Origin: an uncultured Chloroflexia bacterium
Lineage (GTDB): Bacteria > Chloroflexota > Dehalococcoidia > SM23-28-2
Assembly: GCA_963701285.1 (NCBI GenBank)
Contig: OY969584.1
Span: 434,131-498,130 of the forward strand
Length of the DNA stretch: 64,000 nt
Reading direction: 5' to 3'
Shown here: positions 1 through 64,000 of the stretch, in pieces
How positions within the stretch are numbered: position 1 is the first letter of the stretch
How the letters are laid out: each line of letters starts with the position of its first letter
Notes under the pieces: generated by a model
The model's database searches: none
Seen by the model: only the letters and a program-made list of their open reading frames with translations
What the model was told of the DNA's origin: nothing
Translations under genes and position numbers: made by a program

Positions 1-7
1 GATAGCA

Positions 8-844
8 GTGTGGGACGGCGCGAGCGGCACGGCGGCCGGCGATGCGCTGACGACGTGCGGGGCGGGAGCGGTGGACGCCGCCTACGCCCTCGACCCGGAG
101 ACGGGCGCGTGGTCGCGCTGGTTTCCCGGCGAGCCGGACGTGAGCAACCTGCCGCCGTTGAACGACATGCAGGGCGTTCTGGCGTTGGGCTCGGCCACCG
201 GGCCGCCAGCGACCCCGACGGCGACTCCGACGGCGACTCCCACGGCGACTGCGACGCCCACGCCTGCTCCAATCGTGTTTACGGGTCAAGGGGACAAAAA
301 CACCCCCGTCTTCTCGGTGGGCACTTGGAGCTTCACAGTCAAGTGGACGACCGCCTCCCACGACCCGGAGTACGCGGTTTTCGGGTTTTTCGTCTATCCT
401 GAGGGTGAGACGGCGGGCTATATATGCGAGGCCGGTTTTGACGGCGTTGGCAGCGACAGCACGGTCTGCCGTGGCGGGCCCGGCAAGTTGTACATCACGG
501 TGCTGGCAGCCAACCTGAGTTCCTGGCGGATCGAGATCACCGGACCGCCGGACGTCGCCAGCCTCCCCGCCACGTTTGCCGGTCGGGGGGACAAGGACAC
601 TCCCGCGTTCCGCGTTACCGGATCGAGCTTCACGGTCAGGTGGACGACCGCCTCCGACAGCCCGGAGTACGCAAGCTTCGGGTTTTTCGTCTATCCTGAG
701 GGCGAGACGGTGGGCTATATATGCGAGGCCAACTTCGACGGCGTTGGCAGCGACAGCACCACCTGCTACGCGGGACCTGGGGAGTACTACGCTGTGGTGC
801 TGGCAGCAAATCTCACTTCCTGGAAGCTGGACATCAAGCAGTAG
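8..844 (+). CDS. Surface/secreted protein, 5'-truncated by the window edge; PT-rich linker followed by two tandem ~90-aa beta-rich domains
   Basis: Open frame from the window start; ATPTATPTATP linker; two near-identical repeats (F.G.GDK.TP.F...FTV.WTTAS..PEYA.FGFFVYPEGET.GYICEA.FDGVGSDST.C..GPG..Y..VLAANL.SW). Confidence 0.75.
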   Translation: MWDGASGTAAGDALTTCGAGAVDAAYALDPETGAWSRWFPGEPDVSNLPPLNDMQGVLALGSATGPPATPTATPTATPTATATPTPAPIVFTGQGDKNTPVFSVGTWSFTVKWTTASHDPEYAVFGFFVYPEGETAGYICEAGFDGVGSDSTVCRGGPGKLYITVLAANLSSWRIEITGPPDVASLPATFAGRGDKDTPAFRVTGSSFTVRWTTASDSPEYASFGFFVYPEGETVGYICEANFDGVGSDSTTCYAGPGEYYAVVLAANLTSWKLDIKQ

Positions 845-974
845 TATCGGCGGCGCACGCGAGACCGCGCTAGGTCCGGGCGAGGCGCTCGCCAAACCAA
901 CTGGTCCACGCAGTCCGTCGCCTTCGCGGCTGGCGGATCGTACGCCAGAAGGCGGTGGGTCCGGTAGGCACCTT

Positions 975-2651
975 CTAAGCCGGGCGCTCGATCTCGATGG
1001 GGGGCGCCGTCCCGTCCACCGGCGACGACGGCACCTGCTGCAGGAACTGCGCCGCCAGCGCCTCCTGCTCCTTCTCCGTCGGCGGCGGGTACTCCAGACG
1101 CGGATGGTAGACCCCGCGCAGGGCAGCCCGGAACGCCTCGCCGATGGCCCGCAGCTCGCGCAGCGTCAGGTCGCAGTCGTCCAACTGGTGCTCGGCCAGG
1201 CGCTCGTTGATCACCGCCTCCACCAGCGCGTCGATCCGCTCTGGCGAGCGGTCGCGGCTGCTGCGCACCACCGCCTCCACCGAGTCGGCCAGCATAACGA
1301 TGGCCGCCTCCTTGCTCTGCGGCCGCGGCCCCGGATACCCGAACAGCTTCGAGTCGACCTCCGGGTTCTCCTGACTGGCCTTGCGGTAGAAGTAGGTCAC
1401 CAGCCGCGTCCCGTGATGCTCGGCGATGATCGACCGCACCTTGGCCGGCAGCCGGTGCTTGCGGGCCAGCTCGAGCCCGGCGTTGACGTGGGCCGACACC
1501 ACCTTCGCGCTCGTGTAGGGATCCAGCCGCTCGTGGGGGTTGCGCCCGTCGAGCTGGTTCTCGATGTAGAAGCCGGGCCGGATCAGCTTACCGATGTCGT
1601 GGAAGTAGCAGCCCACCCGCACCAGCAGCGCATCGGCCCCCACGATGTCCGCCGCCCGTTCGGCCAGATTACCCACCACCACGCTGTGGTGGAACGTACC
1701 CGGCGCCTCCGCCTGCAGGCGGCGCAGGAGCGGGTGGTTGAGCTGCGCCAGCTCCATGAGCTGGATGCGCGTAGTGATGCCGAACAGCATCCCCAGCACG
1801 ACGAAGGCGCCAACCGTGATCACCGCTGACATCAGCCCGCCCAGGGCGGTCGTCATGAGCATCCACGGCAGGTCCACCAGATCGCGCTGGGCATCGAGGA
1901 GCCAGAACATCAGCAGGACCGCGAAAGACACGAAGGCCACCGCCGCGCCCCCCACCAGGTAGCGGTTCACCCGCTCGGCGCGATGGATGGTGTAGATGCC
2001 CGCAAGGCTCCCCAGGGTGTAGACCGAGGCCATCTGGAATGCACCCAGCGGGCTGCCATCGAGCGCCGCCCGTGCGTCCGGCTGGTAGAAGCCGGCAAAG
2101 GTGGCCAGGAAGGCGAGAGCCGCCGCCACCGTGATCGCCAGGGAGGTATCCAGGAGCGAGGCCACCACCATCGGGGCGGCCGCCACCGGCAGGATGTACG
2201 CCAGATAGAGACGGTCGCTGTCTGGCAGAACCTGGGCCAGAAAGAGCCGGGCCGCCAACACCCAGAGCACGACCAGCAGGGCCAGCAGAAGCAGCCGTGG
2301 CGGGCTGGACGCCTCCTTGGGCTGGAAGAGGTAGAGATAGCCCGCCAGGGCCACCGTCCCCAGCAGGGCGGCCAGGACAGCAGCCGCCACGTCGTCGCCG
2401 CCCAGACCGGCGCCGACCAGGCCGGCGTCGCGCAGGTCCTGCATCATGGGGGCGGTGATGACCTCGCCCTCGCTGACGATGACCCGCCCCTGCGCGCTGA
2501 TGGTCTCGGCGGCCACCTGCCCTTCCTGGACATGCAGGCGGCTGGGGAACATGGGGAAGAGGATGAAGATGAGGGCTACCCCCACCACGAGCGCAAACGC
2601 CCCGGCGCGCAGTGCCGAGACCCTCCGATCGACCAGCGGTATGGCAACCAT
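975..2651 (-). CDS. Membrane HD-family phosphohydrolase (7TM-HDIG, PgpH-like)
   Basis: Multiple TM segments followed by EAPGTFHHS, YFHDIGK, EHHGT, YPGPRP and MLADSVEA motifs typical of 7TM-HD/PgpH. Confidence 0.9.
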   Translation of the reverse strand: MVAIPLVDRRVSALRAGAFALVVGVALIFILFPMFPSRLHVQEGQVAAETISAQGRVIVSEGEVITAPMMQDLRDAGLVGAGLGGDDVAAAVLAALLGTVALAGYLYLFQPKEASSPPRLLLLALLVVLWVLAARLFLAQVLPDSDRLYLAYILPVAAAPMVVASLLDTSLAITVAAALAFLATFAGFYQPDARAALDGSPLGAFQMASVYTLGSLAGIYTIHRAERVNRYLVGGAAVAFVSFAVLLMFWLLDAQRDLVDLPWMLMTTALGGLMSAVITVGAFVVLGMLFGITTRIQLMELAQLNHPLLRRLQAEAPGTFHHSVVVGNLAERAADIVGADALLVRVGCYFHDIGKLIRPGFYIENQLDGRNPHERLDPYTSAKVVSAHVNAGLELARKHRLPAKVRSIIAEHHGTRLVTYFYRKASQENPEVDSKLFGYPGPRPQSKEAAIVMLADSVEAVVRSSRDRSPERIDALVEAVINERLAEHQLDDCDLTLRELRAIGEAFRAALRGVYHPRLEYPPPTEKEQEALAAQFLQQVPSSPVDGTAPPIEIERPA

Positions 2652-2732
2652 AAAGCTCTATCCGCGCTTGTCGATCATATCAGAAGGGGATGACGGAGGA
2701 AAGAATCCGCAGGGGCGGTTCGCGAACCGCCC

Positions 2733-3182
2733 CTAGAGCTCGGCCAGAAGCTGAGTCACCACCTCGTTGATCTCGCGGCCCTCGGCGCGGCCCGCGAGCT
2801 GAGCGATGAGGACGGGCATCACCTTGCCCTTGTCGGCCGGGCCACGAGCCCCCACCTCGGCGATGACGGCACGGGCCGCCGCCACGATCTCGTCGCGGGA
2901 CACGGCCGGAGGGAGATAGGCTTGGAGGATGGCCAGCTCGGCCTCCTCCTGGGCCACCAGGTCCTGGCGGCCGCCCTTGCCGAACTGCTCGATGCTCTCG
3001 CGCCGGCGGCTTGCCTCTTTGCTGACAACCTTCAGCACGCCGGAATCATCGAGTGGGGCGCCCTGGGCTACCTCCGCATTCTTGACGGCCGCCATCACCA
3101 GGCGAATGGCAATCTTGCGGCGTTCCTCGCCGCCGCGGATGGCGTCTTTCAGGTCTTCAGCAAGCCTATCTTTGAGGGACAT
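2733..3182 (-). CDS. GatB/YqeY domain protein
   Basis: KRRESIEQF..GGRQDL..EEAEL.IL..YLP-type YqeY signature; lies directly downstream of rpsU as usual. Confidence 0.92.
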   Translation of the reverse strand: MSLKDRLAEDLKDAIRGGEERRKIAIRLVMAAVKNAEVAQGAPLDDSGVLKVVSKEASRRRESIEQFGKGGRQDLVAQEEAELAILQAYLPPAVSRDEIVAAARAVIAEVGARGPADKGKVMPVLIAQLAGRAEGREINEVVTQLLAEL

Positions 3183-3200
3183 CCAGAAAGAGCGAAGCGC

Positions 3201-3401
3201 CTAGTATCGGCTGTTATTTCGGCTGGTCTTGCGGCTCTTGCGCAGTTTCGCAGCGCGCTTCTTCTTGGCCCTGACACTGGGCGGCTCGTAGTGCTCACGC
3301 CGGCGGGCCTCGGCCAGGACGCCCGCCTGCTGCACCATCTTGTTGAACCGCTTCAGGGCTTGCTCGAAGGTCTCATTCGGACCGATGACTACTTCCGGCA
3401 A
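3201..3401 (-). CDS. rpsU: 30S ribosomal protein S21
   Basis: EQALKRF...EARRREHYEPPS motif; TTG start with a GGGAGGGG RBS. Confidence 0.95.
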   Translation of the reverse strand: MPEVVIGPNETFEQALKRFNKMVQQAGVLAEARRREHYEPPSVRAKKKRAAKLRKSRKTSRNNSRY

Positions 3402-3449
3402 ACAGTTCTCCCCCTCCCGTGGCCAGGAAATCGAGCGGCACTAGGCGAA

Positions 3450-3478
3450 ATTGTATTTGTGTCCTAGGCTACTGTCAA
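3450..3478 (-). promoter_or_regulatory. sigma70-type promoter of rpsU
   Basis: TTGACA-N17-TACAAT on the minus strand. Confidence 0.8.
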
Positions 3479-3533
3479 GCCGTTGCACTCCCCGGGCAGC
3501 GCCCCCGATGGGCCACTCAACGCGAGCCCTCCG

Positions 3534-3574
3534 CTGCCCGCTCATGGTGAGCCTTTCGAACCATGAGCGGGCAG
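3534..3574. repeat. Dispersed palindromic repeat family A (CCGCTCATGGTGAGC..TCGAACCATGAGCGG)
   Basis: Perfect 15-bp stem CTGCCCGCTCATGGT/ACCATGAGCGGGCAG; related copies at 14976, 15026, 18568, 48940 and 51821. Confidence 0.85.
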
Positions 3575-3617
3575 AAGACGGCGGACAACCACTGGCCGCG
3601 CCAACCCGCGTCTCGAC

Positions 3618-5150
3618 CTACGGCCAAACGATTCGACCGCCAACGATCGTCATCTCCGGCCGCAGGCCCAGGAGCTCCGCCGGCGGGCAAACGGTCGGGT
3701 CGCCCGACAGGATGACCAGGTCGGCCAGCCGACCGGCGGCGACGCTGCCGCGCCCCCCCTCGGCGAACGACGAGAAGGCGGCGCCCGTAGTGTACATGGC
3801 CAGCGCCTCCTCGATAGCCACGGCCTCGGCGCCGGGCAGCGGCCGGCCGCCGGCGCTGCGGCGGGCGACGGCGCCGTACAGCCCAGCGATGACGTCCGGA
3901 GTCACCACCGGACAGTCAGATCCGGCCGCCAGGCGCACGCCGGCTCGCCCCAGGGAGCGCAATGGGTACAGGCACGCCTGCTTCTCCGGCGGGACCTGGC
4001 GCAGGTAGCGCTCCCCGTTGTAGTAGAGGAAGGATGGCTGGGTCACCACCACCACGCCTGCCGCGGCTATCCGCCGCGCGAGCTCTGGCGGGCAGAGGCC
4101 GCAGTGCTCGATGCGATGGCGGTGGTCGGCGCGTGGCCGCCGGCCCAAAGCCGCCTCGTAGGCGGCCACGGCCGCGGCCACCGCCCGCTCCTCCACCGCG
4201 TGGACGGCGACCTGCCAGCCCTGGTCGTGGGCCTCGGCCACCAGGGCCGCCAGCGCCGCCTCCTCGGGATAGATCTCCTCGCCTAGCTCCCTGATCAGGA
4301 TCTTGGCCGCGCCCACACTTATCGAGCCGTCCTCCCCCACCTCGCGCCACCGCCGGCCGTCCTCCAGGTAGTCGACTCCCACCATGGCCGTGAGCCGCGG
4401 CGCAAGGTGCCCTTCCTGGCTCAGGCGGCGCATCAGCTCCCACTCGGCCGGGCCGTTGGTGTGGGTGGCGTCCACCAGCGTCGTCACGCCCGCCGCCAGG
4501 AAGCGCTGGCTGGCTAGGCGAACGCCCTCGGCCAGCTCCTCGTAGGCCAGCGGCGGCACCGCCCGCTCGACGACCTCGTTCATCTCCAGCAGCAGGCCGC
4601 TGGGCTCGCCGCTGGAGACATCGCGGTCCAGATAGCCGCCCGCCGGCTCCTCGGTGGCCACGTCGATGCCGCAAAGGCGGAGCGCCAGGCTGTTCAGCAC
4701 GCACGCATGGCCGCTGCGGTGGATAAGGCGCACCGGGTGACCGAGCGCGGCGGCGTCCAGGTCCCAGCGGGTCGGGTGGCGTCCTTCCGCCAGGTCGACC
4801 TCACTGTAGCCGACGGCGCGGATCCACCGGCCCGACGGCGCGCTCTCGGCGCGACGGCGAATGGCCGCCTGGATGTCGGCGATGGAGGAGACGGCCGCCG
4901 GGCTGCAATCCACCGAGAGGAGGCTGGCGGCGTAGGCCAGCAGGTGGCAATGGGCGTCGATGAAACCGGGCAGGACGGCGCCGCCGACGCAGTCGATCAC
5001 CTCCGTCCGTGGGTCCGCATAGGGCCGGACGTCTGCCTCCGAACCGACTCCCAGGATCCTCTCGCCCTCGACGGCGACCGCTTCCGCCCGCGGGCGGGCG
5101 GCGTCCATTGTGATGACGCGGGCATTGCGGAGGAGAAGGGTGGCGGCCAA
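3618..5150 (-). CDS. Amidohydrolase (Amidohydro_3, YtcJ-like); start uncertain
   Basis: PGFIDAHCH, VAVHAV, RHRIEHC, AAGSDCPV and G.LADLVIL motifs. Confidence 0.9.
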   Translation of the reverse strand: MAATLLLRNARVITMDAARPRAEAVAVEGERILGVGSEADVRPYADPRTEVIDCVGGAVLPGFIDAHCHLLAYAASLLSVDCSPAAVSSIADIQAAIRRRAESAPSGRWIRAVGYSEVDLAEGRHPTRWDLDAAALGHPVRLIHRSGHACVLNSLALRLCGIDVATEEPAGGYLDRDVSSGEPSGLLLEMNEVVERAVPPLAYEELAEGVRLASQRFLAAGVTTLVDATHTNGPAEWELMRRLSQEGHLAPRLTAMVGVDYLEDGRRWREVGEDGSISVGAAKILIRELGEEIYPEEAALAALVAEAHDQGWQVAVHAVEERAVAAAVAAYEAALGRRPRADHRHRIEHCGLCPPELARRIAAAGVVVVTQPSFLYYNGERYLRQVPPEKQACLYPLRSLGRAGVRLAAGSDCPVVTPDVIAGLYGAVARRSAGGRPLPGAEAVAIEEALAMYTTGAAFSSFAEGGRGSVAAGRLADLVILSGDPTVCPPAELLGLRPEMTIVGGRIVWP

Positions 5151-5169
5151 GGCTGCCCCTACAGTCGAG

Positions 5170-5856
5170 TCATCCCGCAGCAGTTGGGGGCGCGGTGCGG
5201 GCGCCCTCGCCGGCGCCGCCCGAGGCCGCAATGTCGACCAGGGTTACCACGCCGGCGCAATAGCTCTTCTTGGCCACAACGCCGGAGAATCGAAGTACCT
5301 CCCGCTCTGGCATGGGATCGGCAAGCACGGCCATCCTGCCCAGCGGTGAGAGCCAGAAGCGGAAGAACCAGCGCGCCCGCGAATAGAAGAGCAGTAGGAA
5401 GTGCCCGTCGGCTTCAAGGAAACGCTGAACGTCGTTGACGAGGGCCGCGGGTTCGCCTCCTATGTGGTCCAGAAGCCACGTGGCGACAATCACGTCGTAG
5501 CGCGCGCCGGTGTCCTCCATGGCGGTGGCGTCGGCTTGAGAGAACGTGACATCGGGCAAATCGCCGAACCTCTTCCGGGCGAGGGCCAGCATCGTCGCTG
5601 AGAAATCCACCCCTGTGTAGTGTCCGAACGGCAGGCCCTGGCGGAGCAGGCGATCCAGGTTAGCCCCTGCGCCGCAGCCCAGATCAAGGACCCTGCTTTC
5701 GGCGGTGACGTAGCGCCGGAGCAGCGCATGCAAGTCCTCCACCGCCCGTCGCGCAACGAGCAGCTCCCACACGGCCCGGAACGGGCCCCACCAGCGCCCT
5801 CCCACCCGGGTGTACAGCCGTTGTACGTCGACCCTTGTCACCCCGACCTCCCCCAA
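5170..5856 (-). CDS. Class I SAM-dependent methyltransferase
   Basis: VLDLGCGAG motif I, GVDFS, ADAT. Confidence 0.85.
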   Translation of the reverse strand: MGEVGVTRVDVQRLYTRVGGRWWGPFRAVWELLVARRAVEDLHALLRRYVTAESRVLDLGCGAGANLDRLLRQGLPFGHYTGVDFSATMLALARKRFGDLPDVTFSQADATAMEDTGARYDVIVATWLLDHIGGEPAALVNDVQRFLEADGHFLLLFYSRARWFFRFWLSPLGRMAVLADPMPEREVLRFSGVVAKKSYCAGVVTLVDIAASGGAGEGARTAPPTAAG

Positions 5857-5892
5857 TCGGGCGCGCCGTGGCTCGCGAGGGGCCGCCGGCCC

Positions 5893-6564
5893 TTACAGCA
5901 GCGTCATCTCCTGGAGGTCCGGCGGCACGATGAGCCGCGCCGGCGTCAGCGCCTGCACCTCCTCCGGCGTCCAGCCGGGCACGATCTCCCGCAGCACCAG
6001 CCCCTCGGGCGTCACGTCCATGACCCCGACGTCGGTGATGATCCGGTCGAGGCAGGCCGGCGCCGTGATCGGCGACGTGCACTCCTTGAGGATCTTCGGC
6101 TCGCCCTCCTTGGTGCTGATGGTCATGAGGGCGATGACCTTCTTGGCGCAGAAGGCCAGGTCCTGGCCCCCGCCAAGGCTGCCGATCTGCTTGCCAGGGA
6201 TGGTGTAGTTGGCCAGGTCCCCCTTCTCCGAGACCTGGAGTCCCCCCAGGATGGTGATATCGATGTGGCCGCCGCGGATGATGCACAGGCTTTCGCCGTG
6301 ATCCATGAACACCATGCCCGGCTTAGGCGACACGGGCTGCACGCCGGCGTTGATCAGGTTGACGTCGGCCTCGTCCGGGTTGTCGATGATCGGCCCGAAG
6401 CCCAGCACCCCGTTCTCCGAATGGAAGAGGATCTCGATGTCCGGCGGCACGAAGTTGCTGCACAAGGTGGGCATGCCCACCCCCAGGTTGATGACCATGC
6501 CGTCCTGGAACTCCTTGGCGGCCCGAATGGCCATGGTTTGCTCGTCCAGCCTCTCTCCCGGCAT
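5893..6564 (-). CDS. 3-oxoacid CoA-transferase subunit B
   Basis: INLGVGMPT, SENG (catalytic Glu), LGGLQVS motifs. Confidence 0.92.
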   Translation of the reverse strand: MPGERLDEQTMAIRAAKEFQDGMVINLGVGMPTLCSNFVPPDIEILFHSENGVLGFGPIIDNPDEADVNLINAGVQPVSPKPGMVFMDHGESLCIIRGGHIDITILGGLQVSEKGDLANYTIPGKQIGSLGGGQDLAFCAKKVIALMTISTKEGEPKILKECTSPITAPACLDRIITDVGVMDVTPEGLVLREIVPGWTPEEVQALTPARLIVPPDLQEMTLL

Positions 6565-6583
6565 CGTCCTGCTCCTCCGTTCC

Positions 6584-7345
6584 TCACATCGGCTCGTTCC
6601 AGGGCCGCGGTTCCGCGGGCCGCACCACGACCCGCTGCACGTAAACCCCCGGCGTGATGATGGCTTCGGGGTCCAGCTCGCCCAGCTCCACCACCTCGTC
6701 CACCTCGGCCACCGTTACCCGCGCGGCGCCGGCCATGACCGGGTTGAAGGTGCGCGAGGTGCCGCAGTAGACCAGGTTGCCATAGCGGTCGGCCTTATGG
6801 GCGCGGATGAGGGCGAAGTCGCTGGGGAGGGCGTGTTCCAGCAGGTGCTTTCGCCCGTTGAACTCGCGCACCTCTTTCCCCTTCTCCACGACAGTGCCCG
6901 CGCCCACCGGCGTGTAGAAGGCGGCGATGCCGCTCTTCGCCGCGCGGATGCGCTCGCAGAGGGTGCCCTGGCCCAGGAGCTCCAGCTCTACGTCGCCGGC
7001 CAGCACCCCCCGCTCGAAGGGGGTCAGGATGCGGGCCGGCGCCGCCGGGAACGACAGGATGCCCTTCCTCACCTGGCCGCGCTCGACCAGCAGACCCGGG
7101 TCGTACCAATCGGGAGGCATCTTCAGGATCACGGCCATGCGGGTGCGCAGGACCTCCAGGAGCTGCTCGCCCCAGCCGCCGGTGTTGCCCACGATGGTCA
7201 GCGCCTTGACCCCCTTGCGGGCCACGGCGGCGACCAGGTAGCTGGGACACTCGCCGGGCCCGCCGAAGCCGCCGATAAGGACGGTCGAACCGTCGGCCAT
7301 GTCGCCCACGGCTTCGTCGAAGCTGCCCACGATCTTGTTTATCAT
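6584..7345 (-). CDS. 3-oxoacid CoA-transferase subunit A
   Basis: GGFGGPG.P, QGTLCERIRA, FYTPVGAGT and KADRYGNL motifs; adjacent to subunit B. Confidence 0.92.
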   Translation of the reverse strand: MINKIVGSFDEAVGDMADGSTVLIGGFGGPGECPSYLVAAVARKGVKALTIVGNTGGWGEQLLEVLRTRMAVILKMPPDWYDPGLLVERGQVRKGILSFPAAPARILTPFERGVLAGDVELELLGQGTLCERIRAAKSGIAAFYTPVGAGTVVEKGKEVREFNGRKHLLEHALPSDFALIRAHKADRYGNLVYCGTSRTFNPVMAGAARVTVAEVDEVVELGELDPEAIITPGVYVQRVVVRPAEPRPWNEPM

Positions 7346-7397
7346 CAGCGCCGCCCTCCCCTCATGGGAATCCTGCCTGCCGGCGGTGAAACACCCA

Positions 7398-7445
7398 TAG
7401 GATGGGGGAAAGGCTTTGACCTGTCAAGAAAGGATATACTACGAT
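7398..7445. promoter_or_regulatory. Overlapping divergent promoters (CoA-transferase on minus, FTR on plus)
   Basis: TTGACCTGTCAA provides back-to-back -35 boxes; plus strand TTGACC-N18-TACGAT, minus strand TTGACA-N17-CATCCT. Confidence 0.5.
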
Positions 7446-7468
7446 CTACTTGGCTAGAGAGGAACACC

Positions 7469-7894
7469 ATGCCCGATAAGACCATCACCTTCGAAGAGGC
7501 CCTCCAGCGGGCCAAGCGCATGTCCGAGCGCTACGTGGAGCGGGGGCCCTACCGCTTCTTCCCCCAGCCGGAGATCGTCGATGAGGTGCAGGGGGGGCTG
7601 GCCAAGAACCTGGTCGCCCACGGCCACCTGTTCTGCCCCTGAATGACCCTCAGCGGCGATCCCGTGGAGGATCGCAAGAAGATCTGCCCCTGCGAGCGCC
7701 ATCACGAGGACATCGCCCGTGACGGCTACTGCATCTGAATGTTCTTTGTGAGCGAAGAGTTTCTTCGCCGCTACGAGGAGACGGGGGAGGTCACCCCCAG
7801 CACCCTGGGCGAGGTCGCCCCCCTCGGCGAGAGCCTCTTCCCCGCCGGCGCGGAGGCCGAGCGCCTGCCCAAGAGCAAACGCGGGCCCCGCTGA
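7469..7894 (+). CDS. ftrC: Ferredoxin:thioredoxin reductase catalytic subunit-like protein with two in-frame UGA codons (predicted selenoprotein, 141 aa)
   Basis: ATG at 7469 with a GAGAGGA RBS; translates MPDK...GLAKNLVAHGHLFCP-U58-MTLSGDPVEDRKKICPCERHHEDIARDGYCI-U90-MFFVSEEF...; matches the FTR CPC/CPC/CHC triad with TGA at 7640 and 7736; a hairpin follows each TGA. Confidence 0.88.
7656..7675 (+). promoter_or_regulatory. Putative bacterial SECIS element for UGA 7640-7642
   Basis: GCGATCC-CGTGGA-GGATCGC, a perfect 7-bp stem starting 13 nt after the UGA, with GU in the loop. Confidence 0.75.
7752..7768 (+). promoter_or_regulatory. Putative bacterial SECIS element for UGA 7736-7738
   Basis: GCGAAGA-GTT-TCTTCGC, a perfect 7-bp stem starting 13 nt after the UGA, with GU in the loop. 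Confidence 0.75.
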
Positions 7895-7901
7895 GCAACT
7901 G

Positions 7902-7927
7902 GTAGGGGCGCAGCGAGCAGCGCCCCG
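7902..7927. repeat. GTAG-type REP-like palindrome
   Basis: GTAGGGGCGC...GCGCCCCG hairpin directly after the FTR stop codon. Confidence 0.5.
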
Positions 7928-7938
7928 TTGGGCCGCCC

Positions 7939-7979
7939 CAAACACAAACAAAGGCCGCTGAGGGCCTCTCAGCGGCCTT
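7939..7979 (-). terminator. Rho-independent terminator (possibly bidirectional) between the FTR gene and the desulforedoxin-like pair
   Basis: 12-bp stem AAGGCCGCTGAG/CTCAGCGGCCTT followed on the minus strand by TGTTTGTGTTTG. Confidence 0.8.
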
Positions 7980-8001
7980 CTCCGTTGTCGCAGGGCCGGC
8001 C

Positions 8002-8145
8002 TTAGTCAGCCGAGGGCAGAACCTTGGGCTGGAGCAGCTTCATAGGGGTGCCGCAACAGTTCACACTGCCCTCGCCCGGCTTGATGCACAGCACCTCGGT
8101 GCCGCAGACCTCACACTGGAATCGCTTTCCCAGCTGGTTTGGCAT
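8002..8145 (-). CDS. Desulforedoxin-like small iron/zinc protein (47 aa), absent from the ORF track
   Basis: MPNQLGKRFQCEVCGTEVLCIKPGEGSVNCCGTPMKLLQPKVLPSAD; CxxC...CC as in desulforedoxin; GGAGGTGG RBS. Confidence 0.85.
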   Translation of the reverse strand: MPNQLGKRFQCEVCGTEVLCIKPGEGSVNCCGTPMKLLQPKVLPSAD

Positions 8146-8157
8146 GCTCCACCTCCG

Positions 8158-8277
8158 TCACTGCTTCAGTTGCATGGGCTGATCGCAGCAGGAGAGGTTT
8201 CCTTGTCCGCCCTTGGTGACTATCATCTCCGTGCCACACTTGGTGCACAGATAGCGCTTGCCTGTCTGGTTGGCCAC
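8158..8277 (-). CDS. Desulforedoxin-like small iron/zinc protein (39 aa), absent from the ORF track
   Basis: MANQTGKRYLCTKCGTEMIVTKGGQGNLSCCDQPMQLKQ; CxxC...CC; GTG start with a GAGGAGA RBS. Confidence 0.85.
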   Translation of the reverse strand: MANQTGKRYLCTKCGTEMIVTKGGQGNLSCCDQPMQLKQ

Positions 8278-8337
8278 TCTCCTCACCCTCCGTCGGGCAC
8301 CCGGGCCCCCGATGTGTAGCCCCGCACCGGCCGCCCA

Positions 8338-8366
8338 AGTCTAGCGCGATCCAGAATAGCAGTCAA
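8338..8366 (-). promoter_or_regulatory. sigma70-type promoter of the desulforedoxin-like pair
   Basis: TTGACT-N17-TAGACT on the minus strand. Confidence 0.65.
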
Positions 8367-8460
8367 TCCCGCGATCTGCCCTCGGCCGCTTCGTGGGCCG
8401 GTGGCCATCCCCAACCCCGGCCTAACGGCCGGTGCCCCATTCCCTCCGGTGCCCCAGGCT

Positions 8461-9135
8461 TCAGCCTGAGGTCGAGCGCAAATCCCCACCCTGACCCGGA
8501 GGGGGGACGACCCGCTGGGGGTTGTCCTGACTGCCTTGCCTGACCTGCCCCGGCTCGACCGTCAGGTCGCCGGTCGGCTTGAAGGTAATAGCCATGGTGT
8601 CCATGGGGCGCGGCGCCGGGCCCGATACCAGGATTCCGCCCTCCTTCGTGAAGGTGGAGCCGTGACAGGGACAGCGAAACCACCCCTTCTTGCCCCCAAA
8701 CTCGAACTCGGGCCGCCAGGGAACGGTGCAGCCCAGGTGGGGACACTTCTGGTAGAGCGCCAGCAGGCCACCCGGCGAGTCGGCCTCGCCAGCCGGGATG
8801 TTCACCAGCCAGGCACGCCCCTCGACGATGTGTACCGGATCGGCGCCCGCCGCCGGGATCTTCGAAGCGCTCACATCCACCGGCGCGCCAAAGCCGGCCT
8901 CCTTCTTCGGCCAAAGGAAGTCCAGCCCCCAGCCGCCGACGATGGCGGCGCCAAGGGCAACCATGGCTCCCCAGAAGCTAGCCAGCACAAACGTGCGACG
9001 GTTCACCACCGACGGCGGCCGCGGCGCCGGCTGTGCCACGTCAGTGGCCGCCGGCGCCGCCGGGTCCGGCGCCTCCGGCTCCCCGAGCGCGCCCTCCATC
9101 GGGACGGACGTGCCTATCTCCTCCGCGTCAGCCAT
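8461..9135 (-). CDS. petC: Rieske [2Fe-2S] subunit of a cytochrome b6f/bc-type complex
   Basis: Tat-like NRRTF plus a TM helix; CPHLGC and CPCHGS boxes; GPAPRPM. Confidence 0.92.
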   Translation of the reverse strand: MADAEEIGTSVPMEGALGEPEAPDPAAPAATDVAQPAPRPPSVVNRRTFVLASFWGAMVALGAAIVGGWGLDFLWPKKEAGFGAPVDVSASKIPAAGADPVHIVEGRAWLVNIPAGEADSPGGLLALYQKCPHLGCTVPWRPEFEFGGKKGWFRCPCHGSTFTKEGGILVSGPAPRPMDTMAITFKPTGDLTVEPGQVRQGSQDNPQRVVPPPGQGGDLRSTSG

Positions 9136-9153
9136 GAGGCCTTCCTCCCTCAC

Positions 9154-10089
9154 CTAGCCGGGGTCCACCTTCACCTGCCAGGGCCAGATGAGGGCCTGCC
9201 CCGGGCCGCGGAAGAAGCTCCCGACTATCGTCAGGGTCAGGTAGCCTGCCATCACCCCCGTGAACATCACGATGAAGACGTCGTGGCGGCTCCTCACCCA
9301 GCCGAACCGCCACTGGATAGCGATAGCCAGCACCGCCAGCAGGAAGATGACGGTCAGAGGCACGATCTGGTTGGCCAACGTGGCCGGCAGGTTGAGGTTC
9401 ATGCCTTCCCAGGGTATCCAGCCCACGTTGTTCAATGGCAGCGGGATGTGGGAAAAGTCCTTGGGCCAGTCCAGCTTGCCGATGTGCCACACCCAACGGT
9501 TGGCGAGGTCCTTGGTGCTCAAGAAGCCTTTCTGCACCTCATAGGTCGCCGTCTCGAAAACCCCGGGCGATACCTCCACCGCGCGGTCCTCCTTGATGGC
9601 GGTCAGACCCGGGAACCAGCGAGTGATGCGCTCGAACTTGCCGGCGTCGAACAATACCAGGATCCAGGTGACGACCGCGGAGTAGCCGACGGTGAATGCG
9701 GCCATCCGCCCGGAGTGCTTGGTGCCGAACCAGGCGCCCTGACCCTCGCTTCTGCGGTCGATGTAGGGGATGACCGCGAAGAAGATGAGGGCGATGGTGG
9801 GAAGCAAGACCCCCGCCCAGGCCTTGTCCATGTGCAGCAGCAGCTCCTGCAGGTTCAAGAAGTACCAGGGCGCCTTGGACGGATTGGGAGTGACGTCCGG
9901 GTTGGCCCGGTTGAGCAGCGGCGCGTCGATGAAGACGGACAGGATGATGAAGGTGAGCGTGAAGAGGACGGCCGCGATGAACTCGATGAAGACGAGGTCC
10001 GGCCAGACCAGGACCTCCTCCTCCCGCTCTCGCTTCGGGCGAGGCTTCTCCGCCGCCACCGGTCGGCCGACAACCTCTTCCATCGCCAT
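9154..10089 (-). CDS. petD: Cytochrome b subunit IV-like protein (PetD/QcrC N-terminal type), with extra TM helices
   Basis: VWPDL, ANPDVTPNPSKAPWYFL (PEWY-equivalent), IPYIDR, FFRGPG. Confidence 0.85.
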   Translation of the reverse strand: MAMEEVVGRPVAAEKPRPKREREEEVLVWPDLVFIEFIAAVLFTLTFIILSVFIDAPLLNRANPDVTPNPSKAPWYFLNLQELLLHMDKAWAGVLLPTIALIFFAVIPYIDRRSEGQGAWFGTKHSGRMAAFTVGYSAVVTWILVLFDAGKFERITRWFPGLTAIKEDRAVEVSPGVFETATYEVQKGFLSTKDLANRWVWHIGKLDWPKDFSHIPLPLNNVGWIPWEGMNLNLPATLANQIVPLTVIFLLAVLAIAIQWRFGWVRSRHDVFIVMFTGVMAGYLTLTIVGSFFRGPGQALIWPWQVKVDPG

Positions 10090-10101
10090 TTGCTGCGAAT
10101 T

Positions 10102-10881
10102 CTACAGCGGCCGCGCCATGCCGCCGTCGCGACGAATGCGCCAGAAGTGCACGGCCATCATGATTGCCGCCAGCAGCGGCAAGGCCAGGACGTGCAAGGT
10201 GTAGAAGCGGATCAGGGCACTCTGGCCGATCTCGACGCCGCCGAACAGCACGCGCTGCACGTCGCCGCCGAAGTAGGGCGTGGAGCCGGCGATGCCGTGG
10301 CCGATGGTGATGGCCGGCAGAGCGAGCTGGTCCCAGGGCAGCAGGTAGCCGGTGAAGGAGAGGAGCAGGGTCAGGACCAGGAGCACCACGCCCACCACCC
10401 AGTTGAACTCGCGCGGTGGCTTGTATGCCCCGGTATAGAACACCCGCATCATGTGCAGGAACACCAGGATCACCATGCCGTGCGCCGTCCAGCGGTGCAG
10501 GTTGCGAATGAGCATGCCGAAGGCCACGTTCGTCTCCAGCGCCGCGACGTCGCCGTAGGCCCGGTCGGTGGAGGGCACGTAGTAGAACATCAGCAGCACG
10601 CCGGTGACGGTCAGCACGATGAACATGAAGAACGTCAGGCCACCCAGGCAGTAGGTGTGGGTGATCTTGACGTGGGTCCGGTGGAGACGGGTGGGATGGA
10701 GGTGCAAGAAGACGTTGGTGGCGATGACCAGCATCCGGTTGCGAGGCGTATTCGGATAGCCCGATCGGAAGACGGATTGCCAGATGTAGTTGTGGAACAG
10801 CCGGTCGTGGATCCGGTCTAGGATGGCAGCGAGGCGCTCCTGCCAGTTCCGTGGCTTGCCGGGCTCCTCCGTGACCGCCAT
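10102..10881 (-). CDS. petB: Cytochrome b6 (split cytochrome b N-terminal subunit)
   Basis: YCLGGLT (heme ci Cys), FYYVPS, IRNLHRW.AH, FTGYLLPWDQ, RFYTLHV, HFWRIR. Confidence 0.93.
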   Translation of the reverse strand: MAVTEEPGKPRNWQERLAAILDRIHDRLFHNYIWQSVFRSGYPNTPRNRMLVIATNVFLHLHPTRLHRTHVKITHTYCLGGLTFFMFIVLTVTGVLLMFYYVPSTDRAYGDVAALETNVAFGMLIRNLHRWTAHGMVILVFLHMMRVFYTGAYKPPREFNWVVGVVLLVLTLLLSFTGYLLPWDQLALPAITIGHGIAGSTPYFGGDVQRVLFGGVEIGQSALIRFYTLHVLALPLLAAIMMAVHFWRIRRDGGMARPL

Positions 10882-10899
10882 CTGCCGCCTCCCAAGCGC

Positions 10900-11031
10900 C
10901 TAGCGAGCCCACCAGCGACCAAGAGCCACCATGATCCCTAGAGAGCCGAGGACGGTCAGGAGCACGGCCAGGAACTCCATGCCCTCCGGCACGTGACGAA
11001 AGAGGATGTCCAGGAAGACCAGCTCGTTCAT
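10900..11031 (-). CDS. Small single-TM protein (43 aa), first gene of the b6 operon; absent from the ORF track
   Basis: MNELVFLDILFRHVPEGMEFLAVLLTVLGSLGIMVALGRWWAR; lies between the promoter and petB, with GC-rich third codon positions. Confidence 0.6.
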   Translation of the reverse strand: MNELVFLDILFRHVPEGMEFLAVLLTVLGSLGIMVALGRWWAR

Positions 11032-11101
11032 TCCACCGTCGGTCCCGCAACTGCTCGGAACCGCTCAAGGATAAGGGTGAACGATCCTGACTGAGGGCGT
11101 T

Positions 11102-11130
11102 AGTTTAGCACGCGCTAAGATCAGTGTCAA
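11102..11130 (-). promoter_or_regulatory. sigma70-type promoter of the b6/Rieske operon
   Basis: TTGACA-N17-TAAACT with an extended -10 TG. Confidence 0.75.
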
Positions 11131-11176
11131 CGACCAGCGGCCGCCGTCGCCTAGAGGGTGGTGAGCGCCCGGGGCC

Positions 11177-11902
11177 CTACGAAGCCGTCAGGCGGCGCCA
11201 AGGCCGCCGCAGGCGCAGGCGCAGCAAACCGCGCACGTCCTCCGCCACCGTCTTGGCCACGTGCACCCGGCTATCCGGGTCCTCCAGCCAGCGCACCGGT
11301 ATCTCCTTGATGCGGTAGCCCGCCTTTTCCGCCAGGATCAGGAGCTCGGTGTCGAAGAACCACTCATTGTTCTCGATGAGGGGCACCAACTCCTGCACCG
11401 CTCGTCGGCTGGCCGCCTTGAACCCGCACTGCGCATCGGAGAAGCGGGTGAAGAACAACGCCTTGATCATCACGTTGTAGCCGCGGGAGGTCACCTCCCG
11501 CCGCAGGGAGCGGCGGATGCGGGCCCCCCGCGCCAGGCGACTGCCAATGGCGATGTCGCAGCCCTGGCTGGCTATGGCCTCGATGAGCGGCGGGAACGCC
11601 GCCAGGTCGGTCGAAAGGTCCACATCCATGTAGCAGAGGATGTCGGCCTGACTGGTGAGCCAGGCCGCTCGCAGGGCCCGCCCCCGCCCCTTCTGGGGGA
11701 CGTGGAGCGAGGCCACGTCGGCGTGCTCGTCGGCCAGCCTCTGGGCGACCTCGAGCGTGCTGTCGGTGGAGGCGTTGTCGGCCACTACGATGCGGTACTG
11801 GTGAGCGAAGCCCTGGGCCAGGAACTTGCGCAGCGTGGCCACGCTGTCGGTCAGGACGTGCTCCTCATTGTAAACGGGGATCACGATGTCGACGGAAGCC
11901 AT
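11177..11902 (-). CDS. GT2 glycosyltransferase (dolichyl-phosphate glucosyltransferase-like)
   Basis: IVIPVYNEE, ADNASTD, KGRGRA, YMDVDLS, DAQCGFKA and WFFDTEL motifs. Confidence 0.9.
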   Translation of the reverse strand: MASVDIVIPVYNEEHVLTDSVATLRKFLAQGFAHQYRIVVADNASTDSTLEVAQRLADEHADVASLHVPQKGRGRALRAAWLTSQADILCYMDVDLSTDLAAFPPLIEAIASQGCDIAIGSRLARGARIRRSLRREVTSRGYNVMIKALFFTRFSDAQCGFKAASRRAVQELVPLIENNEWFFDTELLILAEKAGYRIKEIPVRWLEDPDSRVHVAKTVAEDVRGLLRLRLRRPWRRLTAS

Positions 11903-11915
11903 GTCCCCCATTCCC

Positions 11916-11939
11916 GTAGCTGCAGGGCTTCAGCCCTGC
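11916..11939. repeat. GTAG-type REP-like repeat family B
   Basis: GTAGCTGCAGGGCTTCAGCCCTGC, identical to 45660-45683; variants at 26003 and 8452. Confidence 0.8.
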
Positions 11940-11942
11940 CCA

Positions 11943-13484
11943 TTAGTGCCTGAAGTGCCGGATGCCGGTGAATACCATCGCGACGCCGTGGGCGTCGGCC
12001 GCCCCGATTACCTCTGCGTCGCGGATCGAGCCGCCGGGCTGGATGATGGCCGTGACGCCGCCTTCCGCTGCCATCTCCACGCCGTCGGCGAAGGGGAAGA
12101 AGGCGTCCGAGGCCAGGACTGCCCCTCGCGCCCGCTCCTCGGCGCGGCGCAATGCCAGGTGGACGCTGGTCACCCGGTTGGGCTGGCCGGCACCCATGCC
12201 CAGCAGTGTGCGATCCCTGGCCAGGACAATGGCGTTGGACTTGACATGCCTGACGACCCACCAGGCGAAGCGCAGGTCGGCCACCTCCTCTTCGCTGGGG
12301 GGGCGCTTGGTCACCACCTTCAGCTCGATGGAATCGTCGGCGATAATGTCGGGCTCCTGCACCAGGAAGCCGCCGGAGATGCGACGGTACTCCGGGGCTG
12401 TGTCGCACCCGGCGGCCGCCCGCGGGTCGACGCGCAGGATGCGCAGGTCGCGCTTCTTGCGCAAGATAGCCAGCGCCTCCTCGGCGAAGGACGGCGCCAC
12501 GACGATCTCGTAGAAGGTCTTGGCGATCTCCTGTGCCACCGCCTCCGTCAGCTCACGGTTGACCGCGACGATGCCGCCGTAGGCGGAGACCGGGTCGCCG
12601 GAGAGGGCGCGGCGATAGGCCTCGGCCAGGTCGTCGTGGCAGGCCAGGCCGCAGGGGTTGGTGTGCTTCACGATCGCCGCCGTCGGCGGGGCGAAATCCA
12701 ACGCCGTCCGCCAGGCGGCGTCGGCGTCGAGGAAGTTGTTGTAGGAGAGGGCCTTCCCGTGAAGCTGCTCCGCGGCGACGATGCCCCACGCCTGCCCGCC
12801 CCAGAGCACGCTCTCCTGCTGATAGGCCGCCGCCCGCTGGTGAGGGTTCTCGCCGTAGCGCAGGTCATAGAGCTTGCGCAGGGGCAGGGTCAGCTCCTCG
12901 GGGAAGCCCGACTCGCCGGCCCGCAGGTACTCGGCGATGGCCGTATCGTAGGAGGCGACGTGCTGGAAGGCCTTCAGCGCCAGGCGGCGCCGCTCGTCCA
13001 ACGGCACCTGGCCCGAGCGCAGCAGCTCCAGCGCCCCCGGGTAATCGGCGGGGTCGACCAGCACCAGCACGTGGAGGAAGTTCTTGGCGGCGGCGCGGAT
13101 CAGCGTCGGCCCGCCGATGTCGATGTTCTCCAGCGCCTCCTCGAGGCTAACGTCCCCACGGGCAACCGTTTGGACGAAGGGGTAGAGGTTCACCGCCACC
13201 AGGTCGATGGCGCCGATGCCGCTGCGCGCCAGCTCCTCCATGTGCGACGGCCGGTCGCGGCGAGCCAGGATGCCGCCGTGCACCGCCGGGTGGAGCGTCT
13301 TCACCCGGCCGTCCAGGATCTCCGGGAAGCCGGTGAGCTCCGAAACGCTGGCCACCGCCACCCCCGCCTCGGCCAGCGCCTTGTGGGTGCCGCCCGTGCT
13401 GTAGACTTCGAAGCCCAGCTCGGCGAGGCCGCGGGCCAGCTCCACCACGCCCGCCTTATCGGAAACGCTGACGATCGCCCTCAC
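11943..13484 (-). CDS. purH: Bifunctional AICAR formyltransferase/IMP cyclohydrolase
   Basis: GRVKTLHP, IDIGGP, LRYGENPHQ, KHTNPCG, ASDAFFPF, TGIRHFRH. Confidence 0.97.
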   Translation of the reverse strand: MRAIVSVSDKAGVVELARGLAELGFEVYSTGGTHKALAEAGVAVASVSELTGFPEILDGRVKTLHPAVHGGILARRDRPSHMEELARSGIGAIDLVAVNLYPFVQTVARGDVSLEEALENIDIGGPTLIRAAAKNFLHVLVLVDPADYPGALELLRSGQVPLDERRRLALKAFQHVASYDTAIAEYLRAGESGFPEELTLPLRKLYDLRYGENPHQRAAAYQQESVLWGGQAWGIVAAEQLHGKALSYNNFLDADAAWRTALDFAPPTAAIVKHTNPCGLACHDDLAEAYRRALSGDPVSAYGGIVAVNRELTEAVAQEIAKTFYEIVVAPSFAEEALAILRKKRDLRILRVDPRAAAGCDTAPEYRRISGGFLVQEPDIIADDSIELKVVTKRPPSEEEVADLRFAWWVVRHVKSNAIVLARDRTLLGMGAGQPNRVTSVHLALRRAEERARGAVLASDAFFPFADGVEMAAEGGVTAIIQPGGSIRDAEVIGAADAHGVAMVFTGIRHFRH

Positions 13485-13906
13485 GGCTCGGACTCCTCGT
13501 CCTCCTCTTCGAACTGCTCCGCCACCTCGCGCACCACCTGGCCGCTGCCGCCGCAGAGCGGGCAGGTCACCAGATCGGCGTCGATCTGCTCGATGCCCTG
13601 GAACTCCATGAACTTGCCGCCCTCCGTCCAGACATAGGTGCGGTCGGGGTCGTAATCGTCGATGCGGAAGGGGCGCTGCGTGCGGCCCTCCTCATCGATG
13701 TAGCCAAGGTCGCCGGTGCCGGCCAGATGGTCCTGGAAGAACTGGCGCAGGGCCTCGCGCGCGTTCTCGGCCTCGATGTCCTCCTCCCACTCCGTCTCGT
13801 CGCCCGTGGGGACGCGCGTCTCCTCGTCGCCGGACCCGCCCAGGCTGCGCAACAGGCCGGGATCGCGCACCGTCCTCTCCACGTAGTACACCCGAAAGTT
13901 GGCCAT
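13481..13906 (-). CDS. Hypothetical acidic protein with a C-terminal CPLCGGSG motif, inside the pur operon
   Basis: 141-aa ORF between purM and purH that overlaps the purH start. Confidence 0.75.
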   Translation of the reverse strand: MANFRVYYVERTVRDPGLLRSLGGSGDEETRVPTGDETEWEEDIEAENAREALRQFFQDHLAGTGDLGYIDEEGRTQRPFRIDDYDPDRTYVWTEGGKFMEFQGIEQIDADLVTCPLCGGSGQVVREVAEQFEEEDEESEP

Positions 13907-13916
13907 GGCAGCATCC

Positions 13917-14966
13917 CTACTCGATGATCACCCGCCCCTGGCCCTCCCCCCGCACTACCTCCCCGACCACCGCCGCCGCCCCCACCTCCTCCCGCACCGC
14001 CTCCACGTCCGAGGGGTCGCAGACCAGCACCATCCCCAGGCCCATGTTGAACGTGCGGTACATCTCGTCCTCCGCCACGTTTCCGCGCTCCTGGATGAGG
14101 CGGAAGATCGTTGGCACCGGCCACGACCCTTCGTGCAGGCGCGCGGCCAGTCCCTCTGGCAGGATGCGCGGCAGGTTGCCCGGCAGGCCGCCGCCGGTGA
14201 TGTGGGCGATGCCCTTCATCCGGCCCAGCACACCCTTCACCTCGTTGTAGTAGCAGCGGTGGACGGCCAGGAGCGCCTCGCCCAGGCTGGCGCCCAGCTC
14301 GGGGTAGGCGCGCTCCAGGCGGGCCAGCTCCTCCTGCGGGTCAGTGCCTAGGCCCACGCCCAGCACCTTGCGCGCCAGCGAATAGCCGTTCGTGTGCAGC
14401 CCGCTGGAGGGCAGCCCCAGCAGCGCATCGCCGGCGCGGATGGACGCCCCGTCGATGATAGCGTCCCGTTCGACCGCCCCCACGATGAACCCCGCCAGGT
14501 CGAAGTCGCCGGGCCCGTAGACGTCGGGCAGGTCGGCCGTCTCGCCGCCGAGGAGGGCGCAGCCCACCGCCCGGCAAGCCTCCGCCACGCCTTCCACGAC
14601 GGCCGCCCGTTCGTCGTCGGACAGGGAGCCGCTGGCGATGTAGTCCAGCATGAAAAGGGGCGCAGCGCCGGCGCAGAGGATGTCGTTCACGCAGTGGTTC
14701 AGCAGGTCCATGCCCACTCCCTGGAAGCGGCCGAGGAGGGCAGCCAGCTTGAGCTTCGAGCCCACGCCGTCGGCGCTGGCCACCAGCACCGGGTCACGGT
14801 AGCCGGACAGGCGGAAAAGGCCGCCAAAGGGGCCCACGTCGGCCAGCACCTCCGGCCGGCGCGTCGTGCGGGCCAGCGCGGCGATGCGTTTCACCAGACG
14901 GGCGGCGGCGCCCACGTCCACGCCCGCCTGGGCATAGGTCATCGGTGAAGGTTGATCGTGGCTCAT
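13917..14966 (-). CDS. purM: Phosphoribosylformylglycinamidine cyclo-ligase
   Basis: YAQAGVD, DGVGSK, GGETA, SSGLHTNGYS, HITGGG, TFNMGLG. Confidence 0.97.
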   Translation of the reverse strand: MSHDQPSPMTYAQAGVDVGAAARLVKRIAALARTTRRPEVLADVGPFGGLFRLSGYRDPVLVASADGVGSKLKLAALLGRFQGVGMDLLNHCVNDILCAGAAPLFMLDYIASGSLSDDERAAVVEGVAEACRAVGCALLGGETADLPDVYGPGDFDLAGFIVGAVERDAIIDGASIRAGDALLGLPSSGLHTNGYSLARKVLGVGLGTDPQEELARLERAYPELGASLGEALLAVHRCYYNEVKGVLGRMKGIAHITGGGLPGNLPRILPEGLAARLHEGSWPVPTIFRLIQERGNVAEDEMYRTFNMGLGMVLVCDPSDVEAVREEVGAAAVVGEVVRGEGQGRVIIE

Positions 14967-14975
14967 ACACTTCTT

Positions 14976-15058
14976 GGCCGCTTATGGTTCGACAAGCTCA
15001 CCATGAGCGGCCTGCCGGTTGCCCACCGCTCATCCTTCGACAGACTCAGGATGAGCGG
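14976..15058. repeat. Two adjacent family A palindromic repeats
   Basis: GGCCGCTTATGGTTCGACAAGCTCACCATGAGCGGCC and CCGCTCATCCTTCGACAGACTCAGGATGAGCGG. Confidence 0.85.
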
Positions 15059-15069
15059 GAATGTGTGGC

Positions 15070-16542
15070 CTAGTGGCGGTCTTCTTCCCAGGTCCAGGCG
15101 ACCCCCACCGGCTCCGGCTTCTCGCCGGGGCGCGCCGGCCGCCGCTCGAACACCAGCTTATCCATCTGGAGCTGGACGGCCATGGGGTATTCGCCGGTGA
15201 AACAGGCAGTGCAGAAGCTATCGCGGGACTGGCCCACCGCCCGCAGCAGGCCCTCGATGCTCAGATAGCCCAGACTGTCGGCGCCGATGTGGCGCCGGAT
15301 CTCCTCGACCGACTTGTGGCCAGCGATAAGCTCCCACTTGCTGGCCATGTCGATGCCAAAGAAGCAGGGGTGGCGGATGGGCGGAGCGGTGATCCGCATG
15401 TGCACCTCGCGGGCGCCGGCTTTGCGCAGCATCTCCACCACCCGCGGGGTGGTGGTGCCGCGCACGATGGAGTCGTCGACCACCACCAGTCGCTTGCCGG
15501 CCAGCACCTCGCGCAGCGGGTTGAACTTGAGGTAGACGCCCACGTCCCGGAGGCGCTGGTCGGGCTGGATGAAGGTTCGGCCCACGTAGCGGTTCTTCAC
15601 CAGCCCCTCGGCATACGGGATGCCGGACTCGCGAGCGTAGCCGGTGGCGGCGGCGATGGCCGAGTCCGGCACGCCGATGACCAGATCGGCCTCCACCGGG
15701 TGCTCTCGCGCCAGCTCCGCCCCCATGGCCATCCGCACCGGGTAGAGCAGCTTCCCCCGCAGGACCGAATCCGGCCGCGCGAAGTAGATGTACTCGAAGA
15801 TGCAGAGGCCATCACGCTGGCGGCTCACCGGCTTGTAGGAACTGACGCCGTTTTCGTCGATGTACAGGGCTTCGCCCGGCTCCACCTCACGGACGAAGGT
15901 GGCGCCCAGGTGGTCGAGGGCGCAGGTCTCGGAGGCGACCACCCAGCCGTGGTTGAAGGAGCCCAGGCAGAGCGGGCGGACGCCGTAGGGATCGCGCATG
16001 GCGAACAGGCCCTGCGGCGTAACGCCCACGACGCAGTAGGCGCCCTGGACGCGCTGCATCACGTGGCCGATGCGCCGCTCCCAGGTGGTGCCGGGCGCCG
16101 TCGCCAGGAGTTGGGCCAGGATCTCGCTGTCGGTGGAGGTCTTGAACAGGTAGCCCTGCTGCTCCAGGTCGTGGCGCAGCACCGCCGCGTTCACCAGGTT
16201 GCCGTTGTGGCCCAGAGCGAGCGGACCGCGCGGCCCCTCAGCATAGATGGGCTGGGCATTCTCGACACGGTTGGAGCCGGTGGTGGAGTAGCGGGTGTGG
16301 CCGGCGGCGACGTGGCCCGGCAGATACGAGAGATCGGCCTCATCGAAGACCTGAGCGATAAGGCCCATGCCCGCATGGAGGTGGATCTGGTAGCCGTCGC
16401 CGGTGGCAATGCCAGCGCTCTCCTGGCCGCGGTGCTGGAGCGCGTAGAGGCCGTAGAAGGTTAAGCGGGCAACGTCCTCGCCGGGCGCGAAGACACCGAA
16501 AACGCCACAGGACTCATGCGGCTCGTCGGAATGCACTGCCAT
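15070..16542 (-). CDS. purF: Amidophosphoribosyltransferase
   Basis: Short propeptide then CGVFG; LQHRGQES, GHTRYST, CIFEYIYFARPDS, VDDSIVRGTT, CTACFTG. Confidence 0.97.
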   Translation of the reverse strand: MAVHSDEPHESCGVFGVFAPGEDVARLTFYGLYALQHRGQESAGIATGDGYQIHLHAGMGLIAQVFDEADLSYLPGHVAAGHTRYSTTGSNRVENAQPIYAEGPRGPLALGHNGNLVNAAVLRHDLEQQGYLFKTSTDSEILAQLLATAPGTTWERRIGHVMQRVQGAYCVVGVTPQGLFAMRDPYGVRPLCLGSFNHGWVVASETCALDHLGATFVREVEPGEALYIDENGVSSYKPVSRQRDGLCIFEYIYFARPDSVLRGKLLYPVRMAMGAELAREHPVEADLVIGVPDSAIAAATGYARESGIPYAEGLVKNRYVGRTFIQPDQRLRDVGVYLKFNPLREVLAGKRLVVVDDSIVRGTTTPRVVEMLRKAGAREVHMRITAPPIRHPCFFGIDMASKWELIAGHKSVEEIRRHIGADSLGYLSIEGLLRAVGQSRDSFCTACFTGEYPMAVQLQMDKLVFERRPARPGEKPEPVGVAWTWEEDRH

Positions 16543-16593
16543 ATCCTGCCTAGGGCCCCGGCTCGCTAGCGGTGGTCTGGCAGGAACACATAG

Positions 16594-16767
16594 TCAATCG
16601 GTCAAACGACCCAGGCTGCACTGAGGATTGGTGCATCTGCCTTCGGGGCCCAGCTTCTTGCCGCAGAAAAGACAGTGGGTGGTCTCCCACCACAACAAAT
16701 AAGCTAGCCCCGCCATGGCCGAAACCAAAGGTGCCACCACTGCGAATGCTAGCGTGCGCTTGCTCAT
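16594..16767 (-). CDS. Small membrane-anchored Cys4 (zinc-ribbon-like) protein, 57 aa; absent from the ORF track
   Basis: MSKRTLAFAVVAPLVSAMAGLAYLLWWETTHCLFCGKKLGPEGRCTNPQCSLGRLTD. Confidence 0.55.
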   Translation of the reverse strand: MSKRTLAFAVVAPLVSAMAGLAYLLWWETTHCLFCGKKLGPEGRCTNPQCSLGRLTD

Positions 16768-16795
16768 TCAGAGCGCCTGCCCCAAAGGCGCTCTC

Positions 16796-16824
16796 ATTGT
16801 AGCATCCCCCCTGGCGGTGGTCAA
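16796..16824 (-). promoter_or_regulatory. sigma70-type promoter upstream of the small ORF and purF
   Basis: TTGACC-N17-TACAAT with a TG extension; the transcript would open with a 9-bp hairpin AGAGCGCCT/AGGCGCTCT. Confidence 0.75.
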
Positions 16825-16833
16825 AGGCTGTGC

Positions 16834-17793
16834 TCACGGCAGAAACGGCCCTTTCCCGGGCTGCTCCAGCCCCTCGCGCGGCGGCAGGGTGCAGTAGAGA
16901 GCGTTGGGGTCGCACTCGCCCGTCTCCATCTGGATGGTGCTGTGGGCAATGGCATAGCGGCCCGTCAGGAGCTCGTTCACCCGCCCCAGGATGAGGTCGC
17001 CCTCGCTGATGGGCCGGTCGTCCAGCCGCATGTGGCAGCTCAGGGCGCGGATGCCGGGCGCGATCGACCAGACGTGGAGGTCGTGGACATCGCAAACGCC
17101 GGGCACGCGGCCCAGGGCCGCTGCGAGCTCCTCGACGTTCAGCCCAGCAGGGGCGGCCTCCACCAGGACGCTCAGCCCCTCGCGAAGGATGCGCCAGGCC
17201 CCCACGGCAATGATCAGGCCAATGAACACGCTTATCGCCGGGTCTGCCCAGAACCAGGCCGTCGCCAGGATGATCGCGCCGCTGACGATGACGGCCAGCG
17301 AGCCCAGGGCATCGCCGACCACGTGAAGGAATGCGCTGCGCACCGTCAGGCTGACGCTCCGCTGCGCCCAGAGAAGCCTCATCACCGCGCCGTTCACCAC
17401 CAGTCCCAGCACCGCCACGCCCAAGGTCAGGCCGCCTTGTACTTCCGGCGGATCGCGGAAACGCTCCGCTGCGCCCCAGAAGATGGCGCCGGTGATGCCC
17501 ACGAGGGTGGCGGCGTTGAACAGCGCCACCAGAATGCCCACCCGGTGGTAGCCAAAGGTCATCCGCCAGTTGGACGGGCGCTGCACCTGGCGCACAGCGA
17601 CGAGGCTGAGGGTCAAAGCGACAAGGTCGGTGAACAGGTGGCCGGCGTCAGACAGCAGGGCCAGGCTATTGGCAAAGACGCCACCCACCACCTCCGCCAC
17701 CAGAATCAGCGCCGTCAGCAGGATCGCCCAGCGCAGGGGCTCCCGCACCCCCGGCCGACGATCAGCCGGAGCGGTAGTTGGTAAAGGTGCCAT
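16834..17793 (-). CDS. Cation diffusion facilitator (CzcD-like) transporter
   Basis: SLALLSDAGH, TFGYHR, FLHVVGDALGS, VHDLHVW, HSTIQ. Confidence 0.92.
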   Translation of the reverse strand: MAPLPTTAPADRRPGVREPLRWAILLTALILVAEVVGGVFANSLALLSDAGHLFTDLVALTLSLVAVRQVQRPSNWRMTFGYHRVGILVALFNAATLVGITGAIFWGAAERFRDPPEVQGGLTLGVAVLGLVVNGAVMRLLWAQRSVSLTVRSAFLHVVGDALGSLAVIVSGAIILATAWFWADPAISVFIGLIIAVGAWRILREGLSVLVEAAPAGLNVEELAAALGRVPGVCDVHDLHVWSIAPGIRALSCHMRLDDRPISEGDLILGRVNELLTGRYAIAHSTIQMETGECDPNALYCTLPPREGLEQPGKGPFLP

Positions 17794-17877
17794 TGGCTGC
17801 TATTCGCCCTTCTCCATTATACGGCGGTGCTCCTTCATCATGCATTTCTCCATCGCCACCGCCAGCCCCCGCCGGCC

Positions 17878-18480
17878 CTAGGCACTGGCCTCGTCCCGAA
17901 GGGGCCTCTCCACCATCGCGGCGATAGCCCGCGCGGCCTGGCGGGCGCGGCCCAGCCCCTCCTGCGCCAGCCCTGGCTCAGCGGCGATGGCCACCATGCC
18001 GATGGACAGACGCTTCTCGCCGGTCTTCACCAAGACGATGTCCCACACCCGCAGGTCTAGCGGCGCCAGCCAAGGCGTCTCCGCTTCGCCCAGAGCCGCC
18101 TCCTCCAGGGCGATGTGGTCGATCTTCCCGAAAGGAACCAGCTCCCGCGTGCCCAGGCCCAGGCCGACCCATCCCTGCTGGAAGGTCACCGAGCCCTTGC
18201 GCCGGTCGATGATGACGTGCGCCCCGACCAGCGAGTAGACAAGGCCCATAGCCGCCAGCGGGAAGATGAGCAGGTTGGGGATGAGGAGAAGGGCCAGCGC
18301 CCACAGCGGCAGCACGCCGTGTGCGAGCGCGATGACCACAAAACAGACGATGCTCATCAGCAGCGCCGCCAGGGGCAGGACAACCGCGCCCGGCGACGGG
18401 CGGATATCGATCCTGTCCTCCCTCAGGAAGCAGATGCGCCGGTCGAGGGCGATGGTGCGGACGCCAGTCGAGACGGTCAT
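17878..18480 (-). CDS. Hypothetical 2-TM membrane protein
   Basis: Two hydrophobic helices followed by a soluble domain; ATG at 18480. Confidence 0.65.
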   Translation of the reverse strand: MTVSTGVRTIALDRRICFLREDRIDIRPSPGAVVLPLAALLMSIVCFVVIALAHGVLPLWALALLLIPNLLIFPLAAMGLVYSLVGAHVIIDRRKGSVTFQQGWVGLGLGTRELVPFGKIDHIALEEAALGEAETPWLAPLDLRVWDIVLVKTGEKRLSIGMVAIAAEPGLAQEGLGRARQAARAIAAMVERPLRDEASA

Positions 18481-18567
18481 TGCGGTCGGCCAACGAGCCC
18501 GCAGCCCATTATAGGATTGGGCCCGCACCACCGTCGAGGCTGGCGACGCGAACCCCTCGTGCCCCAA

Positions 18568-18627
18568 CCGCTCACGGTTCGACGGCCGCCGCCTGGCACC
18601 CCGCGTCAACGAACTCAGGATGAGCGG
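18568..18627. repeat. Degenerate family A repeat with an internal insertion
   Basis: CCGCTCACGGTTCGAC...GAACTCAGGATGAGCGG. Confidence 0.6.
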
Positions 18628-18661
18628 ACAGGACGCCCGACCCTAAAGCCTCGCACCTTCG

Positions 18662-18691
18662 TTGACAGCCCCCTCGCCCGCGCATTACAAT
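18662..18691 (+). promoter_or_regulatory. sigma70-type promoter of the Trm112-like gene
   Basis: TTGACA-N18-TACAAT. Confidence 0.7.
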
Positions 18692-18724
18692 GGCCGCTGT
18701 CCGGTTAGAGGAGAGGGGCAATCG

Positions 18725-18928
18725 ATGCGCAAGGACCTGATGGAGATCCTGGCCTGCCCTCTGTGCAAGGGGCCTCTGGAGCTGACCGTGGAGGAGGAGA
18801 AGGGAACAGAGGTCATTACTGGCTCGCTGTTCTGCCCCAAGTGCTCCCAGCGCTACCCCATCGAGGACTCGATCCCCAATCTCCTGCCCCCGGAGCTGCG
18901 GGAGCAGGACCAGGCTTCGGCCCGCTGA
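18725..18928 (+). CDS. Trm112/YcaR family protein
   Basis: LMEILACPLCKGPL...CPKC..RYPIEDSIPNLL. Confidence 0.92.
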   Translation: MRKDLMEILACPLCKGPLELTVEEEKGTEVITGSLFCPKCSQRYPIEDSIPNLLPPELREQDQASAR

Positions 18929-18953
18929 ATCCGATCTCGGGAGGTATTGAAGG

Positions 18954-19181
18954 ATGGAGAGGACACAGCTCACAGGCGTCCTGATCATGGCGGCCACCGT
19001 CCTCCAGATGATCATCTTCCTCTGGGCCACCGCCAAGCGTAGCTACATGGCCGTAGCCCTGCCGGTGATGGCTGCTGTGGCTGCCGTCTCCGCCCTCGCC
19101 TTCTGGATCGGCTGGACGATGTTCACGACCGAGAGCGAGCTGGACGAGGAGGAGCTAGAGAAGGAGGAAACTACCCCCTAG
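18954..19181 (+). CDS. Small 2-TM membrane protein with an acidic tail
   Basis: GGAGG RBS; two hydrophobic segments. Confidence 0.7.
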   Translation: MERTQLTGVLIMAATVLQMIIFLWATAKRSYMAVALPVMAAVAAVSALAFWIGWTMFTTESELDEEELEKEETTP

Positions 19182-19716
19182 CCTGCCGGCTTGCCCGTTC
19201 CGCCGTCGCCGCCTCCCAGCCGTTGTCGCCGATCGCCTCGACGCCCGCTTGATCCACCGCGTCCAGCAGCTCGCGCATCGTCTTGCCCAGCAGCGGATGG
19301 CTCAGATCCGGCGCCAAATCGCACAGGGGTACCAGCACAAACGCCCGCTCCGCTAGGCGCGGGTGCGGGATGCGCAGGTCGTCCGTCTCCACGACCCGCT
19401 CGCCGTAGAGCAGGATGTCCAGATCGATGGGTCGCGGCCCCCACAACGGGCCGCCCGGCCGCCGCCCGATCTCCGCCTCCAGGCTCTTGAGGAAGCGCAG
19501 CAGGGCCGCCGGCTCCAGCCCCGTCGCGACGCGACAGGCAGCGTTCAGAAAGCGCGGCTGCTCACCCGGGCCCGCCGGCTCCGTCTCGTACAGGCGCGAG
19601 ACCGCCTCCAGGCGAGCGAAGGTGCGCATTCGGGCCAGGGCCAGGCGCAGGTTGGCCAGGCGGTTGCCCACGTTGGCCCCCAGTCCCAGGTAGACCGCCG
19701 CCGTTAGGTCAGACAA
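19171..19716 (-). CDS. folK: 2-amino-4-hydroxy-6-hydroxymethyldihydropteridine diphosphokinase
   Basis: YLGLGANVG, YETEP, FLNA, WGPRPIDLDIL, IPHPRLAERAFVLVPL. Confidence 0.95.
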   Translation of the reverse strand: MSDLTAAVYLGLGANVGNRLANLRLALARMRTFARLEAVSRLYETEPAGPGEQPRFLNAACRVATGLEPAALLRFLKSLEAEIGRRPGGPLWGPRPIDLDILLYGERVVETDDLRIPHPRLAERAFVLVPLCDLAPDLSHPLLGKTMRELLDAVDQAGVEAIGDNGWEAATAERASRQARG

Positions 19717-20563
19717 CTTCCCCCCGCACCACGGCATCCGCCATCCGCGCCACGCGAACCATCGCCTTCACGTCGTGCACCCGCACGATGTCGGCGCCGT
19801 GGGCGATGGCGATGGCCACCGTGGCCGCCGTGCCCTCCAGCCGCTCCTCCACCGGCAAACCAAGCACCTTGCCGATAGTGGACTTGCGTGAGGTGCCGAT
19901 GAGGATGGGCCGCCCCAGCACCCGCAGCTCAGCCAGGCGGCGCAGCATCTCCAGGTTCTGCTGCTCGTCCCAGCCGAAGCCGAAGCCGGGGTCGACGATG
20001 AGCCGCTCCTCGGCGACGCCCGCCTCCAGGGCGATGCGCAGGCTCTCGCGGAGACCCGCCATCAGGTCGCCGATGACGTCGCGGAAGGCCCGGCCGCGCT
20101 GGTTGTGCATGAGCACCACCGGCAGGCCGCTGGCCGCCGCCAGGCGGGCCAGGCGATGGCCGTCGCCCTCGTGGCTGAAGCCCCAGATGTCGTTCAGCAG
20201 GTGAGCGCCGGCCGCAATAGCGGCCTCGGCCACCTCCGGCTTGCAGGTGTCGATGCTCACCGGCAGGGTCGTCTCCGCCGCCAGGAGACGGACCACCGGC
20301 ACCACCCGTCGCAGCTCCTCCTCGGCCGTAATGCCCTCGAAGCCCGGGCGGGTGGACTCGCCGCCCACGTCCAGGATGTCCGCCCCTTCCTCTTCGAAGC
20401 GCCGGCCCTGGGCCACCGCCGCCTCCAGGTCCAGACCCAGGCCGTCGCCGGAGAAGGAATCGGGCGTCATGTTGACGACGCCCATCACGTAGGTGCGGCT
20501 ACCCCAGCGGAACTCGCGGCCGCGGATGGTCATGGGCGCCGGAGCCGATATCTGCGCGCTCAT
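19709..20563 (-). CDS. folP: Dihydropteroate synthase
   Basis: MGVVNMTPDSFS, DVGGESTRPG, DPGFGFG, GTSRKS, IVRVHDV. Confidence 0.96.
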   Translation of the reverse strand: MSAQISAPAPMTIRGREFRWGSRTYVMGVVNMTPDSFSGDGLGLDLEAAVAQGRRFEEEGADILDVGGESTRPGFEGITAEEELRRVVPVVRLLAAETTLPVSIDTCKPEVAEAAIAAGAHLLNDIWGFSHEGDGHRLARLAAASGLPVVLMHNQRGRAFRDVIGDLMAGLRESLRIALEAGVAEERLIVDPGFGFGWDEQQNLEMLRRLAELRVLGRPILIGTSRKSTIGKVLGLPVEERLEGTAATVAIAIAHGADIVRVHDVKAMVRVARMADAVVRGEVV

Positions 20564-20567
20564 CGGG

Positions 20568-20969
20568 CTAGATGATCTCCAGCTCTTCCTCGGACACCTG
20601 ACCGTCCACGATGCGATACGCCCGCACGTCTGGGTTCTCGCTGTCCAGCAGAGAGACCAGGAAGTAGAGGGCCTCCGGCCGCCAGGCGGCGAGGCGGACG
20701 TCGGTGAGCGAAGGATAAGCCTCGCTGCCGGTGTGGGAGTGATAGATGCCCACGAAGTCCCAGCCTCGCTCGTCGCACTCCCTGTAGATGCGAAACAGGT
20801 CGTGGGGTTCGACGTTGTAGCGGTAAGGGCTCTGCTCGGCGTTGATGGCGCGGTAGAGCTGGAGGACGCGACCGTCCTTGCCCCCAAGGATGCCGCAACA
20901 CTCGTTCGGCGCCTCCTCGCGGGCGTGGGCGATCATCTCATCGATGTAGCGCTTCTCGATGCGGAACAT
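20568..20969 (-). CDS. mec: JAMM/MPN+ (M67) metallopeptidase, Mec-like CysO-cysteine peptidase
   Basis: PNECCG...IYHSHT..EAYPS.TD JAMM motif; next to cysM. Confidence 0.9.
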   Translation of the reverse strand: MFRIEKRYIDEMIAHAREEAPNECCGILGGKDGRVLQLYRAINAEQSPYRYNVEPHDLFRIYRECDERGWDFVGIYHSHTGSEAYPSLTDVRLAAWRPEALYFLVSLLDSENPDVRAYRIVDGQVSEEELEII

Positions 20970-20985
20970 GGACGACGCGAAACCC

Positions 20986-21921
20986 CTACCACCAGACCTT
21001 GGCCTCGATGTCCTCGGGCAGCTCTTCGTAGCTCTTGCTCCAGAGGCCGGTCGACAGGTACTTCCAGCCGCCGTCCGCCAGGAGGATGACCATCTTCCCC
21101 TTCTTCATCTGTCGCGCTACTCGCTGGGCGACACGCAGCACGGCCCCTGACGAGACGCCGGCGAAGATGCCCTCGCGATCCAGCAGCTCCTTGCAGCCCG
21201 CGAAGGAAGTCCGCGAGTCGATGAGGATGCGGGCGTCCAGCACGGATTCGTCCAGCACCTCCGGCACGAAGCCGTCCTCCAGGCTGCGCAGTCCCTGCAC
21301 CAGGTCGCCGGGATGGGGCGCGGCGGCGATGATCTTGATGTCGGGGTTGTGCTCCTTGAGCCGGCGGCCCACCCCGGTGAGGGTGCCGCCAGTCCCCAGC
21401 CCAGCCACGAACAGATCCAGGTCCGGCAGGTCGCGGATGATCTCGGGGCCGGTGGTCTCGTAGTGGGCGCGAGGATTGTTGGGGTTGCCGAACTGCCAGG
21501 GCATGTAGTGAACCGGCTCCTCTGTCAGCATCTTCTTCGCCACCTCGATGGCGCCGTTGGTGCCCTTGCTCCCCTCCGAATAGATGACGTCGGCGCCGAA
21601 GGCCCGCAGGAGCCCTGTGCGCTCCTCGCTCATGTTATCGGGCATCACCACCCGCACCTTGTACCCTTTGACCACGCCCACCATGGCCAGGCTGATTCCG
21701 GTGTTGCCGCTCGTGGCCTCCAGGATGATGCGCTCCGGCGTGAGCTCGCGGCTCTCCTCGGCTGCCTTGATCATGTAGTAGGCGATGCGGTCCTTGACGC
21801 TGCCGCCGGGGTTCATGCCCTCCAGCTTGGCGAACACCCGCACGTCGGGGTTGGGGTTTACGTACCTCAGCTCCACCAGGGGCGTGTTGCCGATCGTCTC
21901 CAGTATGTCCGGATAGACCAC
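20986..21921 (-). CDS. cysM: Sulfur-carrier-dependent cysteine synthase (CysM, mycobacterial type)
   Basis: NPGGSVKDR, TSGNTG, GLGTGGT and the C-terminal LADGGWKYLSTG resembling M. tuberculosis CysM; adjacent to mec. Confidence 0.85.
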   Translation of the reverse strand: MVYPDILETIGNTPLVELRYVNPNPDVRVFAKLEGMNPGGSVKDRIAYYMIKAAEESRELTPERIILEATSGNTGISLAMVGVVKGYKVRVVMPDNMSEERTGLLRAFGADVIYSEGSKGTNGAIEVAKKMLTEEPVHYMPWQFGNPNNPRAHYETTGPEIIRDLPDLDLFVAGLGTGGTLTGVGRRLKEHNPDIKIIAAAPHPGDLVQGLRSLEDGFVPEVLDESVLDARILIDSRTSFAGCKELLDREGIFAGVSSGAVLRVAQRVARQMKKGKMVILLADGGWKYLSTGLWSKSYEELPEDIEAKVWW

Positions 21922-21974
21922 CGGGCCTGCCTATCGAGCGCCGCCCGCCAGGGCCGGCAGAATCATCCTTCCTC

Positions 21975-23066
21975 CTACGTCTCGCTATGCGCCGGAAAGG
22001 GAACCCCGCAGAACTCTTCGTAGTCAATGAGCTCGTGGATCGTGGGGTTGTCGCCGCACAGGGGGCAATTGGGGTCCCGGCGCAGCTTCACCTGGCGAAA
22101 CTCCATCTCCAGCGCATCGAAGATGAGAAGGCGACCGGCTAGCGGCTCGCCGAGGCCCAGGATCAGCTTCGCCGCCTCGATGGCCTCGATCGCGCCCACC
22201 ACTCCCGGCAGCATCCCCAGCACACCCGCCTCGGCGCAGCTAGGCACCAGGCCCGGCGGCGGCGGCGCCGGGAAGAGGCAACGGTAGCACCCCTGTCCGG
22301 GGATGAACACCATGGCCTGCCCTTCGAACAGGAAGATGGCCCCGTCCACCAGCGGCTTGCCCGCCAGGTAGCAGGCGTCGTTCACCAGATAGCGGGTCGC
22401 GAAGTTGTCCGCGCCGTTCACCACGATGTCGTACTGCGAGATGATCTCGATGGCGTTGGCGGAGGTCAGCGGCTCGCGGTAAGGGACGACCTGCACGTCG
22501 GGGTTGTGCTCGGCGATGGTCTCTCTGGCCGAGTCCACCTTGGGCCGCCCCACGTCGTGCGTGTGGTGCAGGAGCTGGCGCTGGAGGTTGGATAGGTCCA
22601 CATCGTCGAAGTCCACGATGCCCAAGGTGCCCACCCCGGCCAGGGCCAGGTAGAGGGCCGCCGGCGAGCCCAGGCCACCGGCCCCTATTATCAGTACCTT
22701 CGCCGCCATGAGCTTGCGCTGCCCGATGGGCCCCACCTGGGGCATGACGATGTGGCGCGAATAGCGCAGCACCTGCTCGGGCGTGAGCACCTGGCCACCG
22801 GCGATGGCAGGGATCACCGCCACCTCGTCACCGTCTTTCAGCGGTGTGGCCTTGCCCTGGAGAGTACGGATCTCTTGACTGTTCACGTAGACGCCGATGT
22901 GGGCAGGGATTTCGTCCCCGTTGACCCACAGCACGTCGCGTAGCGCCGGATAGCGCGTCGCCAGTTCGTCCAGGGCCTCGCCCACCGTGCTGCCCTGGGC
23001 CGCCACTGCCCGCTCGCCGCCAACCAGGCCCTGAAGCCCCGCCGTCACCCGTACCTCGACCGTCAT
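21975..23066 (-). CDS. moeB: Fusion of a ubiquitin-like MoaD/ThiS domain (internal IAGG) and a MoeB/ThiF E1-like adenylyltransferase, with the E1 cysteine intact
   Basis: LKDGDEVAVIPAIAGG|QVLTPEQVLRYSRH; GAGGLG; SNLQRQ; CYRC; PSCAEAG; CPLC. Confidence 0.9.
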   Translation of the reverse strand: MTVEVRVTAGLQGLVGGERAVAAQGSTVGEALDELATRYPALRDVLWVNGDEIPAHIGVYVNSQEIRTLQGKATPLKDGDEVAVIPAIAGGQVLTPEQVLRYSRHIVMPQVGPIGQRKLMAAKVLIIGAGGLGSPAALYLALAGVGTLGIVDFDDVDLSNLQRQLLHHTHDVGRPKVDSARETIAEHNPDVQVVPYREPLTSANAIEIISQYDIVVNGADNFATRYLVNDACYLAGKPLVDGAIFLFEGQAMVFIPGQGCYRCLFPAPPPPGLVPSCAEAGVLGMLPGVVGAIEAIEAAKLILGLGEPLAGRLLIFDALEMEFRQVKLRRDPNCPLCGDNPTIHELIDYEEFCGVPFPAHSET

Positions 23067-24166
23067 GCTTCCTCCGGGGCCTGGCTGCTCGCCGCGAGGG
23101 GCGCGGCGCAGAACTCCTCGTAGTCAATGAGCTCGTGGATCGTCGGCGCATCGCCGCACAGGGGGCAGTGAGGGTCGCGGCGAGTCCTCACCTTGCGGAA
23201 GTCCATCGCGAGAGCGTCAAAGATGAGGAGCCGCCCGGCCAGCGATTCGCCGAGGCCCAGCACGAGCTTCAGGGCCTCGAAGGCCTCGATCACGCCGATG
23301 ACGCCCGGCAGGGCCCCCAGGAGGCCAACCTGCGAGGGGCGAGCTACCACCGTCGCGGGCGGCGGCACCGGAAAGAGGCAGCGATAGCATCCCCGGCTGG
23401 GGATGAACACTGCCGCCTGCCCTTCGAACAGGAAGACCGCCCCGTCTATGAAAGGCTTGCCAGCCAGGTAGCAGGCGTCGTTCACCAGGTAGCGAGTAGC
23501 GAAGTTGTCCACTCCCCCCACCACCACGTCGTACCCGCTGATGATCTGCATGGCATTGGCCGGGGCCAAACGCACCTTGTGCGGGATGACCCGCACATCT
23601 GGATTGTGAAGGGCGATCGTCTGCTGAGCTGAGAGCACTTTCGGCCGCCCCACGGCGGGGGTGTGGTGCAGGATCTGGCGGTGGAGATTGGAGAGCTCCA
23701 ACTCGTCGTTGTCGACGATGCCCAGGGTGCCCACGCCAGCGGCAGCCAAATAGATGGCCGCAGGCGAGCCCAGGCCACCGGCCCCCACCACCAGCACCTT
23801 GGCCTCCAGAAGCTTGCGCTGCCCAGCCGGCCCCACCTCGGGGATCATGATCTGGCGCGAATAGCGCTGCATTTGCTCCGGCGTGAGCACCTGGCCGCCG
23901 GCGATGGCGGGGATCACCGCCACCTCATCACCGTCCTTCAGCGGCGTGGCCTCGCCCTGCAGCGTGTGGATCTCGTGGCTGTTCACGTAGATGCCGACGT
24001 GGGCAAGGATCTCCTCCCTCTCGTCCCAGAGCATGTCACGCAGCGCCGGGTAGCGCGTCCCCAGGTCTTCGAGCACCTCGCCCACTGTGCTCCCCTGAGC
24101 CTCCACGTAGGAGCGGTTGCCCGTTAGCCTGCGAAACGGCGTGGGAATGTAAACGGTAACCGGCAT
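23063..24166 (-). CDS. Second MoaD/ThiS-MoeB fusion, lacking the E1 cysteine
   Basis: LKDGDEVAVIPAIAGG|QVLTPEQMQRYSRQ; GAGGLG; CYRC and CPLC retained, but ARPSQVG replaces PSCAEAG. Confidence 0.88.
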   Translation of the reverse strand: MPVTVYIPTPFRRLTGNRSYVEAQGSTVGEVLEDLGTRYPALRDMLWDEREEILAHVGIYVNSHEIHTLQGEATPLKDGDEVAVIPAIAGGQVLTPEQMQRYSRQIMIPEVGPAGQRKLLEAKVLVVGAGGLGSPAAIYLAAAGVGTLGIVDNDELELSNLHRQILHHTPAVGRPKVLSAQQTIALHNPDVRVIPHKVRLAPANAMQIISGYDVVVGGVDNFATRYLVNDACYLAGKPFIDGAVFLFEGQAAVFIPSRGCYRCLFPVPPPATVVARPSQVGLLGALPGVIGVIEAFEALKLVLGLGESLAGRLLIFDALAMDFRKVRTRRDPHCPLCGDAPTIHELIDYEEFCAAPLAASSQAPEEA

Positions 24167-24185
24167 CTCTTTCCCCCTGAATGTC

Positions 24186-25112
24186 CTAAATGTCCACGTC
24201 AAGATAGCGCTCGCCGGTGTCGGGCAGGATGGTGACCACCCGCTTGCCGGCGCCCAGCCGCTTGGCCACCTTCAGGGCAGCGAAGACGTTGGCGCCGGCC
24301 GAGATGCCCACCATCAGCCCCTCCTCGCAAGCTAGGCGCTTGGCGGTGGCGAACGCATCCTCGTCACCCACGGCGATGATCTCATCGATGATTTCGCGGT
24401 TCAGCACCGCCGGTACGAAGCTGGCGCCGATGCCCTGGATGCGATGGGCGCCAGGCCGGCCTCCCTGTAACACCGGCGAGCGGGCGGGCTCCACCGCCAC
24501 AATCCGCACCGCCGGTAGGGCCTTCTTCAGCACCTCGCCCACGCCGGTGATCGTTCCGCCCGTGCCCACACCGGCCACGAAAGCGTCCAGGCGGCCCTCG
24601 GTGGCCGCCAGTATCTCCTGGGCGGTTGTGCAGCGGTGGATCTCCGGGTTGGCCGGGTTCTCAAACTGCTGGGGCATGAAGTAATGCGGGTTGTTGCGCA
24701 CCAGCTCCTCCGCGGCGAACACCGCCCCAGTCATGCCCTCGATGGCCGGGGTGAGGATGACCTCTGCCCCGTAGCGGGCCAGCAACTCGCGTCGGGCCAG
24801 GCTCATGTGCTCGGGCATGGTGACTATGAGGTGATAGCCCTTCACGGCCGCCACCATGGCCAGGCCGATGCCGGTGTTGCCGCTGGTGGGCTCAACGATC
24901 GTGTCGCCCGGCCGAATGCGCCCCCGCCCTTCCGCGTCTTCGATCATGCTCAGGGCTATGCGGTCCTTGATGCTGCCAGCCGGGTTCCTCGACTCCAGCT
25001 TAGCCAGCACCTCGGCCCAGCCGTCGGCGGCCAGCCGCCGCAGGCGCACCAGCGGCGTGTTGCCCACCAGGTCGAGGACGCTGTCAGCGATGCCGTTCTT
25101 TGTCGTGGCCAC
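24186..25112 (-). CDS. cysK: Cysteine synthase A
   Basis: [48 protein letters not shown]. Confidence 0.93.
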
Positions 25113-25116
25113 GGCT

Positions 25117-25560
25117 TCAGATCACGTAGCGGCCGCCGGCGACGGCGACCTGTCGGTCCTTCGCCGCCAGCTGGCCGATGCTGGTGCCCTCCAGGATGGC
25201 GAGGATGGCGTCCCGCACCTCTTCCCACATCTCCCGCTGGGCGCAGCCGCCGGACCGCGAGCACTGGCTGGTCTCGTCCAGACAGTCCACGGGCACGATG
25301 GGCCCCTCTAGGACGGTGATCACCTCGCTCACCTTGATGTCATCGGGGTCGCGGATCAGAGCGTGGCCGCCCTGAGGCCCGCGCAGGCTGCGAATGAAGC
25401 CCGCCCGCCGCAGGATAGTGAGAAGCTGCTCCAGGTAAGCCTCGGGGATGCCCTGGCGGGCGGCGATCTCGCTGCTCTGGACCTGCCCGGATTGGCCGAA
25501 GTGATGGGCCAGCTCTATCAGAGCCCGAATCCCGTAGTCGCCTTTCGTCGAAACCCTCAT
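25117..25560 (-). CDS. Rrf2 family transcriptional regulator (CymR/IscR-like)
   Basis: [21 protein letters not shown]; three Cys (C-x6-C-x5-C) compatible with an Fe-S cluster. Confidence 0.92.
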
Positions 25561-25586
25561 GTCTGTCCTGCCCCAAAGGAAGCCTA

Positions 25587-25639
25587 AAGTGGAGTATTTC
25601 CGTCAACAATCTTACCATGCGCTCCGCTTCACGACAAGC
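25587..25639 (-). promoter_or_regulatory. Promoter and candidate Rrf2 autoregulatory operator
   Basis: TTGTCG-N17-TAAGAT followed by ATTGTTGACGGAAATACTCCACTT, which resembles IscR type-1 boxes. Confidence 0.5.
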
Positions 25640-25702
25640 CCCGAGGCAGTTGGACGGCCCTCCCTGTTGGCGGGGGCACCGATTTGTTGCCCCGGCGATC
25701 CC

Positions 25703-25978
25703 CTAGCCTCCGGCCACCGCCGGCACGATGCTCACTTCGTCGCCGTCCTTCAGGTCAGTAGCCAGGCCCCGCAGAAAGCGCACATCCTCGCCGTTGACGT
25801 AGATGTTGACGAACCGCCGGATCTCCCCCGCCTCGTCGCACAGCCGCTCCTTCAGGCCCGGGTAAGACGCCTCCAGGGCGTCGATGCACTGAGCCAGGCT
25901 GCCACCTTCGGTGGAGACAGTGTCTAGATCACCGGTCATTTTCCGTAGGGGCGTCGGTATCCTAACAGTGACGCTCAA
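25703..25978 (-). CDS. MoaD/ThiS/CysO-like ubiquitin-fold sulfur carrier
   Basis: VRIPTPLR...FVNIYVNGEDVRFL...SIVPAVAGG, with a free C-terminal GG. Confidence 0.93.
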   Translation of the reverse strand: MSVTVRIPTPLRKMTGDLDTVSTEGGSLAQCIDALEASYPGLKERLCDEAGEIRRFVNIYVNGEDVRFLRGLATDLKDGDEVSIVPAVAGG

Positions 25979-26002
25979 CTCTTACCTCCGTTAGTCCCGG
26001 AT

Positions 26003-26025
26003 GTAGCGGAAGGCTTCAGCCTTCC
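26003..26025. repeat. Variant of GTAG-type repeat family B
   Basis: GTAGCGGAAGGCTTCAGCCTTCC: same central CTTCAG with compensatory stem changes. Confidence 0.65.
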
Positions 26026-26029
26026 ACGT

Positions 26030-26272
26030 TCATCCCTCCACGATGTCGCCCGGCACGGGGTCCACCCGCACCCCCTGTTCCACCACCCACTGAACCCCTC
26101 GTTCAATCTCCTCCATCTCCCCCTCCAGCTCCAGCACCACCCAGCCGCGGTCCTCGGTCACGTCGGCGCGGCGGATGTTGGTCACCACGACGAACTCCTT
26201 GCTCAGGCGCCAGATGACGGGCTCCTTGATGAGCTCCGTGGGGAAGGTGAACTTTACCCTTTGCTTGGCCAC
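26030..26272 (-). CDS. Stand-alone NIL domain protein
   Basis: FTFP..LIKEPVIW.L...F.V.TNIRRADV....GWVVLELEG. Confidence 0.88.
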   Translation of the reverse strand: MAKQRVKFTFPTELIKEPVIWRLSKEFVVVTNIRRADVTEDRGWVVLELEGEMEEIERGVQWVVEQGVRVDPVPGDIVEG

Positions 26273-26300
26273 GCTGCATCCCTCCCTCAACGCTGCGGCT

Positions 26301-27578
26301 CTAGCCGGGGCGACCGGGCGGACGAACCTCAGCCGCGCCGGCCATTGCCTGCTGTCGGCGAGCCATCGCCTCCTCGAAGGAGGAGACGTGCGGCCCGATT
26401 CGCAGGGGCGGCGTCAGCGCGTCCAGCACCGCCTCCTGCGTCTTCAGGCCGGCCCCTGTGATGAAGACAACGACCACTTCGTCGCGCTCGATGCGCCCCT
26501 GGGCCGCCAGCCGCCGCAGCGCGGCGATCACCACCCCGCCGGCGGTCTCCGCGAAGATGCCCTCCGCCTCGGCCAGGAGCTTCATCCCGTCCACGACTTC
26601 CGCGTCTGTCACCGCCACGCCGAAGCCGCCGGAGTGCTCCAGGACCCTCAGGGCGTAGTAGCCGTCCGCCGGGTTGCCGATGGCCAGGGACTTGGCGATG
26701 GTGTTGGGCCGCACCGGCCGGATGTCGAAGCTCTGGCTCTCCCAGGCGGCGATAATGGGCGAGCAGCCCTCGGGCTGCGCGCCGGACATGCGAGTGTGGC
26801 CCCACTCCGCCAAGCCCAGCCAGGCCATCTCCTTGATCCCTTTCCAGATCTTGGTGAACAGCGAGCCGCTGGCCAGCGGGACAATGCAGTGCTGCGGCGC
26901 CCGCCAGCCCAACTGCTCGATCACCTCGTAGGCCAGGGTCTTGCTCCCCTCGGCGTAGTAGGGTCGCACGTTGATGTTCACGAAGGCCCACGGGTACTTA
27001 TCGGCCAGCTCGCTGCACAGCCGGTTGACCTCGTCGTAGCTGCCGTCCACGGCCACCAGGGTGGAGCCATAGATGGCGGCGCCCACCACCTTCCCTTGCT
27101 CCAGGTCGGCCGGAATGAACACCAGCGCCCGCATGCCGCCGCGGGCGGCGTGGGCGGCGACGCTGTTGGCCAGATTGCCGGTGGAGGCGCAGGCCAGCGT
27201 GTCGAAGCCGAACTCGCGGGCCTTGGTGCTGGCCACCGTCACCACGCGGTCCTTGAACGACCAGGTGGGGTTGACGCAGTCGTTCTTGATGTAGAGCTGG
27301 CGAAGGCCCAGCGCCTCGCCCAGGTTATGGCAGCGCAACAGGGGCGTAAAGCCGGCGCCGATGTCCACCGCCTGCTCGCCATCGGCCGGCAAGAGATCGC
27401 CATACCTCCACACAGTGAGGGGGCCCTTTTCGATGCGCCCTCGCGTTAGGTGGCCGGCCAGCGCCCGATAGTCGTAAGCGACCTCCAGGGGGCCGAAGCA
27501 GAATTCGCAGACGTGCAGCGGCTCCAGCGGGTAGTGGCGCCCGCATTCTCGACAACGTAAGTGGCTGGCGTAGGACAT
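26301..27578 (-). CDS. thrC: Threonine synthase family PLP enzyme
   Basis: N-terminal CRECG/CEFCFG; NPTWSFKDR, CASTGNLA, EGSKT, TIAKSLAIGNPADG, ITGAGLKT. Confidence 0.85.
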   Translation of the reverse strand: MSYASHLRCRECGRHYPLEPLHVCEFCFGPLEVAYDYRALAGHLTRGRIEKGPLTVWRYGDLLPADGEQAVDIGAGFTPLLRCHNLGEALGLRQLYIKNDCVNPTWSFKDRVVTVASTKAREFGFDTLACASTGNLANSVAAHAARGGMRALVFIPADLEQGKVVGAAIYGSTLVAVDGSYDEVNRLCSELADKYPWAFVNINVRPYYAEGSKTLAYEVIEQLGWRAPQHCIVPLASGSLFTKIWKGIKEMAWLGLAEWGHTRMSGAQPEGCSPIIAAWESQSFDIRPVRPNTIAKSLAIGNPADGYYALRVLEHSGGFGVAVTDAEVVDGMKLLAEAEGIFAETAGGVVIAALRRLAAQGRIERDEVVVVFITGAGLKTQEAVLDALTPPLRIGPHVSSFEEAMARRQQAMAGAAEVRPPGRPG

Positions 27579-27706
27579 GATGGCTATCCCCTCCTAAGCG
27601 CGATGTCATCTCCCCATCGCCCCGACCCACCCCGACGTGTCGGGGGCGTCGGGGCCGGGCATCGCCATCACGGCTGCTCGCCAGACCTCTCGACTGTTCA
27701 TCCTGT

Positions 27707-27744
27707 AAAAGGAAAACCTCTTCGGCCCGATTCGAAGAGGTTTT
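27707..27744 (-). terminator. Riboswitch expression-platform terminator
   Basis: AAAACCTCTTCG-loop-CGAAGAGGTTTT followed by CCTTTT; its 5' arm can alternatively pair with the aptamer 3' strand (AAGAGGT). Confidence 0.85.
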
Positions 27745-27760
27745 GTTCGGACTAGCCGAC

Positions 27761-27921
27761 CTCTTATCGCGCCCCGACTTGACGGGGCCGGCATTGGCAC
27801 CGTAGCCGAAAGGGCCGTCGGGACAAAGACCAGGAACCAGCAGCCCCTGCTCCTTGATCCCCTCCCTCGGCCCGGTTGCCGGGCTTCCCAGGGCCGTTCC
27901 CTCCACCGCTCTGGATAAGAG
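27761..27921 (-). ncRNA. SAM-I (S-box) riboswitch
   Basis: CTCTTATC-CAGAG-CGGTGGAGGGAACGGCCCTGGGAAGCC-CGGCAACC...GGTGCCAA...GATAAGAG; P1 pairing CTCTTATC/GATAAGAG. Confidence 0.95.
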
Positions 27922-27943
27922 GGCCGTATTTGATTTGCCACCG

Positions 27944-27973
27944 ATGCTATCAGAGGGGAGGCGCTGTTGTCAA
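27944..27973 (-). promoter_or_regulatory. sigma70-type promoter of the S-box leader
   Basis: TTGACA-N18-TAGCAT with a TG extension. Confidence 0.7.
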
Positions 27974-28193
27974 CGGCATCCGGGCCCGAAGGCGATACGC
28001 CTGAGAGCCGTGCCTGCACGATAAGATCCCCCGAAAAACCCGCCCAGGGCCTTGACCGTAAGCGCCGACAGTGCATAATTTCTGGGAATTGGCAACGGGG
28101 GCACGCCAAGAGGCTGGTTCCTGGTTTGGAGCGGTTGCCCGCCACTGCGGTACCGTTTCCTCGCCCTCGCTGCCAGGGAAAGGAGTGTCTCGT

Positions 28194-28472
28194 ATGGCCC
28201 GCTTGCACTACCTGATCCGGCCGGTGCTGGCGCTGCTTCTGGTGGCCTCGGCGGCCGGCGTGGTGGCCGCAGCGTGCGGAGACAACAACGAAAGCACGAC
28301 CGCCACGGCCACCAAGGCCGCGACTACGGCTACCAAGGCCGCCACGGGCACGCCCAAGGCCACGGCTACGGCCACCAAGGCCGCGACCACGGCTACGGCC
28401 ACCAAGGCCGCGGCTACGGCCACGGCCACCAAGGCCGCGACCGGCACGCCCAAGCCGACGGCCACACCCTAG
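28194..28472 (+). CDS. Small lipoprotein made almost entirely of TATKAA(T) repeats
   Basis: AAGGAG RBS; signal peptide ending in VAAAC; repeated GCCACCAAGGCCGCG units; TTGACC-N16-CATAAT upstream at 28052-28079. Confidence 0.8.
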   Translation: MARLHYLIRPVLALLLVASAAGVVAAACGDNNESTTATATKAATTATKAATGTPKATATATKAATTATATKAAATATATKAATGTPKPTATP

Positions 28473-28745
28473 CGCTGGACGCCTAGGACAGAACACCACA
28501 GCCTGGCTGCTATCACCTCGCGGCGGACGTAGCGCCGCTCGGCCTGGGGCGAGGGTGAGTTTATCCCCGAGAAGCTCACTCCGAGGTGACGCTGGCCTGC
28601 CGGCGGCGGGCCAGCGCCTGCTTTCCCCTTCCCTGTCCGCTTGAGGTCTGAACGCGCCGCCGAGCGATGGCGCCCGCAAAGGGCGGCATGGCTGGATCAC
28701 GGAGACAGTCGCACCTTCTGTAGCGGAGGACGATAGGCCGGACGC

Positions 28746-29624
28746 CTATTGCTGGGCCTCGCTCTGCCGCGCCAGCCGCCGCCGCTCGGCACGGGCGCGC
28801 ATCCGCCGCCCCGGCCGCAAGATGTACGCTATCCCCAGCGGCGCGATGATCATCGCGCCCAGGGCTATGACCTGGGCCATGCGTAGGCCGGCGAAAATGA
28901 TGTTGTCGTCCCGCAGGAAGCTGATGCCGAAGCGCATGGCGCCGTAGAGGAAGACCCACGACCAGAAGACGATGCCGTCGCGCTTCAGCACGCGGTATAG
29001 GACGAACAGGGCCACGAAGATCAGCAGGTCGCCCACCATCTCGTAGGCCACTGCCGGGTGCTGGGCAAGCGGGGGCGTGACGGCGGTGAAACGCGGATAG
29101 CTTGGGCTGTTGGGGTTCGTGTACAGGACGCCGATAGGCCAGTCGGTGGTCTTGGCGAAGTGCTCCCCGTTGATGATGTCGCCAATGCGGCCGACGGCCA
29201 TGCCGATGATCGCCCCCAATGCGGCGACATCGGCCATGGTGCCCCAGCGGGGTAACCGCCGCCAGGCGGCGTAGGCCGCCGCGCCCAGCGTCCCACCGAT
29301 AAGGGCGCCGTAGATGGAGATACCGCCCGCATTGATGGCGAACACGTCCAGGAGATCGTCCTCGAACTGGCTGTGGTTCTCCAGCACGTAGAGCGCGCGG
29401 GCGCCGATTATGCCGCCGATAACCAGGGCCAGCGCCGCATTGTAGATGGTGTCTTCGCCGAGGCCGGCCCGCCGCCCGAAGTAGGCGGCCACCGCCACGC
29501 CACAGATCACCCCCACGGCCGTGAACACCCCGTGCCAGGCGATCTCCAGGCCGCCGAACTTGGCGATCTGGGGGTCGATCCCGATCTTGATCACCAGCGG
29601 AACGAAGGCGCTAAGAGCTTCCAT
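28746..29624 (-). CDS. lgt: Prolipoprotein diacylglyceryl transferase
   Basis: IAWHG, IIGARALYV, GGISIYG, GRIGDIINGE, HPAVAYE, RFGISFLR. Confidence 0.93.
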   Translation of the reverse strand: MEALSAFVPLVIKIGIDPQIAKFGGLEIAWHGVFTAVGVICGVAVAAYFGRRAGLGEDTIYNAALALVIGGIIGARALYVLENHSQFEDDLLDVFAINAGGISIYGALIGGTLGAAAYAAWRRLPRWGTMADVAALGAIIGMAVGRIGDIINGEHFAKTTDWPIGVLYTNPNSPSYPRFTAVTPPLAQHPAVAYEMVGDLLIFVALFVLYRVLKRDGIVFWSWVFLYGAMRFGISFLRDDNIIFAGLRMAQVIALGAMIIAPLGIAYILRPGRRMRARAERRRLARQSEAQQ

Positions 29625-31356
29625 CCTTCTCCTCTTCCTGTGCCACGTCGGACGAGCCGGCCTCGGCGCCCAGCCTGCGCATCTCCCGCCGGAAGTTCAC
29701 CAGATGGCCGGCCACCCCCGCCAGGTAAGTGCGGTCGGGCGTTATCTTAGCCCATAGCCGACGCCTAGGCACGTAGAAGGTTACTGCCAAGCCCGCCAGG
29801 AGCAGGCCCGTCGCCAGCCAGATCAGGTTGTCGCTGCGGTCTCGCTTAACCTTGATGCCGGCGAACTCCCGCTGACCGAGGAACGTGTACTCGTAGTCTC
29901 CCACGCTCACCGCCTTGTCGGTCTCCAGGCTCAGCACTGTCGGGCTGATGCCAAGAACCGACAGCACGGGCGGGCCGTCCTGGCCAAGCATGGCCACCGC
30001 CTCCCCGGATGACGTCTCCTCCCCACCGTAGGCGGCATCGCTCATCTCCAACAGCACCCGGCCCTCAGCGCTCCCGTCCGCTGACCCCGGCGGCAGCGGG
30101 ACGCCAGGCTCGAAGCTGGCCGGCAACCGCTGCAGGGAGGCGAACTCGAAGTCCAGCCCGCCAGCGCTGGCCCGCTGCCCTATGGGGACGACCAGGCGCA
30201 CGGCGTCCGGCCGCTCCCCAGGCTCAAAGGCCAGCAGGTCCAGCCCGCGGTTCGATGCGTCGGGCTTCACCCCGATCCACATCGTGCGGTCGGTGCCCGG
30301 GATCATCACCGTCGTGCCGTACGCCGTTTCCACAGACTCCGTTAGCACCAGTGTTGCGTCCATGAGCGTCTGGCCCTCGCCGTCCCGCACGATGACGCGG
30401 GGCGCCGGCACGGAATCGGCCAGGGGCAGCACCTCATTGTAGATCACATCCCCCGAACGCAGGTCGCGCACCTGGAGCGCCGCCCCGAACCCGAAGTAGG
30501 CTGCCTGGTGGAAGCGGTAGCCGTTGTAGGCGCAGGGGCCGTTGACGGTGACCGTGCAGCGCTTGACCTCGTTGCCACCCTGGTAGATGGCCAACTCCGA
30601 CCGGTAGTCCAGGGGCTGGCCCTGCGGGTCGAAGCGGGCCACGGCGTCCACTAGCTGCACCTGCATCTGATCGGGATGACTCCCAGCGAAGACCGGGGCG
30701 GTGGTCCCTTCGCCGATGAACATGTCCTCGGAGAAGCCGGTGAACTTGCTGACGAGGGCGCCCCCGATGAACAGGACAAGGGCAAGATGGCTGGCGAAGG
30801 TGCCCAACTGCGCCCAGCTATAGCGGTCGGCGAAAAGGTAGGTCTCCTCGCCTTCCTGGAGGCGCTCCACCCGGTAGTGCTGGCGGCGAAGCACGCCCTC
30901 CAGGGCCAGCGGCTCCGCCGGCGTTGCGAACTCCGCCCGATGATGGGCCCGCTGGAAGTATGTATCGGGCACGCGGCGCCGCGGCCGACGGATGGCGCGC
31001 CAGACGGGCAGGAAGCGGTTGGCCGTGCAGAGCGCCACCGACACCACGAGCAGGCCCAGACCGGCAGCGAACCAGGGGGCATGGAATACATCGAAGATGC
31101 CCAGGTGGTACAACGGATCGGTGAGAACCCCGAACTTGCCCCGCTGCACATCCAGCCAGTTGGCCACCGCCGTGCCGTCGCCGCGGACGGTTTCCGGCAT
31201 CTGCGGCACCAGCACCCCCAGCAGGCCGGCCAGCGCCAGGAAGGCCAGCAGGATGATCGCCCAGCGCACGCTGGCGAACAGCCGCCACACCGCGCGCACG
31301 GGGTCAAGCCAGCGGGCGGTTCGCACCAGGGCCTTTGCCGCTTCTGCCTTGGCCAC
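29611..31356 (-). CDS. resB: Cytochrome c biogenesis protein ResB/CcsB
   Basis: FASVRWAI.LL, GVLVPQ, DVFHAPWF, SH.ALV, VNGP..YNGYRFHQ, FYVPRRRLW. Confidence 0.85.
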   Translation of the reverse strand: MAKAEAAKALVRTARWLDPVRAVWRLFASVRWAIILLAFLALAGLLGVLVPQMPETVRGDGTAVANWLDVQRGKFGVLTDPLYHLGIFDVFHAPWFAAGLGLLVVSVALCTANRFLPVWRAIRRPRRRVPDTYFQRAHHRAEFATPAEPLALEGVLRRQHYRVERLQEGEETYLFADRYSWAQLGTFASHLALVLFIGGALVSKFTGFSEDMFIGEGTTAPVFAGSHPDQMQVQLVDAVARFDPQGQPLDYRSELAIYQGGNEVKRCTVTVNGPCAYNGYRFHQAAYFGFGAALQVRDLRSGDVIYNEVLPLADSVPAPRVIVRDGEGQTLMDATLVLTESVETAYGTTVMIPGTDRTMWIGVKPDASNRGLDLLAFEPGERPDAVRLVVPIGQRASAGGLDFEFASLQRLPASFEPGVPLPPGSADGSAEGRVLLEMSDAAYGGEETSSGEAVAMLGQDGPPVLSVLGISPTVLSLETDKAVSVGDYEYTFLGQREFAGIKVKRDRSDNLIWLATGLLLAGLAVTFYVPRRRLWAKITPDRTYLAGVAGHLVNFRREMRRLGAEAGSSDVAQEEEKDGSS

Positions 31357-31467
31357 TGTCCTCACCCAAAGAGCCCCAAACACATGCTACGCACCACGCC
31401 GCTACAATCAATGAGGAGGCTGGGGAAGTTGGCGGCACGCACGGCGAGGTAGGGCTCTCTAACGGGC

Positions 31468-32211
31468 CTAGGGCGAGAACGCTTCCTCCCACAGGCGACG
31501 CGTCTCGGCCGCCGATAGGCCCTGGCCCAGATAGCTATTGCCGACGCGGATCTCGAAGTGCAGATGGTTCTCCAGGGTGGCATCGCTGACGCCTTCCGGC
31601 GTGCCGGAGTTCCCCACGTGGCCCACCACCTGCCCGGCCGCCACCGCCACCCCATCGGCTATCCCCGGCTCGATGGACAGGAGGTGGCAGTAGCGGGTTA
31701 CCACGCCGCTGCCGTGGTCCACCCACACCTGGCGCCCCCGCAGGCGATCCAAGACTGCCGGAGCGGTGGAACCCTGCTGGGCCGAGCTATTTAGGAGACC
31801 GTCCATCTCCTCCTGCGTGATATCCTTGTAGTCCACGTCCGCCCGAACCACGATGCCCGTCTTGGCCGCCAGCACCGGCATGCCCCGCTCGACCTGTGTG
31901 CAGGCGCGGCCGCTGTAGAAATCCACCCCCTCGTGGATGCCAAAGCGGTACTCCCGCGGCGCGTTAGGTAGCAGGTCGTCGTCTGCGGGAAGGCAGGCTC
32001 CCTCGATCGGGAACCGGAAGCCGCGAATGACGGGCGGCGGCGTTGGCGTTGGCGACGCGGTGGGGCTGACCACGACGCTGGCCGCGGCCGTCGGAGAGTA
32101 GCTAAGGGTCTCCACCACTACGGGGCTGTGCTTCTCCTCGGAAGGAGCGCCCAGCACGCCCACCACCAGGGCCACGGCCCCTGCCGCCACCACCGCCACC
32201 ATAACCGCCAC
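31468..32211 (-). CDS. M23 family metallopeptidase (secreted)
   Basis: HEGVD, TRYCHL, VGNSG and HLHFEIR motifs. Confidence 0.9.
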   Translation of the reverse strand: MAVMVAVVAAGAVALVVGVLGAPSEEKHSPVVVETLSYSPTAAASVVVSPTASPTPTPPPVIRGFRFPIEGACLPADDDLLPNAPREYRFGIHEGVDFYSGRACTQVERGMPVLAAKTGIVVRADVDYKDITQEEMDGLLNSSAQQGSTAPAVLDRLRGRQVWVDHGSGVVTRYCHLLSIEPGIADGVAVAAGQVVGHVGNSGTPEGVSDATLENHLHFEIRVGNSYLGQGLSAAETRRLWEEAFSP

Positions 32212-32218
32212 CGTGGAG

Positions 32219-32428
32219 CTACTTGACCACCGGATAGCCTTCCTCCTCCATCGCCCTCTCGATAGCCGCCAGTCGCACCCGCGACTCGTCGAAGCGCAGG
32301 CGCACCTGCTTCCTGGCCGGATCGCCTCCCAGGAACTCCACTCCCGCCAGCCTGCTTATCGCCTTCCGGATGCTGGCGATGCAATGGTCACACGAGATAT
32401 CCGGTGCTGTCAAAGTAACGTCCTGCAT
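32219..32428 (-). CDS. Heavy-metal-associated (CopZ-like) chaperone
   Basis: ISCDHC motif, EEEGY. Confidence 0.88.
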   Translation of the reverse strand: MQDVTLTAPDISCDHCIASIRKAISRLAGVEFLGGDPARKQVRLRFDESRVRLAAIERAMEEEGYPVVK

Positions 32429-32485
32429 TGGATGACCTCACTATAGCCGCTTCGAATGTCGTTCCCCACGGTTCTGAAATGGCCC

Positions 32486-33235
32486 CTAGCCAAATATAGG
32501 CTTCTTTACCGCCAGGCGCACGGCCTCGGCGTGGGCTCGCGCTTCCAGCGCATCGTCCAGGGGAGCAAGCTCGACCTGCCCGTACCTGCGAGACAGCGCC
32601 AGAGCGATCAGGTGGTCAGCGAATCGCGGGTTCTTGGGCAGCAGCGACCCATGCAGGTACGTGCCGAAGGCGTTGGCCTGCACCGCCCCCTCCGTGCGGT
32701 CGCGTCCGTTGTTGCCGTAGCCGGCGATGACCCGCGCCAGAGGCCGCGCCGTCGGCCCGACGAACGTGCGGCCCCCGTGGTTCTCGAAGCCCACGAGGGT
32801 AGTCCCCTGCCAGCGCACCACCACATTGCCGATGAACCGCCTGGCCGTCGGGCCCGGATGTACGGTCCAAGCGTCGAAGACGCCGAGGCCGGGCAGATCC
32901 TCGCCGACGGCCGGGCGGTAGAAGCGCCCCAGCAGCTGGTAGCCGCCGCAGACCGCCAGCACCACCACCCCCCCGTCAACGGCCTGGCGCAGGGCAGCGC
33001 CCTTGACCGCCAGCAGGTCGGCGGCCACCCGCCGCTGCTCGCGGTCCTGCGCCCCGCCCATGAAAATCAGGTCGTAGCCCGCCGGCTCCAGCGGCTCGCC
33101 CACCTCCAGCTCGTCCACCGTCAGGTCGATGCCGCGCGCCGCGCAGCGGCGGCGCAGGCAGAGGATATTGCCCCGGTCGCCGTAGAGGTTCATCTGCTTG
33201 GGGTAGAGATGGGCCAGACGAAGGCTCAGCGCCAC
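32486..33235 (-). CDS. gatD: Glutamine amidotransferase GatD (CobQ-like)
   Basis: MNLYGDRGN, GGAQD, AVCGGYQLLG, GFENHGGRT, TYLHGSLLPKNP. Confidence 0.92.
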   Translation of the reverse strand: MALSLRLAHLYPKQMNLYGDRGNILCLRRRCAARGIDLTVDELEVGEPLEPAGYDLIFMGGAQDREQRRVAADLLAVKGAALRQAVDGGVVVLAVCGGYQLLGRFYRPAVGEDLPGLGVFDAWTVHPGPTARRFIGNVVVRWQGTTLVGFENHGGRTFVGPTARPLARVIAGYGNNGRDRTEGAVQANAFGTYLHGSLLPKNPRFADHLIALALSRRYGQVELAPLDDALEARAHAEAVRLAVKKPIFG

Positions 33236-33237
33236 GG

Positions 33238-34647
33238 CTAGGTCTCCTGCCAGAACTGAGGGCGGTGCCCCCAGCGGGCCAGGATGCGCCGCACCTGGAG
33301 CATAGCCGTGTAGGTGGGGATGACCCACAGGATACCGCCCGCCGGCGTCAGGGCCAGGGCGCGGGCCAGTGCCCGCTCGGCGTTGCCTTCTAGCACCGGA
33401 TTGGGCTCGAGGCCGGCGTACTTCAGGCGCAGGGCCATGTCGGCGGCGCGCCGGCCCGAGGCCAGGAGGAGGCCTGTCTGGCCGGCCAGCATCTCGAAGT
33501 CTACGTCCCAGATCCAGGACACGTCGCGGCCGTCGGCGATGTCGTCGTTCAGAAAGAAGAGGAGGTTCTTGGGCCCCGCTTCGGACGTAGCGGACACTAG
33601 AGCACGCAGCACCTGGTTCAGGCCGGCCGGGTTCTTGGCCAGGATCGTCCGCACCTCCCGCCCGCGCACGCCGAACTGCTCCTGGCGACCGAAGGCTGCC
33701 GTGAAGGAGGCGACGCCTCTCTGGATGGCCTCACCGCCGATGCCCAAGGCCACGGCGGTGGCCGCCGCCGCCAGGGCGTTGTAGACGTTGTACAGCCCAA
33801 TGAGCGGCAGGGACAGCTCCAGCCGGCCCGCCGGCGTGGTGACCACGACGGCCAGCGGCCCGGCGTCCGGCTGCTCCACGCGCATCGCCTCCACCTGAGC
33901 GGCCGGCCGGGACCGGCCGCAGGCGGGGCAGGCCCAGTGGCCGACGTGGCCGTAGAACACCGCTGAGTAGACGTACTCGTGGCCACAGGTGGGGCACCAA
34001 CGGGCATCAGCGGCGTGCTCCAGCCCGCCAACGGCGCAGGCGGTATCGGCGACGCCGTAGAAGACGGTGGGGCCCCGCCAGGCGTCGGCCAGCCCGGCCA
34101 CCCCCGGGTCGTCGGCGTTGAGCACCACGGTCGCCGACGGCGGCAGGGCGGCCAGGGTCCCCCACCACAGGGCGGCCACGCTGTCCACCTCGCCGTAGCG
34201 GTCGAGCTGGTCGCGGAAGAGGTTGGTGAAGGCGATAACGCGCGGAGCCAGGGCGGTGGCCGCCTCGGGCACCGTCGCCTCATCCACCTCGAACACCCCC
34301 AGGCAGCGCTCCGCCCGCCGGATGCGCCCCTGGTGGTCCGCGGCCTCGCTCAGGGCGGCGGTGATGCCCCGCATCATGTTCGACCCGGCGGCATTGTGCA
34401 CCGGCCAGTAGCCCGCCGCCCGCGCAATGTTCCGGACCAGCCGGGCGGTGGTGGTCTTACCGTTGGTGCCGGTCACCAGCAGGCAGCCGTGGCCCAGCTC
34501 GGCGGCCAGGCGGGCGGCCAGGCCGGGGGCCACGGCCCCCGCCACGAGCCCGGGCAAGGCGGTGCCGCCGCCCAAGCCCAGGCGGCGGCTAATGGCCGCC
34601 GCCAGCTTGGCCGTGCCCACCGCTGCCGCCGTGCGCACGTCCGCCAT
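33238..34647 (-). CDS. murT: Mur ligase family protein MurT (DUF1727)
   Basis: GGGTALPG, TGTNGKTTT, NLFRDQLDRYGE, CxxC..CxxC, KNPAG, DGRDVSWIWD, TYTAML. Confidence 0.93.
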   Translation of the reverse strand: MADVRTAAAVGTAKLAAAISRRLGLGGGTALPGLVAGAVAPGLAARLAAELGHGCLLVTGTNGKTTTARLVRNIARAAGYWPVHNAAGSNMMRGITAALSEAADHQGRIRRAERCLGVFEVDEATVPEAATALAPRVIAFTNLFRDQLDRYGEVDSVAALWWGTLAALPPSATVVLNADDPGVAGLADAWRGPTVFYGVADTACAVGGLEHAADARWCPTCGHEYVYSAVFYGHVGHWACPACGRSRPAAQVEAMRVEQPDAGPLAVVVTTPAGRLELSLPLIGLYNVYNALAAAATAVALGIGGEAIQRGVASFTAAFGRQEQFGVRGREVRTILAKNPAGLNQVLRALVSATSEAGPKNLLFFLNDDIADGRDVSWIWDVDFEMLAGQTGLLLASGRRAADMALRLKYAGLEPNPVLEGNAERALARALALTPAGGILWVIPTYTAMLQVRRILARWGHRPQFWQET

Positions 34648-34650
34648 TCG

Positions 34651-35292
34651 TCACGCCGCTTTGCGCGCTTCGATGACCTTGACCAGGCCGCCCACGTGGC
34701 TATCTACGGCCACGACTTCGAACCCCGCCTTGACCACGTTAGCCACAGTATCGCGGTTGATGTTGGCCCCTGACAAGCGGACGGCCAGCGGATTCAGCCG
34801 GTCCATGAGCCAGCCCAGGAAGCGGTTCTTCAGGCGGACGTGCTCCAGCAGGAGAAAGCGGCCGCCGGGCTTGAGCACGCGCCGCACCTCAGCCAGGCCG
34901 GCCAGCGGGTCGGGCACAGAGCAGAAGACGAAAGTGGTGGCAGCGAAATCGAAGGAACCGTCGGCAAAGGCGAGGTGCTGAGCATCCATGAGGCCCAGCT
35001 CTACCCGCTGGCCCCGCTTGCGCGCCTTCCGCACCGCTCGGCCCAGTAGCCTGGGGCTGATATCGATGGCGGTTACCTCGCCTCGCGACGGGTGGTAAGG
35101 CAGGTTGCGGCCGGTGCCGATGCCTACCTCCAGGACGCGCTTGCCGTCAACCCTCTCCCAGAGGCGGCGCCGGAGACGCCGCGCGACAAGCTCCATGGGA
35201 ACGTTGTTCAGGTCGTACCAGGGCGCCTGGCGGTCGTAGCGACGCTGGGCCACCCTGGTCGCCCGCCAGTCGGTGTCCCTGTTCTCAGCCAT
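34651..35292 (-). CDS. Class I SAM-dependent methyltransferase
   Basis: VLEVGIGTG, FVFCSVPDP, VLKPGG.LLEH. Confidence 0.88.
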   Translation of the reverse strand: MAENRDTDWRATRVAQRRYDRQAPWYDLNNVPMELVARRLRRRLWERVDGKRVLEVGIGTGRNLPYHPSRGEVTAIDISPRLLGRAVRKARKRGQRVELGLMDAQHLAFADGSFDFAATTFVFCSVPDPLAGLAEVRRVLKPGGRFLLLEHVRLKNRFLGWLMDRLNPLAVRLSGANINRDTVANVVKAGFEVVAVDSHVGGLVKVIEARKAA

Positions 35293-35316
35293 GGCGCGCG
35301 CTAGCTGTTCATTGGG

Positions 35317-35973
35317 TCATGCACCCTTCGTGGCCCGCACGACCCATAGAGGCTTGTACCTCGTCCTGCCGGACTCGACGTCCTCGAAGCCCGCCTCTCG
35401 CAGCATCGGGAGCGCTTCCCCAAGTTTGCCCTCCGACTTGTGCAGCCCGAGCAACTGGGCGACGTGTCCGAGCAAGCCGCTGGACCCTCCAAGGTCGACC
35501 GCCAGAAAGCGCCCGCCGGGTTTGAGGACGCGGCACACCTCGGCGAAACCGGCCCGCTTCACGTCGGGGGGAAGATGATGCAGCATCAAGCTGCTCAGTA
35601 CCAGGTCGAAGTGCCCGTCCGGAAATGGCAGCTTCTCGATGACCGCCCTCTGGAACTGTGCGTCGACGCGCGCCTTCGCTGCCTTCTTGCGAGCCACCTC
35701 GATCATCTCCGCCGAGGGGTCGATCCCCTGCACCCCGCCCGCCGGCCCCACTTCTCGCTTCGCCGCAATGGCCAGAGTGCCCGTACCGGAGCCCACGTCC
35801 AGCACCTGCTCGCCTTCCTTGATGCCGGCGAGCTCGAGGGTCATCCTGCGGATACCCGGCTCCCGGCCGAAGGTCATCAGCCAGGCGGCGAGATCGTAGA
35901 AACGGGCCCAGTGGATCACCACCCCCTTGGTCTCCACGGGCGCCCCAGCGGAAGGTTGCGACTCGTGGGGCAC
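35317..35973 (-). CDS. Class I SAM-dependent methyltransferase (UbiE-like)
   Basis: VLDVGSGTG, GIDPS, LPFPDGHFD, RVLKPGG. Confidence 0.88.
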   Translation of the reverse strand: MPHESQPSAGAPVETKGVVIHWARFYDLAAWLMTFGREPGIRRMTLELAGIKEGEQVLDVGSGTGTLAIAAKREVGPAGGVQGIDPSAEMIEVARKKAAKARVDAQFQRAVIEKLPFPDGHFDLVLSSLMLHHLPPDVKRAGFAEVCRVLKPGGRFLAVDLGGSSGLLGHVAQLLGLHKSEGKLGEALPMLREAGFEDVESGRTRYKPLWVVRATKGA

Positions 35974-35983
35974 GGTTCACCTC

Positions 35984-36217
35984 CTACATGTGATGTGCGG
36001 TGTGCTCTCGAGCCTGGACGCCCGTCAGGCGCCGTTTGACCCACGGCGTGACCGTGGGCATGAGAATGATCATGCTCAGCAGGAAGACCCAGCCGGCTCC
36101 GCCAAGACGCGCCACCCAGTTGTAGTCACCGCTGAGCGTGGTAACCGCCAGGAAGGACCCGGCGCCCAGCACGGCGATCCCCGTGTAGATGATAGCGCTG
36201 ATGATTCCCGGCTTCAT
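35984..36217 (-). CDS. Small 2-TM membrane protein with a His-containing tail
   Basis: [13 protein letters not shown]...REHTAHHM; ATGA overlap with the upstream gene. Confidence 0.7.
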   Translation of the reverse strand: MKPGIISAIIYTGIAVLGAGSFLAVTTLSGDYNWVARLGGAGWVFLLSMIILMPTVTPWVKRRLTGVQAREHTAHHM

Positions 36218-36573
36218 GCGTCTCCTTTCGAGCGCCGCGGGATGTGGATGTGGCTCGGCTCGTCGGGTGCGACAGCGAACCGCTCCAGGCGCCGCCGGTG
36301 GTCGGCTTCCACCCCGACCCGAAGAGAGGGAGCGGGGCTGCTCACGAAGCCCAACAGGACGACCAGCGTCACAGTGCCGAGCACCGATATCCCGGCGACC
36401 GCTGGAGCGACAATGGACACCAGCATATGGTCCTCGCTGATCAGGTTGCTCACCCCCACCAACCAGCCGAAAACGACGGCCAGAATCACCACCGGGACGT
36501 AGCGGCCAAAGAGGCCGATCCAAGACTGCGTTTGCACTGAAGCCTTCACCTCGCGTACCTCCCGTCTCCTCAC
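36214..36573 (-). CDS. Hypothetical membrane protein in the cop operon
   Basis: Two hydrophobic helices; overlaps the copA stop codon. Confidence 0.6.
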
Positions 36574-39149
36574 ACCTGTTGCTTCACTGCCTCGCGGCGT
36601 GGCTGCGGCTCGGGCCGGTCGACGGCGGGCTGCCCGCCGCGCCGGATGGGCGGCCGGTAGCCGCGCATCGACATGGCGTTCAACGTCACCGAAAGCGAGC
36701 TCACGGCCATCAGGAAGGCCGCCAGCTCCGGACTCACGATCCGAGCGAAGAAGGGATAGAGGACGCCGGCGCCCAGGGGGATGGCCAGGGTGTTGTAGCC
36801 GAACGCCCAGCCCAGGTTCTGCTTGACCTTGCGCATGGTGAAGCGGGCCACCTGGATGGCCGCCACCACGTCCAGCGGGTCGTCCTTGACCAGGATGACG
36901 TGGCCCGTCTCTTTGGCCACGTCGGTGCCAGAGCCGATGGCGATGCCCACGTCGGCCTGGGCCAAGGCCGGCGCATCGTTGATGCCGTCGCCCACCATGG
37001 CCACCCGCCGGCCCTGCTCCTGGAGCTTGCGCACCTCCGCCGCCTTGTCCTGTGGCAGCACCTCCGCCAGCACCCGGTCGATGCCTACCTGACGGGCGAT
37101 GGCCTCCGCCGTGCGACGGTTGTCGCCGGTGATCATCGCCACCTCCAGGCCCAGGCGGTGCAACTCCTGCACCGCCCGCGCCGAGGTCGGCTTCAGCGTA
37201 TCGGCCACAGCGATGACGCCCAGCGCCTGCCCGTCGCCGGCCACGAACATGGCCGTCTTACCCTCAGCCTCCAGCCGCTCGGCTTCGGGCAGGAGGCCAT
37301 CCAGAGCGACCTCCCTCTGCTCCATGAGCTGGCGGTTGCCCAGGAGGATGGCGGCGCCGTTGTGGCGGGCCTCCACGCCCTGGCCGGGCATGGCCGCGAA
37401 CTCCTCCGCCTGCGGCACGTCCAGGCCCATCTCCTGCGCCGCCCGCACGATGGCCTCGCCCAGGGGGTGCTCCGAGCTGCGTTCGGCGATGGCCGCCAAC
37501 CGCAGCACTTCCTTCCGCCGTCCGTCAGGCGAGATGACGTCCGTCACGGAGGGTTCGCCCAGGGTGAGGGTGCCGGTCTTGTCGAAGACGATGGTCTGGA
37601 GGTTGGCGGTCGCCTCCATCGCGTCGGCACCCTTGAACAGGATGCCGTTCTGGGCACCCAGGCCGGAGCCAGCCATGATGGCGCTGGGCGTCGCCAGGCC
37701 CACGGCGCACGGGCAGGAGATGACCAGCACCGTCACCGAGAGCAGCAGCGAGAACCCGAACACCTCCAGCCCGCTCAGCTCCGCCGGCGATAGGATGAAG
37801 TGGCTGTTGGGGTCGAACCACCAGTTGAAGCCGCCGAAGAACCAGAACAGGAACACGCCCAGCGCCAGCAGGTGCACGCCCAGGATGAAGTGGCCGGCCA
37901 CCGTGTCGGCGACGCGCTGGATGGGGGCCTTGGTGGCCTGCGCGTCCTCCACCAGCTTGACGATCTGGGCCAGGGCCGTCTCCTTCCCCACCTTCGTGGT
38001 GCGGAACCGGAAGGCGCCGGTCTTGTTGATGGTGCCGCCGATGACTTCGTCGCCGGCCTTCTTTTCCACCGGCATGCTCTCGCCGGTGATCATCGATTCG
38101 TCCACTGCCGAGTAGCCGTCCAGCACCACGCCGTCCACCGGAATGCTCTCGCCGGGGCGCACCAGGCAGATGTCACCGGCCACCACCTCGTCGGCACCGA
38201 TCTCCACCTCTTGGCCATCCCGCAGTACCCGCGCCCGCTTGGGCTGCAGCTTCATCAGCTTGCGGATGGCCTCCGAGGTGCGGCCGCGGGTCACCGCCTC
38301 AAGGTAGCGGCCCAGGACGATGAAGAAGGTCAGCAGGGCCGCCGACTCGTAGAAGACGGCCTTGTCGCCGCCGAAACCGGCGTTCGGCCAGAAGGTGTTG
38401 ATGACGGCGATGAAGTACGCCGCGCCGATACCCGTGGCGTAGAGAAGGTTCATATCGGTGACGCCGCGGCGCAGCCCGTTGAAGCTGTTGACGAAGAACT
38501 GGCGGCCGGGGCCCACCACCACCGGCGTCGCCAGCCCCCATAGCACATACTTGTTGGCCAGAAAGGCGGGGACGACCTTGTCCAGGATCCAGTAGTCGCG
38601 GAAGGTGCCCAGCATCACCAACAGGCCCAGGGGCAGGGTGACCAGCAGGTTCACCAGCTGGCGGCGCACCTCCCGCTGGCGGGCCTGCCGCTCGCGGTCC
38701 AGGGCCGCCTCGCCCTCCGCCTTGTCCGACACCTCGTACCCCAGGTCGCGGATGGCCTTCCTGATCTGGGCGGGCGATACGATTCCGGCGGCGTACTCGA
38801 CGGCGACGGTATCGGCGCCCAGGTTCACTTCCACGCTGGCGACGCCGTCCAGGGCGCCCAGCGCCCGCTCGATGCTCTGCTGGCAGTGAGTGCCCATCAT
38901 GCCCAGCACGAGCAGCTCGATGCGGTCCCAGGGCACCTCGTAGCCAATGTCACCGATGGCGTCGGCCATGTCCGCCAGGCTGCAGGCGGCGGGGTCGTAC
39001 TCCACGCCCGCCTTCGCCGCCGCCAGGTTCACTTTCGCGTCGGCCACGCCGGGCAGCCCTTTCAGGACCTTTTCCACCTTGCTGACGCAGGCGGCGCAAC
39101 TCATGCCTGCCACCGGCAGGACTATTTCCCTGACCTTACCCTCCGCCAT
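36570..39149 (-). CDS. copA: Copper-translocating P1B-type ATPase
   Basis: GMSCAAC, TGES, CPC, DKTGT, SEHP, GDGIND and YN motifs. Confidence 0.95.
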
Positions 39150-39173
39150 TACCCAGTGCTTCCTTCTAGGGCC

Positions 39174-39461
39174 CTAATCCCCCTTGTTCTCCTCCGCCCG
39201 GGCGATGAGCTGGTCCAGACGCTCGCGCTCGGCCTTCAGCTCGGCCAGCAGGTCCGGCGACTCCGCCGCCGTGGGGCCGTGCTCGTGGCCCTCGTGGCCG
39301 TCGGCCCCGTGGCCGCCGTGGCACATCATCATGCTGTGCCCGCTATGGCTCTCCGAATGTCCGCGCATAAACAGCCACCCGAAGGCCATCATGCCCACCA
39401 TCATCAGGGGGCACGCCAGGACAAGAAGCGCTAGCGGCAGCCCCCAAGTCCAGTCCATCAT
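39174..39461 (-). CDS. DUF2933-like small His/Met-rich membrane protein
   Basis: LLVLACPLMM...MRGH followed by a His-rich stretch; located between csoR and copA. Confidence 0.75.
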   Translation of the reverse strand: MMDWTWGLPLALLVLACPLMMVGMMAFGWLFMRGHSESHSGHSMMMCHGGHGADGHEGHEHGPTAAESPDLLAELKAERERLDQLIARAEENKGD

Positions 39462-39482
39462 CTCGACCTCCTCCACCGCTCG

Positions 39483-39752
39483 CTAGGCGCGGCCGGCCAG
39501 GTTGTACAGCTCCATCAACTCGACGATCACCTCGTCCTCGCGCCCGTCGCGGATGCCGGTGGCCACGCAGGTGTGGAGGTGGCCCTCCAGGATCATCGCC
39601 TCCATCTTCTCGATGGCGCGCCGGACGGCGAAGGTCTGCTTGAGGATCTCCGGGCAGTACTTGTCCTCCTCGATCATCCGCCGGATCCCCGCCAGGTGCC
39701 CCTCGACGTAGCTGATGCGTTTCAGGACGTCTTGCCGTGTAGAGTCCTGCAC
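39483..39752 (-). CDS. csoR: CsoR family copper-sensing repressor
   Basis: KRISYVEGHL.GI.RMIEEDKYCPEIL...GHLHTCV; start chosen from the GGAGGTG RBS. Confidence 0.9.
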   Translation of the reverse strand: MQDSTRQDVLKRISYVEGHLAGIRRMIEEDKYCPEILKQTFAVRRAIEKMEAMILEGHLHTCVATGIRDGREDEVIVELMELYNLAGRA

Positions 39753-39802
39753 CCTACTCACCTCCGATTCCGGCTGTGCTGCTCTGCGCTGTCCATGCTC
39801 TG

Positions 39803-39864
39803 TACCCACACCCAGGGGGTAGGGGTCTAGACGAAGTGTAGCAGCAGGTGTAGGCTCTTGTCAA
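39803..39864 (-). promoter_or_regulatory. csoR promoter and candidate CsoR operator
   Basis: TTGACA-N18-TACACT followed by an imperfect C-tract/G-tract palindrome ACCCCTACCCCCTGGGTGTGGGT. Confidence 0.6.
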
Positions 39865-39896
39865 GATCGACCCTCAGACGTTGCCGGAGAACGCCC

Positions 39897-41355
39897 ATGA
39901 CCACTACCCAGCGGAGAACCCTCACAAGCGCCGAGAAGCAACAACTCAGGGCGAAATGGCCGCAGTGCTACATTTGCGAGGAGACGCTCGACGGCTACGG
40001 CGACCAGGAAATAGAGTACGACCACATCTACGACTTTGCTGGCGGCTACTCGCAGGACTTGTCGAATTTCGCCCCGGTTCACGCATCCACCGACCCGTCA
40101 AAAAAGAACTGCCACAAGGGGAAAGGCCGAAGAAGCCCCTACGACTACAAGGAGTATCTCAGGATTACCCGAAAGCTCGACAGCGTTTCGGGCCTCAAGG
40201 ACCTATGCCCTAGGGCCAAACAGTCATCGTTCGAGATTGACCCTGAACGCCGAACCATTGACCTCAACGGAACCACGCTGCCCCTGTACAGTCAGAGAAT
40301 AGGCAACACTGACCACTGGTACTTCTTCCAGGGGACCCTACGGAATTCCTTGAAAGTGATACGGAGATCCAGCTTCGCCCTCTTGATTCCAGGATTATTG
40401 GCCTGGTGTTCCACCTGAAGGCGTCATTGCAGCTGCTTCCTTCCCTTGGTCGCCTGGATACGGACACGAGAAAGATCAGGATATTCGATGGCCAGCATAA
40501 GGCCGTTGCCCAAATAGTGGGAAACAACAAGAAGGCGATACCCTGCCTAGTCTTTGTAGACCCGGACGTGAACCGGCTGCGCGTCACCGTGACCGAGGCC
40601 CACACGACATTCCTCCAGCAGCGTTACGCGCCAAGTCACATCGATGATAAACTCGCACAGATCTACAAGGAGCGTGTCAGGGAGTTCCAAGGCGACGACC
40701 CCAACCGGGCGTACTCGGAGCGAGACATCCTGAGACATGAGCCGAAAGCGCGAGTGAGACAATTCCTGCAGGGTAGCATCATTGATGGGCTCGAGGAGAA
40801 GACCGATTTCATCACCAAGTTTGTGTGGAGGGACAGGCGCGAGCAGCGGCAAAAGCCCATGTCCTACCAAAGCCTGCGGCTCTTCATCCAGACGTTCGCC
40901 AACTTGGAGGCCGTCGACAAGGTGTCTGGCGACCCCGAAAACTTCCGGGCACCCGAGCTGGAAAACCTGGCCTTCCTCCTCAGCTGCCTCTACAAGCACT
41001 CTCTGAACGGCAAGTGGCAGCCCAACAACCCCGAGGCCGAGGAGCACAAGCTCGCATCCAGCTGTTCTACTACGTTCACGCCTTCGCCAACTGGGTAAAA
41101 ACCCTTGATGAGGCTCTGAAACACGCTCTCGGGAACATGCAGAACAAGGCGGTGAGAGGAGCCCTTTGCTACAGGCGTCCGTTCAGCGATGATATCAAGA
41201 CCCGTTTCGACGCCGTCGCACAGCGGCTCTTCACTCATGGCCTTTGGGTCAACCCCGTGAACCGGCCTACGCTCCAATCCTCGTTCCCCGGTCCTATTTC
41301 AAACCTGCTGGACGAGCAAGGGCTCGACTACGTTTACCTCACCCGCCTCGACTAG
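39897..41355 (+). CDS. HNH endonuclease fused to a DGQH[R/K] (DndB/ParB-like) domain; two frameshifts near 40335 and 41058
   Basis: CYIC...EYDHI...N..PVH...NCH, then IFDGQHK; ORFs 39858, 40406 and 40825 join into one reading; codon usage is visibly less GC-rich than the flanks. Confidence 0.7.
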
Positions 41356-41554
41356 CCGCACATCATCAGACTCGCCGACCGGCTGCTAAGACCCCGGCCT
41401 GTTCTGCACGACTCACTGCAGCACTGTGACTTCTTCATGGCCGCGCCGTCCAGGTCCTGTGGTCAGGGTTTCGGATTTGCTCGGCCACTCCCCCCCGGTG
41501 GCGGGAGATCCGACCCGCAGCCCCCGTGCGTACAGTGGAGGTGACGTTGTAGCC

Positions 41555-42538
41555 ATGAACGATACAGCTATCGTTGTTGAGGGTCTCACCAAGCGCTACG
41601 GCGACGTGGTGGCCCTGGACGGAATCAGCTTCCGGGTACCAGCCGGCACCGTGTTGGGCCTGCTCGGCCCTAACGGGGCCGGTAAGACCACCGCCGTCCG
41701 GGTGCTGACCACGATCATCCGTCCCGACGGCGGCCGGGCCTGGGTCCTCGGCCACGACGTCGTCCGGGAAGCCGCCGCCGTCCGCTACCGGATCGGGCTC
41801 GCCGGCCAGTACGCCGCCGTCGACGGCAACCTCACCGGCCGCGAGAACCTGCGCCTGATCGGCCGCCTCACCCAGCTCCCGCGCCGGCGGATCGCAGGCC
41901 GCGCCGACATCCTCCTGGAGCGCTTCGGGCTCGCAGACGCTGCCGATCGGATCGTGCGGACCTACTCCGGCGGGATGCGCCGGCGCCTCGACCTGGCCGC
42001 CGCCCTCGTTCATCAGCCGCCTGTGCTCTTTCTCGACGAGCCGACCACCGGCCTCGACCCGCAGGGCCGGCTGGAGCTGTGGGACATCATCCGGGAGCTG
42101 GTCGCCGACGGCACCACCGTCTTGCTCACGACCCAGTACCTCGACGAGGCCGACCGCCTGGCGCATCACATCGTGGTCGTGGACCGAGGTCGAATCATCG
42201 CCGAAGGCAGCCCCGCCGAGCTCAAGGCGCGCGTCGGCAGCACGGTAATCGAGGTCGAGCTGGCAGACGAGGCGGAAGCCCAGCGGGCGGAGGCCCTGCT
42301 TGCGCCCTTCGGCGCCGGCTGCGGACGCGATCACGGCACGATCTGCCTGAAGATCGAAGATGGGCCCCGCGTCCTCATCGATGTGCTCCGCGCCCTCGAT
42401 GCTGGTCACGTGGTTCCCCTTTCGCTCGCGGTGAGGGAACCCAGCCTCGACGATGCCTTCCTTACGCTGACCGGCCGGCACGCCGAGTCTGTCCCTGCGC
42501 CCGAGCCGCAGACCGTCGGCGCCCGAGGTGCCGGATGA
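41555..42538 (+). CDS. ABC transporter ATP-binding protein (DrrA-like)
   Basis: GPNGAGKTT, YSGGMRRR, FLDEPTTGLD, TTQYL. Confidence 0.93.
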   Translation: MNDTAIVVEGLTKRYGDVVALDGISFRVPAGTVLGLLGPNGAGKTTAVRVLTTIIRPDGGRAWVLGHDVVREAAAVRYRIGLAGQYAAVDGNLTGRENLRLIGRLTQLPRRRIAGRADILLERFGLADAADRIVRTYSGGMRRRLDLAAALVHQPPVLFLDEPTTGLDPQGRLELWDIIRELVADGTTVLLTTQYLDEADRLAHHIVVVDRGRIIAEGSPAELKARVGSTVIEVELADEAEAQRAEALLAPFGAGCGRDHGTICLKIEDGPRVLIDVLRALDAGHVVPLSLAVREPSLDDAFLTLTGRHAESVPAPEPQTVGARGAG

Positions 42539-43350
42539 CTGTCAGCGTCATCGCGGCGCCCGCCCCCATCGAGCACCAGGGCCTGGGCCGCCTCGCGGCC
42601 GCAGCATCCGACATACTCGCCGTCACCGGGCGCAACCTCCTGGCGTACCGCCGCGTCCCCCAGTTGCTCGTGTTCTCGACGATCCAGCCCGTGGTCTTCG
42701 TTCTCCTCTTCCGCTACGTCTTCGGCGGCGCCATCAAAGTGACCGGTGTGAGGTACGTCGATTTCCTCATGCCTGGCATCTTCACCCAGACGGTCATCTT
42801 CGGCGCCATGGGCACCGCTGTCGGGCTGGCCACCGACCTCAACACAGGGTTCCTCGAACGGTTTCGGTCGCTGCCGATGGCCCGGTCGGCGGTTCTCGCC
42901 GGTCGCACCACCGCGGACCTAACCCGTAACGTCTTCGTCATCGCGCTCATGGCGGCGGTCGGCTTCGCTGTCGGCTTTCGCGTGCACACGGGCGCCCTGC
43001 AGTTCGTGGCCGGCCTCGGCTTGGTGCTGCTCTTCGGCTACGTGTTCTCGTGGGTCTTCGCAACCGTCGGCCTCGTCGTCCGCGATCCTGAGGCGGCGCA
43101 GGCGGCGGCCTTCCCCGTAATCGCTCCTCTGGTGTTCGCCTCTTCGGCCTTCGTGCCGGTCAGCAGCATGCCCAGTTGGCTACAGGTGTTTGCCGAGCAT
43201 CAGCCGGTCTCTGTCACCACTTCGGCGGTGCGGGCCCTCGTGCTCGGCGGATCCGCAACGTCAGACATCATGCAAATGCTGGCGTGGAGCGCGGGCATCC
43301 TGCTGGTGTTCGTGCCGCTGGCTGTGTGGCGCTATCAACGGACGGCCTAA
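42535..43350 (+). CDS. ABC-2 transporter permease (DrrB-like)
   Basis: QPVVFVLLF.YVFGG, ERFRSLPM, SSAFVP, HQPVS; ATGA overlap with the ATPase gene. Confidence 0.92.
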   Translation: MTVSVIAAPAPIEHQGLGRLAAAASDILAVTGRNLLAYRRVPQLLVFSTIQPVVFVLLFRYVFGGAIKVTGVRYVDFLMPGIFTQTVIFGAMGTAVGLATDLNTGFLERFRSLPMARSAVLAGRTTADLTRNVFVIALMAAVGFAVGFRVHTGALQFVAGLGLVLLFGYVFSWVFATVGLVVRDPEAAQAAAFPVIAPLVFASSAFVPVSSMPSWLQVFAEHQPVSVTTSAVRALVLGGSATSDIMQMLAWSAGILLVFVPLAVWRYQRTA

Positions 43351-43508
43351 ACGCACAAGCCACGGTCGCGCTCTCTTGCGGAACGAATAGACGGATCAGA
43401 GCAAGTGGCATTCACTTGTCCGTTTCCCTAGCCCGGCGACAGATTAACCGCCTCGTCGCCTCCACTTTTCGAACCAGCACGCTATAATTGGCAGACGGGG
43501 GATTCACC

Positions 43509-45479
43509 ATGACTAGACCGTCCTACGACCCAGACTGGCGCGACCGCTACGCCCACAAGCTGCGCTCCGCCGACCAGGCCATCAGCGTCGTGCGCAGCGG
43601 CCAGCACATCTTCGTTGGCTCTGGCGCCGCCTCACCCCAGTTCCTGCTGGAGCGGCTCACGGCCCGCGCCGACTACCTGCACGCCGCCGAGATCATCCAC
43701 ATCATGACCCTGGGCCTCGCTCCCTACGCTTTGTCCCCGGTCAAAGAGTCGTTCCGCCATAACGCCTTCTTCGTCGGGCCCAACGTGCGCGAGGCCGTCA
43801 CCGTCGGCGAGGCCGACTATACCCCCATCTTCCTCTCGGAGGTAGGGCGCCTGTTCCGCAGCGGACGCGTCCCCATCGACGTGGCCCTCGTCCAGGTGAC
43901 CCCTCCCGACCAGCACGGCTTCTGCAGCTTCGGCGTCTCCGTCGACATCGTGAAGCCGGCGGTCGACTGCGCCCAACTGATCATCGCCGAGGTCAACCCC
44001 CTCATGCCGCGCACCCTGGGCAACAGCTTTATCGCCGCCGACGCCATCGACGCCATGGTGGAGCACGAGTCGCCCCTGCCGGAGGTCACCAACCCGCCGC
44101 CCGATGATCTCTCGCGGGCCATCGGCCACTGGGTCAGCACTCTGGTGGAGGACGGCGCCACCCTCCAGGTCGGCATCGGCTCCATCCCCGATGCCATTGT
44201 TGAGTGCCTCACCGATAAGCACGACCTCGGCCTCCACACCGAGATGCTGTCCGACGGCGCCCTGGCCCTCATCGAGTCCGGCGTCGTCACCAACGCCCGC
44301 AAGACCCTGAACCCGGGCAAGGTCATCGCCAGCTTCGTCATGGGCACCCAGCGCCTGTACGACTTCGTGGACGATAACCCGCTGGTGGAGCTGCACCCCA
44401 ATGACTACGTGAACGACCCCTTCGTCGTCGCCCAGCACGAGCGGATGGTCGCCATCAACGCCGCCATCGAGGTCGACCTCACGGGCCAGGTCTGCTCCGA
44501 TTCCCTGGGGCACCTGTTCTATAGCGGCATCGGCGGGCAGGTGGACTTCATCCGGGGCGCCTCCCGCTCCAAGCGCGGCCGGCCTATCATCGCCCTGCCG
44601 TCGACGGCCCAGGACGGGAAGGTCTCCCGCATCGTCTCCCACCTGAAGGAGGGCGCCGGCGTCGTCACCAGCCGCGGCGATGTGCACTACGTTGTCACCG
44701 AGTACGGTGTGGCCGACCTCTACGGCCGCAACGCCCGCCAGCGAGCGATGGCCCTCATCGGCATCGCCCACCCCGACTACCGCCACGACCTGCTGGCCTT
44801 CGCCAAGGAGCGTCGCTACGTCCTGGCCGACCAGGAGATCCCGCCGCTGGGCGGCGGCGTCTACCCGCTGGACCTGGAGACCACATTTGCCCCCGCCAGC
44901 GGCGAGACGGTCCTGGTGCGCCCCATCAAGCCCACGGATGACGACAACTGGCTCGAGTTCATCTACTCGCTCTCCGAGGACACCCTCTACCACCGCTTCT
45001 TCCGGCCGGTGAAACGCATGACCCGGCGCGATGCCCAGCACTTCGCCGTCGTCGACTACCGGGACCGCATGGCGCTGGTGGCGGTGCTGCGGCAGGAGGA
45101 GCGCGACCAGATCATCGCCGTGGGCCGCTACGAGCGCGACCCGCACAGCAACCTGGCCGAGTGCGCTTTTGCCGTCCAGGACCAGTGGCAGGGGCGTGGC
45201 CTGGGCAGCTTCCTTCTCCAGTACCTGATCCGCATTGCCATGATGAACGGCATCGAAGGCTTCACCGCCCTGGTCATGGCCGACAACAGCCGCATGCTCC
45301 GGCTCTTCCAGGCGACCGGCTACCTCATCCGCAGCACGTACGAGGAGCAGGCCTGGAACATCAGCTTCCGTTTCGACGAGAAGGCGGAGGCGCCGCCCGC
45401 CGCCGCGCCTTCCGCCCAGGGCTCGCAGCGTCCTGGACAAGGATCAGGAGGAGCAGCCGATGCAGATCAGCGCTCGTAA
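43509..45479 (+). CDS. Acetyl-CoA hydrolase/4-hydroxybutyrate CoA-transferase fused to a C-terminal GNAT domain
   Basis: LQVGIGSIP, HTEM, SGIGGQVDF, VVTEYG, then VRPIKP, HRFF, VDYRDRMALV, WQGRGLG. Confidence 0.9.
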   Translation: MTRPSYDPDWRDRYAHKLRSADQAISVVRSGQHIFVGSGAASPQFLLERLTARADYLHAAEIIHIMTLGLAPYALSPVKESFRHNAFFVGPNVREAVTVGEADYTPIFLSEVGRLFRSGRVPIDVALVQVTPPDQHGFCSFGVSVDIVKPAVDCAQLIIAEVNPLMPRTLGNSFIAADAIDAMVEHESPLPEVTNPPPDDLSRAIGHWVSTLVEDGATLQVGIGSIPDAIVECLTDKHDLGLHTEMLSDGALALIESGVVTNARKTLNPGKVIASFVMGTQRLYDFVDDNPLVELHPNDYVNDPFVVAQHERMVAINAAIEVDLTGQVCSDSLGHLFYSGIGGQVDFIRGASRSKRGRPIIALPSTAQDGKVSRIVSHLKEGAGVVTSRGDVHYVVTEYGVADLYGRNARQRAMALIGIAHPDYRHDLLAFAKERRYVLADQEIPPLGGGVYPLDLETTFAPASGETVLVRPIKPTDDDNWLEFIYSLSEDTLYHRFFRPVKRMTRRDAQHFAVVDYRDRMALVAVLRQEERDQIIAVGRYERDPHSNLAECAFAVQDQWQGRGLGSFLLQYLIRIAMMNGIEGFTALVMADNSRMLRLFQATGYLIRSTYEEQAWNISFRFDEKAEAPPAAAPSAQGSQRPGQGSGGAADADQRS

Positions 45480-45663
45480 CCAGCTTAAGGGCCGCGTGAA
45501 GGAAGTGGTGCTGGGCACCGTCATGGCCGAGGTTGTGGTCGACGTCGGCGGCCAGGACATAGCCGCCGCCATCACCCGCCGCTCGGCGGAGGCCATGGGC
45601 CTGAGGGCCGGCGACGCCGTGACCGTCCTCATCAAGGCCACGGCGGTAATGATCGGGAAGTAG
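45460..45663 (+). CDS. Mop/TOBE molybdate-binding protein
   Basis: ISARNQLKG...AITRRS...LIKAT. Confidence 0.93.
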   Translation: MQISARNQLKGRVKEVVLGTVMAEVVVDVGGQDIAAAITRRSAEAMGLRAGDAVTVLIKATAVMIGK

Positions 45664-45683
45664 CTGCAGGGCTTCAGCCCTGC
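45660..45683. repeat. GTAG-type repeat family B; supplies the Mop stop codon
   Basis: Identical 24-mer to 11916-11939. Confidence 0.8.
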
Positions 45684-45690
45684 CCTACAT

Positions 45691-46503
45691 CTACAGCCCC
45701 TGCTTGCGCCACTGCGGGCGCCGCTTCTCGATGAAGGCGCGCGCCCCCTCCGCCGGCGAGTCGCCGCGGAAGGCTAGCGTCCGGAACGCCTCCGCCTCGA
45801 TCCTGAAGCCTTCCTCCAGCGGTCGGCCGATGCCGCGCAGGAGCGCCTCCTTATCGCTGCGAATGGCCCCCTGCGGCAGTTGGCAGATTTGCTCGGCCAG
45901 CTCCGTGGCCCGAACCACGGCCTGACCGTCCGCCACGATCTCGTTCACCAGGCCGATGCGCAGCGCCTCCTCGACGTCGATGCGGCGTCCGGTGATGATC
46001 AGCTCCAGCGCCCGCCCCAGCCCGACGATGCGCCACAGCCGCTGCGTGCCGCCGTCGCCCAAGCCGATGTTCCAGCGCCGGTTCAGGATGCCGAACTCCG
46101 CCCGCCGGTCAGCGATGCGGATGTCGCACATGCAAGCGATCTCCACGCCGCCTGCAAAGCAATAGCCGTTGATGGCGGCGATCATCGGCTTGTAGATGTC
46201 GCGACCCAGGGTGTAGCCCATGTAGCCCTCCAGGTTCTGGAGCTCCACCCGAAACTGGTCCTCCGACACCTCACCGACGAACCATCCCTGCGACGCCTGC
46301 TTCAGGTCGGCGCCGGAGCAGAAGGACTTGGCGCCGGCGCCGGTCATGACCGCCACGTAGGCGTCATCGTCATCGCGGAAGGCCTTCCAGGCCTCGGTCA
46401 AGAGCGCCGCCGTCTCCGAGTCGACGCAGTTCAGCACCTCCGGCCTGTTGATGGTCACGTAGAAAACGTGGTTCCTCTTCTCATATAGAGCTTTGGGTGG
46501 CAT
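45691..46503 (-). CDS. Enoyl-CoA hydratase/isomerase family protein
   Basis: TINRPEVLN, FCSGADL, KPMIAAINGYCFAGG.E, DGGTQRL. Confidence 0.92.
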   Translation of the reverse strand: MPPKALYEKRNHVFYVTINRPEVLNCVDSETAALLTEAWKAFRDDDDAYVAVMTGAGAKSFCSGADLKQASQGWFVGEVSEDQFRVELQNLEGYMGYTLGRDIYKPMIAAINGYCFAGGVEIACMCDIRIADRRAEFGILNRRWNIGLGDGGTQRLWRIVGLGRALELIITGRRIDVEEALRIGLVNEIVADGQAVVRATELAEQICQLPQGAIRSDKEALLRGIGRPLEEGFRIEAEAFRTLAFRGDSPAEGARAFIEKRRPQWRKQGL

Positions 46504-46536
46504 GCATCCCTCCTGAAACCATGATTGGGCCCAGCA

Positions 46537-47760
46537 CTAGGCCCTGCCAGCCAGGAAGGCCCGGTCCAGCTGGGCGAAGTGGAGCCAGACGTTGCGAGAC
46601 ATGAGGCAGCGGTCGCCGGCGGCCAGGGCCTCCATGATCGCCAGACGCAGCTTCCGCCCCTGGACGTGCTCCTCCTCGGCCCGGAGCAGCGTCTGGAGGA
46701 TGGCGATGGCCTGGAGGGGGTGGCCGCTCTGCCACAGAACGCGGGCGCGGGCGACGATCCGCTCATCGTCGCCGACGAGCTCGCGCAGGATGCGGGCCGT
46801 CTCCAGCCGCGGCGCCGGGATGAGATCGGCCGGGTCGCCATCGTACCAACCGGCGTAGCGCCGGTGGATGGTCATGACGGCGAACTCCACCCGCGAGTAG
46901 AGCTGGCGTAAGTGGGGGCTCTCTGCCAGATGGGGAGGCAGGCGCACCTCAGCCACCATCTGGTCCAGCGTCTGGCCTTCGTTCAGGCGGCGGGCCACTT
47001 CCTGATGGAGGAAACGAAGAGCCTCGACGTTGTGCTCGAGGGCCTCCCGCACCTGGGCGCCCTGCAGCAGGCTGAGGCCGTGGCCGGGCACCAGCGCCGT
47101 TGGCCCAAGACTGAGGATGCGCTCCAGCGTTTCGAACCACTCCCGCTCGAAGCGCACCACCTTGAACGGGTTACCGACGTTGGGGAAGACGTTGATGACG
47201 AAGTCGCCACTGAAGACCACCCCGACGTCGGGGACGTGGATGACGGTGGCATCGTCCGTCTCCCCGCGCCCGTGGAAGAGCTCGAAGCGCCGGCCGCCCA
47301 GTTCGAACGCATAGCCATCGTGGTAGGTGATGTCCGGGTAGCGATACTCCGGCCGCAAGCCGGAGAGGTCGATGTGAAACTGGAGGCTGTTGATGCGGTT
47401 GGTGTGCTCGCGCAGCAGTTCGTACTTCCGCAACCGTTCGGGCACCATCTCGTGGGCGATGACCCGCGTGCCTTCGTCCACCAACAGATGGGCGCCCACC
47501 ACGTGGTCCTCGTGGCCGTGGGTGTATATGAGATAGCGGACCGGGAGGTCCGTCCGCCGGCGCAGCTCCTGGCGCAGCGCCACGGAGCCGATGCCACCGG
47601 CCGTATCGATCAGGACGATGCCGTCGTCCGTCACCACCCAGCCGGCGTTGGCAAACGACTGAGCCCAGTAGACGCCGGCGGCCACCTCCTCGACCCGCAG
47701 CCCCGGCAGCCGCTGGCGTGTCACGGCGTCAGGCCATTCTTGGTCGGCAGAATCCGTCAT
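46537..47760 (-). CDS. MBL-fold alkyl/aryl sulfatase-like protein
   Basis: YTHGHEDH, GETDD, FPNVGNP, PGHG, YAGWYDGDPADL. Confidence 0.85.
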   Translation of the reverse strand: MTDSADQEWPDAVTRQRLPGLRVEEVAAGVYWAQSFANAGWVVTDDGIVLIDTAGGIGSVALRQELRRRTDLPVRYLIYTHGHEDHVVGAHLLVDEGTRVIAHEMVPERLRKYELLREHTNRINSLQFHIDLSGLRPEYRYPDITYHDGYAFELGGRRFELFHGRGETDDATVIHVPDVGVVFSGDFVINVFPNVGNPFKVVRFEREWFETLERILSLGPTALVPGHGLSLLQGAQVREALEHNVEALRFLHQEVARRLNEGQTLDQMVAEVRLPPHLAESPHLRQLYSRVEFAVMTIHRRYAGWYDGDPADLIPAPRLETARILRELVGDDERIVARARVLWQSGHPLQAIAILQTLLRAEEEHVQGRKLRLAIMEALAAGDRCLMSRNVWLHFAQLDRAFLAGRA

Positions 47761-47819
47761 TGGGACGCCTCCACCAATAGGAAACAGGGGAATGATAGCA
47801 CGCGCCGCCGCAGCGGGGC

Positions 47820-48914
47820 TCAAACGTTGAACAGGATGTGCAGCACGTCGCCGTCCTGCACCACGTAGCTCTTGCCCTCAGTGCGCAGGACGCCGTGCTT
47901 GCGGGCCTCGGCCAGGGTGCCCTGGCGCAGCATCTCCTCCCAGCCGATGACCTCCGCCCGAATGAAGCCGTGCTCCATGTCGGTGTGGATCCTGCCCGCC
48001 GCCTTCACGGCCGGCGTGCCCTGGGGCACCGTCCAGGCGCGGCACTCCTCGCCGACCACGGTGTAGAAGGTGGCCAGGCCCAGCAGGTCGAAGGTCTGGG
48101 CCAGCACCCGCTGCACGCCCGACTCCAGGACACCCATGCTCTGGCGGAACTCCTGCTCTTCCTCCTCGGATAGCTCAGCCAGCTCCATCTCCACCTGACC
48201 GCAGATGCCGGCCACCCGCAGGCCCGGCCCGGCGTAGCGGCTGCGAAACTCCTCCTCCAACGCGGCCAGGCGCGAGCAATCCTCCTCGCCGGCGTTCAAA
48301 ACCAGGAGGATCGGCTTCAAGGTGAGGAGCGAGTAGTCGCGCAGGGCCTTCTCCTCTTCGGGAGCGAAGTGATGCCCCCGCAGGCCCGACTCGCCTTCCA
48401 GGGCGGCCTTCACCCGCCGCAGCAGCTCCATCTCCCGCTCGCCGGCCTCGCGCTCGCCCGGCTTGGCCGAGCGCACCATCGGGTCCAGCCGCTCCAGCCG
48501 CCGCTCGGCGACCGCCAGGTCAGCAAAGGCCAGCTCCATGTTCAGGGCGGCGATATCGCGGTGAGGGTCGACGCTGCCCTCGGGGTGAGGGACGTCCTCG
48601 CGCTGGAAGAGGCGCACCACGTGGAGCAGGCCGTCGGTGCCGGCCAGCGTGGAAAGGAGCTGCCCCGAGGGCCCGCTCCGGCCGAAGGCGGCGCCCATGC
48701 CCGGAAAGTCCCAGTAGCGAACCTCGGCGGGGGTGACCTTCTTAGACTGGAAGTGGGCGGCCAGCTTCTCCAGCCGCTCATCGTGCACCTTGACCACGCC
48801 GATGTGCGTCTCCACGCCGGCGCCGTGGAGGCCCGTCTCCGCGTGGCCGTGGATCAGCGCGTTGAAGACGGTGGTTTTGCCGGAAAGGGGAAGCCCAACG
48901 ATGCCCAGGTCCAA
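47820..48914 (-). CDS. ychF: Redox-regulated ATPase YchF
   Basis: GIVGLP.SGKTT, LLT.KP, RAWT, AG.IHTD.E.GFIRAEV, EGK.YVVQDGD. Confidence 0.93.
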   Translation of the reverse strand: MDLGIVGLPLSGKTTVFNALIHGHAETGLHGAGVETHIGVVKVHDERLEKLAAHFQSKKVTPAEVRYWDFPGMGAAFGRSGPSGQLLSTLAGTDGLLHVVRLFQREDVPHPEGSVDPHRDIAALNMELAFADLAVAERRLERLDPMVRSAKPGEREAGEREMELLRRVKAALEGESGLRGHHFAPEEEKALRDYSLLTLKPILLVLNAGEEDCSRLAALEEEFRSRYAGPGLRVAGICGQVEMELAELSEEEEQEFRQSMGVLESGVQRVLAQTFDLLGLATFYTVVGEECRAWTVPQGTPAVKAAGRIHTDMEHGFIRAEVIGWEEMLRQGTLAEARKHGVLRTEGKSYVVQDGDVLHILFNV

Positions 48915-48939
48915 GCGCTAACCCTCAGAGTTCAGAACC

Positions 48940-49031
48940 CCGCTCGTGATTCGACAGGCTCACCACGAGCGGAAATTCTCGTCCGCTCACCCTGAGCTTG
49001 TCGAAGGACCTCAGCCTGTCGAAGGGCGAGC
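48940..49031. repeat. Cluster of family A palindromic repeats
   Basis: CCGCTCGTGATTCGACAGGCTCACCACGAGCGG, CCGCTCACCCTGAGCTTGTCGAAGG, CAGCCTGTCGAAGGGCGAGC. Confidence 0.8.
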
Positions 49032-49137
49032 AGGCGATCGCTCGCCACCAGCATAGGCCCGCCGGACGAAGGGTGTCAACGCGAGAGGCGGCGCCGCGCC
49101 GGAGAGCCGCGGGAGCGGCGGCCCGGCCGCCACCAGC

Positions 49138-50454
49138 TCAGGGCAGCGGTGTCTGAGTCGCCTCCGGGGCGGAGAACCGGTCCGGCCCGGGGAGCTGAGG
49201 CTGCTCCTCCGGAGTCGGCGTCAGAGTCGGGGTGGGCGGTGGCGGTTGCGGCACAGGCGTGGGAACGACCGCCGGGCCGGTGGCGCAGGCCTCGTTGGAC
49301 CAGGCGGACCGCCCGTGCTCATTGGCCACCGCCACGCGATAGCAGCGCACGCCCAACCAGGGCTCACCATCGGCCCAGATGAACCCCAGCCCCGTGTAGC
49401 CGCCGTACGTGCGCCACGCGCCGTCGTTCCCGAGGCGCTGCACTATGTAGCATAGGGGATCGGTGGCGTCGAGCCGCCAGAGGAGCTCTACCCAATATCC
49501 CAGTTGCATCCCCGGATACTGCACCGCGATGGCAGCCAGGTCCGTCGGCGCGCTTGGCGCCAGCTCCGAATAGGGCGGATCGTCGGTAGGGTTACAGGGC
49601 CAGGGGAACGGCGTGGGAGAAGGCGGAGGGGTCCACCCAGGCGGCGGCTCTGGCGTGACCGGCGGAGTCGGCGTCGCCACAACAGGCACGACCTCCACGT
49701 CGACACAGGCCTCGTTGGAGTAGGCGGAGCGACCCTCCTCGTTCCCGTTCGAGACGCGGTAACAGTGGACGCCCACTTCTCCAGGAGCGTCGTCCACCGC
49801 AACGGGACCCAGGCCGGGAGCCCAGCCGCCCTCATAGACCGACCAGTCGCCCCCGTTCACCTTCCGCTCGATCACGTAGCAACGTACCTCATCGGCGCTC
49901 TCGTCCCACTGGAGCCTAACAAGCTGCCCCTCCAGCGCCCAGAGGCTGGACACCAGCTCAGCGCTCAGGTTGGTGGGAGCGTCCGGAGCGAGAGGCGATT
50001 GCGGCGCTTTGCCCCAACAGGAGGCCGGAGGCGGCGTCGGCCAGATTGGGGTGGGCTCGGCAGACGTGGGTGCCGGCTGCTCGGTGAGAACAGCCTCCGA
50101 GGATGCCGCGGTGGCTGGATCGGTTATCACGATCCTGTACTTCATCTGCGCCACCTCGTCCCAGGTGATCTTGTCTCGAAGTAGGACGCGGCCATCTTCC
50201 GCCACGACCTCGATCTCCGGCCGCCAGTCCTCGGGGAAAAACCCCACCGGTTGCTCGACCTCTCGCGGGTCCAGTCTTAGGGCCAGGATGCCACCTTGGT
50301 ATACTGTGACCGGTTGTGAGGTAGCGTTCTCGAACTCCACAGCCTGGCCGGGTTGGCACGCCGCACCGAGCAGCCAGACCAGCACGGTTGCCACAGCAAG
50401 CAGCACGCACACCGCGATCCTGTACCCGGCGCCCCTCAGCCCCAGAGCGCGCAT
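49138..50454 (-). CDS. Putative lipoprotein with two fibronectin type III-like domains and Pro/Thr linkers
   Basis: Signal peptide ending in LGAAC; APTNLSA...LQW...CYVIER...CYRV..N..GRS..SNEAC appears twice. Confidence 0.75.
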   Translation of the reverse strand: MRALGLRGAGYRIAVCVLLAVATVLVWLLGAACQPGQAVEFENATSQPVTVYQGGILALRLDPREVEQPVGFFPEDWRPEIEVVAEDGRVLLRDKITWDEVAQMKYRIVITDPATAASSEAVLTEQPAPTSAEPTPIWPTPPPASCWGKAPQSPLAPDAPTNLSAELVSSLWALEGQLVRLQWDESADEVRCYVIERKVNGGDWSVYEGGWAPGLGPVAVDDAPGEVGVHCYRVSNGNEEGRSAYSNEACVDVEVVPVVATPTPPVTPEPPPGWTPPPSPTPFPWPCNPTDDPPYSELAPSAPTDLAAIAVQYPGMQLGYWVELLWRLDATDPLCYIVQRLGNDGAWRTYGGYTGLGFIWADGEPWLGVRCYRVAVANEHGRSAWSNEACATGPAVVPTPVPQPPPPTPTLTPTPEEQPQLPGPDRFSAPEATQTPLP

Positions 50455-50500
50455 TTCTCGCCTCCGGAACGGACGCATTATACCACGCCTGCGCAAACTT

Positions 50501-51175
50501 TCAAGACGCTCCTCTCCTGCTAGCCGGGCAAATTTCCCGCAGGAAGCACTCGCCGCAGAGGGGATCCTTGCGGCAGAGCGTCTTGGCATGCCGGTCGATG
50601 AGGGCGTGGTACTCGTTGAACAGCGGCGCGTCCGGCGCCAGCGCCTCTTCGAAGAGCCGCTGCCAGGATGCGTAGTCGTCCCCCGGCGGCGCCAGCCCCA
50701 GGCGGGCGAACACGCGGCGCGTGTAGGCGTCGATAACAAAGCGTGGCTGGCCGGCGGCGTAGAGGATGATGGCGTCGGCCGTCTCCGGCCCGATGCCGTG
50801 CGTGTCCAGGAGCTCGCGGCGAAGGTCGGGCAAGGGGAGGGCGAAGAGGCGGTCGAGGTCGCCGCCGTGCCGCTCGAACAACATCTCCACGAAGGCCTTC
50901 AGCTTGCGGGCCTTGGCGCTGTAGTAGCCGGCCGGGTACACCAGGCGGGCCAGCTCGTCCAGGGGCATCTCCAGGATGCCCCGCGGCGACAGGACGCCCG
51001 CCGCCTTCAGGTTGGCGATGGCCTTCTCCACGTTCGTCCAGGCGGCGGCCTGGGTGAGGATGGCCCCCACGACGACCTCGAACGGCGAGGCGCCCGGCCA
51101 CCAGCCCTGCGGCCCGTAGGCCGCGTAGAGGCGACGGTAGATGCCCTGGAGGGCTTCGCTGGTGGGCTCGGCCAT
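50501..51175 (-). CDS. Endonuclease III-related HhH-GPD protein
   Basis: WWP..SPFEVVVGAILTQ, GIGPETAD, FVIDAY, HALI, C-x6-C-x2-C-x5-C. Confidence 0.9.
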   Translation of the reverse strand: MAEPTSEALQGIYRRLYAAYGPQGWWPGASPFEVVVGAILTQAAAWTNVEKAIANLKAAGVLSPRGILEMPLDELARLVYPAGYYSAKARKLKAFVEMLFERHGGDLDRLFALPLPDLRRELLDTHGIGPETADAIILYAAGQPRFVIDAYTRRVFARLGLAPPGDDYASWQRLFEEALAPDAPLFNEYHALIDRHAKTLCRKDPLCGECFLREICPASRRGAS

Positions 51176-51188
51176 GAGCCTTCCGGCG

Positions 51189-51728
51189 CTAGGTTGACTC
51201 GCCCGATTGCCGGTGAAGGCGCCGCTCGGCCACCTCGCCCGCCCAGGCCGGGATCGTCGCCTGGGCCACGCTATCGTAGTGGGGGATGTACGGCTTCACG
51301 TCCAGCACCGGCGTCCCGTCGATGGCGTCCAGGCCGCGCACCCGCAGCTCGTTCCCCTGGCGGGCCAGCAGCGGCACCACGCTCACGCCGATGGGGTTTG
51401 GCCGGAGCTGCGTCCGGGTAGCGAAGACGCCCAGCAAGGGCAGCACCGGGTCGCCCATGGGGTGAATGCGGGTGGCCGCCCGTTCCTCCTCCGGCACGCG
51501 GTGGATCCAGAAGAGGACGATAATGTGCGAAAAGCCGTCGAGGCCGTCCAGGGCGTCCGCCAGCTCCCGCCGCAACACGATTTGCGACTCCACGTTCTCC
51601 CAGCCGCCCATTTGCGGCTCCTTGACCGAGTTGCGCACCACTCCCACGGGCGAGAAGACGGCGGTCGGCATCCCCTCCGGCGCGGCCCCGCCGCGACCGC
51701 GAACGCTTCTCCATATGCGCTCCATCAT
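51189..51728 (-). CDS. tsaA: tRNA (N6-threonylcarbamoyladenosine(37)-N6)-methyltransferase TrmO
   Basis: GLDGFSH, GVFATR..RPNPIG, GLDAIDGTPVLDVKPY. Confidence 0.9.
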   Translation of the reverse strand: MMERIWRSVRGRGGAAPEGMPTAVFSPVGVVRNSVKEPQMGGWENVESQIVLRRELADALDGLDGFSHIIVLFWIHRVPEEERAATRIHPMGDPVLPLLGVFATRTQLRPNPIGVSVVPLLARQGNELRVRGLDAIDGTPVLDVKPYIPHYDSVAQATIPAWAGEVAERRLHRQSGEST

Positions 51729-51820
51729 CTCGCCCTCCTTGGCCCTACAGCCCTACCCACCAGCGGCCAGGCGCGCGGCGCTCAGAGCTTAGCACGAGCG
51801 CCTCCGCGCGCCAAGGACGC

Positions 51821-51848
51821 CGGCTCATGGTGAGCTTGTCGAACCACG
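51821..51848. repeat. Family A repeat overlapping the MFS gene 3' end
   Basis: CGGCTCATGGTGAGCTTGTCGAACCAC. Confidence 0.75.
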
Positions 51849-53027
51849 CGGCAGCAGGACGAACAGCAGGACGAGAGCCAGGGCCGCCGTGCTCCCGCCC
51901 AGGAAGAAGGGCGCCGGCGGGCCCACCCGGTCCCACAGGAAGCCGGCCATGATGCTGGAAAGAAGGGCCATCAGGCCCACGCCTCCCTGGTACAGGCCCA
52001 GCGCCGAGCCCTGCCGGTCGCCGGGCACCAGGTCGACCACCAGCGCCCGGCCCACGCCCTCGGTCAACGCCATGTACACGCCGTAGAGGGGGAAGAGCAG
52101 CCACACGTAGGCCCCGGAGCCGATGACAGCGAACCCTACGTACACGCCGGCGAAGATGGCGAACCCCAGGCCGATGACATTGCGGCGGCCCAGGCGGTCG
52201 GAAACGATGCCGGCCGGCATGGCCAGCAACGAGTAGCTGGCGTTATAGGCCACGTAGGCCAGGACTGCCTCGTTGACGCTCAGCCCCAGGTTGCGGGAGC
52301 GCAGGATGAGGAAGGCGTCGCTGGAGTTGCCTAGGGCGAAGGCCACGCTCACGATGAAGAAGGCGTAGTAGGCGGCGCCGAACCGGAAGCCGCCGCTCGC
52401 CGGCTTCGCCGCGGCCGCAGCGGCTTCGCTGGCCTGTCGTGACGCCCGCTCGCCGACCAGCCGCAGGAGCACCATGCCGAGGACCGCCGGCACGAAGGCC
52501 AGGACGAAGATGAGGCGGAAGTTCTGACCCAGGATCGCCAGCAGGGCCAGGGCGCCCAGCGGCCCCAGCACGGCCCCGGCCGTGTCCACCGCCCGGTGGA
52601 AGCCGAAGGCACGGCCGCGCGCCTCCCGCTCCGTCCACTGGGCGACGAGCGCATCGCGGGGGGCGGAACGCACCCCCTTGCCGAACCGGTCCACGAATCG
52701 CGCGAAGAGCACCACCGGCCAGTGGAAGGCCAGCGCGAGCAGCGGCTTGGCCACCGCCGCCAGCCCGTACCCCAGCACCACGAACGGCTTGCGCCGTCCC
52801 ACGCGATCGGAGACCCAGCCCGATAGCCAGCGCACGATGCTCGCCGTGCTCTCGGCCACGCCCTCGATGGCGCCCACCACCGCCAGGGGCGCGCCCAGGG
52901 TGGTCGTGAGGAAGATAGGCACCAGGGGGTAGATCATCTCGCTGCTGATGTCGGTGAAGAAGCTGACGATGCCCAGGACGAAGACGTTCCTCTCCACCCC
53001 CGGCACGACGGACGGCCTGGGCTCCAT
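51825..53027 (-). CDS. MFS transporter
   Basis: DISSEMIYP, SDRVGRRK, DRFGKGVRSAPRDAL, FGFHRAVD, NSSDAFL. Confidence 0.92.
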   Translation of the reverse strand: MEPRPSVVPGVERNVFVLGIVSFFTDISSEMIYPLVPIFLTTTLGAPLAVVGAIEGVAESTASIVRWLSGWVSDRVGRRKPFVVLGYGLAAVAKPLLALAFHWPVVLFARFVDRFGKGVRSAPRDALVAQWTEREARGRAFGFHRAVDTAGAVLGPLGALALLAILGQNFRLIFVLAFVPAVLGMVLLRLVGERASRQASEAAAAAAKPASGGFRFGAAYYAFFIVSVAFALGNSSDAFLILRSRNLGLSVNEAVLAYVAYNASYSLLAMPAGIVSDRLGRRNVIGLGFAIFAGVYVGFAVIGSGAYVWLLFPLYGVYMALTEGVGRALVVDLVPGDRQGSALGLYQGGVGLMALLSSIMAGFLWDRVGPPAPFFLGGSTAALALVLLFVLLPRGSTSSP

Positions 53028-53130
53028 CTCGCCCTCTATTGACGGCTTGGCTTGGCGGCGCATCATCTCCTCGATCAATCTACCCGCTGCCGCCGCCGGA
53101 CTCAATCGTCCGTGCTATCATTGAGGCGCC

Positions 53131-54393
53131 ATGGAGGAGAGCGACCTGCGCGAGGCGGCCCGCCGCCAGCTTACGGCCAACCTCAAGCAGGGCATCTCGC
53201 CCTGGAAGGGCCAACCCTACTCCTACGCCTGCCCTTCAACCCAGACCTACCCCTACCAGTGGTTCTGGGACTCCTGCTTCCACGCCATCGCCTGGACCCA
53301 CCTGGACATGGAGCAAGCCAAGGAGGAGTTGCGCACGCTCCTGCGCGCCCAACGCGCCGACGGGCACATCCCCCACCGCATCGCCTGGGAGCGGCCGGCC
53401 GCCTACCCCTACCGCTTCCACCTGGAAAGCCGGTCGGTGCAGCACCCCTGGCGCTCCGACCTGGTCCAGCCGGCTGTACTGGCCATCGCTGTGGAGGAGG
53501 TGCACGCCCGCAGCGGCGACGACGCCTTCCTGGCCGAGGTGCTGCCCGGCGTCGAGAAGTTCTACCGCTGGCTGGCGCAGAACCGCGACCCCGACGGCGA
53601 CGGCCTCATCTCCATCATCCACCCTTACGAATCGGGCATCGACCACAAGCCGGCCTACGACGTCATCTACGGCCTCAAGGGCGGCTGGCCGCGAGGAGTC
53701 GTCATCGCCTGCCGCAGCCTCGCCCTAGTCAACCGGGCCTGCAACTACAACCTGAAGCTCATCTTCCGCCTGGACCGCTTCAACGTGGAGGACGTGCTGG
53801 TCAACTGCATCTACGCCCAGGGGCTGGCTGCCCTCTCTCGCCTCCTGCGCCGCCAGGGCGAGGCGGACAAGGCCGACGCCTTCGCCCAACAGGCGGAGCG
53901 GGTCGAGCAGGCCGTGCTCACGAAGTGCCGCGCCGGCGACGGCCTCTTCTACGACCTCTACTCCCACCAGGAGAAGATGGCCCGCGCCAAGACGATCACC
54001 GCCATCTTCCCCCTGATCCTCGATACCATCGACCGGCCCACGGTGGAGCGCCTGGTGCGCGACCACCTCCTGAACCCCGGCGAGTTCTGGCTCCCCTATC
54101 CCGTGCCCTCCGTCGCCCGCGACGAGCCCGCCTTCAGCGCCACCTTCCGCTCGCCGCTCGCCAGTGGCCTCTGGCGGGGTCCCACCTGGGTATGCACCAA
54201 CTGGTTCCTGGCGCGCGGGCTGCGCAAGCATGGCTTCGCCGACGAGGCCGCACACATCGTGGAGAAGACGAAGGAGCTGGTCCTGCGGAGCGACTTCCGC
54301 GAGTTCTACAACCCCTTCACCGGCGAGCCCTACGGTGCCCCCGGCTTCGGCTGGTCCACGCTGGTGCTGGACATGCTGGCGCCGGAGGGGTAG
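53131..54393 (+). CDS. GH63/MGH1-like (alpha/alpha)6 glycoside hydrolase
   Basis: YPYQWFWDSCFH, HPYESGID, WRGPTW..TNW, FREFYNPFTG, FGWS. Confidence 0.88.
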   Translation: MEESDLREAARRQLTANLKQGISPWKGQPYSYACPSTQTYPYQWFWDSCFHAIAWTHLDMEQAKEELRTLLRAQRADGHIPHRIAWERPAAYPYRFHLESRSVQHPWRSDLVQPAVLAIAVEEVHARSGDDAFLAEVLPGVEKFYRWLAQNRDPDGDGLISIIHPYESGIDHKPAYDVIYGLKGGWPRGVVIACRSLALVNRACNYNLKLIFRLDRFNVEDVLVNCIYAQGLAALSRLLRRQGEADKADAFAQQAERVEQAVLTKCRAGDGLFYDLYSHQEKMARAKTITAIFPLILDTIDRPTVERLVRDHLLNPGEFWLPYPVPSVARDEPAFSATFRSPLASGLWRGPTWVCTNWFLARGLRKHGFADEAAHIVEKTKELVLRSDFREFYNPFTGEPYGAPGFGWSTLVLDMLAPEG

Positions 54394-54516
54394 AGACCGG
54401 TTTCCCCCGGGGCGTCGCATTGTGGAGCTTGGATGGCACCCTGGCCGCACCTTTTCCTACATCTCGTGATTTATCGTAAACAAATCCCTTCCAGATACGG
54501 CCCGTATTTGCTATAA

Positions 54517-56464
<1,948 letters not shown>

Positions 56465-56478
56465 GCACAGCCGCCCCC

Positions 56479-60012
<3,534 letters not shown>

Positions 60013-60105
60013 TTACACTTAAGCGGCGACACCCATTATAGCGCGGCGGCCCGAGAGCGGAGCGAAATTATGTTAATCTGGCCGGGATTTTTGAGGGGAG
60101 CGCCC

Positions 60106-60891
60106 CTAAAACAGCATCAGCGGCGGCCCGGCCCAGATGCCGCCGTCCACCGGCAGCGCCGCGCCGACGACGAAGGACGCCTCGTCCGAGGCCAGGAACA
60201 GGATGGCCGCCGCCACCTCCTCCGGCCGGCCAATGCGGCCGATGGGGTGGGCCGGGGCAGCGATCTCTTGCATGAACGCTGCCTTGTCCAGGCCAACCCG
60301 CTCCACGCCCTGATCCAGCATCGCCGTGTCGATGATGCCCGGGCAAACGCAGTTAACCCGCACGCCCATCCTGGCGAACTCCACCGCCAGGGCCTTGGTG
60401 AGCTGCACGACGCCACCCTTCGCGGCGCAGTAGGAGTCGAACATGGCGAAGCCGCGCAGACCGGCGATGGATCCCGTGTTGACTATGGCCCCCCCACCCT
60501 GGCGGATCATCTGAGGGATGGCGTACTTGCAGCCCAGGTAAACGCCCTTCAGGTTGATGCTCATCAGCCGGTCCCACTCCTCCTCCGGCACCTGGGTGAT
60601 CGGCAGCAGGAAGGCGATGCCGGCGTTGTTCACCAGCACGTCCAGCCGGCCGAACCGCTCCGCCGTCGTCGCCACCATCCGTTCTACGTCGGCCGCGATG
60701 GACACATCGACCTGAAGCGGCTCCGCCCGGCCACCAGCGGCCACGATCTGCTGGGCGGTGGCCTGAGCCGCGGGGGCGTCTACGTCCGCCACCACGACCG
60801 TCGCCCCCTCGCGGCCGAAGGCCAGGACCGCGGCCTTGCCTATCCCCGAGCCGGAGCCAGTGACCACCACGACCTTATCCTGGAAACGCAC
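60106..60891 (-). CDS. SDR family oxidoreductase
   Basis: TGSGSGIG, NNAG, YCAAK. Confidence 0.9.
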   Translation of the reverse strand: MRFQDKVVVVTGSGSGIGKAAVLAFGREGATVVVADVDAPAAQATAQQIVAAGGRAEPLQVDVSIAADVERMVATTAERFGRLDVLVNNAGIAFLLPITQVPEEEWDRLMSINLKGVYLGCKYAIPQMIRQGGGAIVNTGSIAGLRGFAMFDSYCAAKGGVVQLTKALAVEFARMGVRVNCVCPGIIDTAMLDQGVERVGLDKAAFMQEIAAPAHPIGRIGRPEEVAAAILFLASDEASFVVGAALPVDGGIWAGPPLMLF

Positions 60892-61038
60892 CTTGCTGCT
60901 CCTTCCTCCGCTCACGGGCTACGGGGCGGACGGCTTGGGGAAGCCTTCTAGGGCGTAACCGGCAGCGGCCCGGGTCACACGCCGCGTTCGTGGGGTTCGC
61001 CACGATTGGGGTTTGCCGGATCGTTGGAGCGCGGTAGC

Positions 61039-61815
61039 CTACGGGTGGGCCAGGGCGCCGCCCTCAACGAAGATGGTCTGGCTGGTGGCAAACTCCGAGG
61101 CGTCGGAGGCGAGGTAGACGGCTAGGCCCGCGATCTCCTCCGCGCGGCCCAGGCGGTGCATCGGTAGGTACTTCGCCAGGGCCGCCTTAAGCGACTCGTC
61201 CTGGCCGATGCCCGGCACGTCCTCCAGGAAACCGACGCCGATGCCGTTTACCGTCACGCCCGTGCGTGCCCACTCCAGCGCCAGGGCGTGGGTGAAGTTG
61301 ATGACGCCCGCCTTGGCGGCGCAGTAGGCAGTGCTGTTAATGGCGCCCCGGTCACCCAAGATGGAGGTGACGTTGATGACACGACCCTTGCCCTGGGCGA
61401 GCATGACAGGGGCCGCCGCTCGGCAGGCGTAGAATACCGTCGACAGGTTGGCGGTCAGCACCCGCTGCCACTCATCGAGCGTGGTCTCGGCCAGGGGCTT
61501 GGCGAAGGGCAGGTCGGGGTTGTTCACCAGAATGTCCAGTCGGCCCAGCTCGTCTGCCGTCCGGCGGACAATCGCCTCCACCTGCGCGGCGTCGGTGACA
61601 TCGATGGCTGCGGCGAAGCCCTTGCGCCCCAAGGCCCAGACCTCGTTCACGGCCGAGTTCACAGCCATCTCCTCCTGACGATTGGCGGCGCAGGAGGTGA
61701 AGGCAACGTCGGCCCCGGCCTCGGCCAGAGCCACGCCTATCGCCCGACCCAGGGCGGTGGCGCCGCCCAGCACCAAGGCCACCTTGCCGGACAGATCGAA
61801 TTTACTCGTTACCAT
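61039..61815 (-). CDS. SDR family oxidoreductase
   Basis: GGATALG, YCAAK, YLAS. Confidence 0.87.
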   Translation of the reverse strand: MVTSKFDLSGKVALVLGGATALGRAIGVALAEAGADVAFTSCAANRQEEMAVNSAVNEVWALGRKGFAAAIDVTDAAQVEAIVRRTADELGRLDILVNNPDLPFAKPLAETTLDEWQRVLTANLSTVFYACRAAAPVMLAQGKGRVINVTSILGDRGAINSTAYCAAKAGVINFTHALALEWARTGVTVNGIGVGFLEDVPGIGQDESLKAALAKYLPMHRLGRAEEIAGLAVYLASDASEFATSQTIFVEGGALAHP

Positions 61816-61823
61816 GACGCCCC

Positions 61824-62621
61824 CTACATGGGAATAACGGGGGCCAAGCCGCAAGGCGCCTGCGCGCCGGCCAAGCCGCCGCCATCGATGAGGACAGTTT
61901 CGCCGTTCATGTAGTTGGAGAGCGGCGACGCCAGGAAGACCACCAGCGGGCCCAACTCCTCGGCCCGCCCCAGGCGGCCCACGGGGATGAACTTGCCGCC
62001 TCGCCACTCCTGCGCCATCTCCTCAGTGTGGGGGAAGAGGCCGGGCGCGATGCAGTTGGACTGGATGTTGTTGTCGGCGAAAGTGAGAGCCAGCGAGCGA
62101 GTGAAGTTAATGAGGCCGGCCTTGGCGGGCACGTACATCCAGTTGTTGCGGCCGCCGCGCAGGCCGAAGCCCGAGGCGGTGTTGATGATCTTGCCATACC
62201 CCTGCTTGAGGAAATGGGGGATGATGGCGCGGGTGCAGTAGAAGGCGCTGGTGAGGTTAGTGTCGATGCCAACCCGCCACTGCTCATCGGTGATGGTCTG
62301 GAGGTCGGCGCCGTAGCCGGCGGTGGCGCCGCCGGCGTTGTTCGCCAAGACGTCGACGTGCCCGAACTCGGTAACTGCCTGCTCCACCATCGCATTCACC
62401 TGGGCGGAGTTCGTCACATCGGTGGGGACGACGAGGCAGCGGCGGCCGGTGGCCTTCACCTGCTGGGCCGTCTCCTCGAGCTGGGAGAGGGTGCGGGCCG
62501 CCGCCACGATGTCGGCGCCCGCCTCGGCCAGGGCCATGGCCATGGCTCGTCCCAGGCCGCGCCCGGCGCCGGTGAGAATGACCACCTTGCCGTCCAGTCG
62601 CAGTTTGTCCAGGATCGCCAT
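61824..62621 (-). CDS. SDR family oxidoreductase
   Basis: TGAGRGLG, NNAG, YVPAK. Confidence 0.9.
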   Translation of the reverse strand: MAILDKLRLDGKVVILTGAGRGLGRAMAMALAEAGADIVAAARTLSQLEETAQQVKATGRRCLVVPTDVTNSAQVNAMVEQAVTEFGHVDVLANNAGGATAGYGADLQTITDEQWRVGIDTNLTSAFYCTRAIIPHFLKQGYGKIINTASGFGLRGGRNNWMYVPAKAGLINFTRSLALTFADNNIQSNCIAPGLFPHTEEMAQEWRGGKFIPVGRLGRAEELGPLVVFLASPLSNYMNGETVLIDGGGLAGAQAPCGLAPVIPM

Positions 62622-62775
62622 CAGACATACCCCCTGTCTATCGCCAGAGTGCCCCAATTATAGACACACTCGTGGAGAGGCGTCTAGACTGGGGCCGACA
62701 GGAGGCCCGCCATGAAGGTCACCTCCCCTACGGTCGCCTGAGCCGCCCCGACCTGTCGGGGCAGGAGAGTAAGCC

Positions 62776-63690
62776 ATGCCCGACGTGAAGTTCGGTGTCA
62801 ACCTCTGGCCCCTTCCCCTGGAGCAGGCGGAGCGGGTGGAAGAACTGGGGTTCGATTCCCTCTGGACGAGCGAGCACATGCTCTTCTACGTCCCCGTGTT
62901 CGATGCCGTCACTATCCTCGCTGCCTTCGCTGCCCGCACCAAGCGCCTTCTCCTGGGCTCGGCGGTGCTGCTCCTGCCCTTGCGCCATCCCACCGTCCTC
63001 GCCAAGGAACTGGCCAGCCTGGACATCATCTCCAACGGCCGCATCATCCTGGGCGCCGGCGTCGGCGGCGAGTTCGCCCGCGAGTTCGTGGCCTGCGGCG
63101 TGCCCGTGAATGAGCGCGGGGCCCGCACCAACGAGGCGATCCAGGTGATGCGACGCCTGTGGAGCGAGTCGCACGTGAACCACGAGGGGCGCTTCTTCCG
63201 CCTGGAGGATGCGACCATGGAGCCCAAGCCCGTTCAGAAGCCCGGCCCCCCTATCTGGGTCGCCGGCCGGTCCGAGGCGGCCATGAAACGGGCCGCCCGC
63301 CTCGGCGACGGCTACTTCCCCTATCTCTTCAGCCCCGAGCGCTATCGCGACAGCTTCGCCAAGGTGCGCGCCTACGCCGAGGCGGCGGGCCGCGACCCCT
63401 CGACCATTCAGAGGGCCGTTTACCAGTTTATCGCCCTGGCCGACACGTACGAGGAGGCACGCCAGCGGGCCAACCAGGAGCTGAGCCTGCGCTACAACCA
63501 GCCCTTCGACCGCATTGTCGACCGCTACTGCGTGCTGGGCACGCCCGAGCAGTGCGCCGAACGGCTGAGCGAGTACGTGGAGGCGGGGGTGGCCCACTTC
63601 TGCCTGGTGCCCATCGCGCCGCCGGCGGAGCTGCCGGCCCACCTGGAGACCTTAGCCCGCCAGGTCACGCCCCGCGTGCGGGGCCGGTAG
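62776..63690 (+). CDS. LLM class flavin/F420-dependent oxidoreductase
   Basis: GFDSLWTSEH, LPLRHP..LAK..ASLD..SNGR, PKPVQKP.PPIWVAG. Confidence 0.9.
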   Translation: MPDVKFGVNLWPLPLEQAERVEELGFDSLWTSEHMLFYVPVFDAVTILAAFAARTKRLLLGSAVLLLPLRHPTVLAKELASLDIISNGRIILGAGVGGEFAREFVACGVPVNERGARTNEAIQVMRRLWSESHVNHEGRFFRLEDATMEPKPVQKPGPPIWVAGRSEAAMKRAARLGDGYFPYLFSPERYRDSFAKVRAYAEAAGRDPSTIQRAVYQFIALADTYEEARQRANQELSLRYNQPFDRIVDRYCVLGTPEQCAERLSEYVEAGVAHFCLVPIAPPAELPAHLETLARQVTPRVRGR

Positions 63691-63709
63691 CCTAAGGGAG
63701 CGCAGCCCC

Positions 63710-63837
63710 GTCACCCTGAGCGGAGCGAAGGGTCTGGAGTGGGGCGATCCAGGCCTTCTTCAAGGCCCGCCATCGCGGCGATGCGCACGTAGGGCTGCCC
63801 CATCCCACCCCAGGTTCTTCGCTGCGCTCAGAATGAC
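63710..63837. repeat. Inverted-repeat element family C (GTCACCCTGAGCGGAGCGAAGGGTCT...AGGTTCTTCGCTGCGCTCAGAATGAC)
   Basis: Imperfectly complementary ~26-nt ends enclosing a ~75-nt spacer in an intergenic region. Confidence 0.65.
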
Positions 63838-63917
63838 TGGCTGCCACGAACGCCTCAAATTGACGCCGCCTGGGTGCAGGCTTATGATCTCCCTGAGCCC
63901 GGCCGGAGAGGAGAAGC

Positions 63918-64000
63918 ATGAGCGCGGTTTCCGCTGAAGCGGTGGAGGCAGCCCTCGATGAGATCCGCCCTGCCATCCAGCTCGACGGCGGCGACGTGGA
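63918..64000 (+). CDS. NifU/NfuA family protein, truncated by the window edge
   Basis: MSAVSAEAVEAALDEIRPAIQLDGGDV; GAGGAG RBS. Confidence 0.85.
   Translation, partial: MSAVSAEAVEAALDEIRPAIQLDGGDV

What the first reader, a model, noticed from the sequence alone, without database searches (positions are those of the whole stretch)
7469..7894. Hidden ferredoxin:thioredoxin reductase with both catalytic cysteines encoded by UGA (predicted diselenide FTR)
Seen: an RBS-led ORF reads ...HLFC56-P-TGA58...KIC73-P-C75...GYC88-I-TGA90-MFFV... and continues to a stop at 7892. The ORF track breaks it up, so it would normally go unannotated. Established: the FTR catalytic chain has CPC, CPC and CHC motifs; in Synechocystis numbering C55/C74/C76/C85 bind the [4Fe-4S] cluster and C57/C87 form the redox-active disulfide. 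Here the four ligand cysteines are ordinary TGC, and exactly the two disulfide positions are TGA. Random nonsense mutations or sequencing errors are very unlikely to hit just those two. The His of CHC is replaced by Ile. Inference: a two-Sec enzyme with a Se-Se bond beside an Fe-S cluster, with one Se able to act as the transient fifth iron ligand. I recall FTR being listed among Sec-containing families in metagenomic surveys, but I do not know of a characterised double-Sec form; novelty needs a literature check.
Basis: partly seen in the sequence, partly recalled or inferred. Interest (0 to 1): 0.93.

Follow-up and report, generated by a model that had tools for sequence, protein, structure and literature searches.

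The report
Known double-selenocysteine ferredoxin:thioredoxin reductase gene
This is a real gene for a small iron-sulfur disulfide reductase whose two redox-active cysteines are both replaced by selenocysteine, but the family was predicted in 2008 and is already curated, so it is a good catch and not a discovery.

Summary
Window 7469-7894 (+) reads as a 141-residue FTR catalytic-chain homologue with in-frame TGA at codons 58 and 90. An alignment to the Synechocystis enzyme puts these at the two redox-active cysteines (C57, C87); the four cluster ligands are ordinary Cys.

It scores 218.8 bits (cut-off 160) against NCBIfam NF041072, "FtrB family double-selenoprotein". Both TGAs are kept in 80 of 80 related loci from Dehalococcoidia/Chloroflexota genomes, and the frame stays under purifying selection after each TGA. 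Each TGA is followed at the same spacing by a conserved hairpin with suppressed synonymous change (SECIS candidates).

The genome holds tRNA-Sec, selA and a Sec-containing selD. Its selB carries one frameshift in this assembly, unresolved; it is intact in 5 of 5 relatives.

A double-Sec FTR at exactly these positions was reported by Zhang and Gladyshev (2008) and appears in a 2026 review. I found no biochemical study in six literature searches.

New here:
- Gene callers split the gene into fragments.
- In 46 of 55 more distant lineages it is followed by a Sec-glutaredoxin gene (UGPC motif).
- In the window's clade it instead faces two desulforedoxin-like genes.

Verdict: real, correctly interpreted, already known. 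Interest 0.3.

The parts
7416..7445 (+). Promoter-like site (TTGACC, 18 nt, TACGAT) just upstream of the gene
   Evidence: Consensus scan: 2 sites found in 7300-8400 against 0.1 expected in shuffles. This is a consensus match only.
7456..7463 (+). Shine-Dalgarno-like AGAGAGGA, 5 nt before the ATG
   Evidence: Read directly.
7469..7894 (+). FtrB-family double-selenoprotein gene: 141 codons including two UGA (Sec), then a TGA stop
   Evidence: NF041072, 218.8 bits against cut-off 160. The start position is shared by 14 orthologues.
7634..7636 (+). Cys56 codon (TGC); aligns to cluster ligand C55 of Synechocystis FTR
   Evidence: Invariant in 66 of 66 aligned sequences.
7640..7642 (+). UGA codon 58 = predicted Sec; aligns to the exposed redox-active Cys (C57)
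   Evidence: TGA in 80 of 80 related loci. Cys in 54 of 55 Cys-type homologues.
7656..7675 (+). SECIS candidate 1: stem 7656-7662 / 7669-7675 (GCGAUCC / GGAUCGC), 6-nt loop CGUGGA, starting 17 nt from the U of UGA-58
   Evidence: 497 of 518 pair cells are standard pairs in 74 distinct sequences. Synonymous sites are frozen.
7685..7693 (+). Cys73-Pro-Cys75 (cluster ligands; align to C74/C76)
7730..7732 (+). Cys88 codon (cluster ligand; aligns to C85)
7733..7735 (+). Ile89 in place of the His of the classical C-H-C motif
   Evidence: Ile in 80 of 80 related loci. This column is His in only 16 of 55 Cys-type homologues.
7736..7738 (+). UGA codon 90 = predicted Sec; aligns to the cluster-proximal redox-active Cys (C87)
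   Evidence: TGA in 80 of 80. Cys in 55 of 55 Cys-type homologues.
7752..7768 (+). SECIS candidate 2: stem 7752-7757 / 7763-7768 (GCGAAG / CUUCGC), loop AGUUU, also starting 17 nt from the U of UGA-90
   Evidence: 432 of 432 pair cells are standard pairs in 72 distinct sequences, including one G-C to A-U double change.
7787..7891 (+). C-terminal tail (residues 107-141): low-confidence in the model but conserved in sequence, ending in the clade-specific R-L-P-K-S-K-R-G-P
   Evidence: pLDDT 53-60. Conserved in 14 orthologues. The end motif is absent from the more distant double-Sec lineages.
7950..7980 (.). 13-bp G+C-rich hairpin between the convergent genes. It is terminator-like with a T-tail on the minus strand and probably serves both directions
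   Evidence: (z = -2.58 for 7892-7985).
8002..8145 (-). Desulforedoxin-like gene 1 (47 aa; CxxC...CC; conserved C-terminal QPKVLPSAD), convergent with the FtrB gene
   Evidence: Pfam PF06397, E 1.7e-08. Present next to FtrB in 14 of 14 close loci and 24 of 25 of the window's clade, but in 0 of 55 more distant loci.
8158..8286 (-). Desulforedoxin-like gene 2 (39-42 aa; start uncertain)
   Evidence: Pfam PF06397, E 1.9e-09. Present in 13 of 14 close loci; the 14th contig ends first.

Best explanation
Window 7469-7894 encodes a stand-alone, FTR-like ferredoxin-dependent disulfide reductase of the curated family NF041072 (FtrB family double-selenoprotein). SelB and tRNA-Sec recode both in-frame UGAs as selenocysteine, each with the help of its own hairpin that starts 17 nt from the UGA. 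Four ordinary cysteines (C56, C73, C75, C88) hold a [4Fe-4S] cluster. U58 and U90 take the places of the redox-active disulfide and so would form a diselenide beside the cluster.

By analogy with FTR, one electron from a low-potential donor cleaves the Se-Se bond. U90 then stays on the cluster iron, and the exposed U58 selenolate attacks the disulfide (or selenenylsulfide) of a small thioredoxin-fold substrate. A second electron releases the reduced substrate.

Shown here: family membership, position of the UGAs, conservation of the full reading frame, conserved hairpins, and presence of most of the Sec machinery. Inferred: Sec insertion itself, the cluster, the Se-Se bond, the Fe-Se intermediate, and the identity of donor and substrate.
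For: - Family: NCBIfam NF041072, 218.8 bits against cut-off 160, covering profile positions 1-121 of 121. Pfam PF02943, E 1.9e-18.
- Fold: AF2 model with pLDDT 97-99 over residues 1-106. Foldseek gives probability 1.00 to 7pwe, 4tpu (rmsd 1.8 over 88 columns) and 1dj7.
- Position of the UGAs: on the two redox-active Cys columns.
- Conservation of the UGAs: TGA+TGA in 14 of 14 and 80 of 80 loci, while the terminal stops vary.
- Coding signal after the UGAs, as variable columns at codon positions 1/2/3: before U58 26/20/47 of 56; between the UGAs 4/4/18 of 31; after U90 23/21/42 of 53.
- Hairpins: same spacing after both UGAs. Standard pairs in 497 of 518 and 432 of 432 cells. Codon-invariant at 10 of 11 amino-acid-invariant degenerate codons inside the hairpins, against 15 of 63 outside (Fisher p = 3.9e-5).
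- Sec/Cys alternation: single-Sec forms at either column (L043 CPU...CRC; L066 CPC...CYU; L069 CPC...CHU) and Cys at both in 54-55 of 55 homologues.
- Machinery in the same genome: tRNA-Sec 78.5 bits with anticodon tca; selA 554.3 bits; selD 365.8 bits with its own in-frame TGA.
- Environmental contigs: pieces from DNA libraries (X2, many short pieces) and single RNA-library contigs (X15 record 4, 7400-7842; X16 record 10, 7601-7876) cover both TGA places, with no difference listed at either TGA.
Against: - selB of this genome is split between two frames by one frameshift. If that is real and not an assembly error, this strain cannot insert Sec.
- There is no protein-level evidence anywhere.
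- The hairpins match no Rfam family.
- Hairpin 1 has 21 unpaired cells of 518.
- The hairpin limits used in the synonymous-site test came from the same sequences, and the sequences are kin, so the p-value overstates.
- Two relatives carry decayed copies (G002: only residues 32-80, with CSC for CPC; G012: an in-frame TAG), so the gene is dispensable in some lineages.
- Contigs from an RNA library do not prove transcription, and 7 rows of the difference table were not shown.
Confidence: 0.88

Rival explanations
1. The gene family is a real double selenoprotein, but in this particular genome Sec decoding has just been lost: selB is frameshifted, so translation stops at UGA-58 and the gene is functionally dead here.
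For: selB matches in two frames with the switch near L010 1862-1866. Relatives G005, G009, G017, G028 and G035 all have an uninterrupted selB above the cut-off (5 of 5).
Against: Apart from the one shift, selB is intact over its whole length and 71-86% identical to a relative's SelB, with no stops. selD keeps its in-frame TGA. The FtrB gene shows no decay. A one-base indel is the usual assembly error of a single-contig assembly that scores only 90.76% complete.
Confidence: 0.08
2. The UGAs are not read as Sec. Either translation terminates and restarts at the AUG that directly follows each UGA, giving three peptides, or UGA is read as another residue through read-through or an altered code.
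For: Both UGAs are followed at once by AUG, in 81 of 81 and 80 of 81 sequences. Gene callers do emit the 51-56-residue piece that starts at Met91 (P0062, P0085, P0127).
Against: TGA also serves as the true terminal stop of this gene and of 13 of 80 relatives, so the code is not reassigned. Pieces lacking the two active-site residues could not form the redox centre. The genome carries dedicated Sec machinery, and both sites carry conserved hairpins at SECIS-like spacing. Met also follows the C-H-C motif in the classical FTR chains, so Met91 has an ordinary explanation at the protein level.
Confidence: 0.03
3. It is a pseudogene or a sequencing error: two chance nonsense changes in a former Cys-type FTR gene.
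For: Nothing beyond the bare presence of two stop codons. Two relatives do carry decayed copies.
Against: TGA, never TAA or TAG, is at both columns in 80 of 80 loci from separate assemblies. There is a codon-position signature of purifying selection after each TGA. Independent environmental contigs keep both TGAs.
Confidence: 0.01

Closest known systems
NCBIfam NF041072 'FtrB family double-selenoprotein' / the double-Sec FTR homologue found in Global Ocean Sampling reads (Zhang and Gladyshev 2008, PMC2398784)
   Same: The protein scores well above the model's curated cut-off over the whole profile. [quoted passage not shown] The 2026 review lists NF041072 with motif CxU and 2 Sec (passage read).
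   Different: Nothing essential; this is a member. I could not compare it with the GOS read itself, because supplements are closed. The papers, as far as I read them, give no taxonomic home, no gene neighbourhood and no biochemistry.
Ferredoxin-dependent disulfide reductase (FDR) of Methanosarcina acetivorans, PDB 4tpu
   Same: Best sequence match among solved structures (E 1.1e-11) and a close fold match (rmsd 1.8 over 88 columns). Same CPC...CPC...CxC layout, without the His. No variable subunit.
   Different: 4tpu has Cys at both redox positions and a fused C-terminal rubredoxin domain, as do most Cys-type homologues in the same class. The window protein has two Sec and, in place of rubredoxin, a 35-residue tail that the model does not fold.
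Glutaredoxin/FDR fusion protein of Desulfotalea psychrophila, PDB 7pwe
   Same: Top Foldseek hit (E 6.6e-07) and second-best sequence hit. It links an FDR domain physically to a glutaredoxin. That parallels the Sec-glutaredoxin gene placed directly after double-Sec ftrB in 46 of 55 distant lineages and the FDR-Grx-Grx fusions L043 and P0025.
   Different: It is fused, it is Cys-type, and it comes from a different phylum. The window's own gene has no glutaredoxin gene next to it.
Classical ferredoxin:thioredoxin reductase catalytic chain (Synechocystis 1dj7; plant 7bzk)
   Same: Same Pfam family, same fold (rmsd 2.2-2.4 over about 91 columns) and same six-residue redox/cluster pattern.
   Different: Only a weak sequence match (E 0.0017-0.02). 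His of C-H-C is Ile. No variable-subunit gene (PF02941) was found in the genome (genome 90.76% complete). The organism belongs to a non-photosynthetic class.
Tandem use of selenocysteine: Sec-glutaredoxin reducing Sec-MsrA in Clostridium (Kim et al. 2011; seen only as reference 85 and one sentence of PMC13188914)
   Same: A precedent for a selenoprotein reductase working on a selenoprotein partner. The ftrB(UU)-grx(UGPC) gene pairs suggest the same arrangement.
   Different: Different enzymes and no Fe-S cluster. The pairing here is inferred from gene order only, and only in relatives of the window's genome.

Membership tests
NCBIfam NF041072 FtrB_double_U (equivalog) | Full-length score above the curated cut-off | tested here: met
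   218.8 bits against 160, E 1.1e-65, profile positions 1-121 of 121. The genome search gives 207.9 bits with '2 TGA'.
NCBIfam NF041072 FtrB_double_U (equivalog) | In-frame UGA at both redox-active Cys columns, with ordinary Cys at the four ligand columns | tested here: met
   Also 80 of 80 relatives.
Bacterial selenoprotein (any) | Genome encodes tRNA-Sec, SelA, SelB and SelD | tested here: inconclusive
   tRNA-Sec, selA and selD are all above their cut-offs. selB is full-length but interrupted by one frameshift in this assembly. It is intact in 5 of 5 relatives.
Bacterial selenoprotein (any) | Stem-loop (SECIS) shortly downstream of each UGA | tested here: met
   A hairpin starts 17 nt from each UGA. 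Pairs are kept in 96% and 100% of cells across 74 and 72 distinct sequences, and synonymous change is suppressed. G is the second loop base in both; that this matters for bacterial SECIS is recalled, not tested. No Rfam match. Binding to SelB is not testable here.
Bacterial selenoprotein (any) | Cys-containing homologues at the Sec column | tested here: met
   Cys in 54 of 55 and 55 of 55 homologues. Single-Sec intermediates occur at either column.
FTR catalytic chain (Pfam PF02943) | Pfam match and FTR fold | tested here: met
   66.9 bits against 22. Foldseek probability 1.00 to 1dj7, 2puk, 7bzk, 4tpu and 7pwe.
Classical (cyanobacterial/plastid) FTR | C-H-C motif with catalytic His | tested here: not met
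   Ile89. Ile in 80 of 80 relatives.
Classical (cyanobacterial/plastid) FTR | Heterodimer with a variable subunit (PF02941) | tested here: not met
   No match in the genome, while the control rang in Synechococcus. The genome is 90.76% complete, so absence is not proven.
FDR-type enzymes (4tpu, 7pwe) | FTR-like domain fused to a rubredoxin or glutaredoxin domain | tested here: not met
   The protein is stand-alone at 141 residues. The tail 107-141 has no family match and pLDDT 53-60.
FTR/FDR enzymes in general | [4Fe-4S] cluster; ferredoxin-dependent reduction of a thioredoxin-fold disulfide | not testable with these tools
   Only the four ligand Cys are seen.

The most novel reading that the evidence does not exclude
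The double-Sec FtrB may be the entry point of an all-selenium redox relay that has not been described. In most Dehalococcoidia/SAR202-type lineages it is co-operonic with an ~80-residue glutaredoxin whose active site is U-G-P-C (46 of 55 loci). Electrons would then pass from the [4Fe-4S] cluster to a Se-Se bond and on to a Se-S centre, with an intermolecular Se-Se intermediate. The window's clade has lost that neighbour. It has gained a clade-specific basic tail (R-L-P-K-S-K-R-G-P) and a tightly linked pair of desulforedoxin-like genes. These may replace, in trans, the rubredoxin domain that is fused to Cys-type relatives. The family would also be the first natural enzyme with a diselenide next to an Fe-S cluster to be studied, since I found no biochemistry in print.
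Probability: 0.3. Interest if true: 0.55.

Novelty: already known. Interest (0 to 1): 0.3.

Why it matters
A diselenide in place of the FTR disulfide, in contact with a [4Fe-4S] cluster, is unusual chemistry. It implies a lower reduction potential, a far better nucleophile and leaving group, and an Fe-Se bonded intermediate. As far as my searches reach, it has only ever been predicted.

This case places the family firmly in uncultured Dehalococcoidia, including SAR202-type lineages. It also shows that the gene is systematically split by gene callers: a library of 1.84 billion predicted proteins holds it only as fragments. The gene order in relatives gives testable partners, a Sec-glutaredoxin in most lineages and desulforedoxin-like proteins in this clade.

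For annotation, the practical value is that the curated model finds the gene. As a discovery it adds little, because the family is known.

Tried and rejected
Rfam scan of 7400-8000 at E up to 10: no SECIS family, only chance-level hits.

Single-sequence folding gave weak signals: the z-score was 0.03 for the stretch after UGA-58 and -1.38 after UGA-90. The case for the hairpins therefore rests on comparison, not on folding energy.

Sequencing runs:
- No run holds more than 0.29 of the sampled words, so the source strain is not among them, and no habitat is claimed from these shares.
- I had planned a read-level check of the selB frameshift. That was not possible, because the single read-laying run went to the gene itself.
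- Parts of the stretch without cover in X1 (7666 onward) mean nothing.

An evenly drawn phylum sample of 401 genomes found only the window's own genome above the NF041072 cut-off. This looked like a very narrow distribution, but the pattern scan of the whole genome collection corrected it: 188 relatives, the best 80 of them all double-TGA.

From flanks of 1500 nt I first read the FtrB-desulforedoxin adjacency as a module independent of its surroundings. Longer flanks showed that the wider region is syntenic within the order, with the HD/7TM and YqeY genes upstream and the Rieske/cytochrome b genes downstream. The wider scan showed the adjacency only in the window's clade. I therefore demoted it to a lead.

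Literature:
- No paper held 'SAR202' together with 'selenoprotein'.
- 'UGPC' with 'glutaredoxin' returned only papers on the unrelated ugpC gene.
- 'ferredoxin disulfide reductase' or 'Desulfotalea psychrophila', and thioredoxin reductase + rubredoxin + Methanosarcina acetivorans + ferredoxin, gave nothing on FDR enzymes. The primary papers for 4tpu and 7pwe were not seen.
- That no biochemical study of a double-Sec FTR is in print rests only. Those searches cover open-access text and not supplements, which were closed.
Full report
**1. The observation**

An ATG at 7469 lies 5 nt behind AGAGAGGA. A promoter-like site sits at 7416-7445. Read with TGA as U, the frame runs 141 codons to a TGA stop at 7892-7894, with in-frame TGA at codons 58 (7640-7642) and 90 (7736-7738). 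The local motifs are C56-P-U58, C73-P-C75 and C88-I-U90.

The mechanical ORF list does break the gene up. It shows only a 51-codon piece at 7739..7894, plus a long same-frame ORF 6305..7642 that ends at the first TGA.

**2. What it is**

- Pfam gives PF02943, the FTR catalytic beta chain (E 1.9e-18).
- NCBIfam gives NF041072.1, "FtrB family double-selenoprotein", an equivalog model. The score is 218.8 bits against a curated cut-off of 160, over the full profile.
- Among solved structures, the best sequence matches are the ferredoxin-dependent disulfide reductase of Methanosarcina acetivorans (4tpu, E 1.1e-11) and the glutaredoxin/FDR fusion of Desulfotalea psychrophila (7pwe, E 5.9e-10). The classical FTR chains match far more weakly (E 0.0017-0.04).
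- The alignment to the Synechocystis chain 1dj7_A puts U58 and U90 on the second Cys of the first C-P-C and of C-H-C, that is chain positions 57 and 87. The four TGC cysteines fall on positions 55, 74, 76 and 85.
- An AlphaFold2 model built on a 66-sequence alignment is very confident for residues 1-106 (pLDDT 97-99) and not for the tail 107-141 (53-60). Foldseek returns 7pwe, 4tpu (rmsd 1.8 over 88 columns) and eight classical FTR chains (four at E <= 0.001), and nothing else below E = 1.

**3. Are the UGAs decoded?**

*Relatives in the first search.* Of 41 related genomes (G000 included), 17 had a match.
- 14 were full-length and above the cut-off, and all 14 carried "2 TGA".
- One gene was split over two contig ends, each piece keeping its TGA.
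- Two copies look decayed. G002 has only residues 32-80, with CSC for CPC. G012 has an in-frame TAG.

*Coding signal in the 14 full-length genes.* Nucleotide identity among them is 72-96%. Both columns are TGA in 14 of 14. Variable columns at codon positions 1/2/3 are:
- before U58: 26/20/47 of 56
- between the UGAs: 4/4/18 of 31
- after U90: 23/21/42 of 53

So the frame after each TGA evolves like coding sequence.

*Wider scan.* A pattern scan of one genome per species (185,579 species) found 188 relatives. The best 80 were kept.
- All 80 have TGA at both columns and Ile between C88 and U90.
- Their terminal stops are TAG 42, TAA 25 and TGA 13.
- These 80 come from the same genome collection as the 14 above and largely include them, so the two counts are not independent.
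- Most record titles read Dehalococcoidia bacterium. The rest read Chloroflexota or Chloroflexi bacterium, SAR202 cluster bacterium (2), Dehalococcoidales (1), Thermoflexus sp. (1) and "uncultured bacterium" (1). This is my reading of the table.

*Environmental contigs.* No run holds the strain itself; the best share of sampled words is 0.29. Laid at 80% likeness, DNA contig pieces of X2 and single RNA-library contigs of X15 (record 4, 7400-7842) and X16 (record 10, 7601-7876) cover both TGA places. No difference is listed at 7640-7642 or 7736-7738. A near-identical DNA piece of X1 (7516-7660) covers the first TGA. Two caveats apply: seven rows of the difference table were not shown, and contigs of an RNA library do not prove transcription.

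**4. SECIS candidates**

Each UGA is followed by AUG. A hairpin then starts at the 17th base counted from the U.
- Hairpin 1: GCGAUCC, 6-nt loop, GGAUCGC (7656-7675).
- Hairpin 2: GCGAAG, loop AGUUU, CUUCGC (7752-7768).

Over the window plus 80 loci, hairpin 1 keeps standard pairs in 497 of 518 cells (74 distinct sequences). The losses fall on two A-U pairs. Hairpin 2 keeps 432 of 432 cells (72 distinct sequences). Its changes are 18 one-sided shifts to G-U and one double change from G-C to A-U.

The stems encode conserved residues, so I tested synonymous sites in the 14 close sequences. Among codons whose amino acid never changes and which have synonyms, 10 of 11 inside the hairpins are codon-invariant, against 15 of 63 outside (Fisher p = 3.9e-5). 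The frozen codons (GAT twice, GAA, CTT) are unusual choices for a 64% G+C genome. The p-value overstates the case, because the sequences are kin and the hairpin limits came from the same data. Rfam has no matching family.

**5. Sec machinery**

The window's genome is one contig of 2,656,704 bases, scored 90.76% complete. It holds:
- a tRNA-Sec (78.5 bits against 47; ARAGORN tRNA-SeC with anticodon tca)
- selA (554.3 bits against 267.9)
- selD (365.8 bits against 125) with its own in-frame TGA, in the context A-G-U-A-G-K

selB is present over its full length but in two frames. Residues 3-132 of a relative's SelB align in frame 1 and residues 130-626 in frame 2, at 86% and 71% identity and with no stop. 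The switch lies near L010 1862-1866. Five of five relatives that carry the double-Sec gene have an uninterrupted selB above the cut-off. I read the shift as an assembly error (about 0.85), but I could not test this.

The tRNA-Sec gene lies directly after a thioredoxin gene and a thioredoxin reductase gene. The genome therefore also has the ordinary NADPH-dependent thioredoxin system. It has no second FTR-like gene and no FTR variable-subunit gene.

**6. Sec/Cys alternation**

In a phylum sample of 401 genomes, 30 others had weaker matches to the model.
- Most are Cys-Cys FTR-like domains fused to a C-terminal rubredoxin, as in 4tpu.
- Three are single-Sec forms: L043 (C-P-U ... C-R-C, fused to two glutaredoxin-like domains), L066 (C-P-C ... 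C-Y-U, with rubredoxin) and L069 (C-P-C ... C-H-U).

From the 150 best of 391 hits in a library of 1.84 billion representatives, I chose 55 full-length Cys-type homologues by length and coverage. Column 58 is Cys in 54 of them and column 90 is Cys in all 55. The column of the classical His is His in only 16 of 55. Ile at that position is therefore a subfamily trait and not an anomaly.

**7. State of public annotation**

That library holds no full-length close relative. There are 0 hits at E <= 1e-30, and the best full-length hits are at most 49% identical. Close relatives appear only as fragments.
- Seven entries end at query residue 57. P0014 and P0019 were read and end in ...C-P.
- Three entries start at residue 91. 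P0062 was read and starts at the Met after U90.

NCBI's pipeline has a model for it.

**8. Neighbourhood**

Upstream, on the other strand, lie two CoA-transferase subunit genes, a methyltransferase gene and an amidohydrolase gene. Downstream, convergent and sharing a 13-bp hairpin (7950-7980), lie two small desulforedoxin-like genes at 8002-8145 and 8158-8286 (PF06397, E 1.7e-08 and 1.9e-09). Behind them come Rieske and cytochrome b genes.

The desulforedoxin pair faces ftrB in 14 of 14 (gene 1) and 13 of 14 (gene 2) close loci, and in 24 of 25 loci of the window's clade. It faces ftrB in 0 of 55 more distant double-Sec loci. Longer flanks show that the whole region is syntenic within the order, with insertions. 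The adjacency may therefore be inherited gene order. Its only functional support is the analogy with the rubredoxin fusions.

In the 55 more distant loci, 46 have a different neighbour. Between 13 nt of overlap and 139 nt after the ftrB stop, on the same strand, there is a gene of 78-92 codons for a glutaredoxin-family protein (PF00462, 52.1 bits; below the cut-offs of all specific NCBIfam models) with an in-frame TGA in the motif G-U-G-P-C. Together with the solved Grx/FDR fusion 7pwe and the FDR-Grx fusions L043 and P0025, this points to a glutaredoxin-like protein as the usual substrate of these enzymes.

The window's genome has no close copy of that gene. The best match is a C-P-T-C glutaredoxin-like gene with a TGA three codons before its TAG stop. 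It scores 61.7 bits on the Uxx-star model against a cut-off of 66.

**9. Mechanism**

The steps below are inferred by analogy with FTR. The FTR mechanism itself is recalled; the 2008 paper states only that two Cys form the redox-active disulfide.
1. The four Cys hold a [4Fe-4S] cluster.
2. U58 and U90 form a diselenide beside it.
3. The first electron opens the Se-Se bond, leaving U90 on a cluster iron and U58 as a free selenolate.
4. U58 attacks the substrate's disulfide or selenenylsulfide.
5. The second electron frees U90, which resolves the mixed bond.

Sec is ionised at neutral pH, which fits the loss of the His. The electron donor (a ferredoxin, or the desulforedoxin-like proteins in this clade) and the acceptor in this genome are open. 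The conserved but unfolded tail may be a docking peptide; nothing tests that.

**10. Novelty**

- Zhang and Gladyshev (2008, PMC2398784) reported, among seven new selenoprotein families in ocean metagenome reads, two FTR selenoprotein sequences. [quoted passage not shown]
- The 2022 review lists the family with motif CxU (table passage).
- The 2026 review lists it as NF041072 with 2 Sec (table passage).
- Searches for any biochemical work found none. These cover open-access text only, and supplements were closed.

The finding is therefore real, correctly interpreted and already known as a prediction.

Noticed in passing
L121-L175 (46 of 55 loci), e.g. L157:1929-2180 (+), directly after the double-Sec ftrB: A 78-92-codon glutaredoxin-family gene with an in-frame TGA in a G-U-G-P-C active-site motif is co-oriented with ftrB, between 13 nt of overlap and 139 nt after its stop. 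It scores 52.1 bits on PF00462 but falls below every specific NCBIfam cut-off (best: YruB-family, 72.6 against 88.55). It is absent from the flanks of all 25 loci of the window's clade.
   Followed up: partly
window 8002-8145 (-) and 8158-8286 (-): Two tandem desulforedoxin-like mini-genes (47 and about 40 codons; CxxC...CC) sit at the 3' end of a Rieske/cytochrome b gene row. A promoter-like site of their own lies at 8366-8338. The first carries an invariant C-terminal P-K-V-L-P-S-A-D.
   Followed up: partly
G000:C1:2278771-2280628 (L010 about 1862-1866): selB of the window's genome is full-length but shifted by one base between the GTPase domain and the rest. It is intact in 5 of 5 relatives. 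Assembly error or recent loss is unresolved.
   Followed up: partly
G000:C1:302749-304188 (L001, L079, L087): The thioredoxin gene, the thioredoxin reductase gene (349.7 bits) and the tRNA-Sec gene lie head to tail within 1.5 kb. The tRNA starts 38 nt after the end of the trxB match.
   Followed up: no
L176:1489-1710 (G000:C1, about 1776080-1776301): A 73-codon glutaredoxin-like gene (C-P-T-C) has a TGA three codons before its TAG stop. It scores 61.7 bits on the 'Uxx-star glutaredoxin-like (seleno)protein' model, just under the cut-off of 66. It is possibly a further selenoprotein with one extra residue after the Sec.
   Followed up: partly
L043 (G089) and P0025: These are single-Sec (C-P-U ... 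C-R-C) or Cys-type FTR-like domains fused to two glutaredoxin-like domains whose active sites hold a single Cys (C-P-R-S, C-H-D-V). They are a natural fusion of reductase and presumed substrate in another class of the phylum.
   Followed up: no
window 7643-7645 and 7739-7741, and the same places in 80 related loci: The codon after each UGA is AUG, in 81 of 81 and 80 of 81 sequences. Met after the second site is shared with classical FTR. Met after the first site is specific to the double-Sec family, where Cys-type relatives mostly have Arg. The reason is unknown.
   Followed up: partly
L040 (G002) and L041 (G012): Two close relatives carry decayed copies of the gene: one is a fragment with CSC for CPC, the other has an in-frame TAG. 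The gene has therefore been lost in some lineages of the same genus.
   Followed up: partly

Follow-up and report, generated by a model that had tools for sequence, protein, structure and literature searches.

Two hairpins in a double-selenocysteine ftrB gene of a Dehalococcoidia bacterium as probable canonical bacterial SECIS elements

Based on conservation among homologues and on synonymous codon usage, the two hairpins that follow the in-frame TGA codons of an ftrB-type gene are very probably canonical bacterial SECIS elements (Table 1; the window is the whole 64,000-nucleotide stretch of contig OY969584.1 analysed here). An earlier note on this DNA had argued that the pair supports real recoding, and this is borne out by the retention of both TGAs in all 160 homologous loci, by frozen synonymous sites in the stems, by the selenocysteine (Sec) machinery that the genome encodes (tRNA-Sec, selA, selB, and selD), and by the match of the product to an NCBIfam double-selenoprotein model (NF041072). 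TGA also occupies both sites in all 34 class genomes above the cut-off of this model, so that double-Sec proteins are the norm in the clade. From the established bacterial pathway, we infer SelB binding and the insertion of Sec, and we likewise infer the chemistry of the cluster and the diselenide. With UGA-58 or UGA-90 occupying the A site, a ribosome would have the hairpin, starting 13 nt further on, at its mRNA entrance; the hairpin would bind SelB carrying Sec-tRNA(Sec), and selenocysteine would be inserted in place of termination. If the roles described in PMC2398784 apply, the Cys left in CPU, CPC, and CIU, four in all, would hold a 4Fe-4S cluster, and the two Sec would take the place of the disulfide pair that is redox-active in ferredoxin:thioredoxin reductase (FTR), giving a diselenide/selenol active site.

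Table 1 Features of the ftrB locus (positions in the window)
Feature	Position	Strand	Basis or remark
Shine-Dalgarno-like GAGAGGA, 6 nt 5' of ATG 7469	7456..7462	+	Sequence reading; putative
ftrB-type gene, 141-residue double selenoprotein	7469..7894	+	Translation with TGA = U; Pfam; NCBIfam; FTR-like structure alignment
Sec codon 1 (U58), second position of first C-x-C motif	7640..7642	+	In frame with ATG 7469
SECIS 1 (probable), arms 7656-7662 (GCGATCC) and 7669-7675 (GGATCGC), loop CGUGGA 7663-7668	7656..7675	+	
Sec codon 2 (U90), second position of third C-x-C motif	7736..7738	+	In frame with ATG 7469
Lower helix (possible) flanking SECIS 2, 7742-7750 with 7772-7780	7742..7780	+	RNAfold structure; weak
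SECIS 2 (probable), arms 7752-7758 (GCGAAGA) and 7762-7768 (TCTTCGC), loop GUU 7759-7761	7752..7768	+	
GC-rich hairpin 10 nt past terminal TGA, outside the recoding signal	7905..7926	+	-15.1 kcal/mol
Inverted repeat between convergent ftrB and desulforedoxin-like genes	7951..7979	.	Sequence reading

Translated with TGA as Sec (U), the ftrB product carries the motif CPU-x14-CPC-x12-CIU, and its true stop is the TGA at 7892–7894. The product scores 218.9 bits against NF041072 (FtrB_double_U, ‘FtrB family double-selenoprotein’; cut-off 160), and the same model run on the genome gives 207.9 bits and reports ‘2 TGA’ at the C-x-U motifs. It also matches Pfam PF02943 (FeThRed_B, the FTR catalytic chain: 1.9e-18, 66.9 bits vs. 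a cut-off of 22), although the His in the CHC part of CPC...CPC...CHC, the cysteine signature of the 4Fe-4S/disulfide site, is replaced by Ile. Two FTR-like chains of known structure (4tpu_A and 7pwe_A) align with the product across CPC...CPC...CxC: PDB 4tpu, an FTR-like ferredoxin:disulfide reductase with a rubredoxin domain (depositors’ name ‘Rubredoxin’), shares the core at residues 9–107 (E = 1e-11), and PDB 7pwe (FTR subunit B) has the CPC...CPC...CxC core in common at residues 35–105 (E = 5.8e-10). Both structures hold Cys at the positions where the ftrB product has Sec, and Cys likewise stands opposite U58 and U90 in the homologues P0013, P0016, and L020–L046.

Each TGA is followed by exactly 13 nt (7643–7655 after TGA1, 7739–7751 after TGA2) and then a perfect 7-bp stem, with the loop G lying 22 nt (7664) and 21 nt (7759) beyond the A of TGA1 and TGA2, respectively, just as first read. 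The shared context TGC-NNC-TGA-ATG is present here (TGC CCC TGA ATG, 7634–7645; TGC ATC TGA ATG, 7730–7741) and its ATG is conserved, but the NNC codon is variable in the homologues (n = 146 sequences; before TGA1: CCT 86, CCC 54; before TGA2: ATA 76, ATC 52, ATT 17). The energy of the bare hairpin is -10.6 kcal/mol for SECIS 1 and -7.7 kcal/mol for SECIS 2, and site 2 reaches -16.2 kcal/mol when the lower helix is included, which is partly kept in the homologues (9/9 pairs in 23 of 123 unique sequences).

Single-sequence folding is weak evidence for the hairpins. The RNAfold check proposed in the earlier note gave z-scores of -0.96, -1.70, and -1.52, none of them significant for this single sequence; SECIS 2 appears in the minimum-energy structure of its piece, and SECIS 1 does not. 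At site 1 the minimum-energy fold contains an alternative helix (positions 5–16 with 22–33), which we rejected: no more than 6 of the 93 unique sequences preserve its full set of 10 pairs, and it is disrupted by synonymous sites that vary freely. Recoding the same peptides with genome codon usage (5000 trials) yielded a stem of at least 7 bp in 5.4% of trials at site 1 and 4.2% at site 2, i.e., a borderline result of 4–5% per site. The chance of two hairpins of this N13/7-bp template in one gene is about 1e-5, given a rate of 3.07 per 1000 (184 of 60,030 TGA trinucleotides). A search of Rfam returned no SECIS match; its five listed matches were far below threshold, a result that is uninformative about SECIS either way.

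Homologous loci were gathered with an alignment query (a single-protein query against the genome contigs found no loci). The hairpins are conserved in UGA-bearing homologues, one of the two points on which the original reading was to stand or fall. Pairing in SECIS 1 is complete (7/7) in 72 of 93 unique sequences, 6/7 in 20, and 5/7 in one; for SECIS 2 it is 7/7 in 108 of 123 unique sequences and 6/7 in the other 15. A mid-stem A.C or C.A mismatch is found in SECIS 1 in 19 of 142 sequences, and an 8-bp variant of this hairpin has the loop GAUG, with A after the G. The conserved core of SECIS 2 comprises 6 bp with the loop AGU(U/A)(U/C), and the RNAalifold consensus is this 6-bp core. When 1106 start/loop combinations across 201 nt were scanned in 146 unique sequences, 6-bp stems shared by more than half of them were confined to +16/17 after TGA1, to +16/17 after TGA2, and to one competing helix at TGA2. 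The loop G is invariant in the unique 50-nt sequences (site 1: position 24 in 84/84; site 2: position 23 in 118/118). When the unique sequences were put to a test for a perfect stem, an energy of -7.5 kcal/mol or lower was reached by 94 of 115 at site 1 and by 102 of 129 at site 2, and the rest fell short.

The end of the gene provides an internal negative control. The terminal stop varies in the homologues (TAG: 86, TAA: 34, TGA: 26), and among the 26 unique terminal-TGA sequences the window alone has a hairpin downstream. The second point, that the hairpins should not be equally present in Cys homologues, also came out in favour: bSECIS-type hairpins follow only 3 of 51 equivalent Cys codons in distant Cys homologues, which are the forms covered by this control, the close forms with Cys at site 1 (P0007, P0012, and P0013) being known here as proteins only. 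In distant forms that carry U, by contrast, a hairpin does lie at this register, as in L018 and L019 for site 1 and in L041 for site 2.

If the hairpins were a by-product of the conserved peptides GDPVEDR and SEEFLR, with no RNA function and with the TGAs read otherwise or the gene broken, the codons of the stems should be as free as those in the rest of the gene. They are not: the pairing synonymous positions are frozen and the same amino acids are free elsewhere in the gene, with a major-codon fraction of 0.96 for nine stem codons vs. 0.71 for 32 conserved codons outside the stems (Mann-Whitney p = 4e-5). The stem codons of SECIS 1 are GGC (97%), GAT (95%), GAG (100%), GAT (92%), and CGC (96%), and in SECIS 2 Ser is AGC in 145/145 and Leu is CTT in 146/146 sequences. 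Outside the stems, Leu at +9 uses six codons (CTT: 7/139), all six Arg codons occur at +57 and +78 (within the stems only CGC or CGT), and Asp is GAC in 68–93% compared to GAT in 92–95% in the stem. The codons CTT, GAT, GAA, and TTT, which are rare, are used exactly at paired positions (genome usage: CTT, 13% of Leu codons; GAT, 33% of Asp codons). In favour of the by-product, recoding with genome usage still yields a stem of at least 6 bp in 9.5% (site 1) and 13.6% (site 2) of trials, public gene callers take these TGAs as W or as stops, and covariation is not significant. With stems that are almost invariant, covariation in the classical sense is absent: 98.0% of the 1988 cells are paired, a double change occurs once, and 52 of 500 shuffles attain the observed score. 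In SECIS 2, the pairs of columns 113/129 and 117/125 are kept in 26 of 26 changes, 25 of them to G-U and the one double change to A-U. The hairpin structure rests on conservation, behind which another RNA or DNA function could in principle stand. However, TGA is a normal stop elsewhere in the genome, and two TGAs retained in every one of the 160 loci are unexpected for a broken gene, so that we regard the by-product explanation as extremely unlikely. A reading of TGA as Trp, as in the public gene callers, is rejected in view of the Sec machinery and of TGA ending genes elsewhere.

The general features of bacterial SECIS elements are those of the bSECISearch model (Zhang and Gladyshev 2005), which as summarised in PMC13188914 comprise an in-frame hairpin immediately 3' of the UGA, a loop of 3–9 nt, an upper stem of 4–16 bp, at least one G at loop positions 1 and 2 (with G or U usually coming next), a UGA-to-loop distance of 16–37 nt, and an energy of -7.5 kcal/mol or lower. 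Both hairpins lie within these ranges, with loops of 6 and 3 nt and stems of 7 bp each (the family-consensus form of SECIS 2: 5-nt loop, 6 bp), loops opening with CGU in SECIS 1 and GUU in SECIS 2, and a distance of 20 nt at both sites (7643–7662, 7739–7758); in energy, SECIS 2 stands at the limit unless the lower helix is counted. In the E. coli fdhF SECIS, there is a bulged U17, the loop has G23 and U24, and the minimal stem-loop lies 11 nt after the UGA. Numbered in the same way (U of UGA = 1), the loop G is G25 at site 1 and G24 at site 2, near G23 of E. coli fdhF. In contrast to that element, the perfect 7-bp FtrB stems have no bulged U, and the sequences are unrelated. The FdhA hairpin of the present genome does resemble it, with a bulged U at 17 followed by G23 and U24.

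The Sec machinery of the genome includes tRNA-Sec at C1:304096-304192, selA (554 bits), selD (366 bits), and selB, whose pieces total about 308 bits. In the assembly, a frameshift at C1:2279133 splits selB; one low-depth 195-nt contig of sequencing run X1 has one base fewer at this point, which is weak support for the frameshift being an assembly error. Runs X2, X3, and X5, which mostly contain relatives with many other letters, had nothing on the frameshift. For the scan for Sec sites, a first coding-potential model was too noisy (525 candidates), and retraining on ORFs with GC3 > GC1 reduced the number to 37. Nine of these are Sec sites (two in ftrB, six of 20 candidates checked with NCBIfam, and one copy of one of these); the rest are 14 checked candidates that proved to be gene junctions, one junction copy, and 13 junction- or terminator-like candidates left out of the NCBIfam check, because of which the genome has at least the selenoprotein genes listed here. 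selD itself carries one TGA, a site missed by the scan and found via the selD search. Hairpins at other Sec sites have a 13-nt spacer, 7-bp stem, and loop CGUGA in a C-GCAxxG-C-C selenoprotein gene, a 14-nt spacer, 5 bp plus a bulge, and loop GUCU in FdhA, an 11-nt spacer, 6 bp, and loop GGUCA in a SaoL-like gene, and a 16-nt spacer in a PrdB-like gene; the SelD and Prx-like genes have no clear hairpin at that register.

The earlier note had gone further and seen in the two hairpins a lineage-specific recoding signal and a template for the other selenoproteins of the organism. In its full form, this would be a SECIS class (N13, 7 bp, GCGA...UCGC) required by the SelB of this organism and marking its other selenoprotein genes. 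The C-GCAxxG-C-C gene shares N13 and a 7-bp stem, the distant FTR-like L041 (U at site 2) combines a 13-nt spacer with a 7-bp stem of other sequence, and loops opening with CGUG occur at three sites (FtrB site 1, the C-GCAxxG-C-C gene, and the PrdB-like gene). Nonetheless, the N13/7-bp geometry is common to only three of the nine Sec sites, GCGA...UCGC arms are confined to the two in ftrB, and the other Sec sites use spacers of 11, 14, and 16 nt. The suggested comparison with fdhA- and selD-type genes turned out unfavourably, as the FdhA hairpin differs in spacer, stem, and loop and selD is without a clear hairpin there; the SaoL-like and PrdB-like hairpins differ too. As a template for finding other selenoproteins the pattern failed: its 184 matches recover three of the nine Sec sites, two of which are its own source, and it is equally frequent after control trinucleotides (3.0–3.9 per 1000 after TGC, TGG, TAG, and TCA). 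Furthermore, both hairpins fit the general bacterial consensus and accompany the gene in all 160 loci, marine SAR202-type records included, and are therefore a property of the gene family, not of one organism. A lineage-specific class is accordingly very unlikely.

At site 2, the functional element could be a switch rather than a simple hairpin: an upstream helix (7741–7748 with 7753–7760) would compete with SECIS 2 for GCGAAGA, and would so time the formation of the SECIS to the arrival of the ribosome or regulate read-through. UCUUCG lies on either side of CGAAGA. The upstream helix is present in 99% of the 146 unique sequences. However, its pairs are all dictated by the peptide M-F-F-V-S-E-E or tolerant of both synonymous codons, and the helix is for this reason without independent support; in addition, the frozen CTT and CGY codons are explained by SECIS 2 only, and the ribosome would melt the upstream helix anyway. 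We consider a switch unlikely. Similarly improbable is the combined idea that Dehalococcoidia SelB prefers a narrow register (N13, 7 bp, (C)GU loop), as seen at both FtrB sites, in the C-GCAxxG-C-C gene, and in the distant L041, and that a switch with three arms (UCUUCG / CGAAGA / UCUUCG) has SECIS 2 as its downstream half. If this were true, the arriving ribosome would have to melt the upstream helix before the SECIS forms, and SelB recruitment would be coupled to where the ribosome stands at the second Sec codon, which lies close to the first.

With both hairpins taken as canonical SECIS elements, the ftrB gene joins a selenoprotein family that is already known, with its two Sec residues and SECIS elements, from print (2008) and from NCBI annotation models. 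Zhang and Gladyshev (2008, PMC2398784) described an FTR selenoprotein from two Global Ocean Sampling reads, with Sec at both redox-active Cys positions and predicted SECIS elements; the family is curated as NF041072 and is listed with two Sec and the motif CxU in PMC13188914 and PMC9312934. Going by the description in PMC2398784, the gene in the window is of the same family, with two Sec and a SECIS-like hairpin after each UGA; unlike the two reads, it is complete, lies in a Dehalococcoidia chromosome that itself looks complete, and has 160 relatives. A literature search for FTR with selenocysteine in Chloroflexi found none. The discovery value is therefore small, and the practical use lies in mis-annotation, method, abundance, and biochemistry. 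Among 16 homologues from a protein search, nine read both TGAs as W and five end at a TGA, so that mis-annotation of the gene is widespread among the protein sets of metagenomes. The approach offers a way to confirm coding-region SECIS elements without covariation, by comparing synonymous codon freedom in the stems with that in the rest of the gene.

Downstream of ftrB, the inverted repeat is likely to be a two-way terminator, judging from its sequence and position (Rfam matches at 7951–7979 are all far below threshold). Whereas the rubredoxin domain is fused in 4tpu, two separate desulforedoxin-like genes adjoin ftrB, and these conserved neighbours are a candidate partner of the predicted diselenide-type FTR-like enzyme.

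Two conserved hairpins stand at the standard distance behind conserved in-frame UGAs, in a genome with a complete Sec pathway and in a gene that belongs to a curated double-selenoprotein family. The protein of this ftrB-type gene, with the motif CPU-x14-CPC-x12-CIU, matched the ferredoxin:thioredoxin reductase catalytic chain (Pfam PF02943, 1.9e-18) and the 'FtrB family double-selenoprotein' (NCBIfam NF041072, 218.9 bits vs a cut-off of 160). The closest solved chains, the FTR-like 4tpu_A and 7pwe_A, differ in having Cys at both positions where the window protein has Sec. The FtrB double-selenoprotein family is already in print and the matter is not new: Zhang and Gladyshev 2008 (PMC2398784) described the FTR selenoprotein, with Sec at the two redox-active Cys positions, and drew bacterial SECIS elements predicted for it in a figure, entries in two reviews (PMC9312934 and PMC13188914) list the family with the motif CxU, and the entry in the later one (PMC13188914) gives two Sec and NF041072.

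Features of the window and of its genome (C1, contig of the window's own genome; unprefixed positions are those of the window)
Feature	Position	Strand	Description
ftrB-type double-selenoprotein gene	7469-7894	+	141 codons in one frame if both internal TGAs are read through
TGA1 (U58)	7640-7642		context TGC-CCC-TGA-ATG, 7634-7645
Hairpin 1 (SECIS 1)	7656-7675	+	GCGATCC/GGATCGC, perfect 7-bp stem, loop CGTGGA
TGA2 (U90)	7736-7738		context TGC-ATC-TGA-ATG, 7730-7741
Hairpin 2 (SECIS 2)	7752-7768	+	GCGAAGA/TCTTCGC, perfect 7-bp stem, loop GTT
Competing helix at site 2	7741-7748 with 7753-7760		UCUUCG/CGAAGA; starts 5 nt after TGA2; vies for SECIS 2 5' arm
Hairpin behind terminal TGA (7892)	7905-7926	+	−15.1 kcal/mol; fits SECIS template
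Desulforedoxin-type genes, tandem pair	8002-8145 and 8158-8286	-	PF06397 profile match; 47 or 42 aa
FdhA, in-frame TGA	C1:316411	-	TIGR01553, 1137.6 bits; spacer 14 nt, stem 5 bp above bulged U, loop GUCU
Prx/BCP-like, in-frame TGA	C1:677959	-	
C-GCAxxG-C-C, in-frame TGA	C1:2510849	+	TIGR01909, 89.8 bits vs cut-off 47.4; spacer 13 nt, stem 7 bp, loop CGUGA
PrdB/GrdB-like, in-frame TGA	C1:2441093	-	scores under cut-offs; spacer 16 nt, stem 7 bp, loop CGUGCU
MerB-like SaoL-type, in-frame TGAs	C1:50235 and C1:1543685	-	two identical copies, 39 bits (weak match); spacer 11 nt, stem 6 bp, loop GGUCA
SelD, in-frame TGA	C1:2543939	+	366 bits
selB (L003/L004)	G000:C1:2278771-2280628		two frames, frameshift near C1:2279133
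Archaellum-type neighbours (L222)	C1:229855-232422		FlaH 225 bits; FlaI motor ATPase 670.5 bits vs cut-off 550

TGA was found at both sites in all 160 homologous loci obtained with the alignment query (80 species-genome and 80 metagenome loci; 158 parsed, with L170 and L179, which has ambiguous letters, read separately). Among 401 evenly sampled genomes of the class, 34 were above the family cut-off and all 34 had the two TGAs, and in one further genome of this sample the gene is divided between two contig ends. When 401 genomes were sampled evenly from the phylum, the window's genome alone passed the cut-off. The true stop codon of the gene varies among the 146 unique sequences (TAG 86, TAA 34, TGA 26). 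In L170 (1501-1926), Tyr replaces the first Cys, a would-be cluster ligand, giving YPU instead of CPU, which may be a sequencing error. Protein sets in public databases misread the family: W stands at both Sec positions in 9 of 16 homologues (P0002-P0017), and 5 of the 16 are fragments ending at a TGA. In two of the fragments (P0007 and P0012), site 1 is Cys and site 2 a stop; therefore, mixed Cys/Sec forms exist.

The features from which the earlier note had argued for recoding, i.e., the two similar TGA contexts, the 13-nt spacers between TGA and stem, the perfect 7-bp stems, and a loop G 22 nt (hairpin 1) or 21 nt (hairpin 2) beyond the TGA, were all read in the window sequence. Judged from that sequence alone, the hairpins are unimpressive. 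RNAfold z-scores for the window sequence were −0.96, −1.70, and −1.52, none of them significant, and at site 1 the fold of lowest energy has a different helix in place of hairpin 1. When the same peptide was recoded with the codon usage of the genome (5000 trials), a stem of ≥7 bp arose in 5.4% (site 1) and 4.2% (site 2) of cases. Genome-wide, 3.07 per 1000 TGA trinucleotides are followed by a hairpin of the template (TGA-N13-stem-(N)GU), and the chance of two within one gene is ~1e-5.

Comparison among homologues gave a clearer signal. Across 1106 start/loop combinations in 201 nt, 6-bp stems were retained in more than half of the 146 unique sequences only at +16/17 after TGA1 (84–86%), at +16/17 after TGA2 (90–100%), and in one competing helix at TGA2. 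All seven pairs were present in 72 of 93 unique sequences for hairpin 1 (six pairs in 20, five in one) and in 108 of 123 for hairpin 2 (six pairs in 15, five in none). Synonymous sites carry the telling evidence for selection on the hairpins: the major-codon fraction averages 0.96 over nine stem codons but 0.71 over the 32 conserved codons that lie beyond the stems (Mann-Whitney p = 4e-5). Codons preferred in the stems are rare in the genome (CTT 13%, GAT 33%, GAA 28%, TTT 14%), and the G of the GAG variant in hairpin 2 still pairs with U. Third positions in the loops are unconstrained (e.g., Pro and Val of hairpin 1), except for the loop G of hairpin 2 (GAG in 146/146).

Codon use inside the stems and elsewhere in the same gene, counted among 146 unique sequences
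Residue	In stems	Outside
Gly	GGC 97%	GGC 58-63%
Asp	GAT 95% and 92%	GAC 93% and 68% (+69, +81)
Glu	hairpin 1 GAG 143/143; hairpin 2 GAA 132, GAG 14	GAG 77-86% (+54, +66)
Arg	hairpin 1 CGC 96%; hairpin 2 CGC 133, CGT 13	all six codons (+57, +78)
Ser	AGC 145/145	four codons (+12)
Leu	CTT 146/146	six codons (+9; CTT 7/139)

Classical covariation was not found in alignment A3, which runs gap-free from TGA1 to 54 nt beyond TGA2 (142 distinct sequences, 150 columns): 98.0% of 1988 cells pair, with a single double change (G-C to A-U in L123), and the covariation score was matched in 52 of 500 shuffles. What speaks for structure is purifying selection on the positions that pair, rather than compensatory change. 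Three loci (L079, L115, and L120; A3 columns 17–36) carry a SECIS 1 variant with GAC and CGG (Glu to Arg), which we read by eye as seven pairs with one bulged A.

The hairpins are kept in UGA-bearing homologues. Among 28 FTR-like genes from more distant members of the family in the phylum, only 3 of the 51 Cys codons at the two sites precede a bSECIS-type hairpin that reaches −7.5 kcal/mol. This control covers distant homologues; close ones with Cys at site 1 (P0007, P0012, and P0013), which would make the sharpest comparison, were represented by their proteins. Four U sites occur among these distant genes: the hairpin of the window recurs at site 1 of L018 and L019 (−7.0 kcal/mol), an unrelated hairpin of 7 bp stands at the same 13-nt spacing behind site 2 of L041 (−11.9 kcal/mol), and site 2 of L044 is followed by a weak hairpin only (−1.6 kcal/mol). 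As an internal control, the hairpin behind the terminal TGA is not conserved, the window alone having one among 26 unique sequences that end in TGA, and read-through there would add ~37 residues that are absent from homologues. A post-TGA hairpin in 67% G+C DNA means little unless it is conserved.

The earlier note had taken the pair for a lineage-specific recoding signal. Real recoding is borne out by the conserved TGAs, the frozen stem codons, and the Sec pathway, but lineage specificity is not, given that the hairpins follow the general consensus and that other Sec sites of the genome differ. The bacterial SECIS consensus, as summarized in one review (PMC13188914), comprises a 3–9 nt loop with at least one G in its first two positions, a 4–16 bp stem, a UGA-to-loop distance of 16–37 nt, and a free energy no higher than −7.5 kcal/mol. 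The two hairpins agree on all four counts, with loops of 6 and 3 nt that start CGU and GUU, 7-bp stems, 20 nt from UGA to loop, and energies of −10.6 and −7.7 kcal/mol (hairpins 1 and 2, respectively).

Of the Sec sites in the genome, the two from FtrB are the only ones with GCGA...UCGC arms, and a CGUG loop start is found at three, FtrB site 1 included. The FdhA arrangement fits the E. coli fdhF numbering (U17, G23, U24). No clear hairpin at the corresponding register was found at the SelD and Prx-like Sec sites; the best SelD candidate has an 8-bp stem and a GUC loop and starts 25 nt after the TGA. As a means of finding other selenoproteins, the template failed: it matched after 184 of 60,030 TGA trinucleotides, equal to the rate after TGC, TGG, TAG, and TCA (3.0–3.9 per 1000), and retrieved three of the nine Sec sites. 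The hairpins were inherited together with the gene in all 160 loci. We conclude that the pair is not specific to a lineage and is of no use as a search template; the hairpins are very probably SECIS elements that belong to the gene family and follow the usual bacterial pattern.

The genome (2.66 Mb, single contig) encodes tRNA-Sec, selA (554 bits), selD, which has its own in-frame TGA, and selB. The selB frameshift is probably an assembly indel; as a weak hint (thin evidence), one 195-nt contig of the public sequencing run X1, otherwise identical, has one base fewer at this very place, so that the two frames would be continuous. In-frame TGAs flanked by coding signal were sought de novo across the genome; the scan gave 37 candidates, and the genes of FdhA, BCP/Prx-like, C-GCAxxG-C-C, PrdB/GrdB-like, and MerB-like SaoL-type selenoproteins were found in this way. 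Twenty candidates were compared with NCBIfam, of which the other 14 were ordinary gene junctions; therefore, TGA normally acts as a stop in this genome, and its use for Sec is both real and selective.

By the established bacterial mechanism, each hairpin would bind SelB with Sec-tRNA(Sec) once its UGA has come to the ribosome, and the spacer of 13 nt would then hold the stem at the mRNA entrance. The competing helix at site 2 was found in 99% of the 146 unique sequences and gains no independent support from this, because the peptide MFFVSEE forces every pair; a ribosome at the UGA would already have melted this upstream helix. The two Sec may form a redox-active pair beside a 4Fe-4S cluster with Cys56, Cys73, Cys75, and Cys88 as putative ligands. 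The two desulforedoxin-type genes (47 and 42 aa) are convergent with ftrB, and because their relatives adjoin the ftrB homologue in 92/160 and 90/160 loci and a rubredoxin domain is fused in 4tpu, the nearest solved FTR-like structure, their proteins are candidate electron partners. Elsewhere in this bacterial genome, the FlaH and FlaI genes score as archaellum-type.
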